DNA from: Tubiluchus corallicola
Lineage: Eukaryota; Animalia; Priapulida
Length of the DNA stretch: 64,000 bases
Assembly (NCBI GenBank): GCA_030141605.1
Contig: JAQGDQ010000047.1
Coordinates: forward strand, 496,001 to 560,000
Direction: 5' to 3'
Position 1 is the stretch's first letter. Each line of letters opens with the position of its first letter. The notes below the pieces were generated by a model, which saw only the letters and a program-made list of their open reading frames with translations, was not told where the DNA came from and did no database searches. Below are positions 1-64,000 of this stretch, piece by piece. Both the position numbers and the translations under genes were made by a program.

Positions 1-12200: not shown

Positions 12201-12684
12201 AACAGTTTACTGAGTGCTAAGAGTATCAGATTCACAAATAATGCACACTGTAGTAACACAGAAAATCCTACTTAATATGTCTTTTCGGTTTGTAAATCCA
12301 ACCGCTTAATAAATCTATTTAGCTTTGCACTAAGGTGAATATAGTAAGCGAAGTATGCTGTAGTGACCTATGGGTCTATTCCACCTAACATCGGGAAAAA
12401 ATCGACATGGTATCGCTTACATAAAGATTAAAGAATAACTTTAACTGGACAATAATTAGCTAGAGGTTAAAGTTGACGATGTTATCAGAAACTGAAGATT
12501 TTGCAAACAATAGTTACAGAATTGGGCCTTGTAAGGATGCTGTCTTTCATTAGATAATCATAATTTAGATTTTATTGAATTTGGATTGTTGCTTGATTAA
12601 ATGGGAATTTTGTATTGTCACTTGATTGCACTGCGCTTCACAGCGAAATCGCAAATTGAAACTTTTTAACCCATTGGTCAACCA

Positions 12685-13230
12685 ATCATGGCATGTTTAT
12701 ACCATTCAATTTGTCTCATCGAGACCTTTCATTTGATATGCTACAAGCTAGTTTCGGACAACAATGGTAGGCATTTTCTCATTAACACCTATTTTGCCCC
12801 CTGGCGAGGTCGCAAATTAACCATTCTCATGGCATCCTATGGCATTCGATTTATCTCATCGAGGCCTTTCATTTGATACGCTACATGGTGCTATATGTAT
12901 ACACTCGATGCATTTCTGTTCCCGACCCCCAATTTTTCGGTTTTTGCCCCCTACCGGGGCCAGAGATCAACCAATCTCGGCATAACTTATATCATTCGGT
13001 TTGTCTCATCGAGACCTTTCACTTGATATACTACAAACTAGCTTCGTTCGACACTGGAAGGCATTTGTCTCGTCGACCTCTATTTTGCCCACTAGCGGGG
13101 TCGCAGGTTAACTATTCTCTTTATAACCTACGTCATTCAATCCATCTCATCAAGACCTTTAATTTGATATGCTAAGCTCAACACTCGGTACATTTCTGCT
13201 TGCGACCCCATATTTCGGTTTATACCCCTG
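12685..13230. repeat. Tandem ~140-150-bp repeat (4 copies, dimeric organisation), probably internal to a non-autonomous DNA transposon
   Basis: The core CATTC..TT.TCTCATCGAG.CCTTTCATTTGATA.GCTA occurs at 12703, 12843, 12993 and 13134. Confidence 0.8.
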
Positions 13231-13483
13231 GCTCGTAGAGTTTTGTGTTCCTAGCCCTCAGCATGTAAAAGGTTACCAATTGGAAGCACTCCAAATTTTG
13301 CATTTTGGCCCCTCCCTCAGGCGTTTAAAGCTTGTCAGCTTTTTAAAACCCCAGGTGCACATCTACCACACAGTACCCAAATACTTATGGAAAAAAAATG
13401 GAAAAAACGAACGCCCGGAGGAGATGCGACCTAAAGGAAAAACTGACTGATGCCCACTGCCCTTCCTCTTGACCAGTGGACAG

Positions 13484-13854
13484 TAGGGGTGAGCATTCTC
13501 TACCAGAAAGCGAATTCGAATCGAACAGAATTTGTGACTTTCGAATCGAACCGAACTTCAGTGTTTCGAATTCGAACCGAATTCGAATTGAGATTGAAAG
13601 ATTTTCGAACAAGTTTTCGAACTACCAGCAAAAATTAGTCTTACAAAGATCATGCATATCACTAGATTTTGTTCTGCAATAAAACGACTAGTAATTTCTT
13701 TAAAATTGTGTGCATAAATCACAGCTAAATTATGCTAATTGCATGATGTTTCAATCGTTTTAGTGATAAAGAACATGTGTGATTGAAGTGCTGAATTATT
13801 CGAATCTATAGTTTTGGATTCGAATCGAGTTCGAACGTTCGATGCTCACACCTA
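13484..13854. mobile_element. hAT-type MITE with TTCGAA-rich subterminal repeats
   Basis: TIRs TAGGGGTGAGCAT and ATGCTCACACCTA. 8-bp TSD GTGGACAG/GAGGACAG. Dense TTCGAA/TCGAAT repeats near both ends. Confidence 0.9.
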
Positions 13855-14235
13855 GAGGACAGTGGTCACCACACTGTTGTTTGTCCCCCGCCCAGGGCTA
13901 CGAACTCTGTGAGTTTGGTAACACTTGCTTGCAAGGCTTACAAGTTATTAAGCAATAAAGTTGCGGAGAATAAATGAATAAACAACTGGATGAAAAACAG
14001 CAAGATAATCTTAATAATAATATTTTTCTAGCATTTAATACAAACTTGCATACTGAATCGAAAAGGAAAGCAAATGATTTTTTAGAATTTTGTCACACCT
14101 ATCATGGCTGTGAATTAGTACTTATACTTGTCAAAACATATAAAAACATGGCGGCGATAGAGTAGTAAGATACAACTGTCATGCTACTTCTAAATCCTGG
14201 TCGCCATTAAAACGCACTTACTACCTGGAACAAGT

Positions 14236-21806
<7,571 letters not shown>

Positions 21807-21859
21807 CTAAAACAATTATATAAAAGCGTGTAATTTTTTAAATAGTTGATTACCTAATT

Positions 21860-23300
21860 TTAAATACACATAGATGAGTCCCTTAATTGGGCAACACACA
21901 TAAGAAATATTACCTACAGATTAAGCAAAGTTATACGTATATTTTCTAAATTGAGGCATTACTTGAGCACGGATATCCTAAAAATGATTTACTTTGCCGT
22001 TGTGTACCCACACATTAACTACTGTATCTTGTCGTGGGGCACAGCTTACAGCAGCACAAAACAAAATTATCAAAACAAGGACTTTTGCTGGGTTCCGAGA
22101 TCATGCAACCCCTTCTTATTATGCTTTGCAATTATTAAAAATAAATGAAATTTATTATAAGCTTGAGTTACGAAATTCACGTTCAACTATAAAAAGGGCA
22201 TTCTACTTAAATTATACAGCAATTATTTCAGAAAGATTACTGACGTTCATAAGTATTCTACGAGAGCAGCTATCAAACAAAACTGTTTTCAGGAAAGATT
22301 TAACACAACGAAAGGTCTACAAACTTTAGAATACAATGGTACAATTCTATGGAATACTCTTTCAGATGATTAAGCAATCAACTAGTATCTGTCACTTGAG
22401 TAAATTATATAAATATCAACTCTTGCAAACTTATTACCGAGATTAACTACATATAAGCATACAGTATTTTGCACCAATTATTTTATTCCTTTTGCCCACT
22501 ATAATAAATTGCCTAACTGCGTGCAAGAGCAATTACTGTTATAGCAGGTTCAATTAACATTAATACTTAATTTGTTTATTGTCTAACTTCTGTAGATCAC
22601 TTTCAAAGTCTGGACTCCAATTGTCAATCTCCTCTTGCAGTCATACAGGTAATTTTTGGTGCTTTAACTATCTGCTCATTTAGTTTAACTCAGATCATCG
22701 AAAATCGCTCTGTAATTTTTTAATAACTCCATTATACATTCGCTTGCTTATGTGCAACTATAACACACAACTTATAATATTGTTTACAATGTAATTTTTT
22801 ATTCCGGTTGTTTTTTTCCCGCATGATGAGGCTTTTTGTTATGTAAATTATAACTTCTGTATGCCTGTGCATGAAAATTAATGCCCAATTTAATATACTT
22901 CAATATACCAATATATATAGTAAACCTGATTCTCAGTTCTATTATTTACATGATAATTTATTTTTGACTGTCTAAGAATTATGCTTGTGTTATGAAGAAT
23001 ATTTCAGTTACCATTGTTCTTATGTTTCCGTTGTCACATTTTTATTTTCAGTTCTTGTTTGATTTTTTTATTGTGCACTTATTATTACTGTGTATGAATT
23101 GTATTAACACGTTATAAGCATATCAATTTAATGTCATTTGTAACAATTAAATCTTTATTATAAGCAGTACTAACACTAATACACTGCAGCATAGCGCTTA
23201 TAAAAATGTTCATCACTAACCAAAGGGCAGCTGGCTAGATGACCAATTGGTCTTTCACTGCCGTTTCTTCACATTTTTGTTTCCAAATTAATTGTATTAT
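21860..23300 (+). mobile_element. 5'-truncated CR1/L2-group LINE (RT C-terminal part plus probable AT-rich 3'UTR)
   Basis: IDESLNW..HI...LRHYLSTDILKMIYFAVVYPHINYCILSWG with frameshifts. The 3' limit is uncertain. Confidence 0.7.
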
Positions 23301-23729
23301 AACTGTACGTGTGTTGCAAGATAAATAGAAAAGATTATTATTGATTATTATTATTATTATTATTATTATTAAGGTGTTCACTTTACAAATATTAACACTT
23401 ATAATTATATATATAGCACTTTTAACAACCAAATAAAAACAGTTAAAAAGCAATGAAGTGCACGTAATCTGACAAGATGTATGTTACAAGTTGGATAAAG
23501 AGCAGAGTCAGTTTGTGACTATACTCATTTTAGAAACATGTACAAAATGTAACCTTATCTAAATCGTATTTAAATATCACGTATGACAATGACAGTAACA
23601 GTTCGGTAGCCACTAAGTTTAAAATGCTCTCCTAGAATCATACATATTCATATTCATAATCAAAAGGCGTGACGATGGATTTCTTTTGTTGATTACTTAA
23701 TATATACACTAATGATCAATATGTCACAA

Positions 23730-24010
23730 GCCTTTGGTTCGTTCAGAGCAAAACTCTGCTGTCTAGAAGAAATATCCTAAGTATAATGCTGTAAAAGTTA
23801 TTAATTCAAGTCAGGTGTGAAAGGAAGTTGAGCCAGCTATTTCAATAAACCAGCTGACCCAGAAGGAGTACCACAAGGTGACAGCTTAAGCCCTGCACTT
23901 TATATCTTTTCACTTTATATCTTTCCACAGCTCTCACTAAGGACAAAGTTATACTGCCGAAGGACTTAAATCACAATCACACGACACAAATTTTGAATTG
24001 ATTTCTACAA
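23730..24010 (+). mobile_element. RTE-like LINE RT fragment
   Basis: GVPQGDSLSPALY at ~23865-23905, related to the element at 39319-40287. Confidence 0.65.
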
Positions 24011-26421
24011 TCCTAAATTCATGCCATCTGAATAAGACAACAACACAGCTCCCTGCAAAATGGATACATATTGTAATCGTAAACTACAAAATGAATAGCT
24101 TCATCAATTAATAAGCCAATTAAATGACGTACACTTAGCAACATCAAGATCAATAATAATTGTAAGCACTTTAGCTGTATCTCTTGAGAAAAGCATGATT
24201 ATTATGCATTCAGCAACAGTGTTTTTACTCATGCTAAGTGAGTTATACTATATTATTACAGCAGTGCCAGAATTTCGACGTGAATCCTGGAATCTATTCA
24301 CCTAAACATTCGCACCAACGCCCATTACTGCAAATCTAGTTAGATTCGCGCAGGTGAATCTTAAAAAAGTAAGGAAATAGTGGCACTAATCTGAATTTTT
24401 CGTTCTTTGCGTTAGGCTAGCACACATGCTACTATATTGTACTTGAGATATTTATTTACTTAGTTTTACGCACTGTGTCTTTGATGCACTGCAGTTTTCA
24501 CTCAGTTGCATTTAAGAATTGTACGATTTTATGCTCGCTGACTTGTTTGCGTTTCGTTTTTGTGGAAAATTATTAGGTTTCTCAGCCTAAATGTTCCGTA
24601 ATGTTCGGTAGCATTTTTTTTACGCTTTAGTAGTATTTATCCAGCTTACCTTTTTTCTCCTAGATTTTAAAAATCACTGAAAATTCTTAGCTAAAGTATT
24701 GAAATAAAGCATAAGTATCGTTCATTTAACTTTTTGCACCATGGTTTTTGGATGATGCGGCATATCTTCAGTACAGACAACTGTAAAGCTTTAACGTCTC
24801 CAGGCACAATCAACCAAAATATCAAAGTGTAATTTCAGTAAATCCAAGCTTAATTTGATAATTAATGAAATATAGGCAACAAAATAAAAAACTTGTCAAT
24901 TTTTTTAAAACTTCATGATTTTTAACCATAAACATTGTTCTACTTTTTTGGTTAGGATTTTTGCCTAACTTACTTTATCAAGCTGGTATCCTAGCAAATA
25001 TAAACAAACAAGCAAAAACAAAGTATTTTATGTATTTCAGAATTTTTTCAGTTGTGATAGTAATTGGTTTTGCAAAAATGATTTCTGTATCAGCGCCCTG
25101 TGTTAAATAAATTTCATCCCTGGTTCACCGACGAAGTCAAATAGAAGAACCAACAAAATTTTAAATGATTTGGAGACTGCATCAGGAAATGTAGTATAGA
25201 TATTTATTATACTTATAATAAATCATTTTAATTGAAAAAATCCCTCTACTATTTCAATAATTATAATTCATTGTACTTGAACTAAATAATTTAGACCTCG
25301 ATTCTCTGCAATGATTAAAATGCCACAGCGAAAATGTGCTTACATTCTGACAAAATATAATGAAATTCTGTATAGCAGTTGTTGTTTCCAGTTTTACACC
25401 GTCGTCCTCAAGCAAAAATAATTTCTCTTCTAACAAAAACTTTACGGGTTCCAAAAGTTACCCGGCAGTCAAGCAGTGGATGAGGATTCCAACAACAATT
25501 TTAGTGTAATTTATAGTACTAGTGCAAAACAGAAATAATATATTCTCATGTAATCGAGTCATTTTGGACATGACTTGTGGGTCAGTGCTGGTGCCCAAAT
25601 GTCTCGTACCGAAGTTTTACATTTCAATTAAAATTGCGAAATTGTTTTATTGCAAAAAGCGTGAAAAATTAAGTGTTACAGGGTATGGTGCATAAACGGA
25701 TTAACAAATGGCACAGCATGTTTTCCAGCCTGGCATATTCGTTCGATTGGCATGCGTTTACTTGTTTGGAATGAACTTACTTAGTAATTAGGAGATATGT
25801 CAACACAAAAGGGTACTGATTCTCAATAGCTTCTGGTTCCTAATCCCCATGATTCCTTCTATATACAAATAACAAAAGAGGGTACTTACAGATACATTCT
25901 ACTATTAGTATTACTACGGTACTACAACTACAAGTAAAGTACAAATCTTTCGAATTTGACAAGAAAGAAACCAAACAATGAAAAATGAAGCACTTATTGG
26001 TGGCACACAGTAATACATAATGTTAAAAATCTATATACAAAGACCTGTCAACATAAACTGTAGTCAAATGAACAAGAACAGGTCGGTTGAGACAGGCTAC
26101 CTTTGACTTTACAGCAGCGTTCTGCCAATTATGGCTTCTTTCAAACATATCCAAAATTAAAACTGATATCCAGTATAAACATGTAGAAATTAGTATAAGC
26201 GTGATAATTAGATTATAATTTTATCCTAATTCTTGATTTTTAACACTCATAGCACCAAAGAAATGTTCATAATTATTTTGCAAAACGAATTACTGCTGAG
26301 TGCAAACACATGCAAAAGCGGCAACAGTGCCACTTAACGAGAAGATTGTTGACTGCGAAAGTAGCGGCTTGGCGGCGCTTTACTGAAAACGTTACGCCAC
26401 ACAGGAATACACAATGTTATT

Positions 26422-26675
26422 TTCTTCTTCAAAATCTCATTCCACCTGTAGTACGCATTGAGTATTCAACCCACTTCTATCTGCAACTAACAGCGTAAGT
26501 TCTTCTACTCCTAAAGATAGATTTGGTTGAAGTTGTTGAACATCTTTATTTATCTTAGCTATTCAAGTTGTTTTAGGTTTACCAGGTGGTTTTTTTGCAA
26601 GGTGTTAAGGCTTCTTTTAAGGTGATTCTTACTGGTGCTTCACTTGGTAATCCTAGAAGATGTCCTAGCCATAAT
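26422..26675 (-). mobile_element. 5'-truncated RTE-like LINE 3' end with (GAA)n tail and 9-bp TSD
   Basis: WLGHLLGLPSEAPVRITLKEAL..KK..GKPKTT. Tail reads TTCTTCTTC on +. TSD AATGTTATT at 26413-26421 and 26676-26684. Confidence 0.85.
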
Positions 26676-27649
26676 AATGTTATTAATAAAGCATTACATA
26701 CTACAAAATAACTTATTTCCAGCATCTGTACATTTATATGAAATTCGAAAATTAGTGTTTTTTGCACAGTACATTTATCTTGCAAAGTCATATCAAGATT
26801 TTTTCTTGGCAATGCTCTTCAATTACCAATTAGTATCATTTACTCACTAACTTATGAAAACTGAAAGGTACAGTAAAGTGCATTCAAATTCAGATAGACA
26901 CCAGACTAGCTGACTCTGAGGCTTAGTGCATCAGCAACAAGGAGAATGGATTTTCTCCAGAGAACCAGTCTACTCTACAGTGCTCCAGGCACCAATTACC
27001 AGATACCACCAGAAAACAGTGAGCAAAGACTGGTTCAACAAAAACAATTTGGAAACTTGTGAGGTGCTGGAACAAAAAGACTTACTCTTATCACTAAATA
27101 GTTCAATCCAAGCTGCACATGAAGCAAAGTGCTTGTCTTAGTACCTAGGCCAATAAGTTCCGTGAGGCATAAGACCAATGCCAGTAAAAGGGAAACAGCA
27201 AATCCTTATGGTTAAAATGCAGTTTATTTTAAATGAACTCGGCAACAAAATACTGGGTTATAACAAAAGGTCTAGCTTATCAGACTGCCATTGTCGAGAT
27301 GATTTGCTCGATCAAGACACACTGCCTAACTCCCATTTATCGTCATTGTTCCCCTACATTCTGCCCTATTAACACAAACACAGCCAATAACATTGACACA
27401 AGAAAGTGTACAGCTCTACATGATATTCTCCCAAAACCATATTTTGTCCACAGTTCTAAGGATCATCTCCCTAGTCCTTATTCAGTGCAGACTGGACATC
27501 CTTGCCAATTGACAAGAAGCAGATCCTTGATGAATGGGCTTTACACTTTATCAGCTCATTTGCCTTGCCAACTTCCCATAAGTGAAATGACAGTCAATTC
27601 CACCCCTCCCAATTCTGAGTAATTTGGAAAGGTGAATAGCTCTTGAACC

Positions 27650-29400
27650 TAATGCTATCCACGCAGAAGTTAGGCAGCTGTGCTCAGTGCTCACCCAGCA
27701 TAGCAGTAAGTGCAAGCATGATTTAGTCTTGTAATGCTGTCTTCTTTTCTAAGTTTCAAAATCAGCCCTCAACAAATTTCTTGTTTTCAGGGCTTAGGTA
27801 ATTTTGATATTTACTTCCTTCAATTTATCGGTATTAACAATACACAAATCATCAACTACAACATTACTTGTACCCAGTCTTTCATACAGTTTTTCACTTG
27901 TTAATAAATTTCTGTCGTATCTGCTCTGTTTTCACACAGTGAGCATCTGACATCTCCTTTAAATTTATTTTGATAATTTGGCTTTAACTCTGACCATAAC
28001 TATTTAATTTCCACTCTGCAATTTCGTTGACTGTCTTTCCTGCACATTCTAGTAATTCTACAACATATTCATTGTTTATCCTGGCTGTTCTGCTCTGTTA
28101 CTTAAAAATCGCAGCTTTGTTTCACTTGTAAGTTTTAACACTCTTACGTTTTCCAAAATACTGATTTATCGCACATAAGAATCTAAGTAATCTATAGCAG
28201 CACCATATCGTGGATATGCTCCCTCCTCTTCACCACCAGTGGTGAGTAAACCGACATCAAAGAAAGTGTCTGTTTGCGAGAGCAACAACATGAGTAAACT
28301 TATTTTACAATCGCACCAAATAGCTTCTACATCAACTTGCCTTTACAGTTGAGTCACCTTTAATTATAGTTTTAGTTTAAACAGCTCGTTAACATACATC
28401 CTTGTCAATAGTAATTTATCTATGCTCCATTCACTTATATTTTGCACAGACAGGCCCAACTTGTTGATATATATACAGTTTTACATCCAAAACACGTTCA
28501 ATAGTACCCTTTCCAGTTTGACCTAAAAACATTTCAGATCCCCTTTATAGAGATTTTCGAAATTTACTTTAATATCTATCATCTGAAGTATGATTGCTAT
28601 GATATCTTTCGTTTCATCCAACCTGCATCTTTCGGCAAACATTTATCTTTGGAAGTTTTAAATCTCAATTTTAGCATAGTTTCTTTTTAGTTTTAAGTTA
28701 TTTTCTCTATAAATAAGTGATTTTTATTCTATGCATACTTTTTCCATCTAGATTTGGTTATTACTTTTATACTCACTGTATACCAATATTACATTTATTC
28801 ATGATGTGCTTAATTTTTGAATACCAACATTTACTAAAGTTATTATTTGTTATTACTTCTAAAACTTGTTTTGCCATTCTTTCATCGTTTGAGTTCATTA
28901 ACAGATGATAGTACATTATTATTATTTTTATAATCGACCTTACAATGGCCAGGTTTTTGTTTCGCTTAACAAGCCTGAATATGTAATGCTATTTTTCTGA
29001 CAAAATTTTTCTAGTGGTTTTTTTAATGCCTTTTAATTTATCTAATTCTCTTTTGGTGAGATTGGCCAAGTGTCGGCATTATAGATTATTGATGGTATTA
29101 CTGTGATTTCATACATCATTAGCCAAACAGCTGTAACAGCAGTTCCAATTCATTTCCAATGTTCATTATTTCTAAGACCATAAATTTCATTTTATTTTTA
29201 TTCTTTTAAACATGAGCTGATAAATTATTTTTGCTACTAAACCAATCTCCCAAATATTTGTATTCGTGAGTGGCCATTTTTTTACGTTAACTATAAGTTC
29301 TTTGTTATTTCTCTTTTTGTCATAATTTTTTTTAAAATTTAGTTTCGATGTAGATAGACAGATAGTTGTGTTTTGATGAGTTTCTGATGAGACAACTCTC
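27650..29400 (-). mobile_element. Highly decayed LINE remnant (endonuclease/ORF1 region)
   Basis: Patchy APE-like peptides (DIIAI, VYINK) and a strong strand A/T skew; no intact ORF. Confidence 0.4.
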
Positions 29401-29459
29401 TCATGAAAACAGTGTATAAAGAGGAAGAAGTTTGGAGGAAGCATGAGAGAATCAAAGAA

Positions 29460-29600
29460 CTACCATGTTGCTGAGTGGTGTCTAGTTTTTTGCTGGATTA
29501 ACTGCTGTGTTCACCTGTCTCGAGGGCAGATTTCTTTTATTTTATAAGTCTGCCTGCCCAATGTTTACAATAGATGCAATGGGTATAATTATGATGTTGA
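29460..29600 (+). mobile_element. Short SINE or LINE 3'UTR copy, same family as the 96-bp insert at 39210-39305
   Basis: CTGCTGTGTTCACCTGTC...ATTTCTTTTATTTTATAAGTCTGCCTGCCCAATGTTTACAATAGATG aligns with the reverse complement of 39210-39305. Confidence 0.7.
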
Positions 29601-29869
29601 AGAATTAATAAGGTTAATGTTGAAAATAGGGTAAGAATATATATATATTGACTTCGTTTTCTTATCCTATTTTCCACATATATATAATTTAAACGAAGTA
29701 ATAACGCTAAAACGGTCAACATTGAAAAAAATTAGTAAAGAAAGCTATACAGATAAAAATAAACCAGTACTAAAAGCAATAGCAAATAAAGCAAAATTAC
29801 GAAAGGTCATCTTAACATGAATTAATACAAAAAAAGAAAAATATATTTCCAGTTGCAACTTATGGGATG

Positions 29870-32100
29870 TTAGTAATATAATGAAAGTGCGATTATGATG
29901 CGAAGTAAATGCAAACTATGAAAATAAGTGTGCTCATTATCCTCAGTATCCATATAGGTGAAAGAGTGCCTTATCATCCATAATCGTTTCCTAGCTCGTT
30001 TGGATATTTCATCAGTGTGTTCATCAAATGTGAGAAACTGGTCAATTAAAACACCCAAGTCTTTCTGTTTTGTTACTGCTATTGTTGGAAGTGACTAATT
30101 TGTATCGTTGCGCACATAGTAGCCATGAGTTACATTGTCTTTCCCTAAGTGTAGAACCTTACACTTTCCCACGTTGAAAGGCATTTGGCAAGTTTGTGAC
30201 CAAGAGTCTAATAAGTTGATATCATTCTGGAGTCTATGGTAGTCACTATTTGACCTCAGTATCCTGTAGATTTTTGTATCATCTGCAAACATTTTCATTG
30301 CTGAATTTAAATTGTCTGGTAGATTGTTGATGAACATGAGGAATAGTATAGGCCCTAACACACTTCCCTGTGGCACTCCGCTTCTAACGGGCCTCCATGA
30401 AGGTTTCTCTGAGTTGATTCGAGTGCATTGTGAGCAGTCTTTATCCAGTTGTAGAGGTTGCCAGAGGTGGCATGTGCGGCAAGTTTTAATATGAGTTTTC
30501 TATGTGGGACTTTATCGAAAGCCTTCTGCAAATCGTAAAATATTTTGTCAACAGAAGACCCTTCATTCCAGTCGTTTAAAGGCTCGAGCAGGTTTAAAAT
30601 GCAAGAATTTCCTTTTATGAATCCGTATTGAGAGACAGTAATAAGCTCATTGACAATAAGATGGTCGTGAGTAGCATTTCTAATTACTTTCTCAAGAAGT
30701 TTACATATAATTGATGCCAAGCTTATTGGTCTGTAGTTGGTTTTTAGTTCACACTCTCCTTTCTTAAAAATAGGAGACACAATTGAATTCTTCCATGCTT
30801 GTGGTAATTTGCCCTCATTAACTGATTTTTTTAAAAATACATACTAATGGTGCTGTTAAACTTGCTACTAATTGTTATTTCAAATGGGTGAATACCAACT
30901 GGTCTCATTGAGGAATCAGCTTTGAGGTCAGTTACGGCTTTGGATACATTCTCTTCAGTAATGCAAATGGTGTTAATCTGTGCATTCGCATAGGTGATTG
31001 GTACAGCTGCTCGATCATCTTCTTTTGCGAAAACACTAACAAAATATTCGTTAAGTAGTTCAGCTTTGCATGCATCATCAGCGGCTTCCTCTCCATTTTC
31101 CTTTAATTTAGGGACCTTGTGATTGACCTGGAAACATTTAGTTGCGATTTTATTGACATTAATAGTTGTTTTTTGTAATTTTTCTGTGCAATTTTTCATA
31201 GTTCGAGTGGTAGTATTTCTTTCATATTTCTTTCAACATACAAGTTGAAACTAGCAAGATCTTGCCTAGCACATTATAATCTCAATTTAGCGCATTTGGA
31301 TTTTACAGCTTGAAGAGCTTCTTTTATCATCCAGGCTAGTTTGAGTTTACATTTTACTCGACATAGTAACAGGTGGAAACTGGTTCACTGTTTCCGTAAA
31401 GAAGTACTCCCAGGCTTGTTGGGTAGACTTATATGTTAATGCTTCCTGCAAATTTGATTGTAAGAGTACGGTATTCAATTGGTCGTAGTTTGCTTTAAAA
31501 AAATTTCTTCGAGAGAAATGAGCCTTTGTTTGTACTACATCAGCACATATATCAAAGTTCAAGATGTTATGTTCGCTTTTTCCTAGTGGTTCATTAACGT
31601 TTACATTACAAATGGGTTCTGGATCATTTTATAAAAATTAGATCCAAGCAGCTGGGATTTTGTCCATGTTGGTATAGTAGATTTTCGCATACAGTATCCT
31701 TGAATTGAGCTTCTAGCAGTGTGGCACTCAGGTCGCGCTTTGTCATGTTGATCGTTGTCTGCAGACGAGGACGGACTCCTATAAATGCACCTTATAATAT
31801 ATTTGTTAGATCTAGAAGTTGTTAGTTGAATCCAAGATTTTCATTGAAATTATAATTGTTGAAAAAATCTACATCATTTACTGAAAGTGTTTCCCTGGCA
31901 AAAATTAATACACCACGTCCTGCATTCCAGTGATCCAGTGTGTGTGTGTGTGTCAGCAAATGGTGTGTAGTCATATTAAATGAAGAATTTTTTGGTTTTA
32001 CCTCTAGTGTGCTGATTACATCCAGCAATTTTCAAACCTACTGAAGTTTGCAGTTATTCCAGCTTGTTACTTAATGAATCAGCATTAAAAAAGAATGTAG
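29870..32100 (-). mobile_element. Decayed CR1-type LINE ORF2 (APE + reverse transcriptase)
   Basis: PIFKKG..NYRPISL, YDLQKAFDKVPH, PQGSVLGPILF, FADDTK and FNVGKCKVLHLG across frameshifted ORFs. Confidence 0.92.
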
Positions 32101-32615
32101 CATTAACTTGAATGTATCAAGTTAACTAAAGCAAGAAAGTGGAATGCAACAAGCAGGGATATAGCCAGCTTAAATATTTAAATGTTTCAGCAAGTAAGCC
32201 CCCCTTACTAAAATCATCTTAAGTAGTAGACAAACAAATGACAGCCAGGCCAATAATCGATGCATGGTTGCGCTTGTAGTTGCTACTCACTAATATAATT
32301 GTGCTTAAATTATGTGAGCATATGGGATATAAGGCTAAATTTTCATTTAAAAGGGAATTCGTTTATTTCTACTGACAAGTGTGGTACTACTCTTTTTTGA
32401 TAAAATGTGATGTTGAATATTTGTATAACATTTGATGTTGAATATTATTTGTCTAGTTCACACTATCTGGGAAGCCGGTTTTGAATTTTTCTTAATTTGT
32501 GATTTTTGTGTTTTTAGGTGGTAAAGTAATTGCTTTTATTGTATATTATAGAACATAGTAAAGCTTGAACATATATACTCGCGTCCTGGATGGAAAATTT
32601 GCTAAAAGTAGAGAG

Positions 32616-35606
32616 ATGGGTGTGTCATTGTGCAGGGCATCAAGCCATTCATTCAAGGTTGCACCAGCAAGGCAACAAGCCACAGATACAGCATTTAATG
32701 CGGAAAATGAATTAGATGATGAAAATAAAAATGTCACTAAAGGTTCAGGATTTTATCGCCAGAAATCTGATATTGAAATAGAAGCCACAGCTGAAACGCT
32801 GAGATTTTTTGATACTGCACAGGTGTCTTTTGCTTCCACTGTGTCTTTAGATTCTGCTAGCTGCAGTAACGGAAATCTTCAAAATCACGGTATGCACAAT
32901 GAAGGCCATAAACTCATTCCCTATACACATAATGAGGAAACTGTTCTTCAAGGATATGATCATGGTTCTTATGTTAAAGAATGCAGATCTTTGCATGGAA
33001 GTAGTAAAATAAATGATACGCTCATTTCTGAGGGAGATGACATAACTTTTCATGAAAGCAGCCATGGGATTCACAAGACAAAACATGTTTCAAATCAATC
33101 TAAATTAAATGAACAATATAGCGTGCTCCAAAAATCTTCAGTCGTATCTGCTGGAGAATGCTGGGAGAATGTTAAAAAAGCCTGGCATATTATAGAACAG
33201 CAGTGCAGCAATGTGAATTCATTTTGTTTAATGAGAGATCCCAATTTTCAGCCTCAAGCTCACAAAGTTGTGCGAGTGTTTGTTTCTTCAACATTTGCAG
33301 ATTTTCACAGTGAACGTGAAATTTTGGTAAAGCGTGTATTTCCAGCCCTCCGCGAATGGTGCAACTCTCATCACTTACAGTTTATTGAGTGTGACTTGCG
33401 CTGGGGTGTGCCAAAAGAAACTACAACAAGTGCAACGATCAGAACTTGTTTGGAGGAAATTGACCGTTGCTATGCGTCCACTGATGGGAAACCTTTTTTT
33501 ATTGGTTTAATTGGTGAAAGATATGGTTGGATTCCCAGTGCATCAGATGTGGCACCAGATGTTCAAAAAGACTACCAGTGGATACCTGGTATCTCTATCA
33601 CTCACATGGAAATATTGCACGGAGCTTACCGTCCAAAAAGCTGCAATGCAATATTCCTTTTCAGAAATGAAAGCTGTATTGAAGGCATTCCTTCTCATTT
33701 CATAGCAAGATTTCGTGACGATGATCCATTACCTAGAGCTCATTTGCGTGAACTAAAATCAAGGTTACGGTTTACATTCCCAAAGCAAGTATTTGATTAC
33801 CAGTGTCGATACGAAGGGGTTGAATCCAGCACGGGAACAGAAAAAGTTGTTCTGTCCGATTTGGAAAATTTTGGGTGGAAAGTTATTGGTTTTTTTAAAG
33901 ATGCAATAAAAACAAAGTATCCTCAACACATGAAACAAATGACAAGTACACCTGTTGAACAAGAGACTGACTTGCAGAACTTTTTTGTTAAACAGCATTC
34001 ACAACTTTTTCTTGGCAGAGAGCAGGAACTTGGAGAATTAACTAGGTATGCTACAGAAAAGCAAACATGCACCAAACCTTTTAGTGACATCTCAGACTTT
34101 TACAGAGATGATAAAATGATTGGTAATCATATGATGGTTGTTATTGGTGAAGCAGGCATAGGAAAGACTGCTCTATTAGCCCGATTAGTGAAAAATTGGA
34201 TGAAAAGTGAGAATAAGGTCTTCTACCATTTTGTTGAAGCAACTCCAACTAGTCGGGATCCTGCCATGATTAGTGCACGCCTTATTGCTGCTTTAACAGA
34301 AGATATGCCTGATTTTGATGTTCCTGATCCATATAATATGGATTTTAAGGACATGGATGAACTTCTCAAACAAATTTTTCCAAAATGGCTAACATCTGGC
34401 AAAGAACTTTTGATTGTGCTAGATGCAGTTGATATGCTTTCCGATAACCAAAGCCCAGGTCATTTGTCTTATGTACCACACACATTTCCAGGAAAGGTAA
34501 AGTGTGTTGCTTCTTGCAAGCCGTCATCTTTTCCAACATTGGCTCGCCTGGAAAATCGGAAACCATATAAAATGACCTTGAATGAATTATGTGTGGACAT
34601 GTGTGAGAAATTTGTAGAGAGGTACCTGGGACAATATAACAAGAAACTTGATCCTGAGCAAATGCTCTTGTTAGTGAGTAATCCCGGATCAAAGCTACCA
34701 CTTTGGCTGGCTCATGCCTGTGAGGAATTACGTGTGTTTGGTGAATTCACAACAGTCACTAATCGAATTAAGTCACTGCCACCTACCAAAGATCAGCTCT
34801 TGGCAGATATTCTTCGTAGGCTAGTGAGCGAGGATGCTACTGGATGTTTGGAAACAGCAGTGTTTTTAATTGCTGCATCACAGAATGGCATACCAGAGAA
34901 ATACATGAGATTACTTTTAGGAGATTACACAACAGAAACCCCAATAGCTCAGGCACTGTGGTCCGAAGTCAGAAGAAACCTGAAGGCATTTTGTAGAAAT
35001 ACAGGTGATTACATGCAGCGTTATATATTCACTCACAGCGCCATATTGAAGATTATCTTGGAAAAGCTAAATGCTGATGTTGAAAGAGTAGTGCATAAGC
35101 AGCTAGCTAACTTTTATGAAAATTACTGTTCAGATCGCCAGGTAATGATTGTTGAACTTCCCTATCACTTATATCACTCTGGTCAAGTGTCAAAGCTGGT
35201 AGAATTTTTAAGAAGTCGAAAGAGCTTTGGAGTGCCACGGATGACTCGTCAGAAGTACTTGCAATTGACGAGGTGTTGCAGTATTGCTAAGGCTGGATTC
35301 GGTCTATCCCAAAAGGTATATGCCTGCAAATTTTGTTCTGTGAAACAAGGATTAACTGCAAGCTTAAAAAATTCGTGCACTGTGTGTTTGGAATTCATTC
35401 CTAAAATATTAGTCAAAGAGGCTTATATCTGCCATCGACACCGATACAATGTTCCACCAAACTGGATCAAATGTTTTTACTGTGAAAAAATGCAAGCAAT
35501 GGGCAATAAAGCAATCGAAGCGATACCTTTAAATTTGTGTCATATTTGTGGTGGGCCGGGAAAGGAAACCTGCTGCAAACTTGGACTTACAAGTAAGCAA
35601 TTCTAG
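32616..35606 (+). CDS. DUF4062 + NACHT-type STAND NTPase (TEP1/NPHP3/NWD-like) with a C-terminal Cys-rich zinc domain; single coding exon
   Basis: Uninterrupted ORF; first ATG at 32616 (MGVSLC). DUF4062 motifs VRVFVSSTF.D...ERE.L, DLRWGV, CLEEIDRC and FFIGLIGERYGW. Walker A GEAGIGKT (34146-34169), Walker B LLIVLDAVD, PLWL helical motif. AATAAA at 35608. Confidence 0.92.
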   Translation: MGVSLCRASSHSFKVAPARQQATDTAFNAENELDDENKNVTKGSGFYRQKSDIEIEATAETLRFFDTAQVSFASTVSLDSASCSNGNLQNHGMHNEGHKLIPYTHNEETVLQGYDHGSYVKECRSLHGSSKINDTLISEGDDITFHESSHGIHKTKHVSNQSKLNEQYSVLQKSSVVSAGECWENVKKAWHIIEQQCSNVNSFCLMRDPNFQPQAHKVVRVFVSSTFADFHSEREILVKRVFPALREWCNSHHLQFIECDLRWGVPKETTTSATIRTCLEEIDRCYASTDGKPFFIGLIGERYGWIPSASDVAPDVQKDYQWIPGISITHMEILHGAYRPKSCNAIFLFRNESCIEGIPSHFIARFRDDDPLPRAHLRELKSRLRFTFPKQVFDYQCRYEGVESSTGTEKVVLSDLENFGWKVIGFFKDAIKTKYPQHMKQMTSTPVEQETDLQNFFVKQHSQLFLGREQELGELTRYATEKQTCTKPFSDISDFYRDDKMIGNHMMVVIGEAGIGKTALLARLVKNWMKSENKVFYHFVEATPTSRDPAMISARLIAALTEDMPDFDVPDPYNMDFKDMDELLKQIFPKWLTSGKELLIVLDAVDMLSDNQSPGHLSYVPHTFPGKVKCVASCKPSSFPTLARLENRKPYKMTLNELCVDMCEKFVERYLGQYNKKLDPEQMLLLVSNPGSKLPLWLAHACEELRVFGEFTTVTNRIKSLPPTKDQLLADILRRLVSEDATGCLETAVFLIAASQNGIPEKYMRLLLGDYTTETPIAQALWSEVRRNLKAFCRNTGDYMQRYIFTHSAILKIILEKLNADVERVVHKQLANFYENYCSDRQVMIVELPYHLYHSGQVSKLVEFLRSRKSFGVPRMTRQKYLQLTRCCSIAKAGFGLSQKVYACKFCSVKQGLTASLKNSCTVCLEFIPKILVKEAYICHRHRYNVPPNWIKCFYCEKMQAMGNKAIEAIPLNLCHICGGPGKETCCKLGLTSKQF

Positions 35607-38600
35607 CAATAAAGAGTATCATACCTCTTTGAATATTTTTGAAATATAATATTTCCAAGTTTATATTTAACTTGTACCATAATTAAAGCAAATTGTGATA
35701 ATCTGATAACAGGAACATATTTTGTTTATATATTTTAATATGACTGCAATGATATCTATTTGCATTAGTTATATATTTTAATTAGCAAATTAATTTTGCA
35801 CTTGTGATACCATTTGAGCCTGTTTTATAGCACATTTTAGAATGATACAATTACTGCCTGTGATAGCTGTTTGTTAAATATTTTATATTGATACATAAAT
35901 TTTGGAAAACTATCTTAGCAGCACAAAATTTTGACTGCATTTGTATGTTGTAGTTGTACCATCATTATAATTTTGATGACTCCAGCTGTTTGTGATGCAT
36001 GCGTGGAATATGAATTATAGATATTATGTGTCCAAGTTCATCTTTTTAGGAGAAAAATAAAATAGTGTTTTGAGCATATGCTGGACAACTGAAGTTAAGC
36101 AGTGCTGCACCTAGTTAGTAAATTGATAAGTGATTGCCAGGAAAATTGCTTCTGTGTGGTGATCATACAGCAGTTGGCTATTGGAATTTTTTGTACTAAA
36201 TTGTGTGTAAATTCTAGTAGACTAAATAGTCAGTAGGCTATAGATTGCAATTGACACACTTGAGTTTAGGTGTTCTGAGCTGAAATACTGAATTTGCTAG
36301 GTAGGAGTACAAATATAAGCAGCATAAATTTGTTAAGTTTGTCAGGGTTCTACTTATTTCTTTAGATTATGGTTGCATTAAAATAAAAGAATAAAATTGA
36401 TGTTACACAAAACGAATAGTCTGCATTCTTTCAGTATCTAATCACACTGTCAGTTTTTAAATTCAACTACACCTTTAAGAATACATGTAATCTAGCTTTA
36501 TTTTAAAAATGAAGGGGAATTTTAAAAATGTCTCAAAAACCTGCCATATAAAGTTATATTATCTTACGTTACATTTACCTGTTTGAAAGACATAATATAA
36601 CTGAAAAAGAAACTTCTTAATAATTTAAATGTTTGTTCCAGCTGGTAAAATGTCAGTGTTTTGCAATAACCCCACTCCATAAAAACATACACTGGTTCGT
36701 CACATGTATTGATGTTATTGACAAGACAAAGTAATTTTGACTTTTACTTAAGTAGTTAGTGATGTTCACCACAAATGCTCTGATTATTTTGCAAACTCTA
36801 TGCAAAGTTATATAAATTTTACTTCAAAGAACTTAAGATGAACTCAAAATGACTGCATCTAACGGTCATCGCAGGAGTTTAAAATTTTCTACAACATTGC
36901 TGTTAATACAACTTCTTGGCACAATGAGAGCACATGTAAGTGATATAAAATTTCAGAGCGAATTTTTTTAATTTTATGTAATGATAGCATCTTTTTGTGG
37001 TTTAAATGCCTGTATTATGTGGTACTTGCATGACTATAATGTAATAATAAAACTATTTCAACTTGTATATCAATTACAACAACTTGACAGTATACAACAT
37101 TTTGACAAGTGGCATGCCTGAAATGCAGAATTACTGTTTTATCCACCACTCATGTATAGCCAATGGAAATTTACTACAGCAATTATAATTTCTGCCCTGA
37201 AGTACATTTCACTAATATAGGAACTGTATTTTAATGTTATACTATTCGAAAGTGTTTTGAGCTGTTATCCACTGTTAAGATAAACCATGCACTAGAAGTC
37301 TGGGTATCACCTTTATACTGCAAAATTATAACAGATATTTTTTATAATATTAATGTATAATTATTGGCATACATTTCCCCAATCAGAAGTGCAGAATTTT
37401 TACTAATACTTGATATTATTGTTTCTAGCTTCGGCTGGCATGATTTATAAACTCAGTTCTCACTAATTGCGTTAACTGAAACATGGTTAAATGAAGATAC
37501 AGAAAAGATGTTTAATTTACCCAGATATACTCTGGTGAATAGAAATAGGAAGAATAAAAAGCGGGGTGGTGTAGGGTTGTTCATCAAATCAGACATACCG
37601 TTTGTAGTGAGAAATGACTTAACATCAAGCAATTCTGACCTTGAAAGTATTTTTATTGAAATTCAAAAAGTTAAAGGCAAAAACATAGCAGTCGGCGTGA
37701 TCTACAGACCACCCGGGCGAAACCTACCAACATTTATTAAACACTACTAAACTATCAATAATAAATTAACAAAATAAGCAGTTATTTTTGTTAGGGGACT
37801 ACAATTTGAACTTATTAAATCACTCTTCGCATCAAGACGGGACTGAGTTTCTTGATACTATTATTACTAATTATGTTTTTCCAGTTATTACTTGTCCAAC
37901 TCGAATTACAGCATATAGCTCTACATTAATTGATAATATTCTAACAAATGTTATACAGCATCAGTATAGAGCTGGCAGTCTCTTAGTAGATGTCACCGAT
38001 CACTTACCAATTTTCTTAATTATTGATTTAAACATAGCAAAATCTCAAACTAATAATATCGACAACGTAATATACAATAACCATGTAAAAAATAAATTAA
38101 TAAGTGATATAGAATCAATTAACTGGGAGGAATTATATAGTACTTCAGATCCCGAAGCAGCTTGCAATCTATTTCTGGAAAAAATTTAATGAAGCTTACT
38201 TTAAAAATATAAAAATTACTGATGCTTCCATGAAAACTAATGTCATTAAAAATCCTTGGATAACTCCAGCCATATTAACCAGTATCAAGCGCAAAAACAA
38301 AATGTATAATTCATTAATCAAACAAATCTCAGATGTAGCTGGGACCGACTATAAACAATATCACAATAAGCTAAATAATATTATTAAAAATGCTAATCTG
38401 ACTTATTATCAAAATGAGTTAGCCAATTTAAAGAAAACATGGGGAATTATGAAAGAAATAATGTATTCCTGGTGCGAACAGTCGTTTAAAAATTAATAAT
38501 AAATTAATCACCAATCCTAAATCTATAGTAAATCATTTTAATGACCATTTTTTGCAGATTGGACAAAAATTAGCTGATAATATAGAAAATGTTAATATCA

Positions 38601-39318
38601 ACTATGAAACTTATTTAAGAGGCAATTATCCTTCTACCTTTCTCTTTACACCAGTCACAGAATCTGACATCATGAATATATGCAAGTCATGTGATCGAAA
38701 TAAAGGAGCTGGTAGAGATAATTTGCGCCCCAAAGTTATTATAGATGTAATTGAAAGTATCATTACCCCTTTAACACACATAACTAATAATTCACTTAAA
38801 ACTGGCACGGTTCCTTCTAAATTAAAACGATTAATTATCATTCCTATCTTCAAATCTAAGGATTCTCTGGACATTAATAATTATAGACGTATCTCGCTGT
38901 TACCTTTTCTCAAAAATACTGGAAAAAGTTGTTTGCAATAAAATATGATCTTATTTGGATCATCAAACATTATAAACAATAAGCAGTTTGGTTTTCAGGA
39001 AAACAGCTCAACCGAACTGGCTTTGATAAACACTGTAGAGAGTATAACTAAATGCAATGAACAAAATAAAGTAGCGGTAGGTGTAACATCCGCAAGATAC
39101 AGCCACAACAGTTGATGAATTAGTGAATACTAGAACGAACGTTTATTAAAATGAGCGTCAGTTTAGATAGTTGACCAAAGCAAATCCCACATTACATAAC
39201 TTCTACCTCGTCATCATCATACGCCCGCTACGTCTAATTGTAGACATTGGGCAGGCAGAATTCTAAAATAAAAGAAATGAGCCTTCAGAAAGGTAAACGC
39301 AACAGTAACTTCTACCTC

Positions 39319-40287
39319 ATCATCATCTCTGGAGTCACACGTCATTCGACATGACCCTGCTGATCACTTTACTCCATGCTGCCCTGTCACCTGCAACCTT
39401 CCATGTCTCTGCATTTTTGATATCTAATGATGTGTTGATAAGATGTTTTTGGATGAAATTGATATTAGTCAGCAGCTGTCCTCCTTGCGGTTTCTTTCCT
39501 TTCTGTAGTGTTTCTTTGAAAGCTAACTTTAACTGACTGTCATGTGGTAGTCGTATAGCATGTCCTATCCATCTTAATCTTCTCCTTTTGATTTTAATTG
39601 TCCATTCCTCTGCTTTGACTTTATTGTACAGATCCTGGTTTGATATTTTGTTTGGCCATTTTATTCCTAGAATGTTCTTGTAGTTTCTTCTTTGAAATGC
39701 ATTAATTTCTGATTCGTGTTATGCTTGAATTGTGCATAATTCTGAGTTATAGAGAAACACAGTTTCCACAAGTGCAGCAAAGATCCTTAATTTAGTATCA
39801 AAACTGATCCTCTTACTTTCAAAAAATTTTGTTAATTTGGAATATGCAGCTTTATGTGATACTCTTTTGTTTTATCTTTATTTAGTATAAGATCCATTTC
39901 TTTTAAATTTGTTTCTATTTTGATTTTGACATCATCTATTTCATCTTTGGTTCTTGCTATCCATGCAATATCATCAGCATATTGCAGGTCTATGGTTGTA
40001 ATGAAGTTCGTTTTATTAGCATAATTGTGTTCTAATTCTGTTCCCGATAGTAGCTTTTTTGTGTCCTGATTTGTATAATTGTGGTCACAAAGTTCTTTTC
40101 TGGGTGTACTGTTCCTGTCCATTAATGCTGTGGCTAGATAAAAAGTGAAGAGAACAGGACTTAGGCAATCTCCTTGAGGTATTCCCTTATTCGTGGAAAA
40201 TGAATCATTCACTCTGCCTTCACATCTAACACTAATTAGATCTTCCAATAATATTGATATCATATAAATATTGTCAGGATTAAGTAT
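39319..40287 (-). mobile_element. 5'-truncated RTE-like LINE (RT core to 3' end, (GAT)n tail)
   Basis: GIPQGDCLSPVLF, QYADDI and LRWIGHAIRLP. Tail ATCATCATC on + at 39319. Confidence 0.9.
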
Positions 40288-40296
40288 TTCTACCTC

Positions 40297-40710
40297 ATCA
40301 TCATCATATCAGATTCTAATGAATCATACGTCCAGGGACATGATTCTGCTCATCTCCCTATGCCAGGATTCCCTGCTTGCCGCAATGCCCCAAGTGCATT
40401 TATTTCTAAGAATCAATGCTGAAGTGTTTAAATCTTTCTGTGCATAACCTATATATGTTAACATTTGTCCTCCTGCAGGTTTTTTAGCTGGTTCTTTGGC
40501 TTGTTGAAGAGCTATCTTCACTGGAAGATCATCAGGTAGTCTAAGCATATGCCCAATCCATCTTAAATGGCGTCTTTTTATTTTTCTTGTCCAAGGTTCT
40601 TTTATTCTTTCATATAGATCTTTGTTTGAAGTTTTCTTTGGCCATCTAATACCCAAAATGTTTCTGTAATTTCGCCTTTGAAACGCATCGATTTCAGCTT
40701 TATGATTCGC
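40297..40710 (-). mobile_element. 5'-truncated RTE-like LINE 3' end, (GAT)n tail
   Basis: GIRWPKKTSNKDLY...LRWIGHMLRLPDDLPVKIAL...RESWH. Confidence 0.9.
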
Positions 40711-40715
40711 TTCTC

Positions 40716-40900
40716 TTTCTTCTTCAATGAATCACACGTCCAGGGACATGATTCTGCTCAGCTCTCTATGCGAGGACTCCCTACACGCTGCAATGCCCCA
40801 AGTGGATTTATTTCTAAGGATCAATGCTGAAGTGTTTAAATCTTTCTGTGCAAAATCTAAGTATGTTAACATTTGTCCTCCTGCAGGTTTTTTAGCTGAT
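40716..40900 (-). mobile_element. Shorter copy of the same LINE 3' end, (GAA)n tail
   Basis: 40726-40897 is a diverged direct repeat of 40318-40490; tail TTTCTTCTTC on +. Confidence 0.88.
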
Positions 40901-42854
40901 TTGCTTTTAATGTCCAGAGCTCAGAGTTAATATGCGGCCCGTTTAACAACAATGAGGGAAACCTTAGTAAGCACAAACATCAAAATATTAGCCATAGACA
41001 AAAACAACGTCACAGTAGATATATTTTGTGACCTCTCTAAGGCCTTTGATACTGTTAATCATAAAATACTTCTTGCTAAACTACATCATTACGGTCTTAG
41101 AGGGGTAGCAAACGCATGGATATCTAGTTATCTTCTTGGGAGAACACAAGTGGTTCGATATAATAATGTAATTTCAAATGAAGCTTCCATAATCCATGGG
41201 GTACCACAAGGCTCAATTTTAGTTCCGCTTATATATTTTTAATATATATAAATGACATAAAATATTCTTTAGATAGTCCAAATCTGTTCCAGTTTGCAGA
41301 TGATACGAGCATATTCTTTGAGTTAAATAAGGCTGATAATTTAATATATATTAACCGTGAATTACAAAATATTGTTATTTGGTTCAAAACGAATAAGTTA
41401 CCATTAAATTCTACAAAAACTAAATGTATCATTTTTAGAGCAAGATACAAAAAAATCCAAGTAATAATGGTCATATTAAATCAATAATTCCCCAATTGAA
41501 ATCATTCAGGAAATGAAATTTTTGGGAGTCATTCTAAACGAACACATGGATTGGAAATCGCATATAGACATGATCAAAAGTAAAATTTCAAAAAGTATAG
41601 GAGTCATATGTAGGACTGTAAATTGCTTTACTAATTTACATCTAATAATCTTATATAATTGTTTAATGTTACCATACCTCACACACTGTTGTCTCCTTTA
41701 GGGACAGTGCGTGAGGTATGGTAACATTAAACAATTGCCGAGTTATCCAAAGAAAATTTCTTAGAATCACTTATAATCTTAGAAAAAGAGAACATCTTAA
41801 TTTAACATGTTTCAAAACTAATGGAATTTTAACTGTTGGCGATTTATAACACATGAATATAGCTGTATAAAACACATACATGTATAAAACTAAATATCAT
41901 CTTTTTCCAACGTTCTTTAATAATCCAGTCCAACCTAATAATCGGTGTTATGCAACCAGAATGAATGAGTTTGTCGTAAATTTCTGTAGAACAGACGTAG
42001 CACGGCAATTTATAGCAAAAGTTGGTCCAAGACTTTTGATGTTAAATGATGAATTAAAAACTGTTCAGCCAATTCAAAAATTTAAAAAGAAATATAGAGT
42101 AATGATTTTCAACAAGTACAACACTTCTTAATATCCTACAGCCACTGCAGCAGTCATACCACAGGCTTGGTACAGATTATTCAAAACAAGACATCATTGA
42201 TAAATCTTTAGAGCTGATGTAAACATCGCACAATCTACTATCTTTCTTCCTACTATTTCCACTAACACATCCTTCTACCCTTCCTGTTTGATCTAACCTT
42301 TCTCCCAGTTCTTTTTTTGTTAGTTCATGCATTCTTTTTTATCTGGTTTACATGAGAGTGGACCTGTACAAGCCTTTGCTTCTCTAGCCAACTGCAGTAG
42401 AATTATTCTTTTATGATAACGACAGTGTATGAAACATAATAATTTAATACAGTATGAGGTAAAAATTTTGATGTCACTGTGTATTTAACGTCAATATATT
42501 GTACTTAATGTGACAATAATGAAAACTTCATATTTTCTATTTCGTATTTTTCACAAACTCATTTGACTCAAGTAGGCTTTTCTAATCGTAGTTGCACCTG
42601 CCTATATTGTTAATCAACAGTGCTTTTAATTTTTTCTGCATAATAATTAAGGGCACTATCGTCTACAAAGGTCTTATCTTTATTAAGAGTACTTAAAAAC
42701 GAATGTATTTGTGAAGCTTCTTAAAGTTTGTAATGGATAATATATTTCTATAGGTTTTATTATATTCTTCTTTAAAAAACTTCGGTCAGCCGTTGACTTG
42801 TTGACAATTACGCTATTACCGCATTCAGCAGCAGCTACGATAAATCGAGCTGTC

Positions 42855-42950
42855 TTTCTTCCAATAAGATTTAACATCTGGTCACTAGATGGCGAAGTAA
42901 AGTCGGCTCTTTACAAAGGTGTGGTGAAAGGTTTTCAATATGGCGTTTTT
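42855..42950 (+). promoter_or_regulatory. Putative DIP2 proximal promoter with CCAAT box, CTCF-like and YY1-like motifs
   Basis: CCAAT at 42861, TGGTCACTAGATGGCGAA at 42879-42896 and AATATGGCG at 42937-42945, all 60-150 bp upstream of the ATG. Motif matches only. Confidence 0.45.
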
Positions 42951-43006
42951 GTACGTGTGTTAGTGCATTGTTTCATTTATTTGAGTATCAAAAGCAAAAA
43001 AACACA

Positions 43007-43091
43007 ATGGCTGAACAAGTAGTAGATTATCCAGGACTTCCACAGGAAGTTAGGGAAAGACTCGCTGAACTGGAATTAGAACTTTCAGAAG
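43007..43091 (+). CDS. DIP2: DIP2 exon 1 (MAEQVVDYPGLPQEVRERLAELELELSE)
   Basis: ATG in A-rich context, donor G|GTAAGT. Confidence 0.95.
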
Positions 43092-46000
43092 GTAAGTTGT
43101 CATACAAGATCTAAAAACTTTGTATTGTCTTTGGATGCTGCTTCGCATTTCTTGAATTCTGAATTTCATGTTTTGGCTTGATCGTGGCGACAGTGCTCAT
43201 TACTCACTGTTACTCAATGTTGATGACCACTCAGTTTTGTTACTTTTGTTTGAGTCGTTTTGTTTATGAATTCTTAGATTAAGTACGAACGAACTCAGCA
43301 GCTTGTCAAAATAATGTCTCCAAATTAAAGTTGATAGCGTTGTGGATTATGGCTTTTCGATCAAATTTAAGGGAATGATCACTATAATCGTCTAGCCGTG
43401 CCTTGAACTGATTCAAAGATCTTGCAAGTCTCATATTTGATGGTAGAGTATTCAAAACCTCAGGTATTGTACACGCGTAAAAGTCAGCATATCGACCTTT
43501 GTGGTGTGTTCTAGGTTATAAAGAATAGGTCCTTCTTGTACAGATCGAGCCTGTACAAGTTGAATAGGAATAAGAGTTCATATCAGAAGCAGTAAAATTT
43601 CTAGGTACATACTTGTACATAACTATCAGTTGGCCTCATAACCAACAATATAACCGATTAAAGTAGTTAAACCACACTTTTCAAGCTGCTCAGAATAAGT
43701 TGACTTCTCTAGGAGGGTGGGTACTTAATGCCCTATGTTGTAAAGCCTCCAATGGATCAATTATATACGCATGAGGTACATTTCAAATGCAACAAGCATA
43801 CTCGAGTTTCGATCTTCGTCTAGTATAAGTCCAACTTTTTAATGATAATAATAATAAGTCTTTTTATAATTATGATCATGAACCACAGCTAACAAATATG
43901 TAGATCCTACATTTTTAAACTCAAGACTTAACTGTCCTGTTACCGTAATAGTGAAAGCAGCAGTATGCAGTTAAATAAATGTGCAACATATGAAAAAGTG
44001 AAACATTGTTTTGCATTTAAATTTTGTCATGTAGGATCAATGCTATCTTGTAAAGTTTGACTTTACTCTTGAAAATTTCTAAGCATTTCTTAACATCTTT
44101 TATTCTTTAGAGCTTCCAGTTCAACTTTATTTTAATTGCCAAAATAGTAACTACATGCATAATGAAGTCCAAGTTTTTTATGGCTTTCTAAGGAATTGAA
44201 ATTACAAGGCATCATATGCATACAAGGATAATTTTGGTTGTTGAACTGAATGGTAACCTAAAATTATAGTAAGTGCATGGATCATACATGTACACTGTAC
44301 ATATGACGTTCGTTGATATAGTTTATTTTAATCGTTCGAGTTATTTAATTTTATGTTTCCGTGAAATGAGAGGATTTCTCAAAGGTTCTATTCAGTATGT
44401 GATATATAATACATGTATAATATACCGTATCTGTATCATTGCAAAGCTTTGTTTCTGCACTGATTTGTTCCTTCATCATCATCATCATCTTTGCAATCAT
44501 CAAAATTTGTACACTTCAGTACTAGACTGTCTTTAAGGTTTATCACACTTTTATGCCAGATTTTTCTAGTTAAAAAATATACAACTACAAACTTTCTGAC
44601 ACATCAAGTGTGTAATTGTTGCCTAACATAGGTGTTTCTTCGTAAATTGAAACTGCTGTCACTATGCATTGCGAGATGTACAAGAACGTTGTAGAAAAAA
44701 ATGTTTTAGACCAAGCTGTAGGAAGGAGCTGCCATGTTTGCTTGTATCATATTACCAGTGGTGGTTTTACTAGTTAGACTTCCATTTTCAATGAATCAAT
44801 CGAGACCAGTTTGACCAGGAACCGCTGCTGAAGCAGCTGCATGAGCTAAAGAAACTGATTTCTGTTTAAAGTTTCATGCTGTTGAACTAATCAGCACTAA
44901 TGACTATTTTATGAAAGGGGGTCGTTAGGGGTTGTCATGTGGAGTCTGTTGCTAGTCTACATAACAGCCAGTCTGTAAAAAAAGGTGTTCAAATGTATTG
45001 CATGCTTAAAAGAAATAAACACCACAAAAGCTAATAAGCTCTAATGTGCATTGATAATTTATTTAGGAAAACCTGAATTTTTATGGTGAACCGACTAATA
45101 CTGTCTGTGAACATGTTAGAAGTTGCAGAACCTTTATTATTGAATGTTTACATCTTTTGGGGAATGTTTTAGTCCATCCAGAAATTCACTCAAGCATCCA
45201 AGTTTATTCTAGTTCATTCTAGTTATCTAAGTTTTAGTTTATTCATGTCAAGCATTGAGTGATGTTATGTTGCATTTCAGTTTTGACACCAGTTTTGGAC
45301 ATTAATTGTATCCTTTGTTTCATTAAGCACAAGAAGTATTGACTACAGCTGAGTGCCAACTGGCTCTTGCATAATTGGATCGCCTAAAAATAATTTTTAC
45401 GCTTTTAGGTCTAAATAATTATTAATTTGAAAGAATCTTGTGTCAATATTTTTTGTTGTCAACGATGTATGATAGTTAAATTTGGTGTGTGAACGTACAG
45501 ACTGTGCATCCCATTTAGCTGATTCTGCCCTGAAAGTTTGTGCAAAGGCACAACACATAAATCTTTCTATGCTGTTTCATGCTTTGTTCTTTGTCTAGAG
45601 CAAGGCTTTCTTATTGTGATTTTTGTAAATCCTAAAAGTCGTCTGCTTGGCAAAAGTATAACACCAGTTCCTCTTTGGAACCTGTTTTCTGATTACACTC
45701 TATAACATTTTGTGTCCACCGTGTACTTGAGTTCTCTCCTGCTACCCAAACATTTTAGATGCATTTTTCCTGGGGCTATGCTGTTACCTGTCTGAGCAGG
45801 TGTATTGGTCAGATGAAAATCGTCCTGTACCATCTACTGTTCAGATTAAAAATGGTTTCTTTAGTTCGTTAGATAGACATTCATTGATTCATCTTGAATA
45901 CTTTTTAAGTTCTTTTATTTTCTTAATAGAGACAAATTTTGTCTGATTGTTGATCTAAAAAAAGTTAAAATATATGGAATACCTTCCATAGTACCTATAT

Positions 46001-49000
46001 TCATTTCTTTAAAGGCCACGGTACGCCACCTGCCCAGTTATTGTAATTGAATTCCCAGAAAGTGTAGTGGAGAATCCATTTATATTACTCTGCTCCAGCG
46101 AAAGGTCTTTGGCACTTGCTTAATTTTTGTACCAGCAAGTGCGTACGTACATCGTATGCATTTGTTGGTACATAAAGTTTTGCTGGAGTGGTACAAAAAT
46201 AACTAGTAATAGTGCGGAACGATTTATCATATCAATACTGCTCAAACAAGAGAGAATATGTCATGCCATCGAAATCTGGTGTGAAAGCTTCTGCGTCTCG
46301 CTTAGCCTGCAATCTTGATGGAGCAGTTTAAGAGCTCAGGCTCCTGCAGCACATCTTGCAAATGCCTCACAAGTCAAAAGCTTATCAGTTGAATAGTGAT
46401 CAATGGTGTGTTTTTTCATTTTAATTTCCGCTCTGTCTCTCAAGATCGCTCCAATGTGTCTGGTGGGTTTAAGAATTCTTGAATTTTAAGGAAATTCAGT
46501 TCACTCGAAAAATTAATCATATTATTCCATGTCACTTGTGTGGTCGTACCTTCGAGGTAGCAGGTTGTACAAGACGTACATTATTTCTTTGATGTATTAA
46601 ATTGTTCTGTAGGCCCCATTGCTACTCGTTGTTTTTGTACCCCCTAGCAAAAGATTATGTACTACCCTGTACCTCATCGCTTATTTGTATGTACTGCTGG
46701 ATACATCCAGCACTGCAAGACGTTGTTGTTGATGAATGTGTAGGATAATGTAATTGTAAAGCCTATTGTAAATGATAATGCTCTGAGACGAAAATAATGA
46801 AGGTATGTAAAATGGTTGAATAATGTGCGGGTACTAATAAAAAATTCTGCTCGGTCAGATTCTTTAGCTTATCCAGCTTTCGTGACGTAGTGCATTCCAA
46901 CTTTTAATGCTTGTGTTAAGACTTAAAAATTCGGGCGGTTATTTTCCTGGAATAACTTGTCGAAATACAAGAAGACGTGTCTGGTTTGGTGTGGCTATAA
47001 AACTTGGAGAAGCGTCGCGTTTCTGACGATTTTCTAGATTAATGTCCCTCACACGATGAATTCATGAAGCGTGTTAAACACTTGCCCTCTTTCGTTTAGC
47101 TACGTTGAATTGAGTAATCTTCTAGAACCGAGAAATGTTTTGACGTTTTGCTAGGCAGGAGAGCTTTGGATATCCGGTGGGCAGTTTTCTAGTTGTTACG
47201 TATTGGTGTTCTATTTTAGAGTAGCTTTTACCTTTTTAGCCTCCACTGTTTCAGTCGTTCATTTGCATCAGTTGTTGTTTTCTAATGTGGCTTTGACCTC
47301 TTGGCTTCTCCGCCCTAATCAATAAATTTCCAAACCCACAAACGGGGCTGTAAACCAGACGGGTCGGGAAGACTTACTTGATTTAACAGTTAAAGTTACG
47401 TTCAAGTAAACAATTATCGCAATTTGTGGTTTTAATTATTTTGTTCAAAGTTCGAAGTCCGGCGGCAGTTTTGCACAATGTCTGTTAAGTTAGTGCGCAT
47501 GCGTGCTGTTATGCTAAATTCTGCTGTCGGGCAGAAAAGCTAATGTAGTCGAAGATCAATACAAACAAATTATTAATTCTTGCGCCATTCAGTCAAGAGC
47601 GGTTTCTGGTCAAGTCACGTGGGACTCGTAGCTATATTGATACAAGAATTAATCAAACGCAAAAGTTCAGTGTACGGGTGGTAAACGTTCATTCATGGCT
47701 CTTTGCGTTGGATAGACAGTAAATTGAGGAAATGACAGTTAAACTAAGCAAAAACCATGCATCAATTGAATTGGCGGTTTGTTTTTAGTGAGCTTTTTGG
47801 CTCCATTAAATGGATATGCATGCAGCTTAGGCCTACTAGAGAATTGGCACGTAAGGTGCAACTAGTCTGTCTATCTGAAAAAAAGTCAGCATGTTCAAGT
47901 ACGACCAATAACCTGGCACGTGAATTCAGTATTTCCAAGCAATTTCAAGAAAAATCCACGAAGGGCATAATATCTTTGGACAACAATTGGTTTAGTGTCG
48001 TTGACAACACCCATCCTATACAAATGTTCTGGCCAGGTACCCGCCTACACCTCGCAAATATTCGTTGTGAAAAATCTTTGGTTTTCTTTCACCTAAAATA
48101 GTTTGTGCAAAATAGTTTTGTCCATAGGTGGAAGAAATATTTGAAGGTAAAAAATAGGGGGTCTTTAATTATTTGGTTTGACTTTATTGACAGTCAACCC
48201 ACCCCATTTTACCATCATTCTGCTTGAACACACTAACCAAACCCTCAAAATAGGGAAGGGTCATTGATGTCCAAAGTCAACTATCCGTATTTTTGGATTT
48301 TGGAGAGCACATAAGCTGGGTATAACAGAACCTTAGTATCGGATATAAGGCATTCAGAATTTAACAGTCAAATTGAAGTTACATTCTAGACGTGACACTG
48401 CAACGTTGCTTTAACCTCATTACCGTAAAATATACGCTATGAACGTAAAATACGTTAATAACAGTATTTCGTACAGCTTACGGCTAGCGTTCAATATGTG
48501 CGCCCCTTCACCATGTGGCAAAAAATTACTCGTCTTTATGTGGCCTGCTTGCCAGCCACATAGCAGATGTGAGGAAAGAGATTGGCAAACATACATCCCC
48601 CATTACAAAGATAGCATTGAAGCACTGCAGTAGCGATCGGATGTGCCGTCTGGAGAGGCTGGATGGGACATTACGTTGAAGTTTGTAACTTTTGTGAATA
48701 AATACTCTGATGGTCCAACAGAACGTAATTTGCTTTTAACACTGATCAGTAATATGCTGTACTGAAAGGAGGAACGATTTCTGTGATAGCCTAATCATAC
48801 GTGAAGTTTTTGCTTCGGACACAATGTCAGAAGCGGTGCAAATAGCCACTGGACCGTTGGTGTTTTCTGTAGATACAGCATGTATTACAAGGACCAACAG
48901 TTTGGGTACGTAAGTAGTTTCTAGGTATTGTTGTAACTAGTTCACTATTTCATTTGTTTACGACGCTGTTCTAAGTTTTTCAGTCATTTAGCAAGTTGGC

Positions 49001-52000
49001 AATACCTAGACTGCTAGACATGCATTATAAATCTAGCATGAACTAGCTATGTAAAAGTCATTGTACTTTAGCTTCATATAGTCAAACTTTTATCTAGTAA
49101 GAAAAGAATGCCTCTTTACTGCCTTAGCCTGCTCCCGAAAGTGAAGTCTGTACTGAAGTCTTTCAATTGTTTGCCATTTGTGACAATTTTTCTTATCTGC
49201 AGTTTATTCCGCACACCATGTAAACGGACAATGTAGTAGGCGGCACATGTACAGTAAACTATTTTTCTTTTAGAAGAAATGAGATTAGCCAGTCCTGTAT
49301 CAATATTTGTCTGGCTTGACAACCACAAAGAAAACGTTTTCCTCCAGAGCTGCATATGCTTGGCTGATATAAAAATATTGGCACAGGCCGAGTTCCTCCC
49401 TGGTGCAAAATAGCTCACTTGTCGTCCTTTTCTGTCTGGTTACTGTGGGGAAAGTGTTTTGTAGTTATAGCCAAAACAGAGGCGTCGTGATTTGAGGATG
49501 CACCCCTGTCGATGGGATGTTTACTCTGTTGTAGAGTGATACCAAATAGTAAAGCATTTTCATCTGTGTAAACATTCACTACAACTGGATAGTCCCTGCG
49601 GTATGTGTGACGGTCTCACTGAGTCTGCACTGCCCCCAGCCCCAAGTCCATTCATAAATTGATATACGCCTACGTAACTGTTGCTCATCTGTGTAATAAT
49701 TGTGTTATTTATTTACATATGTTACAACCTACCTTACAGTCAAACTGTTTTAATTTTGTAGTTATTTAGCAGTAGTTTATGAAGGTCAACCGAATTACAA
49801 AAGGTCCGCACTTCCAACGTAAGTAGTTTGATTCCATAATGCAATCACAGCAAAACAAAGTAGCAATATATCTGACCGATGCAATCTAAGCAAATCCCGA
49901 CATTTTCAAATGATGTTTTCTCTGTTACTACTTTGTCTCCACTTTCAAACCAACTTTATATGTGGCAGCGTCCATCATTACAATAACTGTTTGCGTGTTT
50001 AAAATTTAGATGTAGTTTTAATGTAAACCCCACCCTCCAACAAATTTGAGAAGGTTCTATAAAATGTTAAGATAATACAGTTATTTTTCTAGTAAAGGCT
50101 TGATAAAATAACAGAGTACTGTGAGACTAAGGCTAAGCAAACTGGAAGTTTGTTTCATCTTTTTTCTTACTTCACAAATTTGGAGAATTGCAATGTTCTG
50201 TCGCTATTCGGTTATTATGTATTACGTTTTTGTTGCTATTCAGTTTGCAAGAAATATTTTACGGCGTTTTCTTGTTTGAAGGCTTGTTGAATTGTGATGA
50301 AATAGCATTGCGATTTTTGTTGAACCGTTTCTGTTTCTCCGTTTTTCGTACTCGGAATGGCCTGTATGGAAATTAGAATCGGACTTATTTCCTGCAGTGC
50401 CATTGGAAACAGTGGGCACAAGCTTAGAGCTTTGTCCTCTTTGTCTGCTGCCAAGTATTAGGTTTAGTAACTATTTCCTGGCAATTGGAAAAATTGGTGT
50501 TAAAGACCTTGCTTTGAATATGTTACTAGTCGTGACTAGTGAATGACGGTTTTCTGTGTCGTAAGGTCATATTCTAAGTAGAAAGTGTATACTTTTGAAA
50601 AGTTTCTATAAAATGTTGTGTGTTAATGCATATGATGAAATGCAATTTATCAAATGAATAAATTTATATAAAAAAATTCTCGCAGTCATAGTTATAATCA
50701 ATTAATGATATATTTATGAAACTTGCTACTTTTCTGTTATTCATTTGTAGCTTCGGCCTTTTTAGTTTCTGAATTGCAATTTTTTAAAGGTGTCTTTCAG
50801 TTGTCTATTACACTGGTTATCTCCAAATCGCTTGAGACATTGGCCATTTATTTGCCACAAAATGTAGATAGTATTGGTCTATTGGTAATCGTAGAGGACC
50901 CAGTAATAAAGGCAAGAAAATTGTTAAATTTCACATTAAAAAATTCCACATATATTATTTTGAAACATAATTTTCTTGGTAGAGATGAAATAATTAGAAT
51001 AATTATTTCCCACAGTAGCCCTACCCTAAACATAAATTTTACGTGTGCCATTTTTTTCCTATTTTTCCATTTGTGCCCATTTTGCTGTGCCATTTTCATC
51101 GTGAATAGTACTGTACGTATAATACATAACGTGGGATTAGGGAAGAGTCTGTGATTTTTGTGTCCATAACCCTGTGCGTGTAAAAGGTGCCAAACACGGT
51201 ACCATTATATTAACATAAAAAAATAATTCATTTTTCACGTCAGTTGGAGGTGAGAAAGAGAAATTGCGTTTCTCACACCTTTTCTGTCATATAGTCCTCG
51301 GAAGACCATCAAGGTGATCGTACTTTGTATTCAACTGTACCATAAAAGCTGTTATAAAATTCATTTAGGTTTGCACCGCCTTTGACATGTACTCGTGTGA
51401 GCTCTTAGCTCTGTAGCTGATTCATCAGCTCCCAAAACCTGTGTAGTGGACTGCAGAGTTAGATACAAGCAATGGTTATACAGTTACTTAGCTACTTATC
51501 TCGCATTAATGAACAGGTGAGCTTGTCTCGAGGCCAATTTATCGATAAACTGGCGATAATTGGGGAAGGTGGTCGGTGGGTAATGCTACTGGTACACGAT
51601 TACTCAGCGCTACGAGTTTGCTGTACAAGCGCATTTGTGAACGAAGAATCGTTTATTATCCAACACATTTTTGCGTTCATAGAACGTGAGAATGATTCAG
51701 AAGACTTGTTCAATATGTAGCTGGATAACATCTCAGCTTGTATTTAAAGATCTACTCAAGGCCTTCAAAGTCTTTTGAAGAGGCATTGAATTTACTTTCA
51801 TGTAGAAAATCTTGGTGTAATAGAGGATATAGCATGCATTTTTATCACACTTGTAATAATCAACTTGCACTTTAAACTTGAAAATGAAAACTTTTAAAAG
51901 CATCCCTGTTATGGCCGTTAATGAGATATTTCATTGACAATTTTAGGTTTTTTTGAATTTTCAACCTTTTCGTTGCGCTTGCTTCTAATTTATTAACTGA

Positions 52001-55000
52001 TGTTGTAGAACAGTATCGTGTGTTTGCCACTGTATCTGCCATTGCAGTCCCGAAGGCGTTTTGACTATATCGAATTGATTCCCATCTTCTGTTCTTGAAT
52101 GCAACGCTCTTCTCTTGTATCTGTTTACTTTTGTCTGTAGTCGAACTGTATCCAGCTGTACGCATGGCCGATGCATTTTCTCATAACATCCAGCTGCAGC
52201 ATTCCAACCATCATACTGTATCTTATTACTTAAGACTGTACGCCTGGGAGTGCGTCTCTCGTACATATAATTGTTAGGTAGTAAGCAGTTATTATTGAAA
52301 TAATTATGTAAATTACAACAACAATAAACAACACATAAAAATAATAGGGTTCATTACAAGCAGTAATTAATACAACTATCCTAATGCACAGGTATTAAAC
52401 ATGGTACACGTTGTCAGCATATCAAAAGCGGTTTCAAAAAATGTGCACACAAAAATCCAAAAGACAAAATTCACATAGTAAAAACACTACGTGTACCAGG
52501 CTACCAGCACATCATTCTGCCTGCCTTAACCTAGTGTACAGTTTGCTCCGACTTCAGAAATCTGTGCTTTTATCAGCAACTATCAGTGCCATACGGTAAA
52601 CCATGTCAATTGCTAGGACCTTTGCTATTTTGATAGTCTAAGTTTTTGTCTGCGTTTTTATTTTTTTATTGCACATTTATCAGAAAAAAACGTGCACAGT
52701 GTTAGTTTCACCTTTCAGTGATTGTTTACACCAGTAGGCTATAACCAATATAATCTGCAGCATTGATTTCATAAACAGCTTTTTTTCAGATTTGCCACAG
52801 CCCCCACATCAGATTGGCTGTTTGTTACATCATTGTACATGTGCTAGATAAACAGCTTGGTACGCTGCTGCTCTGCATGCATTCATTCAACTGTGATGTT
52901 AGAATTCTATAGACATCAGCATAAAAAGCAGTAGATGTCATGCATTTACGCCTGACAAAATAATTTACTATAACAGAACGTGAATGTTGACTATGTTGTT
53001 GTGTTGCTGTGTAGGCACTCGGGTCATCTTCTCGGGATGCGTGACATGCAAGAAAATTCTCTTTAAATTGAAATTTTGCTCTAGTCCGTTCTTTCCAAGA
53101 AGACCTGCCAGTGCATGTATACACATTATTTGCTTTGTTCCTAACCGCTTTTTTACTTGATTATTAAATGAAATTTGCGTTTGATATGCAAGCAAGCGGC
53201 CATCGGTAATGCAAAACTTGTGCTCAGTTGATGTTTCTTTTTAACAAGTGCATGCACGCCTGCACGCGTGCGTGTTTTAACCTTCTAGGAAGCGTGGTTT
53301 TATTTTATTCACAGCCTCAGCATGTAGTAAATCTTTCACTCTCTGCGTCCATCCCCTTTTAAATGTTTTATTTACGTCTATGTGTACTATACGAAGCCTT
53401 TTTGAATGCCTCGGAGTCAGCATCATTTATTACATGGGTAATGAAACACGTACCTGTAGATCTTTGTTTGCATTTTCTTTCGAATTCATCAGTATTCTGT
53501 AAAACGATAGATTATATGCATTTTTTGTCGCTGAATGTCAGTTTGGATTTCTCTAGCTTATGCATAATGCGATAACTTTCTGAGTTGAAAAAATCTAAAT
53601 TCCTCTATAGCTTTTTAGTTACTATTCCTGAATCGAGTTAAGAGTTCTAGCTTAGAACATTTCGTCAAGCTTTAGATTTTCTAATCTTTGCAAGTCCCAT
53701 GTAAGTCGAAATACAGCTAGCTTATTTTTAAGGACACTGGCAAGTGGCAGTTGATTTTTAACTCTATTTTGTTCAAGTAGTTTCTGATATGTTTTTATAG
53801 TACTTGGAGTAAACATATTGCACAATCGAGCTGTTTTAGGGTGGACAGGAACAGTAGCCTTTGTCCTGTTAGTTATGAAATCATTGTTACGAGGGTTTCT
53901 TTCTAGACGTCATACCAAGCGCATTCATTTAGCGTTGACAGAAGAGTAACGAACCTGTTTAGAACGGTCTTGATACATGTGTACAAAGCGCTGCCTTTGT
54001 CCTTACGGTTGTGCGTTTACTTTTATTTGATTCGTTATACGTGTGTATGTGTGTGCGTGTGTTTAGCTTATTAGTTAAGGCTAATAACAGCTTATTAGTT
54101 TCTGAAATTCCTGGTGTCATAGACAGATGAGCGTCAGCTCTGTTAACTGCCAAAAGACGGAACTAAAAATTTCTTATCTTTTGTTTTTGTATTTACATAC
54201 ATGTATGTACAGTAGCATAAGAAGATGTTTGGATCTTATCAAGTAGTAACACGATATTGTCAACATTTAGCTTCCCGTCAAACGGCGAATTGATAACAGC
54301 CTCCAAATTAATGCGTTTTTCGCGCACAACGTCGTGCATTTGTGATTTATTGCAGTAGTAAATGTGAAATTGGCTAAAAATTAATGCATTTTAAATTGCA
54401 AATTCTAGCAGGGTTGTAGAGTACGTGCATTCAGCGGAATCAAAAGCCTCTTAAATGTACAGTTCGTGCTGCGCAATTTATTTTACAATTACCGTTAACT
54501 GCAAGACTAACCAGATGAAGGAAAGTTTAGTCTGCCCCGCGTTGTGTGGATGTCATCTGTGTGGAATGCACACGCCTCTCCAACCCAATGGCAAAATGTT
54601 TAATTGTGTAACGTCAGTCCTATCAGAGAGGTATACATCTGAAAGCCTAGACTTTGAAGACAGTTTGAGTTGTCATCACTTTTTCGACAATTCCACCGTC
54701 TTTCGCTTCAGCGTGAGATAGATATTGCAAATAGTGCTCATTAATTCTGTAACATATCGACAAGTGCAGTTCCGTTTCTTCGATTTATAACGTTTTGTCC
54801 TGCGGCTTTTCCAAGACTGCGTCAAAAGTTATTTACTAAGATTATAATATGCGATATACACTATCATGGAATTTGTACTCATTGGTATCTTGCAATTTAA
54901 CGAGGAAGGTTCATTAATGAGATGCTCAGCAATTATTAAGCTGCCTATATGATTGGAGGAGTGCTGAGCAATACCACTACTTTCACACTCCTAGGCCTGC

Positions 55001-58000
55001 CTCGTTATATTTTAAGCACTGGTTATTGACCATTTGACCGTTCTCTAAATGCTGTCATTACGCTGAAGCGTGTACAGTAAGCACACAGTGACTAGCAGCT
55101 GCACCTCAGCAGCAACAAAATGTTTCTGATTATGGTTTTGTTTATTATTGTAAGACTAGGAAACAAGACGGTCTGCAAGCATCCCGTTGAACATGTACGC
55201 TACTTTAACCATTACAAGAAATTTTTTTTACTGAAAGCGCGCATGGCAACACGTGCTCTGACAGCCGCCGCCAATTACATTTTTTTTTAAATTTCAAGAA
55301 AATCAATACCAGTTGACTTTTGTTTCGTCAATCATTTAGCGCTTTCTGAAAATTAAAATGAAAAACTAGTAGAGCCAGAATTTCTTTGAATTACTTGCAC
55401 AGACCGCTGTTAATGAGTTTTATGTGGAACTAAGGACAGATAAGCTAAGAAAATTTACTTATTGTCGATTGCTGTTACGATTGACGATTGTCCATTATTT
55501 ATTGTCGATTGACGATGGCTGAGTGCAAGCACCTAGGTAAGTGTAATATCCCGAAAATGCCTGACTGAAAATTGAAGACAAGAACTAGATTTTTACAATA
55601 AACATTTATTCCCAAAAACCTGCGAGGCTTCTCAGCTGGAACTAAGTCATCGATAAAGTAAAATATATCTATAAATTTTGCATGTTTGAAAACAAATGAC
55701 AGTTGAAATATGACAAATCTGGCAATAAGTTATTCTGAGACATACAGCAAAGGTTCCTGTTTTCAGATTAGAAAATTAAAATTCCTTCTGATAATTTTAC
55801 CTTCTGCCACATTGATTAATGATTGAATTTTATTGATACAGATATTATTGTTTGATTGCATATTATGGCCATTTTAATCTCTGATTGAAATAAATACTGT
55901 TAATTTCGTTAATATTTTGTAAACGCTGTGTGAAACTAGGATATATAACATTTTGATTAGTCACTTCCAAAATTTGTTGCAGACTGACAAAACGACCCGC
56001 TCACCGTGGAGTAATCTGTTTTTATTGTCCTTTTACTGCAGAGTTTTTTAGCGCTTGCGTTACTGCAGACTATATCCTTTTCTCTATTAGTATAACTTTT
56101 TGGGCAGCATTTATATTTGTTATTATGAAATTTAGTGACACACTCACCACCTGTTAATATTTAATATTTCAGAAGAGCTACAAACAGTGTTTTAAATCAT
56201 TATAGCTTATGGCAGGTGTCAGACGATGCTCTTTATGGGTTTTGACTGTATCTAATTAGTATTGCCTCTAGTCTTTCTTTGTCTCCACGCAAAAGCTTTA
56301 ACAAAGCTGCTAAAATCCAAGGTCATGGTGGCATGAATGAAGTGGCCCCTTTTTGTGGGATGTGGGTGGGTGCTACATTATTTGCATGTTTGAGATTAGA
56401 CAGTCGAGCATCAAGATAATATGCAGAGCTTTTTAGACAGCTATGTCGTAACCACTTCAGTCTAGTTAAGTTTACTTCAGTACTTACAATCTAAGTTGTC
56501 TTACAATTTAAGATGATGGTCTATGATCAGCCTCTAGATGATCACTTCTTTATTATTTTAACGTTTTCTCGAAAATAGCTGTTATGCATTCTTCCTTTCC
56601 CAGTAAATAATTTCTAATGTTTTAGATCATTTTATTATAAGTATTTGCTGGCGTGAGACATATTGCAAAATACGAATAAACCTCAGTTAATTTTGAGTCC
56701 GTTTATTTCATGGTTTATGAAATGCAATATTAAACGAGCCTTTTGCACAGCTCTTTGTTAACGATTCGCTGTTTGACTACAGATGTTCTGTCAATTATTT
56801 AAGCTTGTCTGTAAAAGAATTTTTATCGGGAAGGTTTACCCGTAATTTTCATTCAAAGTGTTTCGGCAAGTGTTAGCTTTGCTTAAAAGGCATATCGAAA
56901 TAACTCATTTCTGAATCCCGATGTTTTCCCATGAAAAGCTATTCCTAGTTAATCTCATTCTTATGTCTGACCCGGAAAAGTCTCATGGATTCGCTGAACA
57001 TGCAGCAGATTAATGGTGGCTGCATGGTCAGAGGCTTTCATAATTTCCATGAGTTATGCCATTGCATTTTTTTATTTGACATTTTGACTCTGTCAATAAC
57101 TATGCGAACATTTCGACAAGGAAAGTTACTTAATTGCATCATGTCATGCAGACGAATTCTTGCGGCTAGATCCCAAATTTTAGTGATCCATTAAAGATAC
57201 TATTGGACCGCCGTTTTATCAGTTTTATGAGTCTTGTTTAGCTTCACTTATAGTTAAGTTGGAGGGTTTTCGCAAGCAATAAATTTAAAAATACTTGATG
57301 ATAAGCAGAGCGCGGCTGGTATTATTCTTGGTTATGTGCTGACTCATCGTCACTAAATAAATTCTAGAAGATAATGTCTTGACTTTCGGTCTGTTATAAG
57401 ACAGACCTGACAGCCTTATCCTTATGTCTTTGGTATGAATGCCTTCCTTTGGCATAACATATTGCACCAACTGTCATTGGAAAAACTATGCGAAGTACCT
57501 ATTTACATGACTGTTTGTTACCTCTTTTGTCGAAAGTGACCTAGCTAATGTGCAGACCTGCAATGTTGCTGTACGACGTTATAGTTGTTGTTACTGTACC
57601 TTAGTTGTGTAACCATTTACAATGTCAGAATTTGGATAGCTAGACTAAATTATGCACTTTAGGCAAAATGATTCTTAAAATTGCAGGCATGCAGAATTCT
57701 GAAGTAGATTTATTAATCATCTTTCCGCCGCGCCCAATCACTTCAATTATATTCTTTCTCGTTATACTAATTCTGACAGGCATGTCCTAGTAAAGTAGAT
57801 TATATGCTCGCTGCAGGCAGCGGGGAATGGAGTGTGTAATTTAGGGGTACGACAATTACAGCTAGGAGGAGGCACTTCGTGCGTTGACAGCAGGAGCCGC
57901 GAGTCTCCGAGACGAGATGAATGAACTATTGGATTGGTTATAGTTGCAGTTGATAATGTCTGCATTTGAAGTTTTCAGGACTACTGTAGTACTAATGCAA

Positions 58001-61000
58001 TAGTAAGTTTCCAAACACGGCAAGCATGTTCATTTGTTGTCAAGTATCAACTGATTGCAAGTTATATTGACACACACCCGCACGCACGCACGCACATGCG
58101 CACATACAAGCGTTCGCGACGCAGTTGGTATTCTTGTAAATTGTTTGTCACTACTATAATTTGACCCAGATTGTAGACTTGTGGTCAATATTTCGCCAGC
58201 GTCTAGTGGTGCGGTATTCTCTAATGATTTCACTTCATGTTGTGTTTATTATATAGCCCATTCAGCGTGGTGTAGTTGACACGCACTCCTTGTATTCTGG
58301 TCACAGACTTTCTGCTTCTTAAGTCAGTTTTCCTCTGGATCTGAAGTGTTATTTTTTTAATTTAATTTACAGTAACAAACTGTTTTATATTATGATTTGA
58401 GAGTCACACTGCAGGGGACTCGATCCCAATTGTCCCATCGGTATTACAACACATCACATAGTCCTCCTTCACTTTTGCACTGCTCGATAATCTTGGCTTT
58501 TACACGTTTTTTACAGCTTAAAGTCCCGCAAAAGAGAAAAAGTAACCATTGCCTAAACATAAGCATCGTTGAAAGACGTTAGCAGTCTAATGATAAAACT
58601 TGCCAGAAACGCCTTTGCATGGACAGAATCATAGAAAGGTCCTAAAAATTCATATAAGACATCCGATGCTGGCCGGTGTTTCTTTGCTGTAAAATGCGTT
58701 ACTTTTACTTGCCTCCTCAAAATTAGATTCTTTTTATAAATCTAATATTCGATTTAAAATTGGCATTACCTTTAGCCAAAGTGTATTTTGGATTTTTGGT
58801 AAATAAATTATCTGTTATTGAGTACAAAATAAGTGCAAAAAATGTTTTTAGGTGACATTACCCAAAAGGGTTTTGAAAAGAAGCGAGCCAAACTTCTAGC
58901 ACCATACTTGGTTGAAAATTCTCAGGTTCAAAGTAAGTATTATAAATTAGTTATAGTTCTGTTTCATTAAGTGTTGTTAGTCATTACTGATACAGTCCAT
59001 TTCAGAAAATGTTCAGCGACCTGATCCCTGTTTACTGCAACATCTAAAGCAACTGTGTTTGTCAATAACCAATGTGTTCCCAGAAAGTCAATACTTATCA
59101 ACTGTTGGTTTCATGTGAACAGGCACGTGATTCCTTCACTGTTCTGCTTTATATATAATACTGGGTGATATATTATTGTATGCAAGTAGTACCTGTTAAC
59201 CTATTACCGTCGCTAAAATTATTGGTAAAGTTCTAATGTAAACAAGACGCCAGGTTGTTGTTTGCGTATTATTGATTATAAACAATGATTTTGATTTGTT
59301 GTTGTTATATAATGTGTTTTATAATTGTTATTATTATTGATAATATTAGCGATGACGACAATGATGACAGTAAAAATGATAACAATGCTGATGATAATAA
59401 CAGTGGTGATAATGATAATGCTGATGGTAGTGACGAGGATGATAACACCTTTGTATTATTGAAGTTTGGTCTCGTGCAGTTTTAATCGCAAACTTTTCTC
59501 GGGCTTGGCTTGAATATAAATAATCGTTAAGTGTGTTTTACCATTATATTAACATTTTAACAGTTGCTATGCTGTGCTGCGTCAGTAACGTCACTTTGCT
59601 CAAACTCAAGACTGGAAAAGTTTACTCAAGTGACGGGTGAGGCAGCAGCAGAGGCAAAACAATTATTGCTGCTAATATTTATTATTTAGGGTACAAGGTG
59701 ATAAAGAGACACTCAGACAAAGAAATTCTACTATTGCTAATGTTTAAGCACGGGGGCGCAGAGAAAAAAACAATATTAAGTGCGAGTGATTGCAAAGGTA
59801 GCGCTGTTGATAAGGTTTAAGTACGAGTGATGCACAGCCAATGTAATTCTGTTGATAATATTTAAGTACGTGTGGTGTTACAGAGACAATGTAACTCGGT
59901 TGATAATGTTCAGGTACGAGTGATGTAGAGGCAATGTAACTGTGTTATTAACATTTAGGTGTACAGGGCAGTTAAGAGTCAAAACTTTTTTACTACTGCT
60001 GTTATTTAAGCGCGGGGTGATGCAGAGACAAAGCAACAGCACTATTGCTAATATTTATTTAGACAAAGCGGTTTTACTATCACTAATATTTAAGTACCCA
60101 TGTAATTCATTTGTTTTTACGAGAACATTAAAGTTTGTATTATGCTGCGTATGCTTCTCTGTGCAGCTTAATTTTTCAAAGTTTTGTGTTGAAAGCTTTT
60201 ATCCAACTAACTCGAGCTAAGCAATTTATTCTGAACCTTGCAGCTGCCTACTTTTATTATGCTGTATAATGTGCTGCTTACTTTTGTTGTGCTATATTAA
60301 CAGTCACACTGGCTGATATTAACATGCATCACCTACAAATTGCCTTCTATGTTTCTGTTAAAATTTGTAACTTGAAATTTGTGTTTTAATTGGAGTTTAC
60401 ATTCACATTTCCCATGGTTGAACTCATCTAATTTAATATTGGTGAGGTGTGAAATACTCAAATTGAAAATGAAAAAATCACGTTGTCATGTCACAGTATG
60501 GCTTTTTATATAAATAATTTTGCGACAAATTGCAAGCATATCCATGTTCAATGCAAAATATAGATTAATATTGTTATGTACACTACCCCCGTATATATAA
60601 AAAGGCGCATTTTCTTCTAATAGGTTGTTGTTCGTCAATAGCTACTAAATAATTTATTTTTAGTAAATAATTACGTTTTATAAAATGTGAGCAGATTTGT
60701 TTTGGATTAGCAGTCACTGCATTCATAATGTAGTTTTATATTATCTGTAATGTACCTGTAAACAAATACATACCAACAGCCATTCTTTGTTTATGTTATA
60801 AAATCACTTTACTAACAAACCTAAATAACTGCATGAGTGGCATGGCCATGGGTGTGAATGTGTTAACTGTGTCCTTTGTGTTTTTACAGTGTACTAACTA
60901 ACTCTAACAAACGCATTTTACATTTCATTAAATTGTATTTAACATTGATCTAACATTTTGAATATGTACTGTTGGAGGCATCAAAGTACAAATTATTAAA

Positions 61001-63225
61001 GCATCAAAGAATAGTTTTGGTCCTCATCCTCACATGCACCCCTTCGTACACTGTGTTTAAGCTCTTAATAACAGAGTATTGATTTTTGTATTTTCTTGGT
61101 GAATGGGTTATAAGACTAGTTTGTGTCCCCTTTGCTTGTTGCAGCAGTGAGCTCCACGGCGCAACAGAGCCCAACCACTCAAGCACAGCGGCGCCATCAA
61201 CGCCGAGTCACTCGTAATGAGAGTAGATATCATTCAGGTAACATTTGTCTTCTCCATTGTTTGGTAACCCGTAACCGCTCCGGTTATTTTCCTCTGTATT
61301 CCTTACGTCAGAATTTTAATTATTATCTTACTGAATTATATGTTTTGACAAATTTTAAGATAGACAAAGTCAACAAATCTCCTTTTTTGCATTGTACAGA
61401 ATCTCATGCCTCCTTTCTTTTTTCTGACAGCATTTTTTTCTGTTTTTCTCTCTCCATTTGTTTTCTTCTATGTTCCTTATCAACTGATGCCACAGTCTTG
61501 ATTATTGCCTCGCTGAATTACGTATTCTGCAAATTTTCAAATTCACACACACAACAAATCAGGTTCTTTGTGTTTTGTAGCATCCTAGCATTTCCTTTTT
61601 TCTGACTATATCCATGACATTTAACTTGCTTTAGTTAATATTGACATGTGTTCTACTTCTGTTCCTGATATACTTCCTACTGTCTGTGTTTTACAGTTTA
61701 TTAAACCGCTCTTGAAACGTCACATTTTCCTTTCCAAAGTTAAAGTCATGGTTGGCCTATTTAAAGCTGTGCAGTGTTTGGTGCTTCTTTTATGAACGAA
61801 ACTGATTGCCTTTTGGTGATACTAGTTATCACCAAGTCTTGCTTTGTAGTAGCACATTGTAGGGGTAATGGCGTTGATGCATCTATGTGGTAGAACAATT
61901 AATGATATGCAAGAAATTAACTGTTTGAGAACTTGGAACAGCAGTCTCTGGTTTCTGGGCAAACATTCTCGCTTTTTGTTCCAAAGTAGTTTAAGGCACT
62001 AACACACTTAACACTTAAGAAGAGAATAGCTTTTGAAATGAGATCACGCTTGTCATCTGCTTATATCACTTGCTCCTTGCAGACTGCTGCTCATAAGAGT
62101 ACCTTCTTGCTTAAAGAAATACAGTTTGTTAGCTGCAGTTTATTATTTGTTTTGCTCATTTGCATACGCACTTTTGCTATTGATAAAGTACCTGAACTAC
62201 ATATGCTATACTTGTATACATTGATTTTGCAGAAATTCGGCAAGAGGCCGTTCAGCAAGCATTGGCTATGCATAAACAGCAGAAGCACAACCTCCCAATG
62301 CCTTCCAAACGTTCCTCTGTAATGGCTACCAGTCCTGTGCCTCATCATGCTGATGTATCAGGTAATCCGCACTGACAACTAAAAATAATTGGAAATTGTA
62401 ACAAAAAATTACTGTATTTAAGTTATTTATATAAATATTAAAGTAACATCTGTGATTGTATATTGTATATCTCACTATTGTATATTTCAGAATAATAATA
62501 TGAAGCTAGTGAAGACTCTTAATGGAGTTTAGTGTTGAAATGTTCTGAATTCTTGATAAAAATATACTCTTAGGAAGTAATAGATGTGTAATTTTATAAG
62601 GAAATGGATACTAAAGGGCTATAAGTTAAAGCTTAAATTATTGCTCTGTATACTGGGCATATCCAGCCAATGTGACAACTTTAGATAAATATGTTTTCCA
62701 TACTTTGTTTATTATCGAATATCATTTTTCATGCTTATTTTTTAGATTCTTCTAGTGAAGATGACGATAGTATGTATGATGATGGCTCACGTGAACGGGA
62801 TCGACAGCAGAGGGAACAGAAAGAAATACAGCAACAGCAACGGCAACTTCATCATATTCAAGTTCAGCAACAACATACACAACAACAGCTTCACCATAAT
62901 CAAGTTCAGCAACAACAGCAGCAGCAACAAACATCACAGCCAAATCTTGCACATGACCACCGAAGACCACCAAGGCCAGCAGTCCTTCGTTCTCAGTCCC
63001 AGTTACCGCCTCCACCTAATGAGCCGTCACCAGTTTGCCCAACACGGCCTAGTTTATTACCGGACCCGAGTGTGAGTGAGTCCACTCCCAACGGTGCAAC
63101 AACCCGTGAACGGACTCAGATGGAGCGAGCGATAAATAGTTTAGCTGAATTTTTGCAGGAGGCGACTAGGATTGATCGGAACAGGAACACTCTAGCTGAT
63201 GTGATGATCCAGGACTCAAGGCAGT
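43007..63225 (+). CDS. DIP2: DIP2 (disco-interacting protein 2 homolog), first five coding exons; gene continues beyond the window
   Basis: Exons 43007-43091, 58852-58932, 61145-61237, 62233-62361 and 62746-63225, all phase-1 GT-AG joins. DMAP1-binding motif LPQEVRERLAELELELSEGDITQKGFEKKRAKLLAPY, then RYHSEIRQEAVQQAL and LPMPSKR. Confidence 0.95.
51870..52270 (-). mobile_element. Possible decayed Myb/SANT (trihelix) ORF of a Harbinger-type transposon in DIP2 intron 1
   Basis: Frameshifted pieces ..NKIQYDGWNAAA.. and MRTAGYSSTTDKSKQ resemble the W..IA..M...GY..T..QC trihelix pattern; weak match. Confidence 0.3.
58852..58932 (+). CDS. DIP2: DIP2 exon 2 (GDITQKGFEKKRAKLLAPYLVENSQVQ)
   Basis: TTTTTAG acceptor, GTAAGT donor. 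Confidence 0.95.
59300..59445. repeat. Degenerate (GAT/AAT/GAC)n microsatellite
   Basis: GATGACGACAATGATGAC...GATAATGATAATGCTGATGGTAGTGACGAGGATGATAAC. Confidence 0.8.
59630..60100. repeat. Degenerate ~45-50-bp minisatellite (about 9-10 units) in DIP2 intron 2
   Basis: Unit approximately TGTTGATAATATTTAAGTACGAGTGATGCAGAGGCAATGTAACTC, clearest at 59804-59945. Confidence 0.8.
61145..61237 (+). CDS. DIP2: DIP2 exon 3 (..QRRHQRRVTRNESRYHS)
   Basis: Tandem CAGCAG acceptor (alternative start 61148), donor G|GTAAC. Confidence 0.9.
62233..62361 (+). CDS. DIP2: DIP2 exon 4 (EIRQEAVQQALAMHKQQKHNLPMPSKRSSVM..)
   Basis: TTTTGCAG acceptor, G|GTAAT donor, conserved peptide. Confidence 0.93.
62746..63225 (+). 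CDS. DIP2: DIP2 exon 5 (DSSSEDD..., Q/H/P-rich low-complexity region)
   Basis: TTTTTAG acceptor, T|GTAAGT donor, 480 bp, in phase. Confidence 0.88.
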
Positions 63226-64000
63226 GTAAGTACTCAGACTCAGGCATATAGCTTATAGTTGTTGGCTGCTTATCTTTTAAACAAGTTTTCAAGTTGCTCT
63301 CACTTTTGCCTTTAGTCTTAACTATGCTCTAAGTTTGCCATTGCCCTCACTTCCTGATTCTCTGTTTACTTATGTACAACTAAATTTCTTTTGGTACCTT
63401 TTGTTAGTATACATAGAGTTCAGAAATATGTTTAACCATGCCTAGACGTGGAGTTCTATAGGGCACTGTCAAAAAGACATGCCAAAATCTTAGGAGTGAA
63501 AACATGTTTTGTAGATAGGCAACCTTATATGGTGTGTTCTTTTAATTCACTCTGAGGGTTAAAACTTATAAATAAAGTTTATGATTGTGACATCACATAT
63601 TTTGGTTTTGGTTCTTGTAACAGGATGTTTAGTCTTTCCCATGTGATTTACATTTGCCTAAATAACGTAAACATTGCGGCAGGTGACATACGTTTATCAG
63701 ACTTGGGATATCCTGTGACTCACATCATTTGCGGTAGTAAAGATTTTATTTGGGCTACTTTTCGTGAAATTAACGGTGTTTAATATGCTTTGCTTGCTGG
63801 ATGATAGTGTGCTTTTTCTAAATTTAACGATAAAGTATAGAACATACAGAAACGTTCTTAAATAATACTTTGCTTAAGCATATTATGTGATACTTTTGTC
63901 AATTTTCTCATTTTTGTCAAAACTTGTAATGGATATTATACGATATGTAGCAACTATAGCTCAGCCACCGCCAGATATAACTAGCAATACAAACACTCAA

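Follow-up and report, generated by a model that had tools for sequence, protein, structure and literature searches.

Gene structure at the locus

The stretch of Tubiluchus corallicola DNA analyzed here (the window, 64,000 nucleotides) carries on its forward strand an uninterrupted open reading frame (ORF) at 32616..35606, comprising 996 codons plus TAG when counted from the ATG at 32616, and 1014 codons from stop to stop. The encoded protein starts with Met-Gly, followed in order by a linker, a DUF4062/TeTIR domain, a NACHT-type STAND ATPase, a short helical arm, and a cysteine-rich domain with 11 cysteine ligands and 1 histidine, which was confirmed to be the C-terminal domain of this single frame. 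Pfam matched DUF4062 (E 9e-11) and NACHT (E 5e-10) in the ORF, and found no match in its last 116 residues or in 24 other ORFs of the window. A pseudogene or chance ORF was rejected, as the frame is intact, the sites are conserved, and synonymous differences are in excess: 10 of the 11 differences listed inside the ORF relative to a contig of 94% identity from another run are synonymous. Contigs from another run also span parts of the ORF together with its stop codon.

The initial annotation had pointed to a donor-like site near 35593, and had raised the possibility that transcripts are spliced onward to WD40 or TPR exons. The site (GTAAGC, 35593..35598, +) exists and sits 3' of the last ligand codon, as a putative donor only, and an AATAAA motif, likely the poly(A) signal, follows two bases past the stop codon (35608..35613, +). 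When 305 proteins, including TPR- and WD40-bearing relatives, were compared with the 64-kb window, no match was found outside the ORF, and no repeat-domain exon was detected downstream of the GTAAGC. WD40 or TPR repeats had no match in the ORF itself or in the rest of the window. The relatives also end at this point, and onward splicing to repeat exons was rejected.

The N-terminus, effector, and ATPase

The Met-Gly start (32616..32636, +) fits an N-myristoylation pattern, with a cysteine at position 6, and is likely myristoylated judging from its sequence, making it a predicted membrane anchor. Among 79 proteins carrying both the zinc domain and a TeTIR domain, 41 start with Met-Gly and 36 fit the myristoylation pattern. 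Several choanoflagellate members carry a PH domain (PF00169) in place of this start; many mollusc members do not start with Met-Gly, which counts against the anchor reading. The linker that follows (32637..33257, +) has no Pfam match and is probably mostly disordered. The model includes only the final 14 of its residues, at pLDDT <50, and the number of residues before the TeTIR start differs widely between relatives.

The TIR-like DUF4062 domain, also called TeTIR or NIR (33258..33923, +), lies directly upstream of the NACHT ATPase. It aligned to the TIR structure of TEP1 (11gz_A) with E 2.7e-24, and the equivalents of TEP1 F902, R914, R942, C959, R976, and E1008 are all six present at one constant offset. 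These residues are invariant wherever they are covered (42 to 43 of the 45 rows of our alignment, the remaining rows being truncated), and the Glu equivalent to the catalytic E1008, encoded at 33609..33611 (+), is found in 43 of the 45, the other 2 being truncated at the N-terminus. Mutating any of these six residues in human TEP1 abolished activity (preprint 2026.09.21.753143). With the full TEP1 set in place, the effector is predicted to be a NADase domain of the TeTIR/NIR type. NADase activity and its control by oligomerization are not assured, because the isolated TeTIR domain of TEP1 is active as a monomer and other Glu-bearing TeTIRs are weak or inactive (TeTIR preprints).

The STAND module (33999..35066, +) consists of a nucleotide-binding domain, a helical domain, and a winged helix, whose inner borders we drew from the predicted model. 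All of these features are present, together with Walker A (34146-34169, +) and the Walker B Asp (34422, +). The Walker A Lys is kept in 42 of the 45 rows, and the second Walker B acid, an Asp in the window protein, is Asn in 34. The full model matches Avs3, RPP1, and Apaf-1. The STAND ATPase with a DUF4062 effector proposed in the initial annotation is borne out by the Pfam matches and the model, and its TIR-like effector can be named more exactly as TeTIR/NIR. DSSP of the full model places a short arm of four helices at 35067..35267 (+), of which the first part is common to TPR-ending paralogues in a comparison of tails.

A terminal domain with twelve conserved ligands

The zinc domain (35268..35585, +) adds about 105 residues to a core of about 800. 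It contains the motifs RCC (35271-35279), CKFC (35325), CTVC (35376), CHRH (35430), CFYC (35472), CHIC (35538), and CCKL (35571-35582), which provide ligand codons for a lone Cys at 35274, for five pairs at 35325/35334, 35376/35385, 35430/His 35439, 35472/35481, and 35538/35547, and for a final Cys at 35571. This series had been read correctly before, and the same 12 positions are kept in relatives; the CxxH histidine of motif 3 is a His in 98% of 171 domains. The domain is basic, with a median net charge of +8 over the same 171. None of 100,000 shuffles of the domain fit the 12-ligand spacing, and the only fit among 604 six-frame segments of the window was the domain of this ORF, in a control that is partly circular because the spacing ranges came from the family itself. 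The twelve-ligand pattern is not a chance product.

In a covariation analysis, invariant columns at first dominated the signal; once they were removed, the highest-scoring pairs (z up to 4.3) scored no higher than shuffles (4.6-6.8). Self-comparison for a three-fold repeat produced two off-diagonal matches, of which one was weak (58% probability over 24 columns) and the other not significant.

Structure comparison with PHF5A and Rds3

The initial annotation had assigned this domain to the PHF5 fold. The AlphaFold2 model (pLDDT 87) was used to scan 48,161 solved chains, of which 2 reached Z 2, both of them PHF5A/Rds3 (Z 5.1 and 4.9). Among 189 re-aligned chains, 4 reached this level, again all PHF5A/Rds3, and the best of these, 5syb_A, aligned at Z 5.8 over 82 of 90 residues with 3.5 A, colinear from end to end. 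Overall, the matches to PHF5A/Rds3 span 80-84 residues at rmsd 3.5-4.3 A and Z 4.9-5.8, where a Z of 5-6 is a middling range by the scale of the tool itself. Foldseek gave PHF5A/Rds3 chains a TMq of 0.40-0.45, and every other listed row one of at most 0.25; its E-values were not significant, with the best PHF5-type row (E 0.38) ranked below two RING rows. Helices fall on motifs 1 and 5 of the model, strands flank motif 4, and bridges occur at either terminus, in agreement with the description of PHF5A (PMC5458519). The ligand layout of one, five pairs, and one is identical to that of Rds3 (PMC7614390), except that motif 3 has a His in place of one Cys. The predicted zinc sites would pair motif 1 with motif 4 and motif 2 with motif 5, and motif 3 (CxxH) would share its zinc with the single cysteines at either end, as in Rds3; the colinear full-length alignment and DSSP would imply this pairing and a trefoil knot. 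In the PHF5A structure paper, Rds3 was the only structural neighbor found.

Sequence profiles did not support the assignment. Pfam PHF5 matched 1 protein in a set of 36 (E 0.006) and 5 in a set of 109, but each match fell short of the threshold and was out of register; the best scores were 17.5-18.7 bits against a cut-off of 26.7. PHF5A was absent at E 10 from searches of solved structures with two family profiles, with one relative, and with a 15-row subset that was partly chosen for weak Pfam PHF5 scores, and a search of solved structures with the single domain gave 0 matches. The ESM Atlas gave no match at 0.9, and a viral fold library nothing at E 0.001. The PHF5-fold claim is supported in part: PHF5A/Rds3 is the sole fold match of the predicted model, but there is no significant profile similarity. 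In addition, AlphaFold2 could have met PHF5A/Rds3 in training, and may thread cysteine-rich chains onto such a fold.

It is unlikely, at about the same low level as the switch reading discussed below, that the domain is instead a fusion of ordinary, unknotted treble-clef fingers (C1, RING, or double zinc ribbon). Such fingers would account for the lack of PHF5 profile significance, for the RING rows that top the Foldseek list by E-value, and for weak C1 matches, as C1 domains scored as well as or better than PHF5 by profile (8 of 36 proteins; E 0.003 in one profile search). However, the C1/RING-type Foldseek rows cover only about half of the domain, at TMq of at most 0.25 and rmsd of at least 6.5 A, and re-alignment brought no chain of the C1, RING, PHD, or LIM type to Z 2. 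Sequential fingers would also be hard to reconcile with an odd number of pairs and two lone terminal cysteines.

Family range and known relatives

Relatives that keep the twelve ligands were identified in choanoflagellates, placozoans, cnidarians, spiralians, deuterostomes, lamprey, bichir, lungfish, and amphibians; members are present in Xenopus, amphioxus, sea urchin, Hydra, and choanoflagellates. The family is ancient, low-copy, and roughly species-tree-like. Unlike a stand-alone SF3b subunit, the domain is joined to the TeTIR-NACHT core in 94 of 98 long members, and 93 of the 98 end at most 20 residues past the zinc domain. On three intron-free contigs of relatives, the ORF stops right after it. 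A C-terminal zinc domain in place of repeats, as initially annotated, is borne out, and its terminal position is a family trait. Many short family matches are exon-sized fragments from gene callers, and a domain-profile search of longer proteins returned only 3 members, all already known. No bacterial relative was confirmed: the four non-family rows of one search are Cys-repeat or cytochrome proteins that match in many short stretches; a prokaryotic genome scan with one member, which finds close relatives only, confirmed 0 of 56 pattern matches. Databases file these genes under “telomerase protein component 1-like” or “TPR repeat-containing”, labels that hide the family.

The known TeTIR/NIR/DUF4062-NACHT proteins TEP1, NWD1, NWD2, TTC41, and NPHP3 (bioRxiv 2026.09.21.753143, 2026.05.01.722283, 2026.09.04.749371) share the TIR-like DUF4062 right before NACHT and the set of RWG loop, catalytic Glu, Cys, and Arg. 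They differ in a C-terminus of WD40 or TPR repeats (TeTIR preprint), where the window protein has its 105-residue zinc domain, and the window protein has no TROVE/VWA. The main text of the 2026 DUF4062 preprints consulted here makes no mention of zinc or PHF5. Nearest in the core, at 31-37% identity, are TPR-ending invertebrate paralogues labelled “DDB_G0287407-like” or “TEP1-like”, which have the same arm start and often the Met-Gly start, but form a clade apart, and in which the place of the zinc domain is taken by TPR-type helices spanning about 320-370 residues.

PHF5A/Rds3 (PF03660; PDB 5syb, 5zya, 6en4, and 5gm6 chain J) is stand-alone, nuclear, all-Cys, and nearly invariant, whereas the window domain is fused and has one His ligand. 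The first loop has a median of 18 residues in the window family versus 4 in PHF5A/Rds3, and identity in structural alignments is 17-21%, much of it ligands. Plant TNL RPP1, bacterial Avs systems, and SARM1 likewise place a TIR-type NADase under a switch, but they sense through LRR, TPR, WD40, or ARM repeats. Resistosome-like assembly has so far been demonstrated for no TeTIR protein (TeTIR preprint).

Possible function of the terminal domain

Domain order, catalytic residues, conserved ligands, terminal position, and family range are established here. On balance, we consider it likely, with modest confidence, that the protein joins a STAND ATPase and a predicted front NADase (TeTIR/DUF4062) to a terminal zinc domain of predicted PHF5A/Rds3 fold, which takes over the sensing and regulatory role of TPR or WD40 repeats; close paralogues carry TPR arrays after the same arm. 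By analogy with STAND biology, the protein would sit at the membrane through its myristoylated N-terminus, or through a PH domain in several choanoflagellates, and would remain off until some macromolecular ligand docks on the basic knot. Binding would trigger nucleotide exchange and oligomerization, and the oligomer would hydrolyze NAD+ to nicotinamide and ADP-ribose, leading to death or a signaling output. By our judgement only, this ligand is tentatively a protein, with RNA or another polyanion a less probable choice; an anionic lipid, or a metal or redox change as trigger, each seem improbable.

Tentatively, too, a knotted fold regarded as exclusive to the spliceosome may have a second branch, in use since before the origin of animals as the sensor of a membrane-anchored NADase receptor. 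Such receptors would form a repeat-free, NLR-like class, with members from choanoflagellates to amphibians and apparent losses in amniotes, teleosts, and ecdysozoans, and would sense RNA or another danger ligand through their zinc knot and answer by NAD+ destruction. If true, this would be the first PHF5A/Rds3 knotted fold used outside the spliceosome, which bears on the origin of the knot and on the surfaces that it can offer. With the zinc domain, the newly characterized TeTIR/DUF4062 NADase receptors gain a third type of C-terminal module, and 105 residues on an 800-residue core are far more tractable than TEP1 with its WD40 arrays.

A less probable reading casts the PHF5-fold domain as a structural cap or constitutive docking module of a helper or housekeeping NADase, with sensing elsewhere or through a partner receptor. 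This would suit the low-copy, species-tree-like family and the role of PHF5A as a central scaffold in SF3b (PMC5458519), as well as the frog sequences, in which the knot is no more variable outside its ligands (67%) than the arm (66%) or the nucleotide-binding domain (60%). Over all 45 rows, however, the zinc domain is the least conserved folded part outside its ligands (20%), which fits a variable surface exposed to the outside better than a fixed interface, and it occupies the repeat-sensor position of close paralogues.

It is rather unlikely that a labile metal or redox switch resides in the His-containing zinc site, which would link the knot ends with the STAND arm, and that zinc loss or exchange there frees the ATPase. 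Only site 3 of Rds3 (Cys11, 46, 49, and 86) readily exchanged metal (PMC7614390), and its equivalent by ligand order begins right after the last arm helix and holds the sole non-Cys ligand, the nearly invariant His. This site assignment follows from ligand order and the fold match only. CCHC zinc sites are common as structural sites, which also counts against a switch.

That the domain is an integrated decoy mimicking PHF5A to trap effectors or toxins aimed at SF3b, as initially suggested from the shared predicted fold and the NLR-like setting, is very improbable given an identity of only about 20% to a target that is highly conserved across eukaryotes (PMC5458519), variable loops of which the first is about 14 residues longer than in Rds3, no counterpart of the basic C-terminal helix of PHF5A, a modulator pocket that requires SF3B1, a probable membrane anchor, and an ancient low-copy gene.

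Gene structure and family membership

The cysteine-rich motifs were found where the initial annotation had placed them, at the C-terminal end of a single open frame (32562-35606, forward strand) that runs uninterrupted for 996 codons from a Met-Gly start at 32616. Pfam assigned residues 220-314 of the product to DUF4062 (E 9e-11) and residues 506-671 to NACHT (E 5e-10), and matched no family to the last 116 residues. A donor-like GTAAGC, suspected of splicing onward from this exon, is indeed present at 35593, but lies 3' of the last ligand codon; an AATAAA begins at 35608 (forward strand), two bases past the stop. When 305 collected proteins, including TPR- and WD40-ending relatives, were searched against the window by tblastn, none of the 281 matches fell outside the ORF. 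A contig from a second run is 94% identical over 35053-35287, with 15 differing sites; 10 of the 11 listed differences are synonymous, where random changes would give 21%, and judged by this excess the ORF is under purifying selection.

The gene has no coding intron, as would result from retrocopying or intron loss. An out-of-frame ATG lies 26 bases 5' of the main start; its 41-codon frame (32590-32715, forward strand) overlaps the ORF. As acceptor-like sites occur near 32518 and 32552, this ATG may lie in an intron or belong to a regulatory upstream ORF. The gene is flanked by broken frames (30095-31628, reverse strand; 37451-41487, both strands) that we take to be LINE-type endonuclease and reverse transcriptase from motifs in their translations rather than from a profile. 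A high-copy repeat (36590-36970, depth above 1000 in run X1) lies about 1 kb 3' of the stop.

The core, a TeTIR (DUF4062) domain with a NACHT-type STAND ATPase, retrieved 87 relatives when used as query. The zinc domain (35268-35585, forward strand, in the window), here called the knot, was present in 46, of which 45 end within 15 residues past it; the others were paralogues with TPR or WD40 ends, or gene models cut short. When the window domain was aligned with 35 tails that had been picked for their motif pattern, 11 Cys and 1 His were invariant. As an independent check, 1.84 billion representatives were searched with a profile built from these 36 rows, which matched 119 proteins. Across 171 domains, conservation of the ligand columns is 95-100% (the His in 98%), except for the first Cys (85%, the remainder being gaps in fragments).

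Altogether, 189 knot-bearing proteins were collected, and 98 have at least 300 residues: 94 carry the core, two are C-terminal fragments, and two have the knot before ankyrin repeats. Since 93 of the 98 end within 20 residues past the knot, the proposed layout, a STAND ATPase with a DUF4062 effector ending in a zinc domain instead of a repeat sensor, is fixed in nearly all long members. The suggested search across invertebrates and protists recovered named members of the family from six choanoflagellate genera and, among animals, from Trichoplax, cnidarians, a brachiopod, molluscs, the rotifer Seison, echinoderms, hemichordates, amphioxus, lamprey, bichir, lungfish, frogs, and newts. With a frog member as query, the best 120 of 143 matches pass from amphibians directly to amphioxus and contain no name from amniotes, teleosts, arthropods, or nematodes, which is weak evidence on absences, the bichir protein having been missed too. 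We conclude that the gene family is real and conserved, and that its TeTIR-STAND receptors have a predicted PHF5-fold zinc knot where other such receptors carry their sensor.

The sole other architecture seen is that of P0190 and P0199, two proteins of one ENA/JGI cluster, in which the knot is N-terminal in a 501-residue ankyrin/UBA-like protein; this may be a genuine second use of the knot, or else a gene was mis-called and its tail is what is seen. In a Lottia gene model (P0032), the knot is partly duplicated, with seven CxxC/H motifs, through exon duplication or a gene-model error.

Predicted fold of the zinc domain

AlphaFold2, run on the 36-row alignment, modeled the knot with a mean pLDDT of 86.8 and a pTM of 0.77, the five models being similar in confidence. 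Only two of 48,161 representative chains reached Z 2, 5zya_D (Z 5.1, 80/85 residues, 3.5 A) and 5gm6_J (Z 4.9). Among Foldseek's 189 candidates, four rows reached Z 2 upon re-alignment, all colinear end to end, the best being human PHF5A (5syb_A; Z 5.8, 82/90 residues, 3.5 A, 20% identity), where a Z below 8 may reflect a common structural arrangement. Entry titles, chain lengths, and a statement that 5gm6 contains Rds3 were the grounds for taking chains 5zya_D, 6en4_D, and 5gm6_J as PHF5A/Rds3. Foldseek alone was non-significant (best PHF5A/Rds3 E 0.38), with TMq of 0.40-0.45 for PHF5A/Rds3 chains versus at most 0.25 for every other row. Because no other chain scored and the match spans the entire domain, we consider a PHF5-type fold very probable; we are less sure of common ancestry over convergence.

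According to the accessible text of PMC5458519, motifs 1, 3, and 5 of PHF5A are helical, motifs 2 and 4 form knuckles, and the two termini form a stem. In the knot model, motifs 1 and 5 carry DSSP helices, motif 4 has strands on either side, both lone Cys have bridges beside them, and motif 3 has no DSSP helix. The zinc sites given for Rds3 are Cys23/26/58/61, Cys30/33/73/76, and Cys11/46/49/86 (PMC7614390, in part). The gaps from one ligand group to the next have medians of 17, 18, 16, 11, 16, and 8 in the family versus a described 12, 4, 13, 9, 12, and 10 in Rds3, the main departure being a longer first loop. Outside the ligands, the motif with the highest conservation (Phe 50%, Asn 64%, Lys 54%) lies in this loop; it is partly degenerate in the window protein.

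Several results speak against a PHF5-type reading. Searches with the single domain, the family profiles, and one relative never reached PHF5A. Pfam PHF5 matched only below threshold, with C1 domains scoring similarly, and covariation among knot columns gave nothing above shuffles. By sequence, the knot family is not a member of the PHF5 family, and the PHF5 likeness first proposed holds for the predicted fold and not for profile similarity. In the accessible part of PMC4506424, Rds3 is viewed as three treble clefs, and no further knot family is named.

TeTIR effector and STAND core

DUF4062 has been shown to be a TIR-like NADase in three 2026 preprints, including bioRxiv 2026.09.21.753143. In the accessible text of the latter, human TEP1's TeTIR domain in isolation depleted NAD+ and killed cells, and mutating F902, R914, R942, C959, R976, or E1008 abolished activity, while R908 was dispensable. 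When the window TeTIR was aligned with 11gz_A, a TEP1 structure (E 2.7e-24), the six essential residues were all identical at one constant offset; they are kept in every family row covering them (42-43 of 45), and the R908 equivalent is Ala in the window protein. The window TeTIR is thus a predicted NADase with its catalytic residue set intact. No other part of the family is as well conserved as TeTIR (mean identity 51%, versus 20% for the knot outside the ligands).

The full-length model (pLDDT 87.1, pTM 0.79) matches STAND and related AAA+ proteins, namely Avs3, RPP1, Apaf-1, NRC, and also Cdc6/ORC, and TIR proteins over residues 15-235. Beyond the winged helix, it has four helices only, followed by the knot.

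The second acidic Walker B position (34422-34433) is Asp in the window protein and Asn in 34 of 45 rows of the family alignment, hinting that ATP hydrolysis is slow or absent in most members. Among the choanoflagellate proteins P0056, P0067, P0055, and P0070, several have a degenerate or misaligned Walker A, so that some may be inactive ATPases.

Preprint 2026.09.21.753143 describes the C-terminal part of TeTIR proteins as WD40 or TPR repeats, and its accessible text does not mention zinc, PHF5, Rds3, or knot. Neither zinc, PHF5, nor cysteine was found in the searched text of 2026.05.01.722283, 2026.09.04.749371, or 2026.06.25.731849, whose figures and supplements, with architecture rings and tables, may list such proteins. 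In full-text literature, which mostly leaves out subscription journals, we found no paper on a TeTIR-NACHT-zinc-knot architecture. With its modeled knot in the sensor position, the family appears to be a new variant among TeTIR-STAND receptors.

Localization and proposed mechanism

Among the 79 proteins having TeTIR and knot, 41 start with Met-Gly and 36 fit what we take to be the myristoylation consensus. Many of the others look N-truncated, and one mollusc group starts otherwise. In P0056, P0067, P0055, and P0070, an N-terminal PH domain replaces the Met-Gly start. Both features predict a membrane location. NPHP3, the human paralogue, is myristoylated and travels as a ciliary cargo.

From the analogy to TNL, Avs, and apoptosome proteins, we infer that the C-terminal module would keep the ATPase off until ligand binding, and that oligomerization would then activate the NADase; the domain order, catalytic residues, and conservation are observed, and the fold and anchor predicted. 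The net charge of the knot is basic (median +8 over 171 domains, +9 in the window protein). This would fit RNA as ligand, since PHF5A contacts the intron backbone (PMC5458519, in part), and equally anionic lipid. A testable alternative to ligand sensing is a labile-zinc switch controlling the receptor, because the knot His is predicted to occupy the equivalent of a metal-exchanging Rds3 site (PMC7614390, in part). The earlier idea of an integrated decoy for splicing-targeting effectors is unlikely, given only 17-21% identity to PHF5A/Rds3 when PHF5A itself is strongly conserved among eukaryotes, a first loop longer than that of Rds3, and a probable membrane anchor.

Evolution and exon layout

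A core tree was built from 55 of 107 sequences, near-duplicates and truncated models having been set aside. It separates the animal knot proteins (SH-aLRT 97), choanoflagellate and further knot rows (SH-aLRT 85), and animal TPR paralogues (SH-aLRT 100) into three clades, with no resolved order among them. The window protein clusters with brachiopod and mollusc rows (support 96). A tree forced to keep the 33 knot rows together reached a higher likelihood than the unconstrained one, and the test did not reject it (p-AU 0.74); a single origin is therefore allowed, not proven, by these sequences.

The knot occurred in 5 of 71 metagenome loci, three of them intron-free contigs that end directly after it. 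In two genomic loci (L033:13178-13735 and L064:2826-3257), a phase-0 acceptor, TTTCAG, lies four codons before the first Cys, where a spliced relative (L008) reads through. Many short database fragments start at this same point. These acceptors and fragment starts indicate that, in many animals, the knot makes up a last exon by itself, unlike in the window gene, which has no coding intron. Such a layout suits exon shuffling.
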